Below, piece by piece: positions 1 through 64,000 of a stretch of 64,000 bases of DNA. Origin of the DNA: Candidatus Thorarchaeota archaeon. GTDB lineage: Archaea > Asgardarchaeota > Thorarchaeia > Thorarchaeales > Thorarchaeaceae. The DNA is taken from NCBI GenBank assembly GCA_029858305.1, contig JAOUFI010000003.1, positions 38,662 to 102,661 on the forward strand. The letters run 5' to 3'. Numbering within the stretch: position 1 is the stretch's first letter; each line of letters begins with the position of its first letter. The position numbers were made by a program, and so were the translations under genes. The notes beneath the pieces were generated by a model that was given only the letters and a program-made list of their open reading frames with translations, was not told the DNA's origin and did no database searches.

Positions 1-1
1 A

Positions 2-346
2 CCCACAGCCTACTTTTCCTTCTAAATGAAGAAATCTACCTGTTCGGTCTATTAAATTCTTCAAAGGTGTAGCTACAGAAGCGAAATGGTCTGGAGAACC
101 AAAAATAATACCATCAGCAATTGCCATTCTTTCTGCAACCTGATTCAGATCATCATCTTGGACACATTTGCCGAGTGGAGTGCATTCGTTGCAATGTTTG
201 CATTCTCTGATATCAAGGCTTGCAAGGCCGATGAATTCAATCAATGCATCTTCCTTTCTTGCAGATTCAAGAGCAGTTTCAATGAGTGTTGATGTATTGC
301 TATTTGTTCTAGGGCTGCCAGAGATTCCAAGAATTCGTGTTTTCAA
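2..346 (-). CDS. Iron-sulfur flavoprotein / multimeric flavodoxin (WrbA/Isf family), 3' end truncated by window edge
   Basis: Not in the ORF track. Manual translation from TTG at 346 gives MKTRILGISGSPRTNSNT...CKHCNECTPLGKCVQDDD...ADGIIFGSPDHF...KNLIDR, i.e. the GSPR FMN loop plus the CxxCxxCx5C Isf motif. Frame is open to the window start. Confidence 0.85.
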   Translation of the reverse strand, partial: MKTRILGISGSPRTNSNTSTLIETALESARKEDALIEFIGLASLDIRECKHCNECTPLGKCVQDDDLNQVAERMAIADGIIFGSPDHFASVATPLKNLIDRTGRFLHLEGKVGCG

Positions 347-715
347 ATCAGGTACCTCGATGTTAAAGAATTCGGTTCAAAGGCGTACTTAATTGTTGTT
401 TTTTAATCCGTATATTGTTATTGAGTACGAAAAGTAACTATAGCAGGTTCTATGTGCAAAAAAAATTACATTCTGTAAAGAAATCATGAATGAAAACAGC
501 CATTATTGAAAGAAATGTGAAAATCGCCTTTTTGACCTTTGAGCGCTTCCGACTTTTAGTGGAAACTAAAAAATCAACCTTTGGAATAAGAGAAAGCTTC
601 TGGTTTCTTGGGATGGGGGAAATTGCCCATCTCGTCCTAATAAGGAGGTGCAAATTGACTTGGCGATGCTATTATTAGAGAGTCAGATAAATCTAAAAGA
701 AGTAGGGAAGCCACT

Positions 716-3316
716 TTGACCAAGCAAACTCCTATGCAGCGGCAGTATCTTCAGCTGAAGAGACAATACCCAGACTGCATACTAATGTTCCGTCTTGGCG
801 ATTTTTATGAGATGTTCAATGAAGATGCAAAAGTGGCTAGTAAAGCACTTGACATTGTTCTCACTGCACGAGGAGAAGGAGTCAATCGTTGGCCTTTATG
901 TGGAGTTCCCTATCATGCTGTAGATGGATACGTTGCCAAACTACTGCAACAAGGCTTTACCGTAGCCGTTGCAGAGCAGGTTGAAGATCCCTCACAGGCC
1001 AAGGGTCTTGTAAAAAGGGATGTTGTAAGAGTAATAACTCCAGGCACTGTTCTTGAGAGCTCTATGCTTGAAGATTCATCAAATAACTATCTGACAGCAA
1101 TGATCGAGGAGGGTGGTATCACAGGAGTTGCATCTGTCGATGTTTCCACCGGGGAATTCCTTGCAGCACAAATAGAAGGTTCTCTAGACAGCGAAGCAGT
1201 GATGAATGAGATTGGGAGGCTGGGGCCTTCTGAAATTTTGCTGCCTGATGGATTGGCGAAGTCAAGTATTTGCAAAGTTTTGCAAGAAACTGGGATTCAT
1301 ATAACATTAAGAAATGCTCTAGATTTCTCAGCATCGAATGCTGAAGATTTGCTTAAAGAGCAATATGGAGTTTCCATAATCGATGGCTTTGGAATTGCTG
1401 ACAAACAGATAGCTCTTGGAGCTGTTGGAGCTGTGCTTGTGTATCTACAAGACGTTCACAGAACAAGTAAGATCTCTCTCTCAGGACTCAGGACTTATAC
1501 TGTCGAAACCCACATGGTCGTAGATAGCCAGACCCAGAGAAATCTAGAGCTTATCAAAAACGCTAGAGATGGAACTCCGCGCGGCACACTTCTCAGTATA
1601 TTGTCAAAGACAGTCACACCTATGGGAAAACGCAAATTAAAACAATGGATTCTACAGCCACTAAGAGATGTTGCAGCAATTGAGATGAGATTGGATGCTG
1701 TTGAGGAGTTGGCACGAAACGCGCTTATTCGGCAAGGGATTGCAAGCAGCCTCAGAGATGTTGGAGACCTTGAGAGAGCAACAAGTAGAATTGTCTTTGG
1801 AACATCTAGTGCAAGAGATCTCCTCGGACTGAGAAATTCTCTATCCAGACTACCAGCGTCTAAAGAAGCTCTTGCATCATGTTCGAGTAAGATGATGAGG
1901 GATTCCGCGAATTCTATTGATCCCTTAACTGAGCTTCATCTCACGCTCAAAGAAGCCATTCTGGATGATCCTCCTGTCTCAGTTAGAGATGGTGGGATGA
2001 TTAAGAAAGGATTCAGTCGGGACCTTGATTCTTTGAAGGAAACAATTTCATCTGATAAAAAATGGATAGCATCGCTTCAAGAAACTGAGAGAAGAAGAAC
2101 AGGTATTAAATCGTTGAAGGTCGGATTCAATAAGGTCTTTGGTTACTACATTGAGATCACTCGTTCGAACCTCAACATGGTGCCTGAAGAATATGAGAGA
2201 AAACAGACGCTTGCCAATGCGGAGAGATTCATTACACCTGAGCTCAAGGAGAAGGAATCTGCAGTTCTCGCAGGAGAGGAGCGTATCAATAAACTCGAGT
2301 TTGAAATCTATGAGGAACTACGAGAAAGGGTTCGAGAGGCATCAGCTAAATTACGTCAGAATTCCAATGCAATAGCTATTACTGATGTCTTGGTATCTCT
2401 ATCTGAAGTTGCTGTAACGAGAAGATATTGCCGACCATCTCTTAAGACAGACACTCGGATTAAGATTGTAGATGGCAGGCATGCCTCACTAGAGGTGATG
2501 CTTGGTCCGAATGAGTTTGTGCCAAATAGTATTGAGATTGGTGATGGTGGTACTACGCTAATTATCATCACAGGTCCAAATATGGCTGGAAAATCAACTT
2601 GGATGAGGCAATGTGCCATCATCGTGCTCCTTGCACAGATGGGTTCCTTCGTACCCGCTAAGAGTGCTGAGGTAGGTCTCGTCGATAGGATTTTCACTCG
2701 AGTCGGAGCGTTCGATGACCTCACAGCGCGTCAGAGTACTTTCATGGTTGAAATGATAGAAACAGCGAATATACTCAATAATGCCACTGAGAAAAGCCTA
2801 GTCATCCTTGATGAGATAGGTCGAGGGACATCGACTTTTGATGGAATGGCTCTGGCTTGGGCAGTCGCTGAACGCATTATTCAAATGAGAACACGTACCC
2901 TCTTTGCTACTCACTTCCATCAACTCACCGATATGGCAGCACAGTTTCATGGTGTAAAGAATGTGCATACCTTAGCGAAAGAGTCAGGGGACACAATAAT
3001 ATTCATACATAGAGTTGTGGACGGTGGAACGGACAAGAGCTATGGAGTCCATGTTGCCGCTCTAGCAGGAGTTCCTGAATCGGTCGTGAAACGAGCTAGT
3101 CAAATCCTCCAGAAGATTGAGAAGGAGAACAGGCTCACTGTGAGAGATACTATCCCTGATTTTAAATCGACAGAACAGACTAGCTTAGAGTCCTTAGTTA
3201 TAGAGGACCCTCTTGTTGATAGAATAAGGCACATAGATCTTGATAGAACTACTCCAATCGATGCACTTATGCAATTGAGGGAGATACAAGAGGAAGCAAA
3301 GAAAAGAAAGGACTGA
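716..3316 (+). CDS. mutS: DNA mismatch repair protein MutS (MutS1, bacterial type)
   Basis: TPMQRQY..K; FRLGDFYEMF mismatch-binding GxFYE; Walker A GPNMAGKST; STFMVEM; DEIGRGTST; FATHFH; SYGVHVA. Confidence 0.97.
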   Translation: MTKQTPMQRQYLQLKRQYPDCILMFRLGDFYEMFNEDAKVASKALDIVLTARGEGVNRWPLCGVPYHAVDGYVAKLLQQGFTVAVAEQVEDPSQAKGLVKRDVVRVITPGTVLESSMLEDSSNNYLTAMIEEGGITGVASVDVSTGEFLAAQIEGSLDSEAVMNEIGRLGPSEILLPDGLAKSSICKVLQETGIHITLRNALDFSASNAEDLLKEQYGVSIIDGFGIADKQIALGAVGAVLVYLQDVHRTSKISLSGLRTYTVETHMVVDSQTQRNLELIKNARDGTPRGTLLSILSKTVTPMGKRKLKQWILQPLRDVAAIEMRLDAVEELARNALIRQGIASSLRDVGDLERATSRIVFGTSSARDLLGLRNSLSRLPASKEALASCSSKMMRDSANSIDPLTELHLTLKEAILDDPPVSVRDGGMIKKGFSRDLDSLKETISSDKKWIASLQETERRRTGIKSLKVGFNKVFGYYIEITRSNLNMVPEEYERKQTLANAERFITPELKEKESAVLAGEERINKLEFEIYEELRERVREASAKLRQNSNAIAITDVLVSLSEVAVTRRYCRPSLKTDTRIKIVDGRHASLEVMLGPNEFVPNSIEIGDGGTTLIIITGPNMAGKSTWMRQCAIIVLLAQMGSFVPAKSAEVGLVDRIFTRVGAFDDLTARQSTFMVEMIETANILNNATEKSLVILDEIGRGTSTFDGMALAWAVAERIIQMRTRTLFATHFHQLTDMAAQFHGVKNVHTLAKESGDTIIFIHRVVDGGTDKSYGVHVAALAGVPESVVKRASQILQKIEKENRLTVRDTIPDFKSTEQTSLESLVIEDPLVDRIRHIDLDRTTPIDALMQLREIQEEAKKRKD

Positions 3317-3354
3317 TTACTGTCTTTAATTGTAAATCACAAACCCATAATCCA

Positions 3355-4758
3355 TCAGCCAGTTTCTATGGCTTTCTTTGGAGCCCTTAGCTCTGCTTCA
3401 AGTTCTTCAATGTTCACTCTTGGTTCTATGCTCTTGGTCGCGAGTATTCCAAGTATAACAAAGTTGAGAATAATAGCTCCAAGTATTAGCGGGATACCTT
3501 CGTAATATGTATAGATGAAACCTGAAAAGATAGGTGCAATTGTACCAACAAGCAGGACTAGAAGCGTTGACAGCCCCAGCATCTTCCCTAAGTCTGCTCG
3601 CGGCAGGGATTTCTGGATATAGGCACCCATAGTGGTTGCCCAGAGATTGTCATTTGTCGATTTCATCGCCGTGGCAATGAACGCAAGCGAGAGAATTACT
3701 CCGAGACCGGGATAGATGCTATCAAGCGTGGCAACCCATTCCACTGGTGCAACATATTTTACATATTGTGCAATGATCAAGAGACCAAGTGCAAGAGGCA
3801 TCACAGAATACACTGCAATTGTAATTCTCTTTCCACCTTTCTTATCAAATGAACGTCCGAGTAGAAGTGTTAATGGTACAGACAATGCAAGGGTGATCAG
3901 CATCATGAGGAAAATCTGACCAATATTAAACTCCAGAGTTTCATTAACATAGAATAAGCTTGAGAAACCATACATGTTATCACTCAGGGCATCTATCATC
4001 ATAACTGCAACAAAGATAGGAAACACTCTAATCAGTAGTTTCAGGCCTCGCTTACTCTCTGAAATAAAATCCCTGATGATTGATGCGTTTCGATCCCTCT
4101 CTGGTATTGGGGTTGATTCCAACCATATCAACCGAATAATGGTAGTAGCTAGGAATCCAACTGCACCGATAAAAAAGATCGTTCGCATTATCTGAATAAA
4201 TGCCCATCCATTGTTGAACATTATACCCATGGCTAAGAGAGGACCTAGACCGAATAGAGCTCCCAGAGTGAAAAGACTGACCGCGACCCCTCCATATTTT
4301 CTATCGATGACTTGATAGATGTAAGCAGTACCCCCTTGACCTGTAAAGTTTGACGTTGCAAGTGTAAGGAGCCCCATTGCAACAATCTCGATTCGATCAG
4401 CAAATGAGAGAATGAGAAAACCAATCCCGTTTATCACCATGGTAATGATCGCGAGGTTTCTACGATTGTAGTTATCTGCAAGATAACTTGCAACCAGTGT
4501 CCCTATGAGCGTCACTATGGTCATTGAAGAAAAGAGAATACCTAGAATGAGGTAGGGGATTCCCAAGTCTCGAAGAAAGAGACTCAGGAAGTTCCAAACA
4601 ACATTTAGACTTGCCATTATCCAGTTTGTTATTATGAAGACTCTGAAGTTCTTGTTTGCCATCAGACTCCTGACTGAGTGACTCCAAGAATCATCGGCAA
4701 CTTGCTCAAGAGGTACTTGGGGAGTTACTGTAGTCACATCAATCGGGTCTTCGCTCAA
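3355..4758 (-). CDS. Major facilitator superfamily transporter
   Basis: About 12 hydrophobic helices; motif-A-like SYLADNYNRR and GRSFDKKGGKR. Confidence 0.8.
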   Translation of the reverse strand: MSEDPIDVTTVTPQVPLEQVADDSWSHSVRSLMANKNFRVFIITNWIMASLNVVWNFLSLFLRDLGIPYLILGILFSSMTIVTLIGTLVASYLADNYNRRNLAIITMVINGIGFLILSFADRIEIVAMGLLTLATSNFTGQGGTAYIYQVIDRKYGGVAVSLFTLGALFGLGPLLAMGIMFNNGWAFIQIMRTIFFIGAVGFLATTIIRLIWLESTPIPERDRNASIIRDFISESKRGLKLLIRVFPIFVAVMMIDALSDNMYGFSSLFYVNETLEFNIGQIFLMMLITLALSVPLTLLLGRSFDKKGGKRITIAVYSVMPLALGLLIIAQYVKYVAPVEWVATLDSIYPGLGVILSLAFIATAMKSTNDNLWATTMGAYIQKSLPRADLGKMLGLSTLLVLLVGTIAPIFSGFIYTYYEGIPLILGAIILNFVILGILATKSIEPRVNIEELEAELRAPKKAIETG

Positions 4759-4876
4759 AAGATTTCATTCTTCCATGGTGGCTGTTTTCTTGCTTAAGAT
4801 AATCAAATTGACTTATGCAAGTTTAATGAATATGATGATGAAGGCATCGAGATGAGTGCGAAATACACAGAATCGT

Positions 4877-6019
4877 TTATTTTGCCGAAAGAATTTCATG
4901 TGCTTTCTTTAGTTGCTCTATAATGTCAATACCTTGTGGACACTTCTCTAAGCACTCTCCACATTCTTCACACGCAGAAGCATCCTTTCCTTGAGCCCAT
5001 GGAGTTTTGCCAATCGTTGAATAATAGGATTTTGCCTTTGCCTGATCCCCATAGATCTGATAGCGTTGCAACGATTCAAAAATGAAGTTGATATTGACTT
5101 CATTTGGACAAGGTTGACAATACTTGCATTGAGTACAGACAAGGTCACACAACTCTTTGAATCTCTTTGCAATACCGTCAATTGATTTCTTTTCTGTCTT
5201 AGTTAGTACATTATAATCAGCACTCGAAGTGATGCTTAGGTTATCATTCAGCATATCGCCAGAGCCCATTCCTGATAGTGCAACTGAAACATTCGGATTA
5301 CTCAGAACAAACTTGAACGCCAAATCCACGTAATTCTCGCGTCCGGGTGTCAGCCACTCCTTCATTTCTTCTGGCAGATTTTTTCCTGCAAGACGCCCAC
5401 CACCTACAGATCCCATAGTCGCTACAGCTAGACCTTTTCTACCTGCATAATTGATCATCTCATGATTGACTTGGTCCACTATATTGTATTGCACAAGCAT
5501 TAGCTCAAAATACCCAGAGTCAATAATTTCTTTTAGAACTTCAGGCGTATCATGGAAGGAGAATCCTAGATGCTTTATTTTTCCATCCTCTTTTGCCTTC
5601 ATGGCGCGTTCCAGTAAATTGAGTCCCAGCACCTTCTCTTCAAACGTCTTTTTATTTAAGGCATGAAACAAATAGAAATCCACGCTCTCTTCATCTAATC
5701 GTTGAAGCTGTTCATCCAGATACTGATCAAAGTGCTCCTGCTTTGTGAACTCCTGCCGACCTACAGGGCATTTAGTTACCAGCGTGACACGTTCGCGATA
5801 CCCATCTTTTAATGCCATTCCCAAGACTACTTCGCTTTCACCACCGTGATAGGTCCAAGCAGTATCCACATACGTAATACCATTGTCAATTCCTTTTCGA
5901 ATTAGCTTAATAGCTTCTAGTCTATTGATTTTACCATCTTCAGTTATTGGAAGACGCATACAACCAAATCCAAGTGCTGATACTTTAGTTCCTAGTTTTC
6001 CCAGCATTCTATATTGCAT
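4877..6019 (-). CDS. Aldo/keto reductase family oxidoreductase with C-terminal 4Fe-4S domain
   Basis: LGFGCMRLP, YVDTAWTYH..SE, TK, GFSFHD; C-terminal CTQCKYCQPCP and CEECGECLEKCPQ. Confidence 0.9.
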   Translation of the reverse strand: MQYRMLGKLGTKVSALGFGCMRLPITEDGKINRLEAIKLIRKGIDNGITYVDTAWTYHGGESEVVLGMALKDGYRERVTLVTKCPVGRQEFTKQEHFDQYLDEQLQRLDEESVDFYLFHALNKKTFEEKVLGLNLLERAMKAKEDGKIKHLGFSFHDTPEVLKEIIDSGYFELMLVQYNIVDQVNHEMINYAGRKGLAVATMGSVGGGRLAGKNLPEEMKEWLTPGRENYVDLAFKFVLSNPNVSVALSGMGSGDMLNDNLSITSSADYNVLTKTEKKSIDGIAKRFKELCDLVCTQCKYCQPCPNEVNINFIFESLQRYQIYGDQAKAKSYYSTIGKTPWAQGKDASACEECGECLEKCPQGIDIIEQLKKAHEILSAK

Positions 6020-6278
6020 GTTTTTTCAACTCGCGAGATGTTTTTGCTATGCAACTTGCGCTTGTTAAATTCACGGTTTCTCGTGAGAGTTCATAATAAA
6101 CCCATCAAGATGTGAATTGAATTCAATTGCAAAAGAAGTCATTATCCAAACATCGAGCACCTCTTTTTAATTCTTGCCTGGACTGTTTCACAATACACAA
6201 TAAATGAAAACCAACAGATTTTATTTAGAGTAGGATATGAGTTGGATACCAAATCATCTGAGAAACACCTAATTTGGA

Positions 6279-6878
6279 ATGAGCTGCTTAGAATGGTTTG
6301 GTCATTGGAGGATTGAAAACGTGAGTCCTATAGAGATTCTTAGTGTGTTAGGCGCCTCTTTTCTCCTCTTCCGAATCTGGCTTGTTGAAATGAAGTTGCC
6401 TGATGAACTCCAATTTAGACGTAGATACTTCAGTCGTTTTTTCTCATATTATACAGGTTTCGCTCTCGTTTTTGGGCTTAGTTTCTATCCGTTTAATGTG
6501 ATGGTAATGATCGCCTTCCCAATTATACTTGTGACATCTATTTGGGACATCAACTTCTACCGCAGGTTCAAGACTCAGACATATTGGACCAAAAACCGTG
6601 CTTGGGTGTTAATTGAAAGACTCACTTTACACCCTCCTGTAGTCATAGTAGCTTTATTCATGATTTTTAATGATGCAAGAAATTACATCCAGCCCCCCAA
6701 TCTCCTCATGATGATAGTAAGTGCTCTTATCCTCTTTCTTCCATTCTTCCTACTTGATGCACGGTGGACACGACGTTACAAATGGCCTGAGGCTGTAATT
6801 GTAATTGGACTAATGGTCGCATCTGGTGCATCGTTACTACTTGCAGAAGCAATTCTTTGGGGTGTTCCATTTTGGTAG
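6279..6878 (+). CDS. Hypothetical multi-pass membrane protein (likely start GTG 6321)
   Basis: About 6 TM segments; GGAGGA upstream of GTG 6321; stop overlaps the start region of the next ORF. Confidence 0.6.
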   Translation: MSCLEWFGHWRIENVSPIEILSVLGASFLLFRIWLVEMKLPDELQFRRRYFSRFFSYYTGFALVFGLSFYPFNVMVMIAFPIILVTSIWDINFYRRFKTQTYWTKNRAWVLIERLTLHPPVVIVALFMIFNDARNYIQPPNLLMMIVSALILFLPFFLLDARWTRRYKWPEAVIVIGLMVASGASLLLAEAILWGVPFW

Positions 6879-8158
6879 CTGAAAGCCAAAAGACATCTGA
6901 TTCATTCTTGGAATACTTCAAGAAATCTCGGCTACTCAAAATTGGCCTTGCTTTCAATCTCATTTACTTTGTTGGTGCAATTTTTGGTTTGATTTACTTT
7001 TTCTTTGAGGGAACAGTTCTTGAAACTGTCTATACTGTAGACTTTCGTGTTTTCTATGAGGCTGGCCAAGTATTCATAAGCTCTCCAAGCGAAATCTACT
7101 CCGTTAATCCAAATGGATTGCCATTCAGATACTTCCCCTCATTTGCCGCATATATGGCTATATTCACAGGTATTCCATTACTAACACTCTACTTGATCAA
7201 CATCACGCTGATGATGATTTGTAATCTGGGCATAGTCTATTTTGTATATCAAGTGAGCCAACAAAAGGGAGTATCCACTTCCACAAAGAATTTTGAAAGA
7301 ACACTTCTCTTTGTTTTCATTGCACCTCAGCACATTGTCAATATCATGTTTGGACAAATCACACAGCTGGCTATACTTCTAGCATTGATCGTGCTGTTTC
7401 TATTGCAGTCTTCAAATCATGACTCGCTGGGGTGGTTTTTTGTTACAGGTATACTAATCGGACTAGCAGCAACCCTCAAACCTTTCTTTCTAGTATTCAT
7501 TCCTTTTATGGTTCCAATAACTGCAATGGACAGGGTACGTTTCAGTGTAGCTTTTAGACAATTAGTTGGAGTAGCTCTTGGATTCATGCTAGTAATGCTT
7601 CCAAATATTGTGTATTTCTTCACATACCCTTCCGCATTGGATGGTTTCATCAGAGTGAATCTTTTTGAAGATCTAACTGGTCAACACAGCACAAGCATTA
7701 CCAAACTAGTAATAGCCTTTGTACCATTCTCTGACACGAATCTATTACAAATTATTATTATTCTAATTTTAGGTGGGTTCCTATTCTTCAGAAGTTATGT
7801 CCGGTTTGTCAAGACTCCTCCCAATCAGAAAGATTATCTAAGACACTTTGTAGAGATGACATTTCTCATTCTTCTTGTCTATCCCGATTCATGGTTTCTC
7901 TTTCTTGCTATTTGGTATGCATTCTTGGCGCCATCAATGCTTCATCTATATAATTCTGATTCAGTTTCAGAAATGAATTTGCGGAAACTAGATTATCTAT
8001 GGTCAGGTGCAAACAATTTACTAGCTTTCTTTTCTATTGGGATTATTCTACATTACCTAATACTCGGATTTGACCCAATTATCCCAATATGGCTGACAAT
8101 CCTATTCATTCTATATGACCGTATCTCACAATTAGATACTATTTCTACAACTTCATAA
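6857..8158 (+). CDS. GT-C fold membrane glycosyltransferase, GT87/DUF2029 family (alpha-mannosyltransferase-like)
   Basis: DFRVFYEAG, PFRYFPSFA, GQIT, GLAATLKPF motifs typical of DUF2029; polytopic. Confidence 0.75.
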   Translation: MGCSILVAESQKTSDSFLEYFKKSRLLKIGLAFNLIYFVGAIFGLIYFFFEGTVLETVYTVDFRVFYEAGQVFISSPSEIYSVNPNGLPFRYFPSFAAYMAIFTGIPLLTLYLINITLMMICNLGIVYFVYQVSQQKGVSTSTKNFERTLLFVFIAPQHIVNIMFGQITQLAILLALIVLFLLQSSNHDSLGWFFVTGILIGLAATLKPFFLVFIPFMVPITAMDRVRFSVAFRQLVGVALGFMLVMLPNIVYFFTYPSALDGFIRVNLFEDLTGQHSTSITKLVIAFVPFSDTNLLQIIIILILGGFLFFRSYVRFVKTPPNQKDYLRHFVEMTFLILLVYPDSWFLFLAIWYAFLAPSMLHLYNSDSVSEMNLRKLDYLWSGANNLLAFFSIGIILHYLILGFDPIIPIWLTILFILYDRISQLDTISTTS

Positions 8159-8210
8159 TTGGCATACCGTATGATTCTTATCAAAGAATAGCGGATAATC
8201 TACGATTGTT

Positions 8211-9032
8211 ATGACCGAAGACATAAGCTTGGAGAACTCGTCTGGCTCACCGATTTCTTTTTCATATTTGAAAAAATTCAATATCTATGCCGGTGTTCTT
8301 CATCTAATAACTGGAATACTCATGCTATTCTTGGGTTTAAATTTGGAGTGGGAGCAGGATGTTTATGCCTTCTATCTCGATTTTCAAATACTTCCTGTTG
8401 ATCCATTCTTCGTAGTGCAACCGACACCTGTTGTCATATTCACACTTTCATACATCGGAGTGATTCTGGCATCATTCCCGTTAATGTCAGCTCTAGCTCA
8501 TTTCTTAATCGCGTTTCCACTGAAAGACAAGTATGTGGCAAATCTCCAGAAAGGTATGAACCCATACAGATGGTATGAGTATGCAGTATCAAGCTCAGTG
8601 ATGATTTTCCTGATCACATTCCTCTTGGGAATTTGGGATATATGGTCACTTGTGATGATTGTTGTTCTGAATGCTATGATGATTATGTTCGGATATCTAA
8701 TGGAGTATGTTAATCAGTATACAGAGAAAACTACCTGGAAACCTTTCATATTAGGATGCATTTCTGGTGGAACACCTTGGGTTGTCTTATTCGGATATTT
8801 CGCGGCCGCAATTAGTGCTGCAGAAACCAATCCTCCAACCTTTGTGTACATTATCATATTCATGTACCTAATCCTCTTCAACATCTTTGCACTGAATCAA
8901 TTCCTGCAATACAAACGAGTCAGTAAATGGAAAGACTATCTCTATGGAGAACGAATGTACATTATTCTAAGCTTGATTGCGAAAACTCTACTTGCATGGA
9001 TTGTTTTTGCTGGAATATTTGCACCATTCTAA
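8211..9032 (+). CDS. heR: Heliorhodopsin
   Basis: 7 TM; GVLHLITG and SALAHF histidines; NPYRWYEYAVSSSVM with counterion Glu; YLYGERMYIILSLIAKTLLAW with retinal-binding Lys. Confidence 0.93.
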   Translation: MTEDISLENSSGSPISFSYLKKFNIYAGVLHLITGILMLFLGLNLEWEQDVYAFYLDFQILPVDPFFVVQPTPVVIFTLSYIGVILASFPLMSALAHFLIAFPLKDKYVANLQKGMNPYRWYEYAVSSSVMIFLITFLLGIWDIWSLVMIVVLNAMMIMFGYLMEYVNQYTEKTTWKPFILGCISGGTPWVVLFGYFAAAISAAETNPPTFVYIIIFMYLILFNIFALNQFLQYKRVSKWKDYLYGERMYIILSLIAKTLLAWIVFAGIFAPF

Positions 9033-9287
9033 TAAGATTAAACCAAAAGAGAGTATAATTGATTGAATCAGCAGCATTATACTCTCATTCCATTTCTTAT
9101 TTGACTGATTACGATTTGACTTGCTTACATTTTAGTATATTGAACTCATTATTCCTATCGAACATATTTGAAGTATTTTGAACCTTTAAATTACAAATAG
9201 AGCGTTATGAGCAGATATTAAAATTTAGATTTTTATGTTACGAAATCTTGCTTATTAATAATAAAATATTGTTAATTTTGTGATTCA

Positions 9288-10343
9288 ATGATGAAGTACG
9301 CTATTCTTAACAAAGCGCTTCTTGGAATGGTACTACTATTGCTGGTATCATCCATAGTGGTTGTCAGTGCAACAACAACAACTGAGGATGAAACCACAGA
9401 GACTGAAACCACGACAGAAGACGAAACTACAACCTCTATCAACGATGATGATTCCAATGACCGTGAAGTGACCGTCATGACGACATCTACACATGCTGAA
9501 ATTGAATCAAAGCTTGAATCAGGAGGTACTGAAGACTCCTTCAAGATCGAAGTCGATGTTGGTGTTAACGGCGTTGAGTTCAAAATCGCATTTGAAGCTG
9601 AAACGGCAACAAATGAAACCGAAAGAGAGTTTGAGGTCGATTTCAGCCAGCTAGTTGAGTTCATTGATGAGAACAGCAATGGTGTCTATGATGATTCAGT
9701 AGATACTGATGTTCAGACACTAGAGCTGAATAGTTTTGAACCAATCGCATACACGACTGAGAACATTTCAGGGATCACCGTACATGTGTTTGATGTTTCA
9801 ACTACCGATGGCATCTTTGGTGCAAGGATTTATGCGACTGGAGATTTCACCAATATCAACGGCAGTCTCATTGCTCCTACTCAGGTGAAGATTGATGTGT
9901 TCATTCACGACTTCAATTTCACAGACGTGGATTCACAGCTCGCCTTGAAGGTGGAACTCAGTAGTGAGTTGGAAACCTCTTTCAATGACCAGACCGAGGA
10001 TGAAGAGGATGGGAGAGCCACCGATGAAGCAGCAGTTGACATTCTCATGACAGACACCAATGGTTTCTTCTCTTGGAAGGAATCTGCTGAAATCGATGGA
10101 ATCGCCCATCAGGTCAACTCTAGCATTCATGAAGTCTCAGCAACAGAACAAGAAATCTATCTGAACTACCCACAGGGTAGCGAGATAGTTCATGATCCTA
10201 AGATTGGTTTTGAGAATCTCCTTATCATGGGGGGGAATCCCTTGCCAATTGCGGACTTCATTGCTGACAACTTGCTTCCTATCTCCATTGGCCTTGCTAT
10301 TGTCGTTATTGGATTAGTTGTAGTGGCTAAGCGAAGGTCGTAG
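9288..10343 (+). CDS. Acidic secreted / cell-surface protein with C-terminal membrane anchor
   Basis: Signal peptide, T/E-rich repeat (TTTEDETT twice), D/E-rich beta-strand body, C-terminal TM + KRRS. Confidence 0.75.
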   Translation: MMKYAILNKALLGMVLLLLVSSIVVVSATTTTEDETTETETTTEDETTTSINDDDSNDREVTVMTTSTHAEIESKLESGGTEDSFKIEVDVGVNGVEFKIAFEAETATNETEREFEVDFSQLVEFIDENSNGVYDDSVDTDVQTLELNSFEPIAYTTENISGITVHVFDVSTTDGIFGARIYATGDFTNINGSLIAPTQVKIDVFIHDFNFTDVDSQLALKVELSSELETSFNDQTEDEEDGRATDEAAVDILMTDTNGFFSWKESAEIDGIAHQVNSSIHEVSATEQEIYLNYPQGSEIVHDPKIGFENLLIMGGNPLPIADFIADNLLPISIGLAIVVIGLVVVAKRRS

Positions 10344-10361
10344 TTTAATCATCGTGGATAT

Positions 10362-10396
10362 GGAGAAGAGATAGAATCTCTTCTCCTAATTTTTTC
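10362..10396 (+). terminator. Hairpin + T-tract terminator between convergent genes
   Basis: GGAGAAGAGAT-AGA-ATCTCTTCTCC perfect 11-bp inverted repeat followed by TAATTTTTTT. Confidence 0.6.
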
Positions 10397-10404
10397 TATA
10401 AAGC

Positions 10405-12303
10405 CTAGATGATGCCGAAGTCATCCAATTCCGTGGTGGAATCCTGCTTCAGAGCCAATTGATATGCTGGTTGCATCATCTCAGCAGTACTCTTCTTTGT
10501 GAGCCTAAATGGCGCCTCCGTCTGCCGAATCAAGCCTCTCTCCACGAACTCCCTCATATCTATTGGTAGCCAGATTTCACTGAAGTGATCCTTTAGATCG
10601 TAGTGTGTAATCTCATCCTCTTTTTCGAGTAATCTCTTGACTGGTTCGATAAAGGTCTTCAAGTGTTCATCTAGGTAGCATTCCATCTTCTCCAAAACAG
10701 TTTCAACGAGGTCAAATGTTTTCTTTGGAGCATGAACAAACTCAGTGAATATTGAATTGAAGAATTCTGGATTGAACTCCAATGCTTGAGCAGTAGACTC
10801 TCGTAACGGAATTGCCCTATTCAGAAGAACCTCAATGTTTGCCATGCGACGTATTCCAGAGGTCATGAAGTTGAGTGCGAAGTGAGGGTCATCTTTTACA
10901 TCGAGCGCTTTGTATGCCTTGTTGATCAGGTCCTTGCAAAAGACATAGTTGAGCAATAACAAGTTCTCAAGGTCTCTGGAGCCTATGTTCTGGAGGTCTT
11001 CATAGAGATCATGAATCGTGTCATCTCTAGTGAACAGTAACGTACTCTTTGAGAAGTACGAATGGAAAATGCTTCCATCTCTTACTCTGTGAACCAATTT
11101 TCGAAAGGCATCTCGTGTGAAGAGATAGGTATCAACATAGACATCCTTCTCAACTAGCGCCTTGTAATGCTGATAGATGTCGTCTCTTGTAACAATAAGT
11201 ACATCGAGGTCTGACTTTTCCCAGACTGTATCGTAGGATAGACTTCCCGCGAGCATGAGTGAAAGGACATATTCATCAGTCTTCACCTTCTGCACTAATT
11301 CTTCAGCTGCCACTCTATAATCATCCTGTACTTGCTTGCGTTCCACCTTCGAAGGTCCAACTAGAGTTGGTATAACCTCATCAGGAAGGAACGACTTCCA
11401 ATTGAAGTGATACTGAGCCTCATTATACTCAACCACTCCTTTCTTGGTGATTTTAACTGGATTGATAGTCCGACGGAGAATTCGACGCCTGTGCAAGTGC
11501 TCAAGGTCTATGGTTTCCCAGCCACCCTGAGCGAATCTATCGTTTATCTCTGTCTGCGTAGCCGTACCTTCATTCTCGGAGATGAAGTCTAGTACAGGCT
11601 TGTAAATGTCAAGGTCAAGTGTATCAAGAAACTCATACGATTTCCTTAACGTTCGTTCAAGAGATTCGTGCGTCACTTTTGTATCAATGAAACCATCAAA
11701 AAGCTCGGGAAAGAGGTCTGGTTTGAGCTCCCTTCCTCGAAGGATGACTTCTCTGGGGGGGTAGATATCATTCAAGTAGCACAACAAGTATCCTAATTCG
11801 CTTAGGGCATGTATAAGAAAATGAAAACTGTGCGGGAGGTCTCTCTTGATATAGAGATACTTCTCTGACTTTGAGAGGTCGTATCGCACGGCAAGGTCGT
11901 ATCCCATCTGTTGTAGCTGACGGTCTCGTGTACCAACATTCTTGTTCAGGTTTTTGTAGAAATCAGTCAGTGAGCAATCTCGTGAGAAGACCAATTTACT
12001 ATATGTCAAGAATTGCAGCAGTCCAAGACCTCTTGGTGATTGAACATGTCGCATAAAGTCATCACGACTATAGATTTGCACGTCGATTGGAACTCCAAAT
12101 TCGACAAGTCTTGCTGTGCGGTGCTTTCCATCATCTGTTATGACGAAAGCATTTATGTTAGACCGCTCGGTGACCTCATCGTAAGCCATACTTCCGTAGA
12201 CGATGATTCCCAGGACGTGTGTGTCCTTCTTCGCTCGGGCGATGAAGCTTGACAAAGCATCATCGAACTGCTTCCGTACTTGCGGATCTTCCATCTGCAA
12301 CAA
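10405..12303 (-). CDS. Tandem-duplicated nucleotidyltransferase (Pol-beta superfamily) + helical + winged-helix protein, YgxA-like architecture (likely start ATG 12294)
   Basis: Two ~310-aa repeats: GIIVYGSMAYDEVTERSNINAFV and SLMLAGSLSYDTVWEKSDLDVLIV; both end in wHTH-like segments; AGGAG upstream of ATG 12294. Confidence 0.7.
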   Translation of the reverse strand: MLQMEDPQVRKQFDDALSSFIARAKKDTHVLGIIVYGSMAYDEVTERSNINAFVITDDGKHRTARLVEFGVPIDVQIYSRDDFMRHVQSPRGLGLLQFLTYSKLVFSRDCSLTDFYKNLNKNVGTRDRQLQQMGYDLAVRYDLSKSEKYLYIKRDLPHSFHFLIHALSELGYLLCYLNDIYPPREVILRGRELKPDLFPELFDGFIDTKVTHESLERTLRKSYEFLDTLDLDIYKPVLDFISENEGTATQTEINDRFAQGGWETIDLEHLHRRRILRRTINPVKITKKGVVEYNEAQYHFNWKSFLPDEVIPTLVGPSKVERKQVQDDYRVAAEELVQKVKTDEYVLSLMLAGSLSYDTVWEKSDLDVLIVTRDDIYQHYKALVEKDVYVDTYLFTRDAFRKLVHRVRDGSIFHSYFSKSTLLFTRDDTIHDLYEDLQNIGSRDLENLLLLNYVFCKDLINKAYKALDVKDDPHFALNFMTSGIRRMANIEVLLNRAIPLRESTAQALEFNPEFFNSIFTEFVHAPKKTFDLVETVLEKMECYLDEHLKTFIEPVKRLLEKEDEITHYDLKDHFSEIWLPIDMREFVERGLIRQTEAPFRLTKKSTAEMMQPAYQLALKQDSTTELDDFGII

Positions 12304-12312
12304 CTCCTACTC

Positions 12313-15144
12313 TCAGGAAGATACCACAACACTTTGGAGGAACTTGCCAGTGTAAGACTTCTCACACTTGATTATGTCTTCTACGGTGCCCTCCGCGATG
12401 ACCTCTCCACCTTCGGCTCCACCTTCAGGGCCAAGATCTATCACCCAGTCCGCGGACTTGATGATATCGAGGTGGTGTTCAATGACGATAACAGTGTTTC
12501 CCGCGTCCACAAGCCTATTGATGGTCTTCAGAAGCATCTGGATGTCCTGCATATGAAGACCCACACTGGGTTCATCCATAATGTACAGATTATCCTTCAG
12601 CTTCTTCAGTTTTCCAAGCTCCTTTGCAAGCTTGATTCTCTGGCTTTCGCCTCCTGACAAAGTTGGCGCAGGTTGTCCAAGTTTGAGGTATCCCAGCCCA
12701 AGCTCCATCATGGTCTTTGTCTTGTGTCGGATGAGTCGTACATCCTTGAAGAACTCGCAAGCCTCCTCAACACTCATGTTTAGGACATCTCCAATGTTCT
12801 TCCCATTGTACTTGATTTCAAGTACTTCTTCAGAGAAGCGAGCCCCCTTACACACGGGGCAGACAGTCTGTATATCGGGCATGTACTGCAATTCTATGCG
12901 AACAAGTCCCTCGCCGTTACACTCCACACATCGCCCTTCAGTAGAGTTATAGCTGAATCGCCCAATGCTGTATCCACGTTCCTGTGCCATCTTGGTGTGA
13001 GTATAGAGACTCCGTATCTTGTCAAAAAATCCAACATACGTTGCTGGCGTCGACCTTGAATGCCTTCCAATGGGTGACTGGTCCACAATCCTGACATCAG
13101 AGATATTCTCAATTCCTTCGAGTCTCTCGAGTTTTCCAGGGAGGATACGAGGGTCATTCATATCATGAAGGAGCTTGTTCCCAAGGACATCCTCGATCAA
13201 GGTGCTCTTGCCCGAACCGCTCACTCCGGTGATACAAATGAAGACACCGAGGGGGAACTCCACTGAGATATTCTTCAAGTTGTTCTCCGTGGCTCCAACA
13301 ACCTTCAGAGTCTTTCCATTCGGCGCTCGTGCTTTGCCGAGGTACGGAATGCTCTTCGTCCCAACGATATACTTTCCAGTCAAGAACTTGGGATTGTTGA
13401 GAATCTCTTCCAGCTGACCCTGAGCGACAATCTTCCCTCCGTGCAGACCAGGTCCAGGTCCTATCTCTATGATATTATCAGCCTGTTTGATAGTTGCAAG
13501 ATCGTGTTCAATAACTATCACAGTATTGCCCGTGTCCCTTAGGCGTTTCAGAATGTCCACTATTCGGTTACTATCTCTCATGTGGAGACCTATACTAGGT
13601 TCATCAAGCACGTACAGCATTCCCATTAGTTCAGAACCCAGTTGAGTCGAGAGCTTGATTCTCTGAGCCTCGCCCGCGCTTAGAGTCCTTGCTCGCCTGT
13701 TGAGTCGGAGGTAATAGAGACCAATGTCTATGAGGAGTTGGATACGTTTCCGCAACTCACCAATGACCTGATTCCCTGCCTTCTCTACATCTTTGGGGAC
13801 TTTTATGGAATCTGCAAACTCCAGTAACTGATTGATAAACAGCTCACCAAGTTCGTCGATATTCCTCCCATCCACAGTGACAAGGATTCTCTGCTTGATG
13901 AGCTTCTGTCCCTTACAGTCTGGACAGAGATGCTCTGCCATTATCTTCCTATACCACTCATAGTGTTCACCCTTCTTCCGGTCATGCTTGTAGAACCTGT
14001 CAATATAATTGCAGACACCCATGTACCGGACCTTCTTTCCCACATCACGATGCCTGTATTTGTTAGGCCAATCCGGAGGCTCTTGAAGTATGAACTCCTC
14101 CTTGATACCCCATAGTATCTGATGCTGAATATCCTCTGGAAGTTCTCCAAACGGAGTGTCCATATCGAACCCCAAATGCTGGCTAACGCTGTACATCCAA
14201 TACTTGGCATACCACGCAAGAGCCCCGTGTTTCAGGCTCTTCTTTGGGTCAACGATGATAAGCCTAGACTCCGCCTTCAGGAGTGTACCAACACCAAGAC
14301 AAGTGGGACAGGCATTCTCTGGCAAGTTTGCTGAGAATGCTCCAGGAAGAAGTTTGTGCATAATGATATGATGGTCTTTACACCCAAAGCCCTTGTAGAA
14401 CTTCTCCAATACATCATCAGTGACATTTTCATCTAGTTCGAACCGGATGAATCCGCTACCAACATTCTTAGCGTTCTCTATAGAAATCGCAAATTGATGA
14501 TACAAGTCTTGCTTAATGATGATTCTATCGACAAGAACCTCAATCCGATAGTCTTTGTCCTCATCCAGCTCTATCTTGTCATTGATGCTGAATGGTTCAC
14601 CATCGATTCGAATCCGTTTGTACCCTTTTTGTCGTATCTCATCGAACAGGTAAGGATAGTCCTCATCATAGAACTTGTTCACTGGAGCAAGAATCTCAAC
14701 ACTTGTCCCCTCAGGTAAAGTCATGAGGTGATCAACAATTTGGTTTGCATTACGTGTGTGGACCTTCCTATTGCAGTAAGGACAATGAGCTTGCCCTAGA
14801 ACTGAGAAGAGAATTCTCATGTAGCTTGAGATATCAGTCATTGTCGATACAGTAGACCTTGGATTAAGAGTCCCAGTCTTTTGTTCGATTGCGACGACTG
14901 GTGACAATCCAATGATGGAGTCTACATCAGCACGCTCTAGCATGGGCAACATGGTTCGAGAAGTTGCTGACATTGATTCGAAGAACCTGCGCTGCGCTTC
15001 ACTGAAAATAACGTCAAAAGCTAGCGAAGTTTTTCCCGACCCCGATAAACCCGTGATGACGGTCAGTTTATCGCGGGGGATATCCACATCGATATTTTGT
15101 AGATTATTTGTCCTAGCACCCTTTACACTAATGTATTCTCTCAT
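12313..15144 (-). CDS. uvrA: UvrA-family excinuclease ATPase (divergent, no uvrB/uvrC nearby)
   Basis: [40 protein letters not shown]; second [32 protein letters not shown]; three Zn modules. Confidence 0.92.
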
Positions 15145-15332
15145 TCATTCATGCCTCCCTACATCAGTTCAACCCAGTGCCTCCCTATGACAGGTTACAA
15201 CGACCCTATGAGAGTTATCGGGCCTGATGATAGCTTGAGGTTTCTCACGATATGAGAAAGTGTTCTGAGCGGGACTCGAATCGTATTTAGAAGGTTCGAT
15301 TTCAGCAGGATATTCGAATAATTAAAAGGAGG

Positions 15333-15362
15333 AAGTCAATGAGTGTTGACTTATTGGTCAAG
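15333..15362. promoter_or_regulatory. Putative operator: alternating GTCAA/TTGAC half-sites
   Basis: AAGTCAA-N6-TTGACTT and overlapping TTGAC-N6-GTCAA, half-sites every 11 bp, between divergent uvrA and the ArsR-like gene. Confidence 0.35.
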
Positions 15363-15408
15363 TACCGTAGGATTATATCTCTCTAAAACAAGTCATTCCT
15401 GATGAACA

Positions 15409-15861
15409 ATGACTTCTGATGAAGTGTTTGAAGCAATATCGCACCCGATGAGAATTGCTATTCTGAAGGAATTGGCTAAGAAACCAATTCGATTTGCTGA
15501 TCTCAAACGGAAATTAAGAATCAAGAGTGGCGGACTCTTGGACTTTCATCTCAAGAAAATGGAGGCAGTAATAATCACTGATAAGGACGGGCTCTACACA
15601 CTGAATAATCGAGGATTCGCTGCTCTTCGTGCAGTTCACATTGTTACAAATTATGGCTGGCAGAGAAGATCATGGTGGCTTAATGTATTGATGATGTTTA
15701 TGCTTAACATCTACTTCTTCTTTACAGCGTTTGAATTTTACATCTTTGTAGCAATTCCGACATTTGGTTGGCTTCTTTTCTATAGTTACTGGACCTTTGT
15801 GAAGCGAAGAGTTAGTCTAAGAAGTAATGGTGCAGACCAAGAAAATGTGGAGGTATCATGA
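15409..15861 (+). CDS. ArsR-family winged-helix regulator with two C-terminal TM helices
   Basis: VFEAISHPMRIAILKEL...FADLKRKL...LDFHLKKM...YTLN, then two hydrophobic helices. Confidence 0.75.
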   Translation: MTSDEVFEAISHPMRIAILKELAKKPIRFADLKRKLRIKSGGLLDFHLKKMEAVIITDKDGLYTLNNRGFAALRAVHIVTNYGWQRRSWWLNVLMMFMLNIYFFFTAFEFYIFVAIPTFGWLLFYSYWTFVKRRVSLRSNGADQENVEVS

Positions 15862-15932
15862 TTTGAAATTTTGGCGTTGTTGTGAAATAATATATTCATT
15901 CTGTCGAAAAAATTTGTACTCGAAGGAGAATC

Positions 15933-16718
15933 TTGAATTTGGTAGCTGTCAGTGTTGAGAGACTTGTAAAATCGTTTGGAAGTCTGGTAGCAGTAAATAA
16001 TGTCACGTTCGAAGTACGCGAGGGTGAAATCTATGGATTACTTGGACCTAATGGGGCAGGCAAAACGACGACAATAAAGTGCCTAATGGGACTCTTGGAT
16101 CCTGATAGTGGTTCAACCCATATTTACCATGTGAATTCTCTAGAGAATCCAATTGAGGCCAAGAAACTTGTAGGCTATGTGCCCGAAGAGCACCAGCTCT
16201 ATGACTCACTGACTCCGCGTGAACTGTTCGAATTCATTGCTTCAATTAGACAACTTCCTAAAGATAAAACTAACAAACGCATTGGAGAGATGGTGAAAGC
16301 ACTCGATTTCGAGAAGTATTATGATTCAATGATTGTGACACTCTCGCAGGGGAACAAACAGAAGACAATGCTAATCTCTGCTTTACTTCATGCGCCAAAG
16401 CTCCTTATTCTTGACGAACCATTCTCGGGACTTGATGTAAGGACATCTAAGATAATCAAAGACATCATCCAGATTCATGTGGACAATGGAGGCTCCGTTC
16501 TTCTGTCTACGCATGTCATGGAAGTCGCTCAGGGACTTTGTGATCGAGTAGGGATTATTGACGATGGCGTATTGGTAGGTGAGGGAACACTATCTGAACT
16601 CAGAGCTCAGGCAAAAGAAGAGAGTGCTACTCTTGAGAAATTATTCCTCCGCCTTACAGAGCAGGAAGAGGAGGTCCAGGTCGGTGTCGATGCTCTTCGG
16701 GAGGCACTCTCAGAATGA
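15933..16718 (+). CDS. ABC-2 type transporter ATP-binding protein
   Basis: GPNGAGKTT, LSQGNKQK, LILDEPFSGLD, STH. Confidence 0.92.
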   Translation: MNLVAVSVERLVKSFGSLVAVNNVTFEVREGEIYGLLGPNGAGKTTTIKCLMGLLDPDSGSTHIYHVNSLENPIEAKKLVGYVPEEHQLYDSLTPRELFEFIASIRQLPKDKTNKRIGEMVKALDFEKYYDSMIVTLSQGNKQKTMLISALLHAPKLLILDEPFSGLDVRTSKIIKDIIQIHVDNGGSVLLSTHVMEVAQGLCDRVGIIDDGVLVGEGTLSELRAQAKEESATLEKLFLRLTEQEEEVQVGVDALREALSE

Positions 16719-18358
16719 ACTTCAGAGAGCGCTGGAGATTAGCAGGCATCATTGCACTACAGATGAGATTCGATGGGTTTCTCAAGAACAATCCTGGAAA
16801 TATGGCTCGGATAAAGGAAAATCCTGAGAAAATCTCGAGAAGTATTCGATCTTCAAGCAGGGTGAACAGCATTCTGAGTGTCTTCATGATTATCATGTTG
16901 GCAGCACTCACTATTGGTGTCACTGGTTTCGATGCCTCAATTGGAGACCTCAATGTCCGACTTGCTGTAGGATTTTCATTCTTCATGGTTCTTGCCTTTG
17001 TCTTAATTTTCCTCCTAAATCTCACAACTACAACTGGATTCTTTACATCCGGGGCTATGAAATTGCCAAGTATTTTACCTCTTAGTAGAAAGGAACTTGA
17101 GAGCCTTGCAGTACTTGCATTTACACGCGTCTTCATTGCTCCAGCTATCCTCACCGTTACATTGTTCCCAGCGGCGTGTTTTGTTCTATTTGGGCCATTA
17201 GCAGGTTTTGTTGCGCTTATTGGATGTCTTGCCACGGTCTCAGTATCTCTACGTTCGTTGATTGGGTTCTCACGATGGTTCGAAACCAAGATGCTCTCAT
17301 CAGATGAGTCGAAGATTGGGACTATAGTGAGGATAGCAGCCACTATAGGGCTTGTTGTTGGAATCATGAGTGTCTATATGCTGTCCAGCTACATCCCGTA
17401 TATTGTTCAAGGAGTTATCATGTTCGCAGAATCTTTCAATGGAACATACTTGGTGCTCTCAGTCCTTTTTCCATTCTCATTTGGTTTCTTAGCCTCAGCT
17501 GTGACGCCAGGAGTAACTTTTCAAGATTTGATGATTCCTTTGGTTTCAGGGGGTATGTCCCTCCTATATGGTTTGATTGCATTAGTATTCTATAGACAAA
17601 GCGGAAAATTGCTAAGGGGTCTTGCTATTGGAGGAGTTTCAACAGGAAGAACTGGGCCACTGAGAGAAATTAGCATCGAAACGCGAACGCCCATAATAGC
17701 AGTAATTCGAAAAGATTTGAAGATGGCTACAAAGAGTGTTGGATCAGCAATCGTCTATGCAATTCCAATCTTTCTGATGATCATGTTGTATCCAATGATA
17801 AGAGGGATGTCACAAGACGGGCCGCTCCACAGCATCACTGCAATGACTGCGATAGCATATGCTAATCTCTTTGGGGGACTAACCGTGGTCTCAGTGATGA
17901 TGTTTGATACACAAGGGGCGTCTATTCATGAGGGATTGCCCCTGAGTTCAAGACTAGTCCTTAAAGGAAAAACTGCAATCTCTATCATTCCATACACCAT
18001 GACAATGCTGTTTATCGCCCTCTTGCTCTCTTTGTTTAATCCAATTACACCACTTGTCATCCTTATACCAATTTTAGCTATACCACTCGGATATGCAGTA
18101 CCGATGTCTGTCGGAGCAGCCATGTATCGCTACAAGGGAGGTGGTCGTGCTGTAGCTATCAATCTAGCTGCTGACCAAAAAATGGCGTTGATCGCAGGAT
18201 TTGTAGGAGCAGTTGTAGGACTTGGGCCTCTTCTCGGATTTGGGATTGTCATGATAATGACAGGTTCACAGATTTTCAGTTTAGCAACTCAAGCACTTGT
18301 CACATTTGGCATCGTTTTAATGGCACATTTCCAGATTCCAAAGCTCCTCAAGGATTGA
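16715..18358 (+). CDS. ABC-2 type permease (archaeal large permease)
   Basis: ATGA overlap with the ATPase; about 12-14 TM; IRKDLK motif mid-protein. Confidence 0.75.
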   Translation: MNFRERWRLAGIIALQMRFDGFLKNNPGNMARIKENPEKISRSIRSSSRVNSILSVFMIIMLAALTIGVTGFDASIGDLNVRLAVGFSFFMVLAFVLIFLLNLTTTTGFFTSGAMKLPSILPLSRKELESLAVLAFTRVFIAPAILTVTLFPAACFVLFGPLAGFVALIGCLATVSVSLRSLIGFSRWFETKMLSSDESKIGTIVRIAATIGLVVGIMSVYMLSSYIPYIVQGVIMFAESFNGTYLVLSVLFPFSFGFLASAVTPGVTFQDLMIPLVSGGMSLLYGLIALVFYRQSGKLLRGLAIGGVSTGRTGPLREISIETRTPIIAVIRKDLKMATKSVGSAIVYAIPIFLMIMLYPMIRGMSQDGPLHSITAMTAIAYANLFGGLTVVSVMMFDTQGASIHEGLPLSSRLVLKGKTAISIIPYTMTMLFIALLLSLFNPITPLVILIPILAIPLGYAVPMSVGAAMYRYKGGGRAVAINLAADQKMALIAGFVGAVVGLGPLLGFGIVMIMTGSQIFSLATQALVTFGIVLMAHFQIPKLLKD

Positions 18359-18418
18359 AAGCGCGATTGAGTCCCTTGAGCGAAGATTAAAATCGAGCAT
18401 CTGTAATCAAAACACAAG

Positions 18419-19075
18419 ATGAAGCCATTACTTACTCCATCAATACTAGCAGCAAACTTCGCAAATCTTGAGGAAGACATCAGAGCAGCTGAGAGAGGTG
18501 GTGCGGACTATTTTCATCTGGACATAATGGACGGTCATTTTGTCCCAAACATATCTTTTGGACCGTGGATAGCCAAACAGATGAAGAAGATTACGGATAG
18601 ACCTCTTGACGCACATCTGATGATAACAAATCCCAGAGAGTACATTCCAAAGTTTATTGACGCTGGCGTAGAGCTGATCTATCCTCATGTAGAGGCATCA
18701 TATGATGTCTACAGAACCGTACAGATGATTACGGACTATGGAGCAAGAGCAGGCATTACACTCAATCCAGCCACACCGGTTTCTTCTTTGGAGGGCGTAA
18801 TCGACCTTATCGACTCGGTTTTAATTATGTCAGTTTGTCCAGGTTTCGGGGGGCAGAAATTCATCCCCTCATCGATGAAGAAAATAACCGATCTTCGAGC
18901 TCTTCTCGATGAAATCAAACCGAGTGTTCGCATTGCAGTTGATGGTGGTGTGACTCTTGAGAACATTCGAGACCTTCGCAAAGCTGGAGCTGATTTCTTC
19001 ATTGCAGGTTCAGCAGTGTTCAAAGCACCTGATATCGAAGAGAGAGTACGTGCAATGAAGAAGGCCATGGAATAG
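18419..19075 (+). CDS. rpe: Ribulose-phosphate 3-epimerase
   Basis: PSILAANF, HLDIMDGHFVPNISFG, DAHLM, MSVCPGFGGQKF, VDGG, AGSAVF. Confidence 0.96.
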   Translation: MKPLLTPSILAANFANLEEDIRAAERGGADYFHLDIMDGHFVPNISFGPWIAKQMKKITDRPLDAHLMITNPREYIPKFIDAGVELIYPHVEASYDVYRTVQMITDYGARAGITLNPATPVSSLEGVIDLIDSVLIMSVCPGFGGQKFIPSSMKKITDLRALLDEIKPSVRIAVDGGVTLENIRDLRKAGADFFIAGSAVFKAPDIEERVRAMKKAME

Positions 19076-19182
19076 AATTTTATATACACGATTTTTCTCC
19101 CAACCCTACGTTTTAAATCATGAATGAATGTTAGACAACCTAGTAACAACTTAATCTAGGTCGAAATAGGAGAGAACTATAA

Positions 19183-19833
19183 TTGAAATTCTTCATAGAT
19201 ACTGCCAATGTTGATGAGATTCGAAAGGCTCATGAGAGAGGAATGGTTGATGGTGTTACCACAAACCCATCACTGGTTGCAAAGGAAGGAAGAGATTTTC
19301 GCAAGATTATTGATGAGATTGCATCGTTTGTAGAAGGACCGATCAGTCTTGAGGTCATCAGCGAAGATTCAGAAGGAATGATGAAAGAAGCCAGAGAGCT
19401 AAACAGCTGGATTGACAATGCAGCCATTAAGATACCCATGACCTGGGAAGGTCTGAAGGCAGTCAAGCAGTGCGCAGATGAGGGTATCCAGACAAACGTC
19501 ACACTATGCTTCAGCGCAAATCAGGCACTTCTTGCAGCCAAAGCAGGAGCAACCTTCGTTTCTCCATTCATTGGTAGACTTGATGATGTTGGGCAAACAG
19601 GGATGGACTTGATTGAGAGCATTGGTCAAATCTATGCGAATTATGGAATTGATACAGAGATTATTGTTGCCAGTATCAGGCATCCGATCCATGTCTATGA
19701 AGCAGCACTTATTGGAGCAGATATTGCTACAATTCCTCCTGCAGTTCTTGATAAAATGGTGAACCATCCACTCACAGATGTTGGTATCAAGAAGTTCCTA
19801 GAAGATTGGGAAAAGGTAAAGAAAGCAAAGTGA
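19183..19833 (+). CDS. tal: Transaldolase (short TalC/MipB-Fsa family)
   Basis: [18 protein letters not shown] Schiff-base Lys, TNVTLCFS; Glu (SLEV) + Phe (VSPFIGR) pattern indicates transaldolase rather than F6P aldolase. Confidence 0.9.
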
Positions 19834-19877
19834 TTGCTATCTGTGTTTAATTAAGAACATTAAAGGTAAAGAAGTGG

Positions 19878-19908
19878 AAAGAGGGGATGAAGAGCTCCTC
19901 TTTATTTT
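19878..19908 (+). terminator. Hairpin terminator after tal
   Basis: AAAGAGG...CCTCTTT inverted repeat followed by ATTTT. Confidence 0.4.
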
Positions 19909-20019
19909 GATTACAGCGCCTTGCCAATTGCTATTAAGATGAGAGGAATTATACCGTAAAGATTAATGACAAGAATGATATGCCGTTGCGTTGTCTATCA
20001 ACACTCTGTGGGAAGGCCT

Positions 20020-21573
20020 ATGAAGATCGAAGCTGACCTTGTTATCTTTAATGGGAACATCATCACTATGGATCCTCAAAAACCGAATGCCTCAGCTATG
20101 GCGGTGAAGAGCTATAAGGTCCTTGCAGTCGGTGAAGAAGATGCGGTAATCGATCTTGTTCCGGATGCAAAGCGGGTCATCGATCTTGGAGGTAAAACAG
20201 TCGTTCCAGGTTTCATTGATTCACACACTCATCTAACTAGTAGTGGCGTTAAAGAAGCCCATATCAAATTGAACGAGGCCAAATCAATTGATGAGGCTTT
20301 ACAAAAAATTAGAGAAGAATTGCATCGTTACTCCAATGAAGAGTGGATACTAGGGTATGGTTGGGATGAAAGCGAGTGGCCGATTAAACGGTATATTGAC
20401 GGTAAGGATTTAGATAATGTTAGTATGACCCAACCAATTATGGTAACAAGAGTAGATGGCCATCTTGCAGCGGTGAATATGATAGGACTGAAGAAACTCG
20501 GGATACCATTGAATCAAGAAGGAGTTCAGAAAGACAAGAAAGGAAAACCAACTGGCATTTTGAAGGATATTGAGGAAGTCTGGGAGAAGGTGAGACCAAG
20601 TCCAGAGAAGATACAAAAAGGTGTCAAAGCAGGGAATAAAATTGCTAATGGGCTAGGTATCACCACTGCTGTTGATAATGCAAGCAGTGGAACTTTGAAG
20701 TATATTCGTGAAGTGGAAACTATGGATAAACTCACTACACGGATGATAGTGAATTTCCCTGTTGAGCAGATTGACCATCTTATCGCCCTTGGCATGACCT
20801 CAGGAATGGGCAGTCCACTCGTAAAAATTGGGGGCGTCAAGATATTTACTGATGGGTCCATTGGTGCAATGACCGCAGCAGTATCGAGAGGATACAAAAC
20901 AGATCCCAAGAACAAAGGGATGCTACTCTTTTCAAAAGCCAAATACAGCAAAATCGTGCGAAAAGCTGTTGAGAATAATATTCAGACTGTTACGCATGCT
21001 ATTGGAGATGAGGCCATTGAGATGGTCATAACAACCTTCGAAGACATTGAAGACAAAAGCATACTACGCGACCAACGCCATCGAATTGAACATGCTGAGC
21101 TGATAAATGAGTACCAAATTCGGAGAGCTGTAAGTCTTGGCCTTATCCTTTCGATGCAGCCCAACTTCGTAGGGCGTTGGCAACATGAGGGAGGTCTTTA
21201 TGATTCGAGGCTGGACGAAGAAACTGTTCGTGGAATGAACATGTTCAGGGTTGCACTAGATAATGGTGCCAGATTGTGTTTTGGTTCTGACGGAATGCCG
21301 TACGGACCTCTCTATGGCATCTGGTCAGCAACAACTCACCCCAACGAGAGAGTTAAACTCACAGTTGAAGAAGCATTACGATGCTATACAATGGAGAGTG
21401 CGTATTCTGTTTTCCAAGAGAGCACACTAGGCAGTTTGACTGTCGGTAAGAGAGCTGACTTTGTTGTACTATCAGAGAATATTCTGGAGATACCACCAGA
21501 TAGAATCAAAGATGTAGATATTGATATGACAGTTGTTGGAGGTATCGTCGAATATTCCGCAGCGAAACTCTGA
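20020..21573 (+). CDS. Metal-dependent amidohydrolase (YtcJ-like, amidohydro_3)
   Basis: PGFIDSHTH, KIFTDGSIGA, HAIGD, RIEHA, GSD, GKRADFVVL; start taken at ATG 20020 (MKIEADL). Confidence 0.9.
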   Translation: MKIEADLVIFNGNIITMDPQKPNASAMAVKSYKVLAVGEEDAVIDLVPDAKRVIDLGGKTVVPGFIDSHTHLTSSGVKEAHIKLNEAKSIDEALQKIREELHRYSNEEWILGYGWDESEWPIKRYIDGKDLDNVSMTQPIMVTRVDGHLAAVNMIGLKKLGIPLNQEGVQKDKKGKPTGILKDIEEVWEKVRPSPEKIQKGVKAGNKIANGLGITTAVDNASSGTLKYIREVETMDKLTTRMIVNFPVEQIDHLIALGMTSGMGSPLVKIGGVKIFTDGSIGAMTAAVSRGYKTDPKNKGMLLFSKAKYSKIVRKAVENNIQTVTHAIGDEAIEMVITTFEDIEDKSILRDQRHRIEHAELINEYQIRRAVSLGLILSMQPNFVGRWQHEGGLYDSRLDEETVRGMNMFRVALDNGARLCFGSDGMPYGPLYGIWSATTHPNERVKLTVEEALRCYTMESAYSVFQESTLGSLTVGKRADFVVLSENILEIPPDRIKDVDIDMTVVGGIVEYSAAKL

Positions 21574-21584
21574 GGTGTGATAAT

Positions 21585-23399
21585 ATGGGGAAGGTCAGAG
21601 TACTGACCGAGGATCTTGTGTCCTTGATTTCAGCTGGAGAGGTCATCGAGAATCCTTCTTCTATCGTAAAGGAATTGATTGAGAATTCATTGGATGCAGG
21701 AGCAGACATGGTAGATGTAATGATCGAAGGAGGAGGAATAAAGACAATCTCGGTTTCAGATAATGGAAGTGGTATCCTCAAGGAGGATTGTCGAATCTGT
21801 CTCCAACGTTATTCGACAAGTAAAATCAGTACGAGAGCTGATCTTGATAGGATAGTTACTTATGGATTCAGAGGGGAAGCGCTTGCAAGCATCGCTTCCG
21901 TTGCTGATATAAAGATTGTAACGCGAACAGAGGAAGAAGAAACAGGAACACTCATTCAGTCTAGGTTTGGAAAAAAACCAACCTACAGCGAGATATCACG
22001 TCCAAGAGGGACAACTGTAGAGGTCAGGGATCTGTTCAGAAATATTGCAGCTCGCCGAAAGCATCTAGCTGATGCAAAGGTAGAATCACAGAGAATCCAG
22101 GAGGTTGTGATGAAACATGCAGCTATTCGTCCGGAGATCGGTTTTCGTCTAATTAGAGATGGAGAAACCATCATCGACAGCCCCCCTAGTCAGACAGCAA
22201 CAGATAGGATTGCATCTTTATGGGGCAGTGAAATTGCGAAGGCTCTAATCGATGTCGACTTCGCTGTGGATAATGTAAGAATCCATGGTTTTGTTGCAAG
22301 ACCTCCCGTATCTCGAGGTAATAGGTCTCGCGAATATTTCTCAGTGGTCAAGAGACCGGTAACTGATGAGAAGATGAGCCAAGCTCTTGAGTCTGTTTTT
22401 TCTACAACCTTGATGAAAGGACAATATCCAATATGCGCGCTAGATGTTTCAATCGATCTCTCGAAAGTTGATGTCAATGTACATCCAACAAAGAGGGAAG
22501 TAAGGATTCTTGACATCAATGAAGTTTGCACAATTTTGAAAAAAGCGGTTCGTTATTCTTTCGGAGAGCGCGATTTACCGGAAGAGGTAACATCCTTAGA
22601 AGATACGATTGGTGAATCTCTTCAGGCAATCTCAACCGATATTGTACAAAGTACTACGCCGAGCATGAGCCCAATCTCCCATGAGGATCAGATAGCAGCA
22701 GTGCCACTAGTTGAGCAAATGCTACTCAAGCCGATATCTGATGATGAGCATGAATCTCTCGATGTTGCCATATTAGGCGGAGTCTTCAGAATAATCGGAC
22801 AGATTCACAATCTCTACATCCTTCTTGAATTCGATGATGGGCTCTTGATTGTGGATCAGCATGCTGCTCATGAGAGAGTTCTTTATGAGCAACTGCGAAA
22901 AGAAATGAATGATGGAACAATAGCCATTCAAGAACTACTCCAACCCTTTGTACTTAGCTTGAGTCGAAAAGATGCAGAACAGATACTAGGAATCTCAGAT
23001 ATTCTCGATGATATTGGATATACAGTGAGTAGCTTTGGTGGAAATGATATTTCAATCTCTACACTCCCGGAAATCTTTGGCAGAATAGCATCCGAAAAGG
23101 AGCTAATGGCTCTAGTAGACAGGATTATTGATCTTGGGCAGCATACTGCACGAGAAACCTTCATGGATGAATTAGTCAAAGTAACAGCCTGTCATTCTGC
23201 TATACGCTCCGGTCAGCCACTCAATACTGAAGAGATTCGTAATCTTCTTGTAGATTTGTCAAAGACGAAAAGTAAGTACAATTGTTGTCATGGCAGACCT
23301 TCCATGCTCAAGATACTAAAAGATGATATCGATCGCAGTGTTGGTAGGATGGGACCTGATGCTATTAGTAGATATAGAGCAAGGCATGGTTTGAAATAG
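21585..23399 (+). CDS. mutL: DNA mismatch repair endonuclease MutL
   Basis: AGEVIENPSSIVKELIENSLDAGA, GFRGEALASI, DVNVHPTKREV; endonuclease motifs DQHAAHERVLYE, ACHSAI, CCHGRP. Confidence 0.96.
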   Translation: MGKVRVLTEDLVSLISAGEVIENPSSIVKELIENSLDAGADMVDVMIEGGGIKTISVSDNGSGILKEDCRICLQRYSTSKISTRADLDRIVTYGFRGEALASIASVADIKIVTRTEEEETGTLIQSRFGKKPTYSEISRPRGTTVEVRDLFRNIAARRKHLADAKVESQRIQEVVMKHAAIRPEIGFRLIRDGETIIDSPPSQTATDRIASLWGSEIAKALIDVDFAVDNVRIHGFVARPPVSRGNRSREYFSVVKRPVTDEKMSQALESVFSTTLMKGQYPICALDVSIDLSKVDVNVHPTKREVRILDINEVCTILKKAVRYSFGERDLPEEVTSLEDTIGESLQAISTDIVQSTTPSMSPISHEDQIAAVPLVEQMLLKPISDDEHESLDVAILGGVFRIIGQIHNLYILLEFDDGLLIVDQHAAHERVLYEQLRKEMNDGTIAIQELLQPFVLSLSRKDAEQILGISDILDDIGYTVSSFGGNDISISTLPEIFGRIASEKELMALVDRIIDLGQHTARETFMDELVKVTACHSAIRSGQPLNTEEIRNLLVDLSKTKSKYNCCHGRPSMLKILKDDIDRSVGRMGPDAISRYRARHGLK

Positions 23400-23464
23400 C
23401 TCTGAGTACTTTCCATAGATTGACGAAGGTGCATACTGATAAGAGAATCTAACCATAGAAAGAA

Positions 23465-23538
23465 TGGCAGTCGATGAGGCTAACAATACTGTCAGAGCCT
23501 TGAGCGATGATGAAACGGTGAGCAGCTGAGACTTGCCA
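23465..23538 (+). ncRNA. Candidate C/D-box methylation guide sRNA
   Basis: Intergenic; C-like TCGATGA 23471-77, D' TTGA 23500-03, C' ATGATGA 23507-13, 12-nt guide, D CTGA 23526-29; terminal complementarity TGGCAGTC / GACTTGCCA. Confidence 0.55.
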
Positions 23539-23550
23539 CCCTATACACTC

Positions 23551-24588
23551 TCATCTGAGCAATTCATCAACAAGTAAGTCGATTTTGGGAATAATAATCC
23601 CTGTTAAATCTTCGAGTCTATCGCGTACACCTTTTATGTGGTCCACTCTTGACTTAATCATCTCTATGGCATCTGGTCGCATTCCCAACTCATCAGCGCC
23701 CAGACTCAATGACGTAGAAATATCAAAAAGACGTCTAAGAATTGCTGTTACTTCAAAGAATTCAATTTGTTCAACCGGTTTCTGCGCAGCTTTTTCATAG
23801 TTTTTGAGAATATCTTCACGCAACTTCATACTACCAAAGGTCCCAGATAATAGTAAAGTCCAAGCGAGATCCTTACGATAGTCATCAATGCTTGAAGCTC
23901 CCCAATCTATTACGTACGGCTTATCACTACTATCAAGAAGAATGTTGAATGGATGATAATCTCCGTGTGTAATGGATGGTGTAACACTAGAAATACCATC
24001 AACTCGTTTCATTAGCCACTCATATATTGGAGTCAATTCTTTCTTTTGATACTCCTTGAGTGCAATCTTATACCGAGTAAGACGGGAGAAAACTAGACCA
24101 CGCGTATCGGACAAGGATTGCTTCTCTGAGTCAGTTGCAAAAGATGTCCAATCTAATCGATGCAAATTCACAAAGAGTCTACAGAAAATTTCCATCCACC
24201 TTTTATATTCAAATTCAGAGGCACCTAGTTTTTCATCAAGAAGCAATCCATCAATTCGCTCCATGAGTATGAATGGATTACCAATAACGCCAGCATCTTT
24301 CTCAACGAGATAAACCTCTGGAACAGGATATCCCAAATTGTAAAGTTGCTTCATCTTTGAAAATTCGGCTAGCGCCTTTGCAGTTGCACCTTTACCAGGG
24401 AATATTCGAGCGATAATGCCTTGATCGTGCGATTCGCCATTAGATTGCCAATTAAGGTCGAGAGAGATGATTTCTGTTTCCCACCCACTGGTAATATTAC
24501 GAAGATTGTTGACTTGGAGATTGTTTCTATCTGAATAGTATTGGCGAATGTAGTTAATTAACGGTGCAGATTCCATGAAAATACACAT
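23551..24588 (-). CDS. Aminoglycoside phosphotransferase / choline kinase-like family protein
   Basis: GYPVPEVY, FILMERIDG, HGDYHPFNIL (Brenner motif), VIDWG, DLAW. Confidence 0.85.
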   Translation of the reverse strand: MCIFMESAPLINYIRQYYSDRNNLQVNNLRNITSGWETEIISLDLNWQSNGESHDQGIIARIFPGKGATAKALAEFSKMKQLYNLGYPVPEVYLVEKDAGVIGNPFILMERIDGLLLDEKLGASEFEYKRWMEIFCRLFVNLHRLDWTSFATDSEKQSLSDTRGLVFSRLTRYKIALKEYQKKELTPIYEWLMKRVDGISSVTPSITHGDYHPFNILLDSSDKPYVIDWGASSIDDYRKDLAWTLLLSGTFGSMKLREDILKNYEKAAQKPVEQIEFFEVTAILRRLFDISTSLSLGADELGMRPDAIEMIKSRVDHIKGVRDRLEDLTGIIIPKIDLLVDELLR

Positions 24589-24623
24589 ATTATTACACTA
24601 AATTAGTTATTCCTATCGACAAC

Positions 24624-24666
24624 AAAAAAGAAAGGAAGAGAGAGGGCTTTCCAAGAAGACCTCTCT
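24624..24666 (-). terminator. Hairpin + U-tract terminator for the 750-aa gene
   Basis: AGAGAGG...CCTCTCT inverted repeat just past the stop, followed on the minus strand by TTCCTTTCTTTTTT. Confidence 0.4.
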
Positions 24667-24672
24667 ATAGGT

Positions 24673-26925
24673 TTACTTTTTCTTGGTCGACTTCTTCTTT
24701 GGCTTAGGTGCAGGTGCTGAAGATCGTCGCCTCATGACTAATGCGATGATAACTATCAATGCGATAGCTGCACCGCCAATTATGAGTAGAGTCGTTAAAT
24801 CAAGTGGGAATCCGCCTCCACCTGGAGCTAGCATGTATGTAATCTCATTTTGCCAGAGCTCAACTCTATCCTCATAGGTTGAATCATCCTCATCAGTTCC
24901 GAAGTTATCGATTAGAAAACCATTGAAGAGAGTCTGTTTGACGTTGCTTACCACAATAGCTGCATTTCCATCTTGGACATCCACAGATATGCCTGCGAGT
25001 GCAGTAAAACCGGGTCGAACTGTCATAGCATCTCCATCATCACCGAAAAGCACTACGGATGTGTAATTATGCCCTCCATGATCATTTGGTTCTGTGAAGA
25101 TAGGATGAGAGGCATCCCAAATATACATTGATGGAGTCCCAGAAAGCGAGGAGGAGTATTCTACGCCTAACTTTGACCAGAGTGGATGTGTTGGATTGTC
25201 ATCCAAGTTCCAGTAGGTCATGATCAACTTTCCGCCGTCATCTGCGTATGCATAGAGTTCATCCAGAATGATAAGTTCCTGCAAATGGTTCACTGCATTG
25301 TAGATTATGAGATCCCATGTCTTAGAATCAATGAAGTCATCCAAGTATGAACGATTTGTGAACACCTGAAATGAAAGTCCCAAATCAAGTAATGCACGAG
25401 CAGCTGAGCACGTGATCCCTTGATAGTCATCGAATAGAAGTATCTCAGCATCATTGGAAGATAGCCAAACCAGGACGTTAAGTGCAAATCGTAGGTTATA
25501 TCCTAGAGTTATCCCGCTACTATCGAAGATATTCATGTCTGCAGAGAGTATTGCACGACCTTGGCCAAATTCCTGCGCTGCTACAACAGGATCTGCACCT
25601 TCAAACCAAATCGCAGTTGCGTTTGCTAGGACAACTAGATGATTTCGGTTACCCATTGCAAGGCTATTGCAGCTCTCTACTGTGACGTGTGATCCAGGAG
25701 TAGCGGATATAGATCCCAAGATATTATTTGTTCCAAGACTCATGTCAAAATTCTGCAATAGTGAGTTAATAGCTAAATCACCAGGATTCGGACCTGGAAA
25801 GTCGTGTCTATCACCCAAGACGAGTAGACTACCACCGCCACTTACCCATTCTTCAACAACTTGAATCTCAGAAGAAGTGTAGTTCAGATCTGGCCATGGA
25901 AGCACAAGTATGTCATAGTCAGCCAACCTCTCGGAGGTGAAATTAGCCGTCGATGTAGGATAGAACTTGTCATATGTGAAGGTGTGATTGACTGCAAGAT
26001 TTCTAAATTGTGCAAAATTGCTTATTGGATCGGTAAGGGTTGAAAACTCACCATCCCAACTATCCACAGATAATCGAGGTTGGTGTGATAAGTCATAGGC
26101 AACTCGACCCCTGGGTCTAGGGATGAGCCATTCGACGGAGTCCACAATTATGCTCTCAAAATCTGCAGGAATAGAGGATCCATCACCAGGAAGTTGTACA
26201 ATTTTTCCACCCTTATTGCCATTATTCACTGCAAATGCAGTAACAAATAAGGGAGCTGAATTAATGCTCAACATTTCTGTGACATCATAATTGACATCCA
26301 TATCTTCGAGAACAAGAGTTGAAGTAGTCATCCAATTTGCAGTTCTTTCACTGACAGTATCATTGATATGATAATCTTTCATTGTTGAGTGACGTGATGT
26401 GACATTCTGTGTATCAGAAGAAAGATACATCCAGTGTGTGATAAGACCATCATCAATCATTCCATATTCAAGAAAGCCTTCGTAGAAGAGATAACTTAGA
26501 GGGCTATTGAAACTCAATATCGAGCCTCCGCCCAGCCAGAATTCTTTCACAAGCAATGAGATACTTTCTCGTGGAAGATTATTCACCAGAATGAAGACAT
26601 CATAGTCTATTGTGAGCAGTTCGTGGTTGAGGATGTCTGCTGTTGTAAGTCTTGTCACAGAATGACCAGCATCTTCAAGGAGTGTTTCCAACTCATCAAG
26701 ATGATTTGTTAGGTTCTCTGCATTTGAATATGCAGGAACAGTTACATTATCTTCGTCATAGAGTGCAACCCTAGCATCGCGCGACATCTGTGCGGGTACA
26801 GCTAGAGATTGCATTACTACATTATCATTCAATCCAACAAGAGTTGTTGGTACGATGAACATTGAAGTCAGAAATATCGATATCAATATGATAGGTAGGA
26901 CGCGGTTCAAAACCTCACCTCTCAA
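24673..26925 (-). CDS. Membrane-anchored extracellular protein with repeated class-I-GATase-like (GIFT/DUF4350-like) domains
   Basis: N-terminal signal; YDLSHQP, DYDILVLPWP...EWVSGGGSLLVLGD, plus two related alpha/beta repeats; C-terminal TM + Lys-rich tail. Confidence 0.65.
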   Translation of the reverse strand: MRGEVLNRVLPIILISIFLTSMFIVPTTLVGLNDNVVMQSLAVPAQMSRDARVALYDEDNVTVPAYSNAENLTNHLDELETLLEDAGHSVTRLTTADILNHELLTIDYDVFILVNNLPRESISLLVKEFWLGGGSILSFNSPLSYLFYEGFLEYGMIDDGLITHWMYLSSDTQNVTSRHSTMKDYHINDTVSERTANWMTTSTLVLEDMDVNYDVTEMLSINSAPLFVTAFAVNNGNKGGKIVQLPGDGSSIPADFESIIVDSVEWLIPRPRGRVAYDLSHQPRLSVDSWDGEFSTLTDPISNFAQFRNLAVNHTFTYDKFYPTSTANFTSERLADYDILVLPWPDLNYTSSEIQVVEEWVSGGGSLLVLGDRHDFPGPNPGDLAINSLLQNFDMSLGTNNILGSISATPGSHVTVESCNSLAMGNRNHLVVLANATAIWFEGADPVVAAQEFGQGRAILSADMNIFDSSGITLGYNLRFALNVLVWLSSNDAEILLFDDYQGITCSAARALLDLGLSFQVFTNRSYLDDFIDSKTWDLIIYNAVNHLQELIILDELYAYADDGGKLIMTYWNLDDNPTHPLWSKLGVEYSSSLSGTPSMYIWDASHPIFTEPNDHGGHNYTSVVLFGDDGDAMTVRPGFTALAGISVDVQDGNAAIVVSNVKQTLFNGFLIDNFGTDEDDSTYEDRVELWQNEITYMLAPGGGGFPLDLTTLLIIGGAAIALIVIIALVMRRRSSAPAPKPKKKSTKKK

Positions 26926-27040
26926 ATTTGGAAGGATTATTCTGTTATAAATCCACTAAAAAAATCATTCTCCTTTCAGATTTTATTTGTCAGCAGGCTG
27001 AATTTATATTGAGGACTTCAAGTTCATATCATGACTACAA

Positions 27041-27559
27041 ATGTTCGACTTGCTATTCGTACTCTTGATAGAAGCGAGTGTCATTATCATAGTTGTATGG
27101 ATAACCTGGTCAGCAATAGTTGGCGCACCGTGGCTACCCACTCCAAAGAGCAGAGTAAGAAGTATGCTCGAATTTGCAGGTGTTAATCAAAATGACAGGG
27201 TGTACGACCTAGGCTCTGGAGATGGTCGAATCATCGTGATGGCTGCAAAAGAATTCGGAGCACAATCCACTGGCATTGAAGTCGATCCCCTTCGAATCTT
27301 ATGGACGAAACTAGCAATCAGGCGCAACAAACTTGGAAACAAAGTCAACGTTATTCGCGGAAATTTCTTCAACATCAACATCGAGGATGCGACTGTCGTC
27401 ACACTGTACCAAGGACACGAAATTAACAAGAAAATACGTGACAAACTCTCTGTCGAACTTAGACATGGTACTCGTGTTGTGTCATACCGCTTCATCCTCG
27501 AAGGGTGGAGTCCAGTAAAGACAAGTGAGGAAAAATCAGTTTATCTATACATTGTGTAA
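27041..27559 (+). CDS. Class I SAM-dependent methyltransferase with N-terminal TM (FAM173/aKMT-like)
   Basis: GAPWLPTP, YDLGSGDGR, GIEVD, VVTLY, RVVSYRF. Confidence 0.85.
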   Translation: MFDLLFVLLIEASVIIIVVWITWSAIVGAPWLPTPKSRVRSMLEFAGVNQNDRVYDLGSGDGRIIVMAAKEFGAQSTGIEVDPLRILWTKLAIRRNKLGNKVNVIRGNFFNINIEDATVVTLYQGHEINKKIRDKLSVELRHGTRVVSYRFILEGWSPVKTSEEKSVYLYIV

Positions 27560-27784
27560 AGACTCTCTGTTGAAAACCTCCTTGCTTAGTAGTTTATGCA
27601 GTGTCTCACGAATCGAAATGATGAACGAGTCAAGACCTACATTGATAACTTGCGGAAAAAGTCCAGATGAGGTATAATATCCCTTATAGCACATTAATGA
27701 ACTTCTAAACATCTCTCAAAAAGCGAAGACTTTTACTATGATTTGTTGATAGATGTTTAGGCAAAAAGAAACACTTGCAATAAC

Positions 27785-28228
27785 ATGACTAGTGGACATG
27801 CTGAGCTGCAGGATAGGGTTCCGATGAGCACAACGTGGTTCATTGCTAAAGAGTACCTTAAGAGATTGGAAATAGATTTCGAAGAACACGGACGCACAAC
27901 GTTCAGTGTACATCCAGAAAAGCATATTGAAACTAAGGTGATTGAGGTCTTCCCAGGTAAGAACTGGATTACCCTCACAACTCGTCTAATGGATCTCGAT
28001 GAGCTACCTCCTAAGGGTAGGAAAGTAGTCTATGAAAAATTGCTCAAGGCGAACGCAACTCTTGTAGAGGTCAATTTTGGGATTGACAAAAAGAACTGCT
28101 TAACATTAAGAAATGCAGCACCTGTAACAGGCATCTCATATGACGTCTTCAATTGCACATATGAGGCTCATCTTGCTGCGATTAAATTTTTCTTTGAGAA
28201 AATGAAAGACCAGTTGCTCCAAGAGTAG
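27785..28228 (+). CDS. YbjN / type-III-chaperone-fold protein
   Basis: About 140 aa; alpha-beta-beta-beta-alpha-beta-beta-alpha pattern, YEKLLKANATLVEVNFGID. Confidence 0.55.
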   Translation: MTSGHAELQDRVPMSTTWFIAKEYLKRLEIDFEEHGRTTFSVHPEKHIETKVIEVFPGKNWITLTTRLMDLDELPPKGRKVVYEKLLKANATLVEVNFGIDKKNCLTLRNAAPVTGISYDVFNCTYEAHLAAIKFFFEKMKDQLLQE

Positions 28229-28382
28229 ATTGCAATGTATTAGCCAGCTAATATGCAAGAAGAAACAGAGGCGTGCACGAAACCCTGTCTATACCTACAC
28301 CGATTGAAATAATACAAGAGCAAAAGGGCGGCTCGATTTACAAAAAGGGATGGAAAGGCGGAAACAATCCCACACTATCAAA

Positions 28383-31193
28383 TTATCCCAAAGTAAACTG
28401 CAAATACTGCACGATGATTGGAGTCACATATGCCTCAATTATCGCGGCTATGATTAAGAAGAAGACAATTAATGCGAATGTTCTCCATGTGCGTTCGTCG
28501 CTGAGAAGTGCTCTTGTCTGAGTTGGCAAGAGACTCCAATCCCTTGATTGCACTGTTTTACTTAAACCCCTAGCAACACGTATTGACAATGCTGCAGCTA
28601 GAAGGAAAACTGGAATCTCGATAATTGCGTGAGGTATAATGCCCGCGAGGAATTCCCAAGCGTTTCCCCCCCAAGTGAGTTTGATAATTGCAATTCCACT
28701 GATTGTCAATGCAGTGGAGAGGACTTCTGCAATGGCAACAGACATGAAACTGAATTTTACATATGTTATGAGGAAGTCCTCTGATTTCACATCATCATGC
28801 TTTGAATTAATTAAACGATATGCTCCTGCAATGAGAACTGGTAGTGCAATGATAGCAATAAGAGTAAATTGATCGTCATATACAAAATACTCGATTGCAA
28901 AGATGAAGATGAACAGTGGGAACCACCAAGCACCTATCCCTTTGCCTTGGAGATACTGAACCATGATATAGCCCAATATGAGTAAGACTGGTATTCCAAA
29001 AATTAACAACGAACTCAAGCCTAGTTGCGTACTGAATCCCCAAATTGAATCATATGGATTGAATAAGCCACTCATGGCATTGAATTGCGTAAGAAGGATA
29101 GATGCTGCCGCCAAGATTACTAACCCGACAACACTTGCAAGTCCCATATTTGACTCACTCTTTGTTTTCTCAGCTCTAGTGAACCATAAAACGGCAGACC
29201 AAAAAACAGGTCCAATCACCAACATGAGCAGTGTTCGAATGATATTATGTTCGGCTATAATCACGAACCAACCACCAGGATCTAATAGAGAGAGACGATC
29301 AACAGGTGGTGGAAGAACACCTTCGAGCCCATCGGGCTTCCCTATTTTTTCCAAAAGCGCTTGGAGTAAATCCCTCACTAGATCAGGATTCTGTATAATG
29401 TATGCCAACATCCAAACTCCAAAGATGGATATAATCAAGCCTCCAACAAACATAAGCATAGAATCAATAATGTCCCGTTTCTCAACATGCAGAAGTGGAC
29501 TGGATTTGTCACCAGTTGTTTCTCGCCATTTATTGCGATTTTCAAAGAAATAGAGAATGAACAACGCAGTGAAGACATAGATGGGAAGACTCACTATGAA
29601 CTGTGATGCAAGTCTCCATAACAACTCAACATCCGTTGGAAGGTCTGGTACGGGTCTTAATCTATTGAAGATCTCTCCTGCATATGTTGCCGGAGTAACT
29701 GAAGCGCCTAGGATGTAATCCATGTCTGGAAGAATAAAGTAAGTTGCAACGGAAACTGTGACTCCTGAAAAGAATGCAAAGGTTTCAGATCCACCCTTTC
29801 CTTTTCCTCTGACAAAGTACCCGAGTAATCCGATTAAAATCATCGCTGCAAAGGGAATGGCTAACATCAACAATGTCCAAGTTGTTGGAGGAATGAGTGA
29901 CAAGTTATTCATTGGAACTGATGCTTCAGGATAGAAACTGGTTGGAGTTGAAATAGAATTCAGAATATATGATACCACACCGTCAACACTACCAGGAAAT
30001 ATCAGGAATCGGTTATCACTAAACAATCCGTATGCAAAGAAGCTCTGAGTGGCATAATTTAGTGTCGAGGCAAATGCAGCTCCTATAAAGGCGCCCGTGA
30101 CAACTACTCCAGTCCCAAGACTTGCAAGTATATTCTTAATTGCGGCAGTCTTGTTACTCAGGCGGATTTTCGAGTGTGCACCTGACAAGCCATCGATTAC
30201 TCTCTTATAGAAGATTGCAGAGAAGTCTTCAGCATAGGGGAGTACAATCACTGCGAAGATGATTGGTGGAGCTGCTAGTAATAGTCCATATCCGTAATAT
30301 AGGGTAAGAATCGTAAAAGCATTTGACACATCTGAAGTAAGAACAGTCAATGCTTGTTCAGCCAAGAGATAGAGTGTAATTAGAATATTGAGTCGAAAGA
30401 ACCATCCGAGAACACCGCGCATCATCTCAGCTCCAAGGTCGCGTTGTCCTAGATGTAGACCAGCAGCCTTAGCTATTCTGTTTGATGCAGGATATCCAAA
30501 TCGATAAATCCAGGTCAGAAAAATAGCAATGTTAAGTAAATAGTTACCTGCCTCTCGATAGAGCGGATTATCAGTTAGGTAATATATGAAGTTTTGAAGA
30601 CTGCCAGTGTAAACTGTAATTGATGGTACAAGGGTTGCTAATCCAATGATGACATAGTCTTTCCAGGCTTGATGCCATGCTTTTTGCTGTACTTTGGGAT
30701 CAAGAGGATTAGGCTCTAGTCCCTCGAAGGTGATGTTGTTTAATCGGTCTCGAAAGCCAGAATAACCATCACTCTCGGGCTCTTTTCCAATAATTCTCTT
30801 AATGAGATTCTTGAAAACCATCTTTAGCGGATCTTGGAAATAGAGTTTGGCGGCAAGAACAAGTATACCAAACAACACAGCAACGAAGGACACCATTATC
30901 CAAATCAGATATTCCTGGAGGGAGACAAAGAACTGGAACAACATATCTGTTATCAATATCCATGACAGCGTTGAAGTATCCACTTCTGCATTGAAGCCTA
31001 TTGGGTATGATAGAGGCTGTATAGCAATTGTCAACAAGAACCATGTGATTGTCTTTACGTACATCAAGATGATGAAGGATTCAATGAGCTTACTCTTCCT
31101 CTTTCCAAAGAAAAGAAGATAGATAAAAGTGACAATCAACGGTGGCACAAACTCTAACACAATCGTTAGCAAAGTAAGGTCTTCCAGAGCCAT
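28383..31193 (-). CDS. Very large polytopic membrane protein with C-terminal SpoIIM/DUF95-like domain
   Basis: Roughly 20 TM helices; C-terminal GIIPHAIIEIP...AAIIEAYVTP signature; start taken at ATG 31193 (MALEDL). Confidence 0.7.
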   Translation of the reverse strand: MALEDLTLLTIVLEFVPPLIVTFIYLLFFGKRKSKLIESFIILMYVKTITWFLLTIAIQPLSYPIGFNAEVDTSTLSWILITDMLFQFFVSLQEYLIWIMVSFVAVLFGILVLAAKLYFQDPLKMVFKNLIKRIIGKEPESDGYSGFRDRLNNITFEGLEPNPLDPKVQQKAWHQAWKDYVIIGLATLVPSITVYTGSLQNFIYYLTDNPLYREAGNYLLNIAIFLTWIYRFGYPASNRIAKAAGLHLGQRDLGAEMMRGVLGWFFRLNILITLYLLAEQALTVLTSDVSNAFTILTLYYGYGLLLAAPPIIFAVIVLPYAEDFSAIFYKRVIDGLSGAHSKIRLSNKTAAIKNILASLGTGVVVTGAFIGAAFASTLNYATQSFFAYGLFSDNRFLIFPGSVDGVVSYILNSISTPTSFYPEASVPMNNLSLIPPTTWTLLMLAIPFAAMILIGLLGYFVRGKGKGGSETFAFFSGVTVSVATYFILPDMDYILGASVTPATYAGEIFNRLRPVPDLPTDVELLWRLASQFIVSLPIYVFTALFILYFFENRNKWRETTGDKSSPLLHVEKRDIIDSMLMFVGGLIISIFGVWMLAYIIQNPDLVRDLLQALLEKIGKPDGLEGVLPPPVDRLSLLDPGGWFVIIAEHNIIRTLLMLVIGPVFWSAVLWFTRAEKTKSESNMGLASVVGLVILAAASILLTQFNAMSGLFNPYDSIWGFSTQLGLSSLLIFGIPVLLILGYIMVQYLQGKGIGAWWFPLFIFIFAIEYFVYDDQFTLIAIIALPVLIAGAYRLINSKHDDVKSEDFLITYVKFSFMSVAIAEVLSTALTISGIAIIKLTWGGNAWEFLAGIIPHAIIEIPVFLLAAALSIRVARGLSKTVQSRDWSLLPTQTRALLSDERTWRTFALIVFFLIIAAIIEAYVTPIIVQYLQFTLG

Positions 31194-31389
31194 TAGTGTA
31201 CACTCCGGTGTGCTGTGAAGAAATACAAGTCCATTCCTATCAAAAAAAGGTTCGTTGCACAGACTTTGGTCTTGACATTGTTTGTTTATACTCATATGCA
31301 CCGTCGTACCGAAAGTTTAAAGATGAAAGAATTAGCTATTGTGAATCACACAACAATCGGAAAAGAAACCGTGAGTTGAGGTGCATTCA

Positions 31390-31941
31390 ATGGAGATTTC
31401 ACAAGAATTAGCAGATGCAATAAATGATCAGATTAATTTCGAACTTTATAGCGCATACATTTACCTGTCAATGGCGGCTTGGTTTGAAGAACACAAATTG
31501 CCAGGGATGGGTCACTGGATGGAAGTACAGGTTGACGAAGAATTCAACCATGCAATGAGGTTCTATAGACATATTGTTGAACGTGGCGGACGCGTTTTGA
31601 TGAAGGCAATAGCTGGTCCAGAAACTGATTGGACATCTCCTCTGGATATCTTTGAAACTGCATACAAACATGAACAAGTAGTTACAGAGAGAATCTATAA
31701 GATTGGCGACGTCGCTGACAAACAAAGAGACAGATCGGCACAAAACATGCTCAATTGGTACTATAATGAGCAGACAGAGGAAGAGAAGAATACCTCAGAA
31801 ATCCGAGATCAACTCAAGATGATTGGGGATAATATACAAGCCCTTCTGATGCTAGATGCAAAGTTGGGAGCCAGACCTCCAGCTGGTCCTGTGCCCCTTA
31901 CTTCAATTATGCCTAACCCAGCCCCTGCAGGGGCTCCATAA
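31390..31941 (+). CDS. ftn: Non-heme ferritin
   Basis: QINFELYSAYIYLSMAAW, EEFNHA, HEQVVTERI, EQTEEE ferroxidase residues. Confidence 0.93.
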   Translation: MEISQELADAINDQINFELYSAYIYLSMAAWFEEHKLPGMGHWMEVQVDEEFNHAMRFYRHIVERGGRVLMKAIAGPETDWTSPLDIFETAYKHEQVVTERIYKIGDVADKQRDRSAQNMLNWYYNEQTEEEKNTSEIRDQLKMIGDNIQALLMLDAKLGARPPAGPVPLTSIMPNPAPAGAP

Positions 31942-31963
31942 GTCGTATTTTATATACAAAAAA

Positions 31964-32002
31964 GCCGGTGGTAGATAACTATCCCGGCAATTTTCCATTT
32001 TT
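31964..32002 (+). terminator. Hairpin terminator after ferritin
   Basis: GCCGG(T)GGTAG-ATAA-CTATCCCGGC flanked by an A6 run and T-rich runs. Confidence 0.5.
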
Positions 32003-32066
32003 TGGCCATCATTGACCGAGACGCATACTCTTTATGTTAGAGTTTCACTCATTTTTTCTAGTGTGA

Positions 32067-34067
32067 GTGAATATTATGCTGCCAGAAGAGATTGTCAAGG
32101 TAGTAGTCGATACTGTGTCAGGAATTCGCGCGAAGGAATATGTATCATCGATTGCATCTTTCCATCGGATTCAAGCGACATCAGGACTGCATGATGCCAT
32201 TATGTATCTGAAGCATGAAATAGCAGGATTTCCAAACGTAGAGCTAAAGCTCTATGAGTATCCAGCAGATGGAAAGACGACCATTGGTACATGGGAGGCC
32301 GTCCACGGTTGGAATGCAAAATCTGGGAAATTACATCTCATTGAACCAGAAGAAATGCTTTTGGCTGATTATACTGCTGAACCTATTTCATTGATTGCGC
32401 ACTCTACTTCAACTGATTTTGAGGGCGATGTTGTCTATATTGGTAAAGGCCTGAGCCCTGAGGACTATAAAGGCAAAGATGTGAAGGGCAAGATTGTTCT
32501 AACAGAAGGTACGGCAAGGATGGTTCACCGAGTGGCATGTATCAAATATGGTGCTGCAGGACTACTAACTTTCGTACCACCTTCAGGTAACGATGAGATT
32601 GCAAGCTTAAGACGTTACGATGCAATCTGGCCATCGGGAGACGAAATAGATAGGACACGATTCGGATTTTCACTCACCCAAGCGGATGGATTGAAGCTTA
32701 AAGGTTGGCTAAACGACGGTAAGACTGTTAAAATCAGAGCAAAGGTAGATGCTAGTATTTCTGATGGTAAGACCGAGGTCTTGTCAGCAGTGATACCAGG
32801 GCAAGATACATCAAAAGAGTTTTGGCTTGCAGCACATATTTGTCATCCAAAACCTGGGGCTAATGATAACGCCTCAGGAAGCGGATCACTGATGGAAGCA
32901 CTTCGAGTCATCTCGTGCTTAGTAAATGAGGGAAAGATTCCAAAGCCCATGTATTCCATTCGATTCATCTGGACACCAGAGTGGTCAGGAACCATTTATT
33001 TCATCGACAGGGAGAAAGAGATACTAAAGCGTTGCAAGGGAATGTTGAACATGGATATGGTAGGTGCAGATCCTGCTAAATCTGGCTCTACGCTCAATCT
33101 TTACAGAACTCCATATACACTGCCGAGTACACTGAATAATGTTGTACGATATTGGCTAAAGACAGAAGCAGGAAGGAAGGATGATAGAACACAAAATGGC
33201 ACTATGACTCCACTTCCGTATAATTACGATAGTTATGCTGCTGGTAGTGATCATTTCATGCTCACTGACAGCACTCTGGGTATTCCAGCAGTGATGTTGA
33301 ATCAATACCCAGATAGATTCTATCACACCTCAACAGATACTACCGATAAGATTGACACACGACAGATGGCCTACGCAACACGCGTGGCATTACTGTCAGC
33401 ACTTTCCCATGTTCTACCCAAATATGTGTATGAAGAAAAACTCCTGATTGAATGTCGGAATGAATTTGTTGAACTCATGGAGAAGGTGACGATAAACGGA
33501 GTGACTGAACTATCCAGATGTCTTGGAAACCCAGAAAAAATCTACCCACGTGTCCTAAGATGGCTTGGACTGATTCACGATTTGGGACAATCAACATTAG
33601 ATAGGGCAGCCGTTGAGTGGTCTCTCATTAGTGAGCAGGAGGCAATTCGACAGGCACTCAAGACTAGTCTACAGATGACCTATACAACAGAGATGGTAAT
33701 TGCTAGAAAGGCTTACGAAGGAGCATGCGCAGAGGTTGGTCTTGAAGCTATGCAGGAAGACCAGATAGTTCTTGATCCTGAGAGTATCGGCGTAGAGGTC
33801 AAACGAATCTACCACTACGCACTAAATCCTACATTCTTACTTCTCAAGTTGGGAGATAAGGCTGAGCACTACTCAGAGATGCGTCACAAGGAAGAGCATT
33901 CATGGGATAGATTCGATGAGATGCTTAACATGGCTACAGATTGGATAAAACTCGATAATGTTTGGGACATGTTATGTCTCCAATTTGGTAACATAGATTC
34001 TGGTGAACTCCTGAAAATCGTTGATGACTTCACCGAGGCAGGCATTATCGAATCAAGGAGAGTGTAG
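32067..34067 (+). CDS. M28-family metallo-aminopeptidase with PA domain (DUF4910-like)
   Basis: PA domain (DVKGKIVL), AHICHP..GANDNASG, PEWSGT, NMDMVG, GSDH, YHTSTD. Confidence 0.85.
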   Translation: MNIMLPEEIVKVVVDTVSGIRAKEYVSSIASFHRIQATSGLHDAIMYLKHEIAGFPNVELKLYEYPADGKTTIGTWEAVHGWNAKSGKLHLIEPEEMLLADYTAEPISLIAHSTSTDFEGDVVYIGKGLSPEDYKGKDVKGKIVLTEGTARMVHRVACIKYGAAGLLTFVPPSGNDEIASLRRYDAIWPSGDEIDRTRFGFSLTQADGLKLKGWLNDGKTVKIRAKVDASISDGKTEVLSAVIPGQDTSKEFWLAAHICHPKPGANDNASGSGSLMEALRVISCLVNEGKIPKPMYSIRFIWTPEWSGTIYFIDREKEILKRCKGMLNMDMVGADPAKSGSTLNLYRTPYTLPSTLNNVVRYWLKTEAGRKDDRTQNGTMTPLPYNYDSYAAGSDHFMLTDSTLGIPAVMLNQYPDRFYHTSTDTTDKIDTRQMAYATRVALLSALSHVLPKYVYEEKLLIECRNEFVELMEKVTINGVTELSRCLGNPEKIYPRVLRWLGLIHDLGQSTLDRAAVEWSLISEQEAIRQALKTSLQMTYTTEMVIARKAYEGACAEVGLEAMQEDQIVLDPESIGVEVKRIYHYALNPTFLLLKLGDKAEHYSEMRHKEEHSWDRFDEMLNMATDWIKLDNVWDMLCLQFGNIDSGELLKIVDDFTEAGIIESRRV

Positions 34068-34070
34068 TCT

Positions 34071-34559
34071 GTGCAAGACGACCACTGGATGTATAATACG
34101 GTCGTCTTTGCAGGCACATTCGATAGACTACACGAAGGACACAAGCATATAATGCGTACAGCCTTCAAATTAGGTCGAAAGGTAGGCATTGGATTAACAA
34201 CAGATAAGATGTTGAGTTCAAAGAGTCAAAGGGAGAGTATCCAGTCTTATGAGGAACGACATAGAGAGATAGAGAAATTTCTCAGGGAAGAATGTGATGT
34301 TGACAGAGCTTCAATATTTCCGATTGATACAAAAGAGGGAGGTGGAGACACCTTAGAGATTCTTGATGCATTAATTGTTTCAGATGAGATTGGAGTTGTG
34401 CAGAATGCATTTGATATCAACCAACTCAGAATCAATAATGGGCTGCGGCGATTTCACATCGTGATAATACCCATGGTGCGATCGCTTGATGGCCGTCCTC
34501 TCTCTTCATCAAGGATTCGAGCTGGCGAAGTTTTCGACGAGGAGAACCTCATCTATTAA
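34071..34559 (+). CDS. coaD: Phosphopantetheine adenylyltransferase (archaeal/eukaryotic type)
   Basis: AGTFDRLHEGH, GLTTD, LIVSDE, IN..R...GL, LSSSRIR. Confidence 0.85.
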   Translation: MQDDHWMYNTVVFAGTFDRLHEGHKHIMRTAFKLGRKVGIGLTTDKMLSSKSQRESIQSYEERHREIEKFLREECDVDRASIFPIDTKEGGGDTLEILDALIVSDEIGVVQNAFDINQLRINNGLRRFHIVIIPMVRSLDGRPLSSSRIRAGEVFDEENLIY

Positions 34560-35818
34560 TCGGGAAACGGAATTGAAGAAAAATACTGAGCCTTGAAGGC
34601 AGGATTATCACTCATCTCCACATAGTTGAGTTGTCTGATAAGCTTCTCAATTTTACTCCTATTATTAGGGATCATCAACAAATCTGCCCCTAGGCTTGCT
34701 CCTTTGCTATATTGCATAATTTTTGCCCTGTCAAATCTAGGAAACATGCCAATTCTGTAGGCGTCTTCAATCTGTAAACCAGAGCCAAAAACACCCGTCA
34801 AATAGAGAGATTGCACATCCATAGTATCCAATTCTGATTCATGAAGAAGAACATCCAATACTCCTCGAATTGCGGCTTTTGATTGTTGAAGCATTCGAAC
34901 ATCGGGCTGTGATATCACAATTGGTTGACCTGTTGCGGATATCTTGTTGTCAGCAAGGATATAGTAAGCAATGTCGCCATCAAGATTTAGCCATCTTGAA
35001 TTTAATTCTCGGTTGAACGAACCTCTTGAGAGTATAATCTTCTTTTCTAGCATTTCTGACAAAGCAGATATTGCTCCAGTACCACAAATGCCACTCGGTT
35101 TCCCTCCACACATGACCTCAATCGTAGGCTTGAATGTTCGGCGATCAATCTCTAAATCGCTGATAGCGCCACAATGCCCGGGCATTCCACATTCCATTGA
35201 CATACCCTCAAAAGCTGGACCTGATGCTGCTGAGGCAATCAAGCTCCCCATTGAAGATTTGACAGCGATTTCTGTGTTCGTACCAACATCAATTGCAATA
35301 TGATTGGTTCTTGATTCGAAAAATCCACTAGCAAGCAACATAGCAGATGCATCAGCCCCAACAAAGGATTCGACAAGGGGAGGAGAATAGCATTCTGCTT
35401 CATCTAAGATAGAAATCCCAACATTTGCTGCACATATTCGTATGGGATTTTTATCGTTTGCAATAAAGGGTGCCTTTGAGAGGGAGTTGACTGCAAGGTC
35501 GAAGAATAAATGGTGCATTACCGTGTTTCCTACAACGGTGACTTGAGTCACTAAGGATGGTTTGAGTTGTTGGTATTTGAGAATTGATGTAATGCCATCT
35601 GCTACAGATGCTCTTATGAGATTAGTGAGTTGTTTTGCATTTTCCTTTTTTCTTATCGCATGACTGATTCTAGAGATGATATCAGCTCCAAATTGCATCT
35701 GAGGATTTTGTACAATTTGTTCAGAAACTACATGCAGGTCACTTAGTCTTACAAGATGAAGGGTAACATGAGTAGTGCCTATATCTACAGAAATTCCATA
35801 TGTATTAGAAGGTGGCAA
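34556..35818 (-). CDS. ASKHA-type ATPase, reductive activator of corrinoid proteins (RACo/DUF4445), lacking the N-terminal ferredoxin
   Basis: VDIGTT, NPQMQFGADIISRI, VGNTVMHHLF, FVGAD, IDVGTNTE, AASGPAFEG, GICGTG, QQSKAAI. Confidence 0.85.
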   Translation of the reverse strand: MPPSNTYGISVDIGTTHVTLHLVRLSDLHVVSEQIVQNPQMQFGADIISRISHAIRKKENAKQLTNLIRASVADGITSILKYQQLKPSLVTQVTVVGNTVMHHLFFDLAVNSLSKAPFIANDKNPIRICAANVGISILDEAECYSPPLVESFVGADASAMLLASGFFESRTNHIAIDVGTNTEIAVKSSMGSLIASAASGPAFEGMSMECGMPGHCGAISDLEIDRRTFKPTIEVMCGGKPSGICGTGAISALSEMLEKKIILSRGSFNRELNSRWLNLDGDIAYYILADNKISATGQPIVISQPDVRMLQQSKAAIRGVLDVLLHESELDTMDVQSLYLTGVFGSGLQIEDAYRIGMFPRFDRAKIMQYSKGASLGADLLMIPNNRSKIEKLIRQLNYVEMSDNPAFKAQYFSSIPFPD

Positions 35819-35853
35819 GTATCAACATCTCACAGGGGATGCGGTTCATGGGA

Positions 35854-36303
35854 CTAGCGAACGATCATCACAGGACACGATGCACTCTTAGAAACCTTAT
35901 CACTGATAGATCCAGTGAATAGACGCTTTATCCCACTGACTCCTCTTGAGCCAATAATGATGAGACTAATTCCTCTCTCGCTCGCAATGTCGATAATTTG
36001 AGCTGCAGGGTCGCCATGAGATATCATATCAATGACTTCGCATCCGCAACTGTTAGCCAGCTTTTTCGCGCGTTCAAGTATATCCTCTCCTAGATTCTGA
36101 AGGGAGATGAATGGCTGGTCTGAAACAGTGTCATGGTATGGTGTTGCAGAAACTACCATGGGTACCACATGAAGTAGAATAACCTCTGCACCCAAAGGAG
36201 GTCCCATAGCACAGGCGTATCGTACTGCTTTCTCAGAATGCGCAGATCCATCCACGGCGACAAGGATGCTCTTTATCGTGATGGGTTCGTTGCTTTCGCT
36301 CAT
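35854..36303 (-). CDS. Universal stress protein
   Basis: ILVAVDGS, GDPA..I, IIIGSRG...GSISDKV...CPVMIVR. Confidence 0.93.
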   Translation of the reverse strand: MSESNEPITIKSILVAVDGSAHSEKAVRYACAMGPPLGAEVILLHVVPMVVSATPYHDTVSDQPFISLQNLGEDILERAKKLANSCGCEVIDMISHGDPAAQIIDIASERGISLIIIGSRGVSGIKRLFTGSISDKVSKSASCPVMIVR

Positions 36304-36463
36304 CTAACACCCTCTGTTGTTTGTCAGATAGTCCTTCAACCTTATCTCTCTTTCTCAAGATGGTCTCTTTTCAAGTACCAAATACACTCGGTTGCTTTGA
36401 GTGAAAGACCCAAATTCAATATCGATTCTAGATTTCATATTAGACCATCAAGAGGATTGAGAT

Positions 36464-36823
36464 ATGGACCTCTACAAAATCAAAACAGAAGATGACGTGA
36501 AACGTGCGACTTTAGAGATACCGGGATATACTGAGTTCGATAGCAGAGTCTATGCTGCAACTTTTCGGATTCCCAAAGGTAAGATCAGCACTTATGGTAG
36601 GATTGCCAAAATGATTGGCAAACCTAAAGCGTACAGAGCGGTAGCGAATTCTCTGCATAAGAATCCACTCTTCCCAGTTGTTGCCTGTCATCGCGTCGTA
36701 AAGGAAGATGGTAGTTTTGGTGGTGACAGGAATAGAGCTCAAGGACGATGTAAGCACTGTCAGGAAGAGGGCGTTCCAATTAATAACGGAAAGGTGAAGA
36801 TGAGTAAAGATATTGTCTTCTGA
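36464..36823 (+). CDS. Methylated-DNA-protein-cysteine methyltransferase family (MGMT/Ogt C-terminal domain only)
   Basis: IPKGKISTYGRIA...YRAVANSL..NP...ACHRVV. Confidence 0.85.
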   Translation: MDLYKIKTEDDVKRATLEIPGYTEFDSRVYAATFRIPKGKISTYGRIAKMIGKPKAYRAVANSLHKNPLFPVVACHRVVKEDGSFGGDRNRAQGRCKHCQEEGVPINNGKVKMSKDIVF

Positions 36824-36907
36824 TTCTTTCTTATGGCACGGAGTTTAACATATGCGTCCTCATCATACTAGACACTCGAACACTAATTGATGACAAGAGA
36901 CATCTCT

Positions 36908-37372
36908 CTAAAGATACTTGGTTTCAGCTTTATGCAAATACCCGCAAGAGGAGCATCTGTATTTCAACGGTCCCACCCACTCTACTAATTCTGAATCCAT
37001 TCTTGCACCACATTGACTGCAGAAAGGCTCTATTTCATAGGATACTGTGGGTTCCCGATATCCTGATTCCTGTATGCTAGAAGAGGGTGTATCATCATAT
37101 TGAGTTGCTACAACTGGATCTCTTTGAATCGAACCTATTTTGCGGGGTTTCCTCACCCATCCGATTATAATGAACAAAAGAAACAGGAACCCAAATCCAG
37201 CAAAGGCAAATGGAACCCAAATAAACAGAGACGGATGTGGTCCTGGACCCCAATCAGGCCAAGAATTAGCGAAGTCAATGAAAGAGAATCCCATAGTAAT
37301 TGCCATGGTGATCCAAATAATCAAAAATCCAACTATCATAATGCGAGCACAATTCGATTCTTTTGACTGCAA
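36908..37372 (-). CDS. 2-TM membrane protein with C-terminal zinc ribbon
   Basis: Two hydrophobic helices; CSQCG...CSSCG. Confidence 0.6.
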   Translation of the reverse strand: MQSKESNCARIMIVGFLIIWITMAITMGFSFIDFANSWPDWGPGPHPSLFIWVPFAFAGFGFLFLLFIIIGWVRKPRKIGSIQRDPVVATQYDDTPSSSIQESGYREPTVSYEIEPFCSQCGARMDSELVEWVGPLKYRCSSCGYLHKAETKYL

Positions 37373-37532
37373 TTCTTTGTGGCTCCCAACTCACTAGATC
37401 GACCTTACCATTTCCCTAACAGATTCTCCGTCTGACATCTTATAGATATTTTTACCCCAGTCTGAAAGAGTTAGATGTAGAATAGAAAATGGATTGTTTG
37501 GGATACAGTTCATATCTCTTTGACCGATTGGA

Positions 37533-39059
37533 TCATTTAAGTGATTCAAAACGTGTGGATCCTCGAATGATCTTTTTCAGAGTCACAATAAGATTGTCCT
37601 TGTGGATTCTAACCTGCTCCATTGAGTCGCGGTCGCGAATAGTGACTGTACCATCTTCCAATGTCGTATAATCGATTGTGATACAGAAGGGTGTACCAAT
37701 CTCATCCTGACGCCTGTACCTCCGACCTATTGAACCTCCCACATCAAATTGTGCGACGAAACCAGCCTCCATGACCGATTCGAATATCTCACGAGAGGGT
37801 ACAAGTAGTTCATCCTTCCCCATGAGAGGGAACACGGCAATCTGTATGGGAGCAACCTCGGGAGGGAATTTGAGCCAGTCTGTGTCACGAATCTCACTCT
37901 CAGGTTGGAAAGAATTATCAAGTAGGCAAAATAGTGGCCTCTCGATACCGAAAGCAATCTCAAGCACATTTGGTACTACAGGTTGCTTGTTCACGCTTAC
38001 ACTTAGTTTTTCCTTCGAGAACTCCTGATGGCGAGTAAGATCGTAATTACCACGGTCGTGAATACCGCAACATTCTACCCAACCAAAACTCTCCGTATGC
38101 ACTTCTACATCCCATGCATCTTTCGCATAATGTGCTCGTTCTGTGGGGAAGTGCTGTCTAAGTCGCAGCTTCTCTTCGGAAAATCCCATGTTCTTGAAGA
38201 TGGAATATGTGAGGTGGACGCACCAGGCATATGCAGGGTTCTGAAAGTGACCTTTCCTAATTGCTTCTGACATCTTCATCTTCAGAGGTTTACTGTCACC
38301 TTTTTGCTGGGTCTGGTATGGTAGCAGCGGGAGTACATCGTTCTTGATATCTTCAAACTGTGGCCAGTTCTTCTCATCCTCTTCAAGAATAAAGATCTGG
38401 CCTTCGGTTTGCGTGAATTCGCGTAGACGGAGCATACCCTGCCTTGGTGAGATTTCATTTCGGTACGCCTTGCCAATCTGAAAAACAGACATTGGAAGTT
38501 TGTCTCTAAAGAAAGTCAGAAAACGTCGAAAGAGCAGATATGTCGTAGTCGCGGTCTCTGGTCGGAGATAGGCTTCCTGATCTAGACCAAGCCGAGTCTT
38601 CAGCATGAGGTTGAATGATTCAACCGCACCCAGTGGACTTTTGCATGAAGGACATGTGATTTTGTGGGTTTTGATAATCTCGGTTAATTCATCAATTGAT
38701 TTTCCTGAAATTTTGGTGCCCTGTAATTGTTCCTCAATAAGATTATCAGCTCGGTAGATCTGTTCGCACTTAGTGCATTGTGTTATTGGATCAATAAATC
38801 CATCCAAGTGACCCGATGCCTTCCAGACCATTGCTGGAGACACGGTTGGACATTCTACCTCCCAGAAGTTCGCACGAACAAAAGAGGCACGAATTTGATT
38901 CTCAAGTCGATTCTTCAGAAGTTTTCCAAGTGGACCCAGGTCGAAGAATCCAGAGCTGCCACCATATATCTCAGGGCTAGGACCCCAGAAGAATCCACGT
39001 TTCTTTGCCAAGCCAGTGATAATCTCATTAAAGTCTCGCTCTGAACTCATTGTACTCAA
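37533..39059 (-). CDS. glyS: Glycyl-tRNA synthetase (archaeal/eukaryotic dimeric type)
   Basis: YLRPETA, GKAYRNEISPRQGMLRLREFTQ, AHYA, GSIGRRYRRQDEIGTP. Confidence 0.96.
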   Translation of the reverse strand: MSTMSSERDFNEIITGLAKKRGFFWGPSPEIYGGSSGFFDLGPLGKLLKNRLENQIRASFVRANFWEVECPTVSPAMVWKASGHLDGFIDPITQCTKCEQIYRADNLIEEQLQGTKISGKSIDELTEIIKTHKITCPSCKSPLGAVESFNLMLKTRLGLDQEAYLRPETATTTYLLFRRFLTFFRDKLPMSVFQIGKAYRNEISPRQGMLRLREFTQTEGQIFILEEDEKNWPQFEDIKNDVLPLLPYQTQQKGDSKPLKMKMSEAIRKGHFQNPAYAWCVHLTYSIFKNMGFSEEKLRLRQHFPTERAHYAKDAWDVEVHTESFGWVECCGIHDRGNYDLTRHQEFSKEKLSVSVNKQPVVPNVLEIAFGIERPLFCLLDNSFQPESEIRDTDWLKFPPEVAPIQIAVFPLMGKDELLVPSREIFESVMEAGFVAQFDVGGSIGRRYRRQDEIGTPFCITIDYTTLEDGTVTIRDRDSMEQVRIHKDNLIVTLKKIIRGSTRFESLK

Positions 39060-39177
39060 CCATCCTGCATGGTCAGTGGTATGTGAAATAAACCCTATGG
39101 TAGTAGTCTCGTTTATTCGAGGGACATTCTTTTATGGAAATGCCGATGTTGAGTATTAATACTATCGAGGTCTAAAG

Positions 39178-40440
39178 ATGGTCGAAGATTCGAAGCTCTC
39201 AGGATTTTTCAAACTATCACGAGATGAACGTGTGAAGAAGCTCATGGAAGTCACTGGGCTAGGAGAAGAGGATCTCGAACCACTTATCAATCCGGGCAAG
39301 GTAGACCTAGATATTCTCGACCATATGATTGAGAATGTTGTTGGTGCGATGACTCTTCCTCTGGGCATTGCAACCAACTTCAAGGTCAATGGGAAAGACT
39401 ACTTGATTCCTATGGCGCTTGAGGAACCATCAGTTGTAGCTGCAGCAAGCAATGCTGCAAGAATGGCAAGAGAACTAGGAGGATTCACTGCGACTGACAC
39501 AGGACCTATTATGATTGCGCAGATACAGGTTGTTGAAGTTCCCACTCCACATGCCGCAAAGAATAGGATCATGGAAAACAAGGAAGAATTATTGAAATTC
39601 GCGAATGAGCAAGATCCAATCCTCGTCCGTTTTGGAGGAGGTGCAAGAGACCTCAGGGTTCGTATAATTGAATCCTCTGTAGGTGAGATGCTCGTCACCG
39701 AACTCATTGTCGATACTCGGGATGCCATGGGCGCGAATGCGGTCAACACGATGGCTGAAGCTTTAGCTCCTCGAATCGAGAAACTGACTGGTGGAAGAGT
39801 GATTCTGAGAATCCTCTCTAATCTCGCTGAGTTCAGACTTGTGCGTGTAAGAGCGACCTTCGATAAGGAGTTGCTAGGTGGCGAAGAGGTCGTAAGAGAT
39901 ATCATTACAGCCTGGGCTTTTGCTGAGGCGGACCCCTATCGATGTGCTACGCATAACAAGGGTATCATGAACGGGATTGATGCGGTTGTTATTGCCACAG
40001 GCAATGATTTCAGAGCAATCGAGGCAGGAGCCCATAGCTATGCATCTGTTGGTGGATACAGTTCACTCACAAAATATGAGAGGGATATAGATGGTAACTT
40101 GGTTGGCTCAATTGAAATTCCCATGGCAGTCGGACTTGTGGGTGGTGCGACAAAAGTCCATCCTGTTGCCCGAGCATGTGTGAAGATACTCGGAGTAAAA
40201 ACAGCACTTGAATTAGGTCACATTATTGCCAGTGTTGGATTAGCACAGAATCTAGCAGCTCTGAGGGCTCTAGCTTCAGAAGGAATTCAGAAGGGGCATA
40301 TGGCACTCCATGCTCGAAACGTTGCTGCTACAGCTGGCGCTCGCGGAGATCAAATAGATGTTATCGCAGAACGACTTGTTATGGAGAAGAATGTTAAAGT
40401 CGAGAGAGCAAAAGAACTCCTTGACGAGATAACCAATTAA
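39178..40440 (+). CDS. mvaA: HMG-CoA reductase, class II (bacterial type)
   Basis: ENVVG, EEPSVVAAAS, DAMGANAVNT, THNKGIMNG, EGIQKGHMALH. Confidence 0.95.
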   Translation: MVEDSKLSGFFKLSRDERVKKLMEVTGLGEEDLEPLINPGKVDLDILDHMIENVVGAMTLPLGIATNFKVNGKDYLIPMALEEPSVVAAASNAARMARELGGFTATDTGPIMIAQIQVVEVPTPHAAKNRIMENKEELLKFANEQDPILVRFGGGARDLRVRIIESSVGEMLVTELIVDTRDAMGANAVNTMAEALAPRIEKLTGGRVILRILSNLAEFRLVRVRATFDKELLGGEEVVRDIITAWAFAEADPYRCATHNKGIMNGIDAVVIATGNDFRAIEAGAHSYASVGGYSSLTKYERDIDGNLVGSIEIPMAVGLVGGATKVHPVARACVKILGVKTALELGHIIASVGLAQNLAALRALASEGIQKGHMALHARNVAATAGARGDQIDVIAERLVMEKNVKVERAKELLDEITN

Positions 40441-40592
40441 GAAACACTCTCAGATTCCAATTTTCTTTATCAACATTGGACAGTAAATGATGCAATAGTA
40501 CCTTGCCGTTCGTAGCATGCTTTTGCATCAAGAAGTTTTTAGCCTAATAGTTCACTAACAAGAGCGTGAAGTAATCACGTTGGAGCGGTGAG

Positions 40593-41390
40593 TTGAAGAT
40601 GGCAATCATTCATGAAGATAGGTTTTCAGTTACCTGTGCTAATTGCGGTGCAAGGTATACCTATCGCTCGGAGAACATAAACGCGAACGGTCAAGTGCAG
40701 TGTCAAAACTGCGGAAAGTGGGTAACAGCCGTTGGAGTACCATTAGCAGGAGAGCGACCTCCGGTTGGCGAATTGGAGTCCTATATTCCATGGAATAAAA
40801 GAGAACCAAAAGTGGAGAATGAGATTCCAAGATTGCTTGCTCACGGGTTCATCTATTCAATACTTTCGCTGGCTATTTCTTTCATTTTCATGATGATGGT
40901 GGTCATTTTTGCGATTTTCGGCGGATTCATAGGAATTATCATTGCACTACTCGTATTGGCAGAAATGATAGGCGGTGTAAATATAGCATTGGCTGATGCC
41001 GTGTGGCAAATCAAGTGTAGATCAGGCCAGGTAAGTCTGCTCGGGCATGGCGGTCTATTGTTTTTATTCCTATTAATTACTGGCATACTGGGATTGCCAC
41101 TAGCATTCAGTTTGGCGATGATGGGATCTTCCTTATACATCATTAGTCAACTTCTCTATCTATTCATTTTCTCTCTCATTGATGGTTTTGTTTGTAGATT
41201 TGTGGCTTTGCAATTTGAGATTGGAACAGATGATGGACGCTCTTTGGCAGAGGGCTATATATCCGCGACCTGTCCTCATTGTAACTCAAGATATGCCTAT
41301 GATTCCTCTTCAATAGATGAGAAAGGAACTGTGGCATGTCAGAACTGTACATACAGGTTCATACTTCCTGTGGGGGTCGAACTGGGGTAG
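40593..41390 (+). CDS. Membrane protein with N- and C-terminal zinc ribbons
   Basis: CANCG...CQNCG, about 4 TM, CPHCN...CQNC. Confidence 0.65.
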   Translation: MKMAIIHEDRFSVTCANCGARYTYRSENINANGQVQCQNCGKWVTAVGVPLAGERPPVGELESYIPWNKREPKVENEIPRLLAHGFIYSILSLAISFIFMMMVVIFAIFGGFIGIIIALLVLAEMIGGVNIALADAVWQIKCRSGQVSLLGHGGLLFLFLLITGILGLPLAFSLAMMGSSLYIISQLLYLFIFSLIDGFVCRFVALQFEIGTDDGRSLAEGYISATCPHCNSRYAYDSSSIDEKGTVACQNCTYRFILPVGVELG

Positions 41391-41509
41391 TTTCAGTTCC
41401 ATTATGGGATGGACGAAATAGGATTGTCGTGGCACTTCTACTAGCTACCTGTGTGCTCAGGAGAAGCCCGTTTGCATGACTGCGGTGGTTTCAGGATATG
41501 TCGATAGTT

Positions 41510-41554
41510 TTGTGCGGCACCTATATGTCAGCAATACATATTTGTGCAGCACAA
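41510..41554. promoter_or_regulatory. Pair of palindromic sites (putative operator)
   Basis: TTGTGCGGCAC and perfect palindrome TTGTGCAGCACAA, centres 32 bp apart, upstream of the SNAP-like gene. Confidence 0.3.
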
Positions 41555-41620
41555 GCACCTAAGCAACATCCATCTCGTTCTCAGTTGATATGAGATTGGA
41601 GTGTTTCGAGGTCGAGATTA

Positions 41621-42355
41621 ATGGAAGATGAATGCACACAATGGGAACGCCTCGCAAATGAGTTCTTGGAGACTGACAATTTCTACCAGGCTGCGAATCA
41701 GTTCAAACAGGCTGCAAGCTGCTATCTCGACCGTGTTGTTGAGATGACTAAAAAAGCTGCAGAGTATTATCATATGTATGCTGAAGATCGTGTTGAGAAG
41801 GACGATCACAAGGCTGCTGCAACAGCATATCTGGAGGCAGCAACGCAATACAGACAAACGGGTGACTTTTCGACAGCCTTGACAATATATGAGAATGCCG
41901 CAAAGGAAGCTCTTCTTGAGAGAATGACGGAAACCGCAGCTCAGGCATATCTCTGGGCAGCTTTTTCATGCCACAGAACAGGGAATCGAGAGTACTTCCT
42001 AACCTGCGCACAGAATATGGGGAACCTCTATGATAAAGCAGCTGAGAAAGCAATCGATAATGGAAACGCTGAACGTGCTGTGATAAACCTCTCACTCGCA
42101 GCTATGGGTTTTACTACAATAGAGAAGATTGAGAAAGCTAGAGAAAGAATCGACAAAGCAAAGAAGATTATTGGTAAAACCAACTGGGATTGGTTAAAGA
42201 CTCTTTTAGAGTTCAGTGAAAATCTTGCTGAGAATCGCCTCGAAGAAGCTGATGACCTCCTCAAGATATTCAAGGAAGAAGAAGCAATCCAAGAAGTCAT
42301 GGGCGCCTGTTTAAGCATTCGGGAAGAGATTGAACGTAAGCGTAGGAAAAAATAG
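41621..42355 (+). CDS. Alpha-SNAP-like TPR helical-repeat protein
   Basis: All-helical repeats AANQFKQAASCY / AATAYLEAATQYRQ / AAQAYLWAA resembling NSF-attachment-protein repeats. Confidence 0.6.
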   Translation: MEDECTQWERLANEFLETDNFYQAANQFKQAASCYLDRVVEMTKKAAEYYHMYAEDRVEKDDHKAAATAYLEAATQYRQTGDFSTALTIYENAAKEALLERMTETAAQAYLWAAFSCHRTGNREYFLTCAQNMGNLYDKAAEKAIDNGNAERAVINLSLAAMGFTTIEKIEKARERIDKAKKIIGKTNWDWLKTLLEFSENLAENRLEEADDLLKIFKEEEAIQEVMGACLSIREEIERKRRKK

Positions 42356-42359
42356 ATTC

Positions 42360-43610
42360 CTAGCCGACTCGGACCATTACAGTCTTTACAACTTCTTGTC
42401 TAGTACGACCATCTGTAGTGTTAATAGTGACTAGTTGTTCGCCTTGACTGATTGCCCTCACAAAGATTTGGAAATGGATAGTTTCGCCACTACCAAGAAA
42501 GTTAATGGCCTTCTCTTCGTTTCCCAAAGATATCTCAAGACCCTCGGAAAGAATTGTCTTGATCAGAATATTATCCGCTGGACCATCTCCAATATTCTTC
42601 AGATTTACCTCTATAATAGCTTCATCTCCGAGAGCGCATGACACGCGTTCGGGAGAGACCTTCAAATCAAGATCAGATGGCGCTCGTGCAATCAGAAATT
42701 CAATTTTGTTGCTATGTTTATGAACAAGAACCTTCTCGCCTTCCAGAGTCACAGTGTAGGGGCCTATTATACCAGTCCCACTTAGAACCGGACTGAATTC
42801 AATCAACCAGGATTCATTCTTTGATGGATTCGTGGTAAATTCCGGTTCTTTCTTCAAGATGACACTATTTGAGAGAGAGACTCGATGGTCTACAATTCGA
42901 ACCTCAGTCGGACAATGAAATTGTAGCTCTAATTCGATTGGACTTTTAACAGGGACTTCTTGTTGCTCTGGTCCAGCCCAGCTCAGTCGTACCTCTGTAT
43001 CAAGTGCAAGTCTTACAGAACTCACAACGAATTCTACAAGTGGCTGTTCAGGAACAGATGGTTTTGCACTTCGTGCTGCTTTCTCAAAAATCGCCTTTGA
43101 AATATCTGCAGCATCACAAAGAATTGATACACATAGCTTTGCGAGTTCATATATGGGATCAATCTTTCCAGATAATTCACCAAGTCTTTTCTCTGCCTTT
43201 CTCAGGATATTTGTTGCTGTTTCAAAGTTTCTTGCCCCAAGATATCCAAGAATTGCTATACCAAGAGCGCGATTTGAGTTACGTGGTTTCCTATCACGAT
43301 GTAGATGGTCCGACGATTCCGAATAAAGTCCACCACCCTCATCATAACGACCTTCCATGAAAAGACATTCAGCAGCAGCAATTTTCATCTCCGCACATCT
43401 GGAATGGTCATTACTCTCTAAAGCAGTATATGCTGCCTCTCGAAAATACTTCACTGCGAAATCAATCTGTTCTTCTTGAAGAAATAGTCTTGCAGCTTTC
43501 TCAAACTCGATACTAGCATATTGAGGAAATCCCTCCTCAATCTCAATAAGAGCCTTCTCAACGTATTTCTTGGCTTTCTTTGCAGGGTCAGTCTTCAAGA
43601 ACTTGAACAT
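42360..43610 (-). CDS. SNAP/TPR-like solenoid fused to two Ig-like (CARDB/BatD-type) domains
   Basis: N-terminal ASIEFEKAARLF...AVKYFREAA repeats; C-terminal beta domains incl. VNLKNIGDGPADNI...LGSGET; start taken at ATG 43610. Confidence 0.6.
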   Translation of the reverse strand: MFKFLKTDPAKKAKKYVEKALIEIEEGFPQYASIEFEKAARLFLQEEQIDFAVKYFREAAYTALESNDHSRCAEMKIAAAECLFMEGRYDEGGGLYSESSDHLHRDRKPRNSNRALGIAILGYLGARNFETATNILRKAEKRLGELSGKIDPIYELAKLCVSILCDAADISKAIFEKAARSAKPSVPEQPLVEFVVSSVRLALDTEVRLSWAGPEQQEVPVKSPIELELQFHCPTEVRIVDHRVSLSNSVILKKEPEFTTNPSKNESWLIEFSPVLSGTGIIGPYTVTLEGEKVLVHKHSNKIEFLIARAPSDLDLKVSPERVSCALGDEAIIEVNLKNIGDGPADNILIKTILSEGLEISLGNEEKAINFLGSGETIHFQIFVRAISQGEQLVTINTTDGRTRQEVVKTVMVRVG

Positions 43611-43754
43611 CTGTAGGAACCTCACACTTCCTCTGAGCATTTGATTGAGAGTGAACATCCGCTATATCGCTTTCGGCTTGAGACGAACAAGTTTTCAGGA
43701 ACGACCATTTCAAAAGCAAGTCGTTGCTTGTAGAAAATTGAGGTTGTCTTTAAT

Positions 43755-44963
43755 ATGATTGAACATCCGCATTATTGGCATGACCCCCTAAAGGATCGTT
43801 TCAATGTAACAATTGAATCAGTAATCGAAGCCAATGGTCATACATTCGTCAGGATTCACGAACCTGTGGTGAAACCGTCAGGCGGAGGACAAGCTGGTGA
43901 CCGCGGATTCATTCAAATCAATGGAAACACCTTCGAATTCATCGATACAGTTCTTATAGATGATGAACCAAAGTTATTGATGAAAACTTCACCTCAAGAA
44001 AAAGGGGAGTCAATTCTCATCATTGATATGGCATGGCGTAGAGCTATGATGAGGAACCATACCTCTGAACACCTTTTCGTTGGCAATATGAAAAGGAAAT
44101 TTCCGACGATTGATCTTGGAAAGATCTGGATTGACGGACATCATGGCTCAGTAAAGTTAATTGGAAATCCATTGAGCGTAGAGGAGATTCTTGACGTTGA
44201 ATCACAAGTTCAGCAATACATTGCCGATGCAATCGATGTACAAACAAAGATTGTTCCTGCAAGTGACGTTGATGAATCAGTGAGAGCAAGAGAAGGAATC
44301 ACTTCCAAGCATGATGTAATTCGAATTGTTGAAGTGGGAGATCTTGATAGCTCAGCTTGTGCGGGGATACATGTTACAAATACAAGTGATATTCATGTCT
44401 TTAAAGTGATAGACATAAAGTATCAAGATGATGGCACCCACATTGAGTTTATTACAAGTGAAAATGCTGTGGAAGAAATCTTCGAGGTCTATAACGCAGC
44501 ATTGAGAAGAAAGAACTCCTATCCTTTCGAACTACACCAACTAGGCGCAGTCTTAGATAAGGCAAGGAATCAACAAGAGGCATACGAAGGAGCCCTTCAG
44601 ATAATTACTCAGCTTATGACAGAAGGCCCGCATAAAGAGAGAGTGGGCGAAATTAATTTCTGGCACGAGTATCTCCCAGGATTTGATGCCAATACTATGC
44701 GCAATATTATGAAGGAGATCAAATCTGACTCGGCATCGATAATTCTATTTCTTGCTCCAGGTGAAAAAACAAGCTTTGTGCTCTGGACAAAGAATATGCC
44801 TAAAGATGCGGCCTGTTATATTCAGGACATCATGATAGAACTTGGAGGGCGAGGAGGAGGTAAGAAAGATTCATTCACTGGAGGATTCACAGATGTTACT
44901 AATCCCCTAAATCTGTATCAAGAGATCGTGGAAAGAGTGAGGAGAAAGATTCACATCAATTGA
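43755..44963 (+). CDS. alaX: Free-standing alanyl-tRNA editing protein (AlaX-L type with C-Ala/DHHA1-like tail)
   Basis: GGGQAGDRG, RNHTSEH (HxxxH), CAGIH (CxxxH), C-terminal GGRGGG. Confidence 0.85.
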   Translation: MIEHPHYWHDPLKDRFNVTIESVIEANGHTFVRIHEPVVKPSGGGQAGDRGFIQINGNTFEFIDTVLIDDEPKLLMKTSPQEKGESILIIDMAWRRAMMRNHTSEHLFVGNMKRKFPTIDLGKIWIDGHHGSVKLIGNPLSVEEILDVESQVQQYIADAIDVQTKIVPASDVDESVRAREGITSKHDVIRIVEVGDLDSSACAGIHVTNTSDIHVFKVIDIKYQDDGTHIEFITSENAVEEIFEVYNAALRRKNSYPFELHQLGAVLDKARNQQEAYEGALQIITQLMTEGPHKERVGEINFWHEYLPGFDANTMRNIMKEIKSDSASIILFLAPGEKTSFVLWTKNMPKDAACYIQDIMIELGGRGGGKKDSFTGGFTDVTNPLNLYQEIVERVRRKIHIN

Positions 44964-44964
44964 A

Positions 44965-46599
44965 TTATCCTGTGTCAGTATTCGACCAGATAATCGACTC
45001 ATCCCAATTGATGGAAAACACAGACATCTCAGGCCCAGCGCAGATCACATTGTCGGATAATGTAATTCTGAATAGTTCGGTAATGGGAATGTTAAGAATA
45101 GATGCAACATAGATGAACCAATCTCTCCAAGAAGTGGTGTAGTTGCAGCCACGGTCTCTCAACCACTCAAATGTTTCATGGATAGTAAAGTTCCCGTGTG
45201 CAAGCTCAGGGGTAACAAGATGTGCCAAGTCGAACACCGTTCTGTTGCCAAAGTATCTAATAGCACCTGCATCGAAAATCGCAAACTTGGCATCAGGTGG
45301 AGTATTCTCGTAGATCCATTGACCAATTGTAACTTGCATTTCATTGATGTTCTTAACACTATTACCAAAGAAATCTGCTTGTCTTACGAACGCTGGTGTT
45401 GTCGGGACTAATATTATGAGAATGAGTATCGTAGCGGCAAGAGAATAGGATAGATCAATTTTAAGATTTGGAGGATTTTTCCAAAGCTGATCTATAAGCA
45501 CTCCCACGACAGTAACACTGATTATTGTCAGAAGGAAAATCAGAGGAGTCATGTAACGGGCATTATTGACAAGAACCGCATAAGGAATTGAAGTAAAATA
45601 AACAATCAACATCGTGATTAAGAAAATCCAAGCATATGATTTGCCTTTGAATATGAGGAGAATTCCACCAAATAGGCCTATAATCGTGAAAGGAAACTCT
45701 CTGAAAGTTGCGGCCCAAAACTCATTCCATATCGTTATGGAAGAGAGTGATATAGCGCCACTTTTTGCATAGAATGTATCGGAAAGTGGATAACCTGTCA
45801 CAGAGATACAGTGCATAATCCATGGAACTACTATGGCACAAGCTAAAAGAAGAGATGTTCCAAAACTAAGCAATCGTCTTAAATTTAGCTCATGTCCTTT
45901 CCATGTCGTTAGAAGACGGATGGGTAGTCCGACTATAAGAAAGAACACTCCTTCAGGACGAGTAAGAAAAAGCAAACCGCCTATTACACCCATAAAGAGA
46001 TCATATTTCCAACCGGGTTTGTCGGCATTGTAGATTCCTACAAGGATTAAGAGAATGAATAGTGGGCTCTCCATACCAGACAGCATTAACCATGCACCAC
46101 GGGGAGTCAGTACAAATCCGACTATCGATAAATGAGCGAAAAGATTGCTTTTGGTATAATCTCGTACTATGATACTGGCAAGGAATGCAGAGGCAATGAA
46201 AAGAATTGTGGAAATAAAGTAGACCTGTGAAATCAGAGATGTTGGCTCGGAGGATAGAAAAAACAATAGTGAAAGAAGTATTGCCCACAAAGGACTAGTG
46301 GCGCCTGTCGATGGATATCCAGGGGAATACTCCCATGGTCGACCTTCGTGGATGCTTCGAGCGTACTCAATATGGATCCACGAATCATCTAATGGAAATC
46401 CTGCATAAGTCCATCTGGCCATTGTTTGCAAGTAAAACAAACAGACTAACAAAACTGCAATTGTCGCTGAAATGAACAATCCGATACTTGTTTTCTTCCT
46501 ATTGAGAAGTTTACTGACGTATGATAAGAAATTTGAATAAGGCCTAGAGTCTATTTTTGTAGAACTTTTTTCCTCTAGAACCCCTCTTTCCAGAGACAC
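44965..46599 (-). CDS. GT-C fold membrane glycosyltransferase (ArnT/PMT-like), paralog A
   Basis: LDDSWIH, TGATSPLW, LSGMES, TRPEG, TFYAK, DAGAIRYF; polytopic. Confidence 0.7.
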   Translation of the reverse strand: MSLERGVLEEKSSTKIDSRPYSNFLSYVSKLLNRKKTSIGLFISATIAVLLVCLFYLQTMARWTYAGFPLDDSWIHIEYARSIHEGRPWEYSPGYPSTGATSPLWAILLSLLFFLSSEPTSLISQVYFISTILFIASAFLASIIVRDYTKSNLFAHLSIVGFVLTPRGAWLMLSGMESPLFILLILVGIYNADKPGWKYDLFMGVIGGLLFLTRPEGVFFLIVGLPIRLLTTWKGHELNLRRLLSFGTSLLLACAIVVPWIMHCISVTGYPLSDTFYAKSGAISLSSITIWNEFWAATFREFPFTIIGLFGGILLIFKGKSYAWIFLITMLIVYFTSIPYAVLVNNARYMTPLIFLLTIISVTVVGVLIDQLWKNPPNLKIDLSYSLAATILILIILVPTTPAFVRQADFFGNSVKNINEMQVTIGQWIYENTPPDAKFAIFDAGAIRYFGNRTVFDLAHLVTPELAHGNFTIHETFEWLRDRGCNYTTSWRDWFIYVASILNIPITELFRITLSDNVICAGPEMSVFSINWDESIIWSNTDTG

Positions 46600-46715
46600 A
46601 ACGAAATACCTTCTTCACGATTTCTAATTATCAAATACTCAAATATTCCATATCATTCTAATCATGGAACAGTGGACAGATTAATACATACAAAAAGAAG
46701 CACTATTCTGAAGTA

Positions 46716-47225
46716 TCAACTGATTTTGTACTTTTTAGCAATCTCAATCCAAAACCTCTTCACTGCCCAAGGAACTGCAAGGAACTCTTCTCTGAAGGCG
46801 TCAAAATTCAAACCTTGAACCATCATCTCTTGAGAGGTGCCAATCATCCCTTTGCTCTCATTAAAATCAAAACACACCTCTGCATACTTCCTGTTTGCGC
46901 GGAGTAAATCAAGGAATGCATCCTTTCTTTTTTCCTCAGGAATTTTATCGATTGGGATCACATCAGTGTAGACCTGAATCCAACGCTCACCTAGCAAAAT
47001 CTTGATTGTATAACTGAACGATTTTCCATTATCTTTAGAATCGGGAGTGAATGTCTTTGCATCTTTTCTTTCACTGAAAATCAATTCAAAGATGCCTTCT
47101 TTATCATCCCAAGTATATTTCATATCTAAGAGGTCTAAATATTCTTCAATCTGTCTTCTAAGGTCGACCAAAGTCTTTACCACTGAATACAAATTCCTAG
47201 CCTTCGATTTAAGGGTTTGTGACAA
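46716..47225 (-). CDS. YbjN / type-III-chaperone-fold protein
   Basis: IEEYLDLLDMKY...WIQVYT...LDLLRANRKYAEVCFDF, same pattern as 27785..28228. Confidence 0.55.
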   Translation of the reverse strand: MSQTLKSKARNLYSVVKTLVDLRRQIEEYLDLLDMKYTWDDKEGIFELIFSERKDAKTFTPDSKDNGKSFSYTIKILLGERWIQVYTDVIPIDKIPEEKRKDAFLDLLRANRKYAEVCFDFNESKGMIGTSQEMMVQGLNFDAFREEFLAVPWAVKRFWIEIAKKYKIS

Positions 47226-47240
47226 GATGAAAAAGGGATT

Positions 47241-48839
47241 CTAACTGAAACTAGTGTATTCCCAAAAGATATGATAGACAGACATCGAATCTCGACCACA
47301 GATGACATTCTCTTCGAGATGAACAGTGAATTCAATTTCGATGGAATTGTAGGGGAAGAATCGATAGTAGTATGAGAACAGTTCTGGGAAGAATACGATG
47401 TAATTGCATCCTTTGTCATGTAAATATTGTATCTTCTCAGTATCAGTCATGTTCCCATGTATTATATCAGGACTTACTAGACCAGCAAGATCAATCATTG
47501 TTCTATTTGAAAAAAATCTCAAAGCTCCAGCATCATGAGTGGCAAATATAGCATTGGGAGGTGTGTTTTCATTGAGCCATTGTCCAATCTCGACCTGCAT
47601 GTCGTTGATGTTTCCGGCAGCCTTTCCGTAGAATGTAGCTTGGTAGGAATAACTTGGAATCATGGGAACTATTATCAAAACAGCTATTACAAGAACACTT
47701 AGAGATTTCACTGATAATGTATCGGGCATCTCTAAAAATCCCAAGAAAACTACCCTGAACATGATTGCAATTGAGGCAATCGCAGCAATCAGAAAGAGAT
47801 CAAAAACGGGCAGTAGGTAGCGATTATTATTGATGAGAGAGGCATAGGGAGTGGATAGACGATATAGAACTGTAAGAGATGTAGGGATTAACCAAGCAAA
47901 TGGACGCCCTTTTACAATCAAGATTATACCAAGAAAAGCTGCAACAGGAAGAAAGGGCAGCTCTCGCACAAAATACGTCCAGAATATATCCCAGGCTTCA
48001 ATTTCTGTGGTTGTAGGACTATGAACTTTGGCATAGAAAGTATCAGGCAAGGGATAGCCGGTCACACTCAGGCAATGGAGGACCCATGGTAGAGCCACCA
48101 TCAATGCCATTGCACCTGAGAGCAGGAGAACACCAAATCTGACAAGTGTGACCTTTCGTTTAAGAGTAAGAATCACGAACCGGACGAGAATACAAAATAT
48201 AATGATAATACCCTCTGGCCTTGCGAGGAATGCAAGCCCAGCCAGAACACCAAGCATCAAGTCATACTTCATCTCATCCTTGTCAAGTACTGCAATAGAA
48301 AGAAGCAAGATAAAAACGAAAACTGGCGTTTCCATGCCTGAGAGCATCAACCAAGAATTTCTTGGTACCAATACAAATGCAACAGATGCTACAATTCCCC
48401 ATTCAATACTCTCCAAATAATTGGCAATGATTCGACCTGCAAGATACGTCGAAAAAATGTAAAAGATAGCTGAAATGATGTACACACCCCAGATGATACC
48501 AGATGGTTCTGAAGTAAACCAAAAAATACATGAAAGAATCACTGACCAAAGAGGGCTTGTTGAACCTGTACTCGGATAGCCAGGAGAATACTCCCAGGGT
48601 ATGCCCTCGTAGATTGTTCTTGCAAACTGAACATGAATCCATGAATCATCCAGTGTGAGACCAGGTGCTGCAATTGACAGCATTGTTAGTAGATAGTGTA
48701 AACAGGAAAGCGTGGTGACGACAGAAGCTGTGAGTGCCAGAATACAATCATTGCGATGTTGCCTAATATACATACGAAAGCGCGCCAGTGCATTGTCAAC
48801 CTCAGGTTGTTCCAAATCAGCCTGATTAATAGTGCCCAC
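47241..48839 (-). CDS. GT-C fold membrane glycosyltransferase (ArnT/PMT-like), paralog B
   Basis: LDDSWIH, PWEYSPGYPSTGSTSPLW, LSGMET, ARPEG, TFYAK, HDAGALRFF; start uncertain (GTG 48839 chosen, ORF open to 49001). Confidence 0.7.
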   Translation of the reverse strand: MGTINQADLEQPEVDNALARFRMYIRQHRNDCILALTASVVTTLSCLHYLLTMLSIAAPGLTLDDSWIHVQFARTIYEGIPWEYSPGYPSTGSTSPLWSVILSCIFWFTSEPSGIIWGVYIISAIFYIFSTYLAGRIIANYLESIEWGIVASVAFVLVPRNSWLMLSGMETPVFVFILLLSIAVLDKDEMKYDLMLGVLAGLAFLARPEGIIIIFCILVRFVILTLKRKVTLVRFGVLLLSGAMALMVALPWVLHCLSVTGYPLPDTFYAKVHSPTTTEIEAWDIFWTYFVRELPFLPVAAFLGIILIVKGRPFAWLIPTSLTVLYRLSTPYASLINNNRYLLPVFDLFLIAAIASIAIMFRVVFLGFLEMPDTLSVKSLSVLVIAVLIIVPMIPSYSYQATFYGKAAGNINDMQVEIGQWLNENTPPNAIFATHDAGALRFFSNRTMIDLAGLVSPDIIHGNMTDTEKIQYLHDKGCNYIVFFPELFSYYYRFFPYNSIEIEFTVHLEENVICGRDSMSVYHIFWEYTSFS

Positions 48840-49017
48840 CAGCCTTAGATCTTCCAGTTTATTGACGGTTATATGAGTTTTCTCTGAAGTATATAGTTTC
48901 GGCCATCTCTCCCTGAGCCTCAATAGTACATTCAAAAGAAACGCTAAGCGAGAGAAGCAACTTAGGGTAGGAGCATATAGATAGGTTAGGTCCACCTTCA
49001 CCCGGGGGTATGGCTAG

Positions 49018-50178
49018 ATGGCTCTTGGTCAGGTTCATACAACGCAGACACAATTTGGACAGATAGACTCGAATCGGTTGGTCACAGCATTCACACCTCC
49101 TGGCTTGAGTGTTGAGGCTGCAAAATATCCTATTCTCATGGCAGGTGTGTTAGCATCCACAGAGCCTTCTGAATGGCTATCAATCTATGATCACCCAGAA
49201 TCATGGGGCGGATTGGATAGGGATGCTATACTTTCGATGAGAAAACGACTAATCCGGTTTACCGTTCCAATTGATGCAAGAGCTATGGAACCTTCCGACA
49301 GTGTCGAAACCCTGCAAACAATTGCTCTATCAGTCATTCCTATTGCGATTGATGCTAAAGTCACTAGCCTGCCCCCAAGAAATTTGCAAATTCTTGGTGG
49401 TCAACTTCCTACAGGACCCTCTGTTTATGTCAAATCTCTGGAGATTGTATCTGAGCCAGAGATTAGTAGAGTAGCTGAGAGAATATCTGAACAGGATATT
49501 CCTGCATCTGAAGCTGTATGGAAATTACTAGATTTTGAATACTCACTAGACCAAGTAGCACGTCTCATGTCTGTGGGATTACTAGGTCGACTGGATAGCA
49601 GGAGGTTTGTTCCTACACGCGGAGCCTACAAAGCTGTCATTGACGCGTTTATCAGTCGTAGTCTTATTGAACTTGCAGAGAAACCAATTACTACCTCTTA
49701 CCGTCTTAGCGCATCCGAGCTATACGACGAATGCTTCACCATCCTGTCACAACCAGGAGCACCTCAAGTCGACTACCTTCGAATTGAGCGAACTCAAAGT
49801 GGACTCGAACGTGGTGCAAGTATGGAAGGCGTGAAGAACCTCACTATGGACTCGAAAACCGCATTATTCGCAGATCATGCTAGATTCTCTGCGTATGAAA
49901 ATCTGATAAAACGTAAGGAGTCAGCTCATCTAACCATTTTCCATTTTGCTCGAACTGGCAATAATAATATTCTAGGTCCTTGGCCAGTCCGAGCTGGAGT
50001 AAAGGCTGCACTCGAATCAAACCAAGTGGAGCTAGATAATAGAGAAAATGCTCTTGCTGTTCTCAAATCACTTCTTGCGCCTGACATCTCAGTTTGGACT
50101 GAGGAACAACCACTTCTAGACAGTTATGGAGGTTCCTTTAGAATAATTGAGAATAGTTCTCCACGTATCAATTTCTAA
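49018..50178 (+). CDS. Divergent Nre-family archaeal DNA repair protein
   Basis: YP...G, YDHPESW.G...I..MR, MSVGLLG...RRFVPTR..Y.AVID resembling the Nre RxLVPTRWSITAVD motif; LGPW.VR.GV. Confidence 0.6.
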   Translation: MALGQVHTTQTQFGQIDSNRLVTAFTPPGLSVEAAKYPILMAGVLASTEPSEWLSIYDHPESWGGLDRDAILSMRKRLIRFTVPIDARAMEPSDSVETLQTIALSVIPIAIDAKVTSLPPRNLQILGGQLPTGPSVYVKSLEIVSEPEISRVAERISEQDIPASEAVWKLLDFEYSLDQVARLMSVGLLGRLDSRRFVPTRGAYKAVIDAFISRSLIELAEKPITTSYRLSASELYDECFTILSQPGAPQVDYLRIERTQSGLERGASMEGVKNLTMDSKTALFADHARFSAYENLIKRKESAHLTIFHFARTGNNNILGPWPVRAGVKAALESNQVELDNRENALAVLKSLLAPDISVWTEEQPLLDSYGGSFRIIENSSPRINF

Positions 50179-50210
50179 AAAAAGAAAGAAGGTGTAGGAT
50201 TATCCTACAC
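50177..50210 (-). terminator. Hairpin + U-tract terminator overlapping a stop codon
   Basis: GTGTAGGAT-T-ATCCTACAC palindrome followed on the minus strand by CTTCTTTCTTTTTTT. Confidence 0.5.
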
Positions 50211-51215
50211 ACTCTCTTTTGCTTCTTTTCTTGAAGCAGCCTTGTAAAGAAGAATTAGACCCAGAATGGAAAGCAAGCCACCTGATATTGCGCCTCCACC
50301 AACAAGAGAATCAGGACCTAAGCCTAGGCCAGATAGCATCGCTCTCAGTCCGAGAACGTCAAATGCTATCATAAACAGCACTATACCAAGAAGCAGCATG
50401 ATCAAACCAACACCAATTCCTCCTGCACGGAAGGACATAGAGCGAGGATACTGACTTTCTATGACATAACCTGTTGGTGCGGATACGGATGCTTTGTACT
50501 TCTTGTTACCGTATCGATAGGTTAACTCCCAAACAGGCACATGAATTAAGAAAGTCTCTCCAACATTGATGTCATCTTTCCTGGATTCAATCTTGCTGAT
50601 TTCCTGAAGAACAAGTTTCGTTTGCCTATCAATTGCAATCTGACGGGCTTGTGCTTTGGCTTGTTCTTCTGTCATGTTGCTGTGAAGGACCTTTCCATCG
50701 AACTCTTCTGCATGGGCATGACTAAAGAATTCTTTTGCTCGCGTCGGAATTGGAAAATTACGAATATCCTCATCGATCTCCTTTACACCAGCGATATTGA
50801 TCTCATGCCTCCGCGTGAATTGACCAGATTCTGGTTTCCAGAAGAAATTGATTCGTTTATACGCACCTCGACGTTGAGGCCATTCATCATGAAATGTTGC
50901 GTCTCTTCCCATTCCCTGATACTCTGTGTGAGCATCGACTCTACTAATCCAGAAGGGGTACCATATCTGTTCGTATTGAACGAAATTTGCAGTCGCTGGG
51001 AGATCCTCCGGAGCACCAAGCTGCTTAGAAACCCAATCTAGGAGTGTGGTTTGAGCCTCGCCTTGATCAAAATGAACCCGTATCATATAATGGTCCTTGA
51101 ACTTGACTCCGTCAGTTGTTTGAGCTGTCCCACAGTAAGGACAGACTAATAGAACATCACCAGGACCCGTGTTAAAGTCTGCATCGCAGAAATTACATCT
51201 CGCCATTTTAATCAC
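50205..51215 (-). CDS. Zinc-ribbon protein with C-terminal TM pair (YdjG-like), paralog 1
   Basis: CNFC...CPYCG, WYPFW, HVPVWELTY.Y..K.Y...V.A.TG, two TM. Confidence 0.6.
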   Translation of the reverse strand: MIKMARCNFCDADFNTGPGDVLLVCPYCGTAQTTDGVKFKDHYMIRVHFDQGEAQTTLLDWVSKQLGAPEDLPATANFVQYEQIWYPFWISRVDAHTEYQGMGRDATFHDEWPQRRGAYKRINFFWKPESGQFTRRHEINIAGVKEIDEDIRNFPIPTRAKEFFSHAHAEEFDGKVLHSNMTEEQAKAQARQIAIDRQTKLVLQEISKIESRKDDINVGETFLIHVPVWELTYRYGNKKYKASVSAPTGYVIESQYPRSMSFRAGGIGVGLIMLLLGIVLFMIAFDVLGLRAMLSGLGLGPDSLVGGGAISGGLLSILGLILLYKAASRKEAKESV

Positions 51216-52252
51216 CCCTTCTTTACACGCTGAGTCATAATCAACACCCTAAATCCAAGGATGGTCATTACTATGCCAACAATCGTTAGTAGCAATCCTA
51301 CCCCGAAAAACGTCATATCCATCTCAGGTGCAATGAATTGCGGGTAGAGAAATTCGCCTCCAACGCCTGAGAGAATAATGCCTATGAGACCAAGCAGTGT
51401 CCACATAATTCTCTGACCTTTTGTGATTGGTATCTCGCCAAGTACTACTCTACCAGAGTTGCCATCGATGGCAGCCTTGTATAGGTCCCCTTGGAACTTG
51501 TACCGTATCAGGGAGAATGGAGCCTGCAGATATGTTGTGCCTCTCACACTGCTAGTTGTACGACAGTCAAAAAGCTCTGTTAGTCCACTAGCAGCTTGAG
51601 CGCGATGGTTATCCGCGACTCGACCATGAATGGCCTTTTCATACTCCTCTTGCCCAATCTCAGCGTTCAGCATTATTGGATCAAGATCCTTAATCTTCTC
51701 AAAGTTATATGGAACTGTTTTCTCGAGCTTAATTGTATCCAAGTATTCACCAAGTCCGTAGAAACGAGCTCCTTTTCGCGCAAGCAAACGCTCATCAGTG
51801 TCGGTATGAAGTTCAGATTGAACTGGCACATACCCTGTCTCGTAGTCGGTGTATGTCTCAGTTCTTGTCTTACCATCGGAGTCTCTAACAGTCCGAGTCT
51901 TTTGAACGGGAACTTGCACGGTCTTATACCCCTTGTAGTATGAGTCTGCCTTAACTTTGGCAGTCCACACTGGCACGTAGATTAATCGGTTCTCGACTAT
52001 CTTTGCGTTCTTGACCAAGGATTTGTTCATACCCTTGTTTTTATCAAGAAACTCTTGGAATCCCTGTATTCGCTCATCTGCGCCTACTGCGGCTTCCATC
52101 AAGTGATCACCAATTGCTTTTCCTTCGATAGTGCTAGTACCTCCACAATAGGTACAAGTGATAACAACATCGTCAGGTCCCGTTTTCACATTTCCATTAC
52201 AGACAGGACACTTGAACATGTCCGCTGATTCTGCTTCAGAACCCATTATCAA
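51212..52252 (-). CDS. Zinc-ribbon protein with C-terminal TM pair (YdjG-like), paralog 2
   Basis: CPVC...CTYCG, YVPVW, P...IRYKF.G..Y.A.IDG.SG.V..GE.P, two TM; 4-nt overlap with paralog 1. Confidence 0.6.
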   Translation of the reverse strand: MIMGSEAESADMFKCPVCNGNVKTGPDDVVITCTYCGGTSTIEGKAIGDHLMEAAVGADERIQGFQEFLDKNKGMNKSLVKNAKIVENRLIYVPVWTAKVKADSYYKGYKTVQVPVQKTRTVRDSDGKTRTETYTDYETGYVPVQSELHTDTDERLLARKGARFYGLGEYLDTIKLEKTVPYNFEKIKDLDPIMLNAEIGQEEYEKAIHGRVADNHRAQAASGLTELFDCRTTSSVRGTTYLQAPFSLIRYKFQGDLYKAAIDGNSGRVVLGEIPITKGQRIMWTLLGLIGIILSGVGGEFLYPQFIAPEMDMTFFGVGLLLTIVGIVMTILGFRVLIMTQRVKKG

Positions 52253-52346
52253 ACTCTCCGAGTCTGTGTCTGAAGCAAGAATACGGGAGAATTCTATTTA
52301 GGGTTATGGTGCTTAACTGTCAGCACGATTTCTCTGCGTGTTGTGT

Positions 52347-53099
52347 CTATAACCATTCAGAGGGTGCAATCTCGCCAATCTCATCGTCAATTACGACTAC
52401 TTGATCCTGTCCAAATAGACGTGCAATAAGAATAATTTGCACTAGACTGATGAATATAGATGGAATTCTGAGAAGAATTATTGAAAACATGGAATCAACA
52501 GGAAAGAGAAATTGTACTAGATACACGATGAGATAATTATAGATTAGATTCGCGAATGTCAATAATATGATGTTTTTCAATAAGTTTCGATCGTTAACAG
52601 TATCATTAATTGTCCAAATAATCCAAGTCAAAACAAGAGCGATTGTAGTTGATGTTACTGCGGTGAGCACTTGATATATCCCAATGTATTCAAATCCGAG
52701 ATAGAACAAGAACGACAGAGAAATCATAGGCGCAACCTGCGAGATAAAGACGTAGGGTAGCGCTAGCTTACTCATGTTGCTTCTCAGAAGAGCATAGTAT
52801 CCAATGGTAACAAGGATAGATATGCCCAACGAAATAGAGCTCAGAATGTTCGAGAAATATGCATATGCAAGGAAATCAATCGGGCCTTCTAAGAGATAGA
52901 AGTAGAATGTCACCGAATTTGAAATGAGTATCATGACAAATGTACCAACACAACCCATCTGCCCAATCTTTAGAGATAGGCGTAGAAATGATTCCTCCTC
53001 AGCAATTAATTTTGGATTGATATGTTCTCCCCACAATTTTGAATCCCCAAGACACGATGCTCCGCCTTTTAGAAGCCCTTCTCTCCAAGATAAGGGCAC
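52347..53099 (-). CDS. Hypothetical multi-pass membrane protein
   Basis: About 6 TM helices; start uncertain. Confidence 0.5.
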   Translation of the reverse strand: MPLSWREGLLKGGASCLGDSKLWGEHINPKLIAEEESFLRLSLKIGQMGCVGTFVMILISNSVTFYFYLLEGPIDFLAYAYFSNILSSISLGISILVTIGYYALLRSNMSKLALPYVFISQVAPMISLSFLFYLGFEYIGIYQVLTAVTSTTIALVLTWIIWTINDTVNDRNLLKNIILLTFANLIYNYLIVYLVQFLFPVDSMFSIILLRIPSIFISLVQIILIARLFGQDQVVVIDDEIGEIAPSEWL

Positions 53100-53216
53100 C
53101 GATGCAAGTAGGTCAATTTCAGATCATGACGAGAATAATTCGTATTGAATTTGCAAATTACTCATTCTCTCGCAACTCATTGATATTCATCGGATATTGT
53201 GAAATGCAGTCTGATG

Positions 53217-54365
53217 TTATTTGCGAATATCATCACGAAGTCTAGCAGCTGAGAATTCATCCACTCTATCTTTTACTTCTTCTCGTGCAGCCTGATGCTT
53301 CTCAAGAAATTCCACCATCATAGGCGCCAAGATCTGTTTGCATTCTCCGCAAAGTAAGTCACCAGATCTGCACCTTTGTTCGATATCAGCAAGTGCTCTA
53401 TCATCAGGCATGAAGATGAAGTTGTACCACTTGAATATACTACAGATATCTGGATTGGCTCCTAGTTTCCTTTGTTCCTCGACAGTTGTCCGACCTCCGG
53501 TAAAGGCAGCCATTACTTTCTTCTTTGCCATCTTTGGTGTGTCGGTAGTAAAGATAACTGACATTTCATCAGAGGCGGACATCTTTCCACCCTCTTTGAG
53601 ACCAGGGACGAACATACACTGTATGCTTGCAGGTTTATAGTACCCCAACTTCTCAGCTACATCCCGTGTGACTCTCCAGAATGGATCCTGATCGATTGCG
53701 CAAGGGATGATGCATGGAGTGTTCTTACCATAGATCCAAGAGTGTAGAAATGCAGGAACTGCTTGGATTGCAGGATGCCAGATTGACCCAATATTCGTGC
53801 TATTATCAAATCCAAATGTGGCTTTTACAGTAGAGAATGTCACCTTTCTAGCCACTTCGACTGCAAGCTCGTAGAGCATGTCAACATGCTCAATATCTTG
53901 AATGATGTAGGTATCTTCTGGTTTGAAGCCGAGTGCCAAGAGATCAAGTGTGTTTTCATAGGTGTAACGCTTTACATCATCAAGACTAAGATGAGGATTG
54001 AAGAAGTACTTCTCGTCATTCGTCATTTGAAAATATAGCCGCGTCTTCATACGGCCTTGAAACCATTTTGTAAAGATCCATGGAACGAGATGACCAATAT
54101 GGGTATGCCCACTTGGACCTCTCCCAGTGTAGATGACGAAAGGATTGCCTTTTTCATATTCTTTCAGGATCCAATCTAAATCCCTGTGTGAGAAGAATAG
54201 GTCTCTATCAAGCATGAAATGTCGATCTCCAGCGAGTTTGAAGAGTTTCTCCTTCAATTTGCCATCTATTCGCTGAGTTCCGAACTCTTCAATGAGCCTA
54301 TCATAATCCATTTTTCCACGGACTTCATAGGGTGTGACAACCATTTCGTCTCTATCATCACTCAA
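53217..54365 (-). CDS. trpS: Tryptophanyl-tRNA synthetase (archaeal/eukaryotic type)
   Basis: YTGRGPSGHTHIGH, PCAIDQDPF, KMSAS, AFTGGR.T.EEQR. Confidence 0.96.
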   Translation of the reverse strand: MSDDRDEMVVTPYEVRGKMDYDRLIEEFGTQRIDGKLKEKLFKLAGDRHFMLDRDLFFSHRDLDWILKEYEKGNPFVIYTGRGPSGHTHIGHLVPWIFTKWFQGRMKTRLYFQMTNDEKYFFNPHLSLDDVKRYTYENTLDLLALGFKPEDTYIIQDIEHVDMLYELAVEVARKVTFSTVKATFGFDNSTNIGSIWHPAIQAVPAFLHSWIYGKNTPCIIPCAIDQDPFWRVTRDVAEKLGYYKPASIQCMFVPGLKEGGKMSASDEMSVIFTTDTPKMAKKKVMAAFTGGRTTVEEQRKLGANPDICSIFKWYNFIFMPDDRALADIEQRCRSGDLLCGECKQILAPMMVEFLEKHQAAREEVKDRVDEFSAARLRDDIRK

Positions 54366-54521
54366 TGTAGGAATCTCCTAGGATGAAAACCAGCACAAGG
54401 CTAGTATTTTCCAACATCTACATATCACAATTAAGCGTGCTGGTGGCATTTATTGACGTAATTTATTATAGTCGAAGTTATATTTACGTCACATATAATC
54501 TGTTCATAGGGTTAATGATGC

Positions 54522-55964
54522 ATGCCTCCAAAACGAAGATACTTCAAGAAAGGTAAACCAAACCAGATACTTCGAGTGATCAAACCATTTCGGGAGTTCA
54601 TGCAGTATGAGGCGGCTGGTGGACTTGTTCTAATCTCATGCGTGATTATTGCTCTAATAGTATCAAATCTTCCTTTTGGTTCACTTTACTTCTTACTTTG
54701 GGAAACAGATATTGGTATATCAGTTGGCCCATTCAGCATTCTTCAACCTTTGATTTTCTGGGTAAATGACGTTCTAATGGTTATCTTCTTCTTTCTTATC
54801 GGTCTGGAAATCAAGCGTGAAGTACTAATCGGTGAACTAAGCTCACCTGAGAATGCAATTGCACCCATAATAGGGGCTATTGGAGGAATGATAGTACCTG
54901 CACTGATTTACCTGGTGATTAATCCCCCAGGTACGGGTGGAGCAAATTCGTGGGCAATTCCTATTGCCACCGATATTGCGATTACTTTAGGCATACTATC
55001 TCTCTTTGGAAAAAGAATCCCCACCTCTTTGAAAATCTTTGTAACAACTCTGGCAATCGTCGATGATATCGGAGGCGTAGTGGTTATAGCACTTGCTTAC
55101 TCACATGGAATTGACCTCGTTCATCTTGGAATTGCGGCAGGAGTATTTGTGCTTCTTATAATTATGAACAGATTAGAAATCAGACAGACTCTCCCCTACG
55201 CCATTTTTGGAGTTCTTCTTTGGATAGAGTTTCTTCTTTCAGGAGTTCATCCCACAATAGCTGGAATTCTTATCGCCATTACAATCCCTGCAACAACAAA
55301 GATCAACATTCAAGAATTCAACGAGATTAGCAGCGAGCTTGTTAGGAGACTTCGCGCCACATGTGATCCAGACATGGAGGATATAGACATTGGTTTGTTC
55401 CTCAATGCTACCAAAACTCTGGAAATGGCATGCCGCGATGTTGAAACTCCCCTCCGGCAGGCTGAGCATGCCCTTACCAAATGGCTTGCCTTTGTTATAA
55501 TACCTATATTTGCACTGGCAAATGCAGGGGTTGCGTTTGCAACCGTAGAAGGCAGTCTACTTATCAGCTCTGTACCCATCGGAATTATTTTGGGGCTAAT
55601 AATTGGCAAGCCTCTTGGAGTCATACTATCTATCTGGATAGGAATACGTCTAGGTGTCATTAAGATGCCAGAAGGTGTGAATTGGGAGATCATGATGTCA
55701 ACAGCATTCCTTACTGGAATCGGTTTTACAATATCGACATTCATTGCATCATTAGCAATATCAGAATTCAGTCTCCTTTCAGCAGCTAAAGGTGCAATTC
55801 TAATAGCATCTCTTGTTTCAGGTCTTCTTGGTTTCTTTGCTTTGCGATACACCCTTCGAAAACGTGAGATTGCTCTAATTCCATACATTCCCAGCGAGAT
55901 TCCTAAAACTCCAAACATAATCTCATCAGAAAACAATCCAGCTCCAGAGTCAATTAAAGCATGA
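54522..55964 (+). CDS. nhaA: Na+/H+ antiporter NhaA
   Basis: WVNDVLM.IFFFLIGLEIKRE, WAIPIATDIA, LAIVDD, SGVHPTIAG, FALANAGV, GKPLG, GIGFTIS. Confidence 0.95.
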   Translation: MPPKRRYFKKGKPNQILRVIKPFREFMQYEAAGGLVLISCVIIALIVSNLPFGSLYFLLWETDIGISVGPFSILQPLIFWVNDVLMVIFFFLIGLEIKREVLIGELSSPENAIAPIIGAIGGMIVPALIYLVINPPGTGGANSWAIPIATDIAITLGILSLFGKRIPTSLKIFVTTLAIVDDIGGVVVIALAYSHGIDLVHLGIAAGVFVLLIIMNRLEIRQTLPYAIFGVLLWIEFLLSGVHPTIAGILIAITIPATTKINIQEFNEISSELVRRLRATCDPDMEDIDIGLFLNATKTLEMACRDVETPLRQAEHALTKWLAFVIIPIFALANAGVAFATVEGSLLISSVPIGIILGLIIGKPLGVILSIWIGIRLGVIKMPEGVNWEIMMSTAFLTGIGFTISTFIASLAISEFSLLSAAKGAILIASLVSGLLGFFALRYTLRKREIALIPYIPSEIPKTPNIISSENNPAPESIKA

Positions 55965-56063
55965 ATATGTTGTAAACAAGAAAATTGGCAAAATAGTTAG
56001 GTCTAAAAAGGCTCCAATTGAGTGAGGTAGGATATTTGTGTTCCAACAAAGGAGTTCGGATTA

Positions 56064-56315
56064 ATGCGTATTGAAGAATATGAGTTCGAAGAGGAGAAAA
56101 CACTATCCAACTTAGCTGATCTACTCGTCGAAATCGCAGAACAAATACGAGCTGGAGAAAAACTTGCACTTCCGATGCCAACTCTCAAGGAAGGAATCAT
56201 AGAAATTCCTCTAGGCGAGCCAATCGAAACAGGAATAGAGGTGACAATTCGTCGCCATTTCATCCATGTGGATTTTGCATTGGCATGGAAGAGAAGAGAG
56301 AATGAGGAGGCTTAA
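56064..56315 (+). CDS. Amphi-Trp domain protein
   Basis: 83 aa; amphipathic helix LADLLVEIAEQI, beta strands, C-terminal LAW + charged tail. Confidence 0.65.
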   Translation: MRIEEYEFEEEKTLSNLADLLVEIAEQIRAGEKLALPMPTLKEGIIEIPLGEPIETGIEVTIRRHFIHVDFALAWKRRENEEA

Positions 56316-56318
56316 TTC

Positions 56319-56942
56319 ATGTCAGATGAAATTCTCGATCGGCAAACCATTCTCAAACAAATAGAAGCAATACTCATTGTTCAAGAGAAAATCAGCGATT
56401 ATATTCACAAGAGACTCTGCTTGACATGTGATGAGCTTACAGATGATATTTTGAATGAACAACGAAAAGATGCATTCAAACAAGTACGAGGACTGGTAGA
56501 TAAGTATGCGTTTTCAAAACAGCTACCCAGGAACGACTTGGGTATCAGGGCTCAATCAATTGTTTTCTTTCTGCTAGACATTCAACACACATTTCACAGA
56601 GTGCTTGTAATGATAGATATGATTCATGAGGAAACCTTTGACGAGATCTATAGAGACTCTATAACGACGATATCATCAAAGGTTCATGAGATGATGATTG
56701 ACTTAAAGACCATGGTCAGCCAGCGAGCAGATAATTTAGAAGAGTCACATGACACACTCGATATCCTTGTAAAACTAGAACGACAGATTGACGAAGATAA
56801 TATTGTAATCTGTCGACAGATTTCTATAGCTACGGGGGGTGACTCTGATTTTATTTGTTATATGATGAGAAAGATTGTTGCAGAGCTAGAGCACATCTCA
56901 GATTATGCAAAAGAATGTGCAGAGATTGTCGCGGAGATTTGA
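56319..56942 (+). CDS. PhoU/DUF47-like helical bundle protein
   Basis: LERQIDE and ELEHISDYA (ExxxD motifs); all-helical. Confidence 0.55.
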   Translation: MSDEILDRQTILKQIEAILIVQEKISDYIHKRLCLTCDELTDDILNEQRKDAFKQVRGLVDKYAFSKQLPRNDLGIRAQSIVFFLLDIQHTFHRVLVMIDMIHEETFDEIYRDSITTISSKVHEMMIDLKTMVSQRADNLEESHDTLDILVKLERQIDEDNIVICRQISIATGGDSDFICYMMRKIVAELEHISDYAKECAEIVAEI

Positions 56943-56948
56943 GTTTCT

Positions 56949-58688
56949 GTGTTGCAGCAGGGAGAGCCGTCAACTACAATCTTAGTTTTGATAGCTGGTA
57001 TTCTTATCATCGGAGTTGCTATCGCAAAGATAGCTGAGAGGTATAAGGTTCCACATCCCATACCCTTGGTGATCACTGGATTAGCGATGGGGAGAGTTTT
57101 AGTCCTATTAGAACCAGATAGTGCGCTAGTTCAGATTGCAGGTTTTGACTTCATTGCGCAATTGACTCTTGCCACAGTACTCTTCTATGCTGGTCTTACA
57201 TTGAATTTGAGAGAGTTACGCCTATCTATCGTTAATGTAATGCTTTTAGCTACGGTGGGTGTGCTCGCTACTTCATTGATTGGTGGATTCACACTACTTA
57301 TTTCAACTGCAGCTATTGCGATACCGCTAGGCATAGCAGCTTTTCTCATTGGAGCTATTCTATCTCCGACAGATCCTGCAGCTTTGTTCGCTGTTCTTGA
57401 ATCAGGCGGAGTGAGAGTCAAACGCAAGTTATTCTCGATTCTTGAAGGTGAAGCAGTATTCAATGATGCAACATCAGTAATTCTAGTAATAACAGTCTTC
57501 GAGCCAATCGTGATAGCTAGTTTAGCTAATATCGTCGGAGGTACGAATTGGGGATTAATTGCAGGTGAATTTATTGCAAGTATGGGATTGGGAGTCGTAC
57601 TTGGATTCATTGTTGCGCGGATGGTGGGATGGGCAATCCCGAAAGCAGGCGACGATACAAATATCTCAATCCTTACAGCTACTACTCCTTTCCTAGCCTA
57701 CGGATTAGGAGAGCTCTTCACAATATTCTACATTCACCCTGGTGCTCTTGCAGCAGTCTTTGCAGGAATCTTCATGGCCAATTCGCGAAGGATCGGACTT
57801 CAACCCTTGCCACAACGTTCAATGCGAGGAGTGATGAAAAATGTTTCATTCTTCTTTGAAATTGTTGTCTTCATACTACTCGGATATTCATTAAGTGTTC
57901 CACTAATAGAGGGCGACCATTCAACAGAAACTATAACGTTTATACTAGCTAATCCAGGGATTCTCATACTCGGTTTATTTATGGCGGTCCTAGTGATTTT
58001 TGTTGCCAGACCTATCTCAGTCTTTCTCGTTACCGCAGGAGATAGAACGATGAATTTCAAAGAGAGATTCTTCTTGAGCTGGGCTGGTGTGAAGGGTGTG
58101 GCAAGCGCAGCTCTTGCAGCTATCGCTGTGACCGTAATCATTCAATATGCACACGGATTGACAGGGCAGTCGTATGTAGGATATTTAGATGCTATAAGAA
58201 ATGTCGTTCCTTCCATCTATGCTGTTGTCTTCATTGTCCTGATGGTAAGCCTAATTGTACAGGGCTTGTCGACATCATTTCTAGCCACTTTTTTGGGACT
58301 GACTGAAGAAGTAGACATAGCGAAGGAAATTACTGTCCATCGAAATGCCACGAGACAAGCACTCCTTCAGTTAGTTGATGAATATACAGAAGGGAAGATA
58401 GATGCAGAATTGTATAGCCGGATGAAAGCAGAATTAGAAGAAGAGATATTCGATCTTGAAGCTGAACTTAGAAGAATAGTTTCAGAGAGAAGAACAAGAA
58501 TAAAGGAATTGCGCGTTCGTGAAATGATATTCAGAAAGAAATTGGAGTTTTATAGAAAGGAGTACGAATCTGGAAAGATTTCAGATGCTGTTTTCGAAGA
58601 TTTGAGAAGTGAATTGGAAACTGATATTGAAGAAATCATAAATCGGATCAAAGGGCATGAAAAACGAATGACATCTGCACCAGACTAG
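56949..58688 (+). CDS. CPA1-family cation/H+ antiporter (NhaP-like) with C-terminal coiled-coil/SHOCT-like domain
   Basis: LSPTDPAA, LEGEAVFNDA, FILLG, ARP, WAGVKG, QGL; C-terminal EGKIDAELY and SGKISDAVF repeats. Confidence 0.88.
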   Translation: MLQQGEPSTTILVLIAGILIIGVAIAKIAERYKVPHPIPLVITGLAMGRVLVLLEPDSALVQIAGFDFIAQLTLATVLFYAGLTLNLRELRLSIVNVMLLATVGVLATSLIGGFTLLISTAAIAIPLGIAAFLIGAILSPTDPAALFAVLESGGVRVKRKLFSILEGEAVFNDATSVILVITVFEPIVIASLANIVGGTNWGLIAGEFIASMGLGVVLGFIVARMVGWAIPKAGDDTNISILTATTPFLAYGLGELFTIFYIHPGALAAVFAGIFMANSRRIGLQPLPQRSMRGVMKNVSFFFEIVVFILLGYSLSVPLIEGDHSTETITFILANPGILILGLFMAVLVIFVARPISVFLVTAGDRTMNFKERFFLSWAGVKGVASAALAAIAVTVIIQYAHGLTGQSYVGYLDAIRNVVPSIYAVVFIVLMVSLIVQGLSTSFLATFLGLTEEVDIAKEITVHRNATRQALLQLVDEYTEGKIDAELYSRMKAELEEEIFDLEAELRRIVSERRTRIKELRVREMIFRKKLEFYRKEYESGKISDAVFEDLRSELETDIEEIINRIKGHEKRMTSAPD

Positions 58689-58792
58689 CACAGTTTTGAA
58701 ATCTGTTTTTAGGTAAAGGAGGGTATAATGTCGCGGCAATACTCTTTTTACTAGCAAAGCGTAACTCAGAGATTAAATAGGAGAGATATGGC

Positions 58793-61582
58793 GTGTCTGA
58801 AGAATTCATCGATTATACTGAGTGCCTCCAAAGTCTTGGAACAAATGTAGAAGGACTCTCCAGCTATGATGTTCAGCAACGCCTTCAGGAGTATGGTCCT
58901 AACAGACTCTCGGTAGAAAAAGGCGACAATGCACTGATTATGTTCCTCAAGCAGTTCAAATCTCCTCTAGTATATGTTCTGATCCTTGCTGCAGTCGTTT
59001 CATTGATAGGCGGACATGCCGAAGATACACTAGTAATAACAGTAATTCTCATGATTAATTCAATAATTGGATTCACACAAGAATGGAGAGCAGAGAAGAC
59101 AATTGAATCTGTGAAGAAACTGATCGAAGAGAAATCAATTGTCATTAGAGAAGGAGAGGAAGTTGAGATACCCTCCTCTGATATTGTTCCCGGTGATCTT
59201 TTACTACTAAGGGCAGGAGAGAAAATACCTGCTGATTCTCGCGTAGTTTTTGAGAGAAATTTCCAGGTTGATGAGAGCCTCCTTACTGGTGAAAGTGTTC
59301 CGGTAAAGAAAGATGTTGTATGTCTCATCGAGAAGCCCCATTATTATGAGGAATCAAACAAGGTATTTGCGGGTTCATTTGTGACTCAAGGGAGAGCTAG
59401 GGTACTCGTTGAAAAAACAGGAAATAATACAGTTCTTGGTGAGATTAATAAAGAACTACAGGATGTGAAAAAAGAGCCAACTAGTGTCGAGGTGCGATTA
59501 AAGCGTCTAAGTTTATTCTTTATTGGCTTTGCTTTTACTTTTCTAATAGCTACAATACTCCTTGGATTGTATAGAGGTATAGAAACATACGAGCTCATCC
59601 TATTCTCACTATCTTCTTTGGTTTCTGCAATTCCCGAAGGGCTTGTTGCCGTCATCACGATTGTTCTCTCTGTGGGAGTTTACAGGCTTTCACGCAAGAA
59701 TGTAATTGTTAGAAACCTGAGCGCAGTAGAGACACTTGGTCTTGTCAATGTGATTTGTTCAGATAAAACCGGAACACTGACAATGAATCAAATGATGGTG
59801 AGAAGAATATTTACCCCGCATCATTTCTATGAGGTGAGTGGTGTAGGATTCGATGTAGAGAGTGGAAGTGTCTATCTTGAAGGATGTGGACCCGACGAAT
59901 GTCTACGGTCGAAAGAACCTCAGGAGAATATTATCCAAGAGTCAAATCTAAGAGAAAAGATTGGTCGTCATAACTTAGCGAGCTTTCCAGACCTGGAAAC
60001 ACTTCTTACCTATATGGCAATGTGCAATGATTCAGAATTGTACATGGAATGCCTAGACGAGAGTGATCCCATCCAGAAATGTACTGGAAAGAATCGCTTT
60101 TGGAGAATACGCGGGTCTCCAACAGAGGCATCCCTTATTGTGACCTTGGAGAAGGTGGGTCTTCACAAGTATGTATTGAATGAATCATGGCCAAGAATTT
60201 CTGAGATTCCATTTAGTAGTGATAGAAAGTATATGGCTACACTACACCAACCTAGCGAATTGATTCAGAGAGCTAACCCAACCTTATTGGCGCGCGACTC
60301 AAATATCCTCATTGTGAAAGGAGCACCAGAGAGAATAGAAACTCTTCTCAGAGTCTCTTCAGGTTCAGAAGAGATTGTTAGTGAGTTTGCATCACAAGGA
60401 CTTAGAGTACTAGCCTGTGCCATTAAGCATCTACCGAAAGATCATCTGCAAATCACTGAAGAGGATCTCAATAATCTCGAATTTATCGGACTATGTGGGA
60501 TAAATGATCCTCCACGTGAAGGTGTTTCGGATTACATTAAGAAATGTGATAGAGCTGGCATTGATGTCATAATGATTACTGGTGACAATGAACTTACCGC
60601 AAAAACAATCGGAAGCGAAGTGGGCATCTATCAACCTGAGGAAGGAGATACAAGTCTTACAGGCGATGAAATTGATAGCATGGATAATGATGAACTCAAA
60701 AGAGTCCTTGGGGAGCATGCGAGCATCCTAGCGCGTACTAGTCCCATCCATAAGCTCAGAGTTGTAAAAGCACTCCAAGAATCAGGAAAAGTAGTTAGCA
60801 TGACTGGGGATGGTGTGAATGACAGTCCAGCATTGCGGCAAGCAAATGTCGGCATCGCAATGGGTATCACTGGTACAGATATTGCAAAGGAAGCTGCGGA
60901 TATCGTTCTTCAGGATGAACGGTTTGAATCTGTTGTTGATGGTATTGACGAAGGGAGACATATCCTGAATACCTTTAGAAGAGTTGTCCTCTTCTTAACC
61001 TCAACAAACTTTGCAGAGAGCTTTGTGATAATAGCTACCTTACTACTCTTTGTTGACCCGATTCTCCTTCTACCACTTCAAATTCTGTGGGTGAACCTAG
61101 TTACAGATGGCATGATGGATATCGCAGTATCTTTGGAACCAAAGGAAAAAGGATTGCTCGAACAACCTCCTGCCTCTCTGAAGCAGAAAGTACTATCAAA
61201 ACAGACACTCAGCAGAGCTCTATTCTATGGGTCGATGATGGCAATCATCGTAATGACAATTTATTTCATCTATTTTGGTCAAGGAAGCAAACTTCGCACA
61301 ATGCTCTTTGTTACATTAATCATCACCCAATGGTTCTCCGCACAGAATTGTAGGTCTCCGACAAAATCCGCTTTCACAATGGGGATTTTGAAGAATAGGA
61401 TTCTGATTATCGTATACATGATTGACATTATACTTGTATCTCTTCTATTCCTTCTTCCACCGTTGACTGCATTATTTGAGCTAAGTCTGATTGCACCGGG
61501 AGATTGGTTGCTTGTTATCTCTCTCTCGTCCTTAGTGTTTATTGTGGAAGAGATTAGGAAGAAACTTGCAACAAAACTCTAA
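58793..61582 (+). CDS. P-type ATPase, type IIA (Ca2+-transporting, SERCA/LMCA1-like)
   Basis: TGES, IPEGL, DKTGTLT, KGAPE, DPPR, TGDN, GDGVND; M5 TNFAE, M6 WVNLVTDG. Confidence 0.92.
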   Translation: MSEEFIDYTECLQSLGTNVEGLSSYDVQQRLQEYGPNRLSVEKGDNALIMFLKQFKSPLVYVLILAAVVSLIGGHAEDTLVITVILMINSIIGFTQEWRAEKTIESVKKLIEEKSIVIREGEEVEIPSSDIVPGDLLLLRAGEKIPADSRVVFERNFQVDESLLTGESVPVKKDVVCLIEKPHYYEESNKVFAGSFVTQGRARVLVEKTGNNTVLGEINKELQDVKKEPTSVEVRLKRLSLFFIGFAFTFLIATILLGLYRGIETYELILFSLSSLVSAIPEGLVAVITIVLSVGVYRLSRKNVIVRNLSAVETLGLVNVICSDKTGTLTMNQMMVRRIFTPHHFYEVSGVGFDVESGSVYLEGCGPDECLRSKEPQENIIQESNLREKIGRHNLASFPDLETLLTYMAMCNDSELYMECLDESDPIQKCTGKNRFWRIRGSPTEASLIVTLEKVGLHKYVLNESWPRISEIPFSSDRKYMATLHQPSELIQRANPTLLARDSNILIVKGAPERIETLLRVSSGSEEIVSEFASQGLRVLACAIKHLPKDHLQITEEDLNNLEFIGLCGINDPPREGVSDYIKKCDRAGIDVIMITGDNELTAKTIGSEVGIYQPEEGDTSLTGDEIDSMDNDELKRVLGEHASILARTSPIHKLRVVKALQESGKVVSMTGDGVNDSPALRQANVGIAMGITGTDIAKEAADIVLQDERFESVVDGIDEGRHILNTFRRVVLFLTSTNFAESFVIIATLLLFVDPILLLPLQILWVNLVTDGMMDIAVSLEPKEKGLLEQPPASLKQKVLSKQTLSRALFYGSMMAIIVMTIYFIYFGQGSKLRTMLFVTLIITQWFSAQNCRSPTKSAFTMGILKNRILIIVYMIDIILVSLLFLLPPLTALFELSLIAPGDWLLVISLSSLVFIVEEIRKKLATKL

Positions 61583-61638
61583 GACTCGATGCATTCAATC
61601 AAACGCAAGGACCTTGAATTCCTCTTTGTTCAATAGAC

Positions 61639-62220
61639 TTACTCATTGGGAGCACAATCTTCTGCAGGTTGAAGACACTGTTGATGAACATCAGTTCGTC
61701 CTACAATCAGTCGTACAAGTCCATTAGCAATCAAGGATATGACTAAGAGAATCATCACAGCTGGAAGATTAACGTTCGAAAAGATGAATACAAACGCTGC
61801 AAGATTTATTGTCAATATACCAGCAAGTACCTGAAGCATTTGAACCCAGAGAGGTACACCACCAATCAGAAAACCTAGCACTAATCTCGAAACTCCAACG
61901 AGTAGCATGGCTATGGCAGGGTATATGATTAGTAAGTCTGGTGATAGGGAGAAGAAAATGAACTCAAAGAGTGAGATAGCAATGGCAATAATGCCTGTAG
62001 CCAACATGAAAACACGAGCATAGATATTTCCTCGTACAAGAAAAACACCCCAAACAATCCACGCTATCCCCATTGCTAGTATACCTAATGAAAGCACCTC
62101 AAGTGCGTAGGCAAAACTAAAGGCAAGTTCAAGCACAGCAACAAGAGCAACTACGATTACAATCAGACCAATAGCATCGTCGAGTAATCTAACCCATAAT
62201 GGATTGCTCTCATCGCTCAT
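61639..62220 (-). CDS. HdeD/DUF308-like membrane protein
   Basis: Six short TM hairpin repeats with G...GV.RL patterns. Confidence 0.55.
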   Translation of the reverse strand: MSDESNPLWVRLLDDAIGLIVIVVALVAVLELAFSFAYALEVLSLGILAMGIAWIVWGVFLVRGNIYARVFMLATGIIAIAISLFEFIFFSLSPDLLIIYPAIAMLLVGVSRLVLGFLIGGVPLWVQMLQVLAGILTINLAAFVFIFSNVNLPAVMILLVISLIANGLVRLIVGRTDVHQQCLQPAEDCAPNE

Positions 62221-62274
62221 ACGAACACCGATTTAGATGAGATAGTTATTCTTTTTGGTCTGTCGATGATAAAA

Positions 62275-62931
62275 TTACAACTGTGCCTTCTTGTAGGCAT
62301 CTGGTAGACGGAGACCTGTCTTTCCCATAAAGACATCTCGTAACAACTCAACATGCTCATCGAGATCCTTGAGAAGTTTGTCGCGGGCATTTGGCTCGAT
62401 ATTGGGTTCAACAACCCAGATTGTGAGATAGTTACTAACTACACCAATATCGATTGCGCCTTCCTCGAAATCTCGAAAGATGGTCAGTTTAACAAGGAAC
62501 TCCGACTCATACATGTTCAGAATATCTCGAATACTAATCATGATTAGATCTAGAAATCCGACAAGATCCTCAAGGTCAGGTGAATCTTCTAGATCACATC
62601 TCATAGACTCAGTGAGAGTCTGAATTATTGAGGAGGAATGTCTTAGATTCTCAAACATATGCATCAGTTTTGTGAACTCACGGATTGAGGTCTCAAAAGA
62701 TGGAACCAATTTATCGTATAGATTAACAAGAAGAATGCCCTTGCTGTTTTCTCGAATATTCTGAAAACCTTCGAGCTTACCTAGAGGTCCATCTAAATGC
62801 TCAATCTGCATTATTGTATTTGTGACAGCCTGAATCGACTTTACAGACTTCCTCTGGATGTTTGCCCATTTCTCAATAAAAGTGTCAAGTCCATCACGGA
62901 GGTCGTCGAGTGAGTCTAGGTAATTTGGCAC
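62275..62931 (-). CDS. Helical protein resembling eukaryotic CINP / C1orf109 (AIRIM)
   Basis: N-terminal KW helix; C-terminal MYESEFLVKLTI...YLTIWVVEPNIE matches the recalled CINP pattern MY..E.L.K..V...YL..W...P.VE. Confidence 0.5.
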   Translation of the reverse strand: MPNYLDSLDDLRDGLDTFIEKWANIQRKSVKSIQAVTNTIMQIEHLDGPLGKLEGFQNIRENSKGILLVNLYDKLVPSFETSIREFTKLMHMFENLRHSSSIIQTLTESMRCDLEDSPDLEDLVGFLDLIMISIRDILNMYESEFLVKLTIFRDFEEGAIDIGVVSNYLTIWVVEPNIEPNARDKLLKDLDEHVELLRDVFMGKTGLRLPDAYKKAQL

Positions 62932-62999
62932 TTAACTATCTACTCCGAGTGAATTTTCGTATTATTGCATATAAGACATTCTGCGGGGGCACAACTGCC

Positions 63000-63031
63000 A
63001 AAAAATGGCGAGAGATGATAGTATTCGCCAT
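63000..63031 (-). terminator. Hairpin + U-tract downstream of the SagB-like gene
   Basis: ATGGCGA...TCGCCAT inverted repeat with adjacent T6 on the minus strand. Confidence 0.35.
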
Positions 63032-63114
63032 CTCCAGAGTCTACCTATATCGATCTTATTCCGTATAAACCAGTCTATTATAGTTAACAGCTGGTCAAGA
63101 TGTGCTTAGCGGAG

Positions 63115-63999
63115 TTATGTCTGTGCGATGTATTCTAATTCTATTTCTTCATCTTCTGCAGTCAGAACAACTACTTTTCCTGGCTTCCCTTCTTTAGTAA
63201 ACTCGAACCTCATGGCTCTTGCACTGTTTTCTCCAATGAATTCAAACTCGTTGTAGGGATCAAGAATTTCTTCAAACTCCCCTATCTTGACGATGAGTTG
63301 ACTATCCTTAACCATGAATTCGACCAGATTCTTCCGTTTATAGTTCCCTTCTAGTCGCAGTAGACTTTCTGGAGTGACCTGTTTCTTAGCGTATTTGAAA
63401 AACTCTGTGAGTTTCTTTTCTTTTCGATATCTTCCCACAGGAGCTAGCAATACAACAAACTCTTCGTCTGTTTTCAGGTCGAATAGATTATCCAATTTAT
63501 TTTGTTCATAGTAACCGATAGCCACCGTACCTAAATTGATTGCTTCACAAGCCATGTAGAGATTTTGACATACAATACCCAGATCTATAGCAATGAATTT
63601 GTGAGAGAGTATGGTATAACGCCACTCAGTTCGATATGGGACAGCTGTCCAACAGAAAATGACAGGAGCTGTCCCCACAAACTTCTGGTCAAAAGAGAGT
63701 TTGCCCATTGTTTCTTCTGCATTTTCTATTTTCTTGATATACAATAGTTGATGAGTAAAGGAGATATAACGATAAAGCCCAGGTTCAAGCCCTTCTATTC
63801 TATTAATGACAAGATAGGTTTCTAATGGGCTCTTTGCCCCCGCAGATGGAACAGTACGTCTTACTCCACGACCAGATTTCAGCACTGTTTTCACTCCTTG
63901 AGTACTCCATAGAAGAAAGGACAATTCTTCCAACGTTAGAGGAGCTGAGGTATATTTCCTTCTACTCTTTCTGTTATTTACAAGATCGAGAAAAGGAGT
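63115..63999 (-). CDS. SagB/ThcOx-like nitroreductase family protein with C-terminal extension, 5' end beyond window
   Basis: Frame open to the edge (…NRKSRRKY..PLTLEELSFLLW); RTVPSAGA, GLYRY, QNLYMACEA..LG..AIG. Confidence 0.85.
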   Translation of the reverse strand, partial: TPFLDLVNNRKSRRKYTSAPLTLEELSFLLWSTQGVKTVLKSGRGVRRTVPSAGAKSPLETYLVINRIEGLEPGLYRYISFTHQLLYIKKIENAEETMGKLSFDQKFVGTAPVIFCWTAVPYRTEWRYTILSHKFIAIDLGIVCQNLYMACEAINLGTVAIGYYEQNKLDNLFDLKTDEEFVVLLAPVGRYRKEKKLTEFFKYAKKQVTPESLLRLEGNYKRKNLVEFMVKDSQLIVKIGEFEEILDPYNEFEFIGENSARAMRFEFTKEGKPGKVVVLTAEDEEIELEYIAQT

Positions 64000-64000
64000 C

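Follow-up and report, generated by a model that had tools for sequence, protein, structure and literature searches.

Class I UvrA of the UvrABC system (9gxk, 3zqj, 2r6f) is characterised by a UvrB-binding and an insertion domain, two ATPase sites and three Zn modules, while the drug-resistance proteins of class IIa (DrrC, Ecm16, D. radiodurans UvrA2; 2vf7, 7sh1) are extra UvrA paralogues with accessory roles. According to one study, Ecm16 confers protection from a DNA bis-intercalator without requiring nucleotide excision repair (NER), and class IIa proteins have neither the first zinc finger nor a UvrB-binding domain (PMC9328131). The uvrA-PG1037-pcrA operon of Porphyromonas gingivalis encodes a second UvrA (42% to the NER copy) that is co-transcribed and needed for stress resistance, next to a SWIM zinc-finger protein (PG1037) and the PcrA helicase (PMC3747172). 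The window, i.e. the whole stretch of 64,000 nucleotides of Thorarchaeota DNA analysed here, contains a uvrA paralogue with a different partner, a gene for a nucleotidyltransferase (NTase):

12313..15144, minus strand: uvrA paralogue of class I architecture, member of an NTase-linked clade (943 aa ORF)
12295..12312, minus strand: spacer of 18 nt between uvrA and the NTase gene with a GGAG ribosome-binding site (sequence reading)
10405..12294, minus strand: tandem gene for NTase, helical and wHTH domains (629 aa from ATG 12294, stop 10405-10407)
10362..10386, minus strand: perfect hairpin, 11-bp stem and 3-nt loop (-16.8 kcal/mol), putative terminator

The window UvrA resembles class I in length, domain order and all of the above domains and sites and aligns with it over residues 2-940 (887-950 bits), but it belongs to a separate clade, is not located beside uvrB and has an NTase gene as partner. 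It is comparable to class IIa as an extra paralogue with a putative accessory role; however, it possesses both features said to be missing there, class II structures align to it only from residue 269 or 278 on, and class IIa is not known to have an NTase partner. The P. gingivalis operon offers a precedent in that a second UvrA paralogue shares its transcript with a partner of undescribed function, although this partner is a SWIM zinc-finger protein instead of an NTase and no SWIM or PcrA genes occur at the window module.

By their layout, the two genes form a single operon. The mechanical ORF of the NTase gene (10405-12303, minus strand) has a TTG start, but homologues start with MEDP and the true start is therefore ATG 12294, 18 nt past the uvrA TGA and preceded by GTAGGAG. 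In the Thor loci, the uvrA match ends ~20 nt from where the NTase match starts (tblastn), and spacings of -170 to +14 nt result when the over-extended starts of the mechanical ORFs are used. Both flanking genes (9288-10343 and 15409-15861) are on the plus strand, opposite to the pair, and the hairpin lies 18 nt past the NTase stop, between convergent genes. uvrA has a GC content of 0.466, a value that no more than 2.3% of 2832-bp segments reach; the NTase gene has 0.440, compared to 0.421 for the window and 0.380 at 6-10 kb. The first-pass annotation had read these features (two-gene unit, gene order, spacing under 20 nt, AGGAG site, opposite-strand flanks, strong terminal hairpin, higher GC than the 6-9 kb region) correctly.

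It had also described the uvrA as full-length but divergent, with a UvrB-binding region, Zn modules and LSAGE as NBD1 signature, and all of these were recovered together with Walker A/B and the second signature. The protein scores above the cut-off of TIGR00630 (1090.5 bits vs 729.8) and below that of NF001503 (1130.8 vs 1147), hence it is full-length and somewhat divergent; Pfam places the UvrB-interaction domain PF17760 at residues 133-236 (3.6e-25) and also finds the insertion/DNA-binding domain PF17755 (3.2e-14). The host genome, an Asgard (Thorarchaeota-like) MAG, contains a separate uvrABC set, as the annotation had suggested checking: a uvrB-uvrA-uvrA array and uvrC are located together on contig C32, and neither uvrB nor uvrC is found on the contig of the pair. 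As two other full-length uvrA lie beside uvrB, the window copy is the third uvrA of the genome and not the housekeeping one. Likewise, all 15 other module genomes searched have a further UvrA match with a higher TIGR00630 score (905-1500 bits, some of these matches being fragments at contig ends) than the linked copy (1095-1217 bits). The window UvrA shares only 41.8-42.8% identity with the genome's two other UvrAs, but 46-54% with NTase-linked bacterial UvrAs. In a tree of 73 rows, 57 linked and 2 unlinked UvrAs share one branch (SH-aLRT 100, stem 0.58) and the other 14 fall outside, i.e. by phylogeny the NTase-linked UvrAs are a clade of their own, apart from the canonical copies in these genomes. 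Eleven columns discriminate clade from canonical UvrA, e.g. a CxxH instead of CxxC Zn module at 255-258, E161 for Gly and P565 for Ala. That there are only 11 strictly discriminating columns and that the UvrB-binding domain is equally conserved (0.61 in clade vs 0.60 in canonical UvrA) was counted against an accessory role, and clade UvrA may simply feed ordinary UvrBC repair.

A UvrA homologue (>300 aa aligned, same strand, inside the fetched locus) was found at 61/80 NTase loci, with complete linkage in Asgard (14/14) and Bacillota (24/24) and partial linkage in Poribacteria (9/25). Searching from the UvrA side, the NTase adjoins 30 of the 31 sites at which clade UvrA occurs in further Asgard genomes; the exception is a genome of 81% completeness (G311) in which no NTase was found. 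Given these counts, the pairing is far beyond chance, and the proposed neighbourhood search thus argues for a conserved unit: instead of a sole canonical uvrA with unconserved adjacency, there are three uvrA, a separate clade and a preserved neighbour. Nearest NTase-uvrA gaps ranged from overlap to ~920 nt (1664 nt in L025 with its broken uvrA), and 22 of the 23 Bacillota loci measured had -4 to +9 nt (243 nt in L036). The gene order of Thor and Heimdall is the reverse of the bacterial one, yet adjacency is preserved. The NTase was found in 30/301 Asgard genomes and in 6/24 of the window's own genus, as would suit an accessory gene. Only uvrA and NTase gene clusters span phyla at these loci, where neither a third conserved gene nor, near the pair, a conserved nuclease, ligase or polymerase was found; an NTase-UvrA fusion protein was not found either, which is weak evidence. 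Individual loci have other neighbours that hint at small molecules as targets or at regulation, such as an alpha/beta hydrolase wedged into the Heimdall operon, a carboxylesterase 6 nt upstream of the NTase (L071), and, at single loci, APH, a glyoxalase/bleomycin-resistance family protein, MatE, MFS and GNAT. These resistance-like neighbours are single-locus anecdotes without statistics, and most of the 53 neighbour proteins scanned belong to unrelated metabolism.

The NTase protein consists of two NTase+helical+wHTH repeats, for which alignment and AlphaFold (AF2) model (pLDDT 91, pTM 0.89) agree with the earlier reading except for its length (629 instead of 630 aa); PF18765 was found in two stretches of it.

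11350..12294, minus strand: repeat 1, NTase domain (metal site degenerate, GS...SNIN), helical domain with E-K pair, basic wHTH
10408..11349, minus strand: repeat 2, NTase domain (GS...SDLD and third Glu intact), helical domain with the Glu of E-K lost, wHTH

The best structural match is 3c18 (Z 17.8, 276 aligned, model 328-617), a YgxA-like structural genomics entry without function from Exiguobacterium sibiricum, which covers the whole unit including the wHTH and is the sole PDB sequence match of the family profile (E 6e-8; weak PF22339 matches), although it has only 14-16% identity and, in the HMM alignment, no DxD and E-K residues. Then follow ANT(4') (1kny, 6un8; Z 14.3-14.7, 236-242/253 residues aligned), which shares NTase domain, helical bundle and GS...DxD, and LinB (3jyy, Z 11.3), HalB (Z 10) and MntA (7bxo, Z 8.4). 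Repeat 1 (model 6-315) matches ANT(4')-IIb (4ebj) with Z 12.2 and the repeat-2 wHTH (model 549-618) MecI (1okr) with Z 7.1 and rmsd 1.7. The assignment to an antibiotic-modifier type holds in that the ANT(4')/KNTase fold class and the catalytic motifs are kept. Unlike ANT(4') and related antibiotic NTases (LinB, ANT(6), AadA), to which it is 10-12% identical, the window protein matches no NCBIfam ANT model, adds a wHTH per unit, fuses two units with one degenerate site and has a partner gene encoding UvrA.

ANT(4') has composite active sites across paired units. Given this architecture and the motif pattern, each active site in the family would combine one unit's NTase domain with its partner's helical domain, with the bacterial single-unit NTase presumably acting as homodimer; the dimer-like pairing of the two units in the window model is consistent with this. 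GS/DxD/E/EK is retained in 32/35 single-unit NTases. In Asgard, repeat 1 has NxN with helix EK in 10/10, and repeat 2 has DxD in 8/10 with helix E lost in 10/10 (motif table). The Asgard protein therefore appears to keep exactly one composite site (repeat-2 NTase plus repeat-1 E-K helix), both halves of the other having decayed. This reciprocal decay is opposite in Poribacteria, and the tandem duplications of both groups are independent; other bacteria have one unit.

Two further elements precede uvrA:

15142..15262, minus strand: conserved 5' leader whose structure pairs CCUC with the uvrA SD, GAGG (CM R1, covariation), candidate cis-regulatory RNA
15283..15292, minus strand: TATA-like box ~21-30 nt upstream of the leader (conserved column block), putative promoter

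CM R1, trained on 10 Thor sequences, recovers 5/5 held-out Heimdall loci (E 1.7e-11 to 2.4e-7), directly upstream of uvrA. Covariation in the leader is 0.274 vs 0.146 when shuffled, with 0/500 shuffles reaching the observed value, and the leader has no Rfam match. The TATA-like block reads ATGTATATAC in Thor loci and TTCTAAATAC in the window.

We tentatively favour, while holding it to be somewhat short of probable, that the two genes make up a conserved accessory module, spread by horizontal transfer, for genotoxin or DNA-damage response outside housekeeping NER. A UvrA dimer would recognise distorted DNA (a lesion or a DNA-bound genotoxin), and an NTase-wHTH dimer might be recruited via the signature-I/UvrB-binding/insertion region of UvrA. 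The NTase would then nucleotidylate a small-molecule genotoxin, much as ANT and Lnu enzymes modify antibiotics, and/or the NTase-wHTH protein would use its DNA-binding domains to pass the event on to transcription. The Asgard operon might additionally be under translational control by a leader that sequesters the ribosome-binding site. The complex model suggested earlier (NTase 4-618 with UvrA 125-505) weakly supports a contact: ipSAE was 0.50/0.73/0.58 (median 0.58; best of three controls 0.00), runs agreed in at least 72% of contacts with partner pLDDT of at least 76, and the verdict was 'weak support'. The mark is passed by 116/157 solved complexes and 2/215 mismatches, counts that hold only roughly with our own alignments, and the range up to 0.60 contains only 18/157 solved complexes and both passing mismatches. 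According to the tool, predictions in this score band are mostly wrong unless a strong prior backs them.

Enzyme-repressors such as BirA and NadR combine both activities in one protein, and a rather unlikely alternative is that the NTase-wHTH protein is such a one-component regulator, a damage-responsive transcription switch controlling the uvrA paralogue and other genes, where UvrA or a ligand in the NTase pocket modulates DNA binding and no xenobiotic is modified. The C-terminal part of every NTase unit is a wHTH whose wing carries a conserved motif (LTxKS...E.AY), repeat 1 has a strongly basic HRRRILRR helix, and relatives are fused to ECF sigma-70 r2+r4 (P0073, P0088, P0091) or an AraC HTH (P0098), which adds a regulatory reading absent from the first-pass annotation. 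Such fusions precede clade UvrA at four loci (L156, L158, L159, L166), and a metagenomic UvrA behind a sigma-NTase fusion carries 11/11 clade signature residues; other sigma fusions are followed by SDR, RibD_C, transglutaminase-like or hydrolase genes, resembling a regulator with varied targets. On the other hand, the fusions retain every NTase motif just as most single units do, and the one complete site preserved in tandem forms points to selection on catalysis. Moreover, ATGA-type translational coupling in Bacillota suggests stoichiometric co-production, and the conserved upstream element in Asgard is an RNA structure.

We likewise consider it rather unlikely that the NTase acts on macromolecules, either by AMPylating a repair protein such as UvrA or UvrB or by extending DNA ends or lesions flagged by the UvrA paralogue, as a specialised excision-repair branch whose later steps still fall to UvrB and UvrC. 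Clade UvrA retains a UvrB-binding domain of the same conservation level as the canonical one, uvrB occurs in 11/13 module-bearing Asgard genomes searched (the other two, at 93% completeness, count neither way), the fold relatives include the protein-AMPylating MntA and the DNA-synthesising HalB, and the weak predicted contact involves UvrA accessory domains. However, the best characterised fold matches, ANT(4') and LinB, are small-molecule transferases, the NCBIfam scores for MntA (16.5, cut-off 60) and HalB (22.3, cut-off 190) are far too low, and no nuclease, ligase or polymerase is conserved nearby.

Anti-phage defence, with a UvrA-like ATPase sensing foreign or modified DNA and an NTase producing a nucleotide signal, is highly improbable despite the patchy distribution, horizontal transfer and the fold shared with HalB of Hailong. 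The C-terminal half of UvrA matches PADLOC mad3 (1.3e-77) and mad8, which is explained by MADS including UvrA-like ATPases; PADLOC reported no system and only weak MNT-like matches for the NTase, only two genes are conserved without an effector gene, and the 53 scanned neighbour proteins contain no phage, integrase or defence genes, the loci lying among ordinary metabolic genes. The earlier interpretation is supported in part, for a two-gene unit conserved across domains, a non-housekeeping UvrA and an ANT(4')/KNTase-fold NTase, while defence finds no support. That a redundant repair uvrA paralogue lies merely by chance beside an unrelated NTase gene can be practically dismissed, since the unlinked loci (16/25 in Poribacteria, 2/6 in Chloroflexota) are outweighed by the UvrA-first result, by linkage that survives a reversal of gene order, separate NTase duplications and cross-domain transfer, by the presence of both genes even in unlinked genomes, and by their joint decay in L025.

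Our literature search found no paper describing a uvrA-NTase pair. This gene pair, for which no function has been described, is found adjacent in archaea as well as in a large number of bacterial phyla.

The UvrA encoded in the window belongs to a distinct clade of full-length UvrAs that is defined by an obligate partner, a winged-helix protein with the kanamycin nucleotidyltransferase (KNTase) fold. The two genes and their associated elements are arranged as follows.

Features of the module in the window (coordinates, strand or position, feature, basis)
12313-15144, (-): uvrA paralogue, 943 aa; ORF listing and translation
10405-12294, (-): nucleotidyltransferase (NTase) gene, 629 aa from the ATG at 12294; ORF listing and homologue starts
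10362-10386, 3' of the NTase stop: perfect 11-bp hairpin, -16.8 kcal/mol
15142-15262, (-): structured 5' leader, about 120 nt; alignment, RNAalifold and covariance model

The mechanical reading frame of the NTase begins with a TTG at 12303, and the ATG at 12294 is taken as the true start because seventy-odd homologues begin with MEDP. From the uvrA stop to this ATG there are 18 nt with GTAGGAG in the spacer, and the flanking genes on both sides lie on the opposite strand. GC content reaches 0.466 in uvrA and 0.440 in the NTase gene compared to 0.421 in the window, the uvrA value being attained by only 2.3% of same-sized windows. The first-pass annotation had described a co-directional pair with a short Shine-Dalgarno-bearing spacer, opposite-strand neighbours, a hairpin and higher GC, and every detail checked holds. 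The GC excess of uvrA was not read as a recent transfer since the pair is common to Thor and Heimdall lineages; the closest NTase homologues come from sources named Thorarchaeota, Heimdallarchaeota, Hermodarchaeota or “Asgard group”. A heliorhodopsin gene (8211-9032, (+), PF18761, 4.8e-90) lies 1.4 kb from the module and was rejected as a functional partner, as it is not near the pair in 14 other Asgard loci. Divergent from uvrA, positions 15409-18358 (+) hold a DUF7347 gene, an ABC ATPase and a 547-aa protein without Pfam match. DUF7347 adjoins uvrA in two loci (L013 and L015), in the second of which the ABC ATPase and 547-aa genes follow it, and none of the three stands beside the pair in the remaining Asgard loci.

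The window UvrA has a full-length class I architecture with two ABC ATPase modules, UvrB-binding (PF17760, 3.6e-25) and insertion domains (PF17755, 3.2e-14) and Zn modules. Walker A and B motifs and signatures were all found; it scores 1090.5 on TIGR00630 (cut-off 729.8), falls below the cut-off of NF001503 (1130.8 vs 1147) and aligns over residues 2-940 with the class I structures 9gxk, 3zqj and 2r6f, while alignment to the class II structures 2vf7 and 7sh1 begins only at residue 269 or 278. Class IIa UvrAs are characterized, according to a passage in PMC9328131, by the lack of the first zinc finger and the UvrB-binding domain. Unlike such proteins (DrrC/Ecm16/UvrA2), the window UvrA keeps both and is thus not of class II.

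It is not the sole UvrA of its genome, a 3.04-Mb MAG (88.9% complete) in which the window forms part of contig C148. Three full-length UvrA matches are present, and the two other copies (1321 and 1263 bits on TIGR00630) lie in tandem directly 3' of uvrB on contig C32, with uvrC 5 kb beyond this array. The whole arrangement spans C32:39657-54029 of the genome (L001, L002, L009, L011), and its two uvrA copies are placed on separate branches in the UvrA phylogeny. Their counterparts in some bacteria (G003, G008, G009, G014) are fused UvrA ORFs of about 1870-2000 aa. Other Thor and Asgard genomes carry ~1640-aa ORFs with two partial UvrA-like halves of 500-560 bits each (L102/L105 in G005, L144/L147 in G013, L146/L149/L152 in G012), and none was found in the window's genome.

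The window UvrA is only 41.8% and 42.8% identical to the other two UvrAs of its own genome and 46-54% identical to bacterial UvrAs beside an NTase homologue. Each of 15 other module genomes has, besides its NTase-linked copy (1095-1217 bits on TIGR00630), a UvrA match with a better score (905-1500 bits, in part truncated by contig ends). A maximum-likelihood tree (IQ-TREE quick, LG+G4, 965 columns) was built from 73 non-redundant full-length UvrAs, selected at an ORF length of 880-1120 aa and a minimum of 900 aligned residues; fragments, class II-like copies and fused double UvrAs are not represented. All 57 NTase-linked sequences group on one 59-row branch (SH-aLRT 100, stem 0.58), together with two unlinked ones from genomes that have the NTase elsewhere. 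The 14 remaining rows, among them the other two UvrAs of the window's genome, fall outside, so that the window UvrA is separated from the housekeeping copies. The clade is set apart from canonical UvrA by eleven columns, at a threshold of 90% within either group (D104, E161, H258, L470, I474, S499, M509, E560, P565, L752 and L815). The 14 Asgard rows (SH-aLRT 100) nest in a 38-row group with Paenibacillus and an Eubacteriales MAG (SH-aLRT 99), which we read as a probable transfer from a Bacillota-like donor, a reading limited by the rooting and by a canonical sample of only 12 rows.

Linkage of the two genes was found from both directions and is conserved. In a pattern scan starting from the NTase (one genome per GTDB species; best 80 of 339 confirmed loci), a same-strand UvrA match was present in 62/80 loci and exceeded 300 aligned residues in 61/80. 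Within these best 80 of 339, linkage was complete in Asgard archaea (14/14), Bacillota (24/24), Armatimonadota, Gemmatimonadota and Planctomycetota (2/2 each), Acidobacteriota and Bacteroidota (1/1 each), and partial in Chloroflexota (4/6), Poribacteria (9/25) and unnamed bacteria (2/3). Among 23 measured Bacillota loci, 22 have a gap of -4 to +9 nt between the genes, and in Paenibacillus lycopersici they overlap by ATGA. Clustering of neighbour ORFs in the same 80 loci (best of 339) left only the NTase (76 loci) and UvrA (59 loci) spanning phyla, with no conserved third gene across phyla. The reverse search, with the window UvrA (P0001) at E<=1e-300 in 301 sampled Asgard genomes and not conditioned on the NTase, yielded 32 places in 30 genomes. 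Outside the window's genome the NTase was adjacent at 30/31 places (26 in the first NTase search and four by profile search), the sole exception being a genome that is 81% complete (G311). Matches of the first NTase search on short or edge contigs were left out of the check for a neighbouring UvrA (G130, G188, G242, G256, G293, G152:C59, G272:C86 and G277:C34).

The UvrA places form two groups that differ in identity, NTase form and gene order, which suggests that Asgard archaea acquired the module in two events: 13 places show 77-85% identity with a tandem NTase downstream, and 18 show 51-55% identity with a single-unit NTase upstream, as is the bacterial order. Both forms occur together in three Asgard genomes. 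There has been transfer of the pair between bacteria and Asgard archaea, and it is distributed like an accessory element, the NTase being present in 6/24 genomes of the window's genus and 13/76 of the family, counts to which MAG incompleteness applies. In one Heimdall locus (L025, 3897-7843) the NTase is split and two fragments (343 and 75 aa) are all that is left of the uvrA paralogue. No NTase-UvrA fusion was found among longer proteins, which is weak evidence; ORFs of 1100-1314 aa (L060, L069 and others) were rejected as such fusions because their N-termini are over-extended and their frame differs from that of the NTase.

In Pfam, the window NTase matches only Pol-beta-type NTase domains, in two stretches (PF18765). 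Its AlphaFold2 model (51-row alignment; pLDDT 91, pTM 0.89) was compared by Foldseek and VIA-align, and the top structural match is PDB 3c18 (Z 17.8, 276 residues, the whole unit including the winged helix), a YgxA-like “nucleotidyltransferase-like protein” of unknown function. The same entry is the sole match of the family profile among PDB sequences (E 6e-8); it lacks the catalytic residues. PF22339, the model of the YgxA-like substrate-binding domain, gives no match in the window NTase and 18.6-27.1 in relatives (cut-off 27). The NTase domain and C-terminal helical domain share the fold of ANT(4')/kanamycin nucleotidyltransferase (6un8_B, Z 14.7, rmsd 3.4, 241 aligned; 1kny, Z 14.3; Foldseek E 4.6e-9), with further matches of repeat 1, the N-terminal unit, to ANT(4')-IIb 4ebj (Z 12.2) and of the NTase to LinB (Z 11.3). 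The C-terminal 70 residues resemble winged-helix repressors such as MecI (Z 7.1, rmsd 1.7). The catalytic GS...DxD and third carboxylate of the ANT(4') class are kept in repeat 2 (the C-terminal unit) as GS...SDLD...E385, and repeat 1 has SNIN. In contrast to antibiotic NTases, the protein (P0002) matches no NCBIfam ANT model, and the ANT(9) model gave a sub-threshold match in one bacterial homologue only (18.8 vs 340). It also differs from MntA of the HEPN-MNT type VII toxin-antitoxin (16.5 vs 60 on NF047752), with no HEPN gene among the conserved neighbours of module loci, and from Hailong HalB (22.3 vs 190 on NF051895; fold match Z 10, rmsd 6.7), with no conserved third gene at module loci as an adjacent HalA-type effector. 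The family is small, with 951 representatives at E<=1e-3 (151 at E<=1e-30) in a set of 1.84 billion cluster representatives; most of them measure about 300-320 aa.

Motifs were tabulated for 35 single-unit and 34 tandem proteins of 78 clustered ORFs, nine of odd length being left out. Single units contain GS, DxD, the third Glu and a helical-domain Glu-Lys pair in 32/35. In Asgard tandems, repeat 1 has NxN and keeps the E-K pair (10/10), and repeat 2 has DxD (8/10) or DxG (2/10) and has lost the Glu of the pair (10/10). Poribacteria tandems show the reverse, with repeat 1 intact and repeat 2 without GS and DxD (both 24/24). The active sites of the ANT(4') dimer are built across the two units; if the same applied here, the Asgard tandem would have kept one complete composite site while both halves of the other decayed. 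In the unit tree, Asgard repeats 1 and 2 are sisters (96), apart from all bacterial units (96), and the fusions in Asgard archaea and Poribacteria therefore probably arose independently, with long branches calling for caution. An Eubacteriales MAG (L036) encodes two separate single-unit NTases (6001-6903 and 7060-7962) before its clade uvrA, possibly an unfused intermediate and perhaps a heterodimer stage.

The Asgard copy is further distinguished by its leader. When 260 nt upstream of uvrA were aligned from ten Thor loci, about 120 nt ending at the start codon proved strongly conserved. RNAalifold predicts a 5' hairpin (UCUCA...UGAGA), pairing of an invariant CCUC with the GAGG of the uvrA ribosome-binding site, and a long stem whose apex varies. 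Trained on the ten Thor sequences, a covariance model recovers the element immediately 5' of uvrA in each of the five Heimdall loci kept out of the build (L021-L025; E 1.7e-11 to 2.4e-7), and in exactly one copy in the window's genome; canonical uvrA/uvrB loci and five module loci from bacteria gave no match, and Rfam gave none at E<=1 for positions 15100-15420. The weakest of the Heimdall hits (E 2.4e-7) is in L025, where both genes are broken. In the 15-sequence alignment 89.6% of cells pair compared to 82.3% when shuffled (0/500) and 37-48% with partners slid, and covariation is 0.274 compared to 0.146 (0/500), the alignment being fitted to the model and thus favouring structure. Helices 4 and 5 show double changes in 5/6 and 4/4 pairs in this model-fitted alignment. 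We read the predicted fold as a translational control element that would mask the uvrA ribosome-binding site, and because its apex is variable, a classical riboswitch aptamer is less likely than a protein- or temperature-responsive hairpin.

Complex prediction was run for one pair, NTase residues 4-618 with UvrA residues 125-505 (UvrB-binding domain, insertion domain and signature-I region). The runs gave ipSAE values of 0.50, 0.73 and 0.58 and shared at least 72% of their contacts, with a partner pLDDT of at least 76. The median was 0.58 compared to 0.00 for the best of three controls, and the verdict was “weak support”. The ipSAE mark was reached by 116/157 solved complexes and 2/215 mismatches, and at 0.60 or under by only 18/157 solved complexes and both passing mismatches, all rough counts here as own alignments were used. 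Given the strong genomic prior, we take this score as modest support for a predicted complex of NTase and UvrA.

Fusions of the NTase unit link it to transcriptional output and small-molecule enzymes, as anecdotes rather than statistics, and some genes of resistance or detoxification type neighbour the pair. In P. psychroresistens an APH-family kinase and two glyoxalase/bleomycin-resistance-family proteins are encoded immediately before the module (a single locus); MatE, MFS, and GNAT with ABC-2 neighbours each occur in single loci elsewhere, and in one Planctomycetota MAG a carboxylesterase precedes the NTase by 6 nt. Some Heimdall loci have an alpha/beta hydrolase gene (PF00561, 1.9e-18; L021 5164-6000, also G205:C196) between uvrA and NTase, with stop and start abutting. 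We tentatively favour a complex that responds to genotoxins or DNA damage and in which the NTase is catalytic, a reading to which we give somewhat less than an even chance.

That the module is mainly a regulatory switch is unlikely in our view, and the fusions bear on it from both sides. Three family members (P0073, P0088 and P0091) carry an ECF sigma-70 (regions 2 and 4) ahead of a complete NTase unit, one cluster member being named a Caldilineaceae sigma factor, and a fourth (P0098) carries an AraC HTH; all four keep every catalytic and wing motif. The sigma-NTase gene is followed by UvrA on metagenome contigs L156, L158, L159 and L166, with 11/11 clade signature residues in L158, where a PNPOx-like gene intervenes; in L155 and L160 the downstream genes are SDR, RibD_C, transglutaminase-like and dienelactone-hydrolase genes, not UvrA. 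We regard a macromolecule-directed NTase within UvrBC repair as quite unlikely. Per-domain conservation is equal in clade and canonical UvrA (UvrB-binding domain 0.61 vs 0.60), and uvrB was found in 11/13 module genomes searched, a figure without a background rate for comparison. Phage defence, also raised at first pass, is improbable: the window UvrA does match mad3 and mad8 in PADLOC-DB 2.0 over its C-terminal half and the NTase gives weak PDC-S09/MNT-like matches, but no catalogued system is matched by both proteins, and 53 neighbour proteins from 11 bacterial loci include no phage, integrase or defence genes and belong mostly to ordinary metabolism. A meaningless adjacency is highly improbable next to linkage found from both genes.

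Extended to its full scope, the damage-response reading describes a new DNA-surveillance machine, which we consider possible and on the whole doubtful. An ABC-ATPase sensor of distorted duplex would be coupled directly to nucleotidyl transfer, with a drug, adduct or protein bound to the DNA as the acceptor, and in some lineages it would also feed into sigma factors. Such a path of repair, resistance or signalling would stand apart from UvrABC excision. It would have passed at least twice between bacteria and Asgard archaea, and the Asgard copy would be controlled through a structured leader in its mRNA.

Few damage sensors have been studied as thoroughly as UvrA, and to our knowledge the roles of its paralogues are largely open except for drug self-resistance by class II proteins. 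No paper on the UvrA-NTase pair was found, as judged by titles and abstracts and with subscription journals largely outside the search; PMC3710099 names UvrA solely in its reference list. According to PMC10413001, uvrA-like genes already serve as a genome-mining marker. The clade described here represents a third kind of UvrA, full-length and with an obligate enzyme partner, in Asgard archaea and at least eight bacterial phyla, and as its hosts include culturable Paenibacillus it is directly testable. The tandem NTase offers a clean natural case of a homodimer turned into a fused pseudodimer, twice and with opposite halves inactivated, and the leader shared by Thor and Heimdall is a candidate for a new cis-regulatory RNA of Asgard archaea. 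Should the NTase act on DNA-bound genotoxins, the module would represent a resistance mechanism of a new type and could serve as a genome-mining marker. Should it signal to sigma factors, it would connect DNA damage with transcription independently of LexA.
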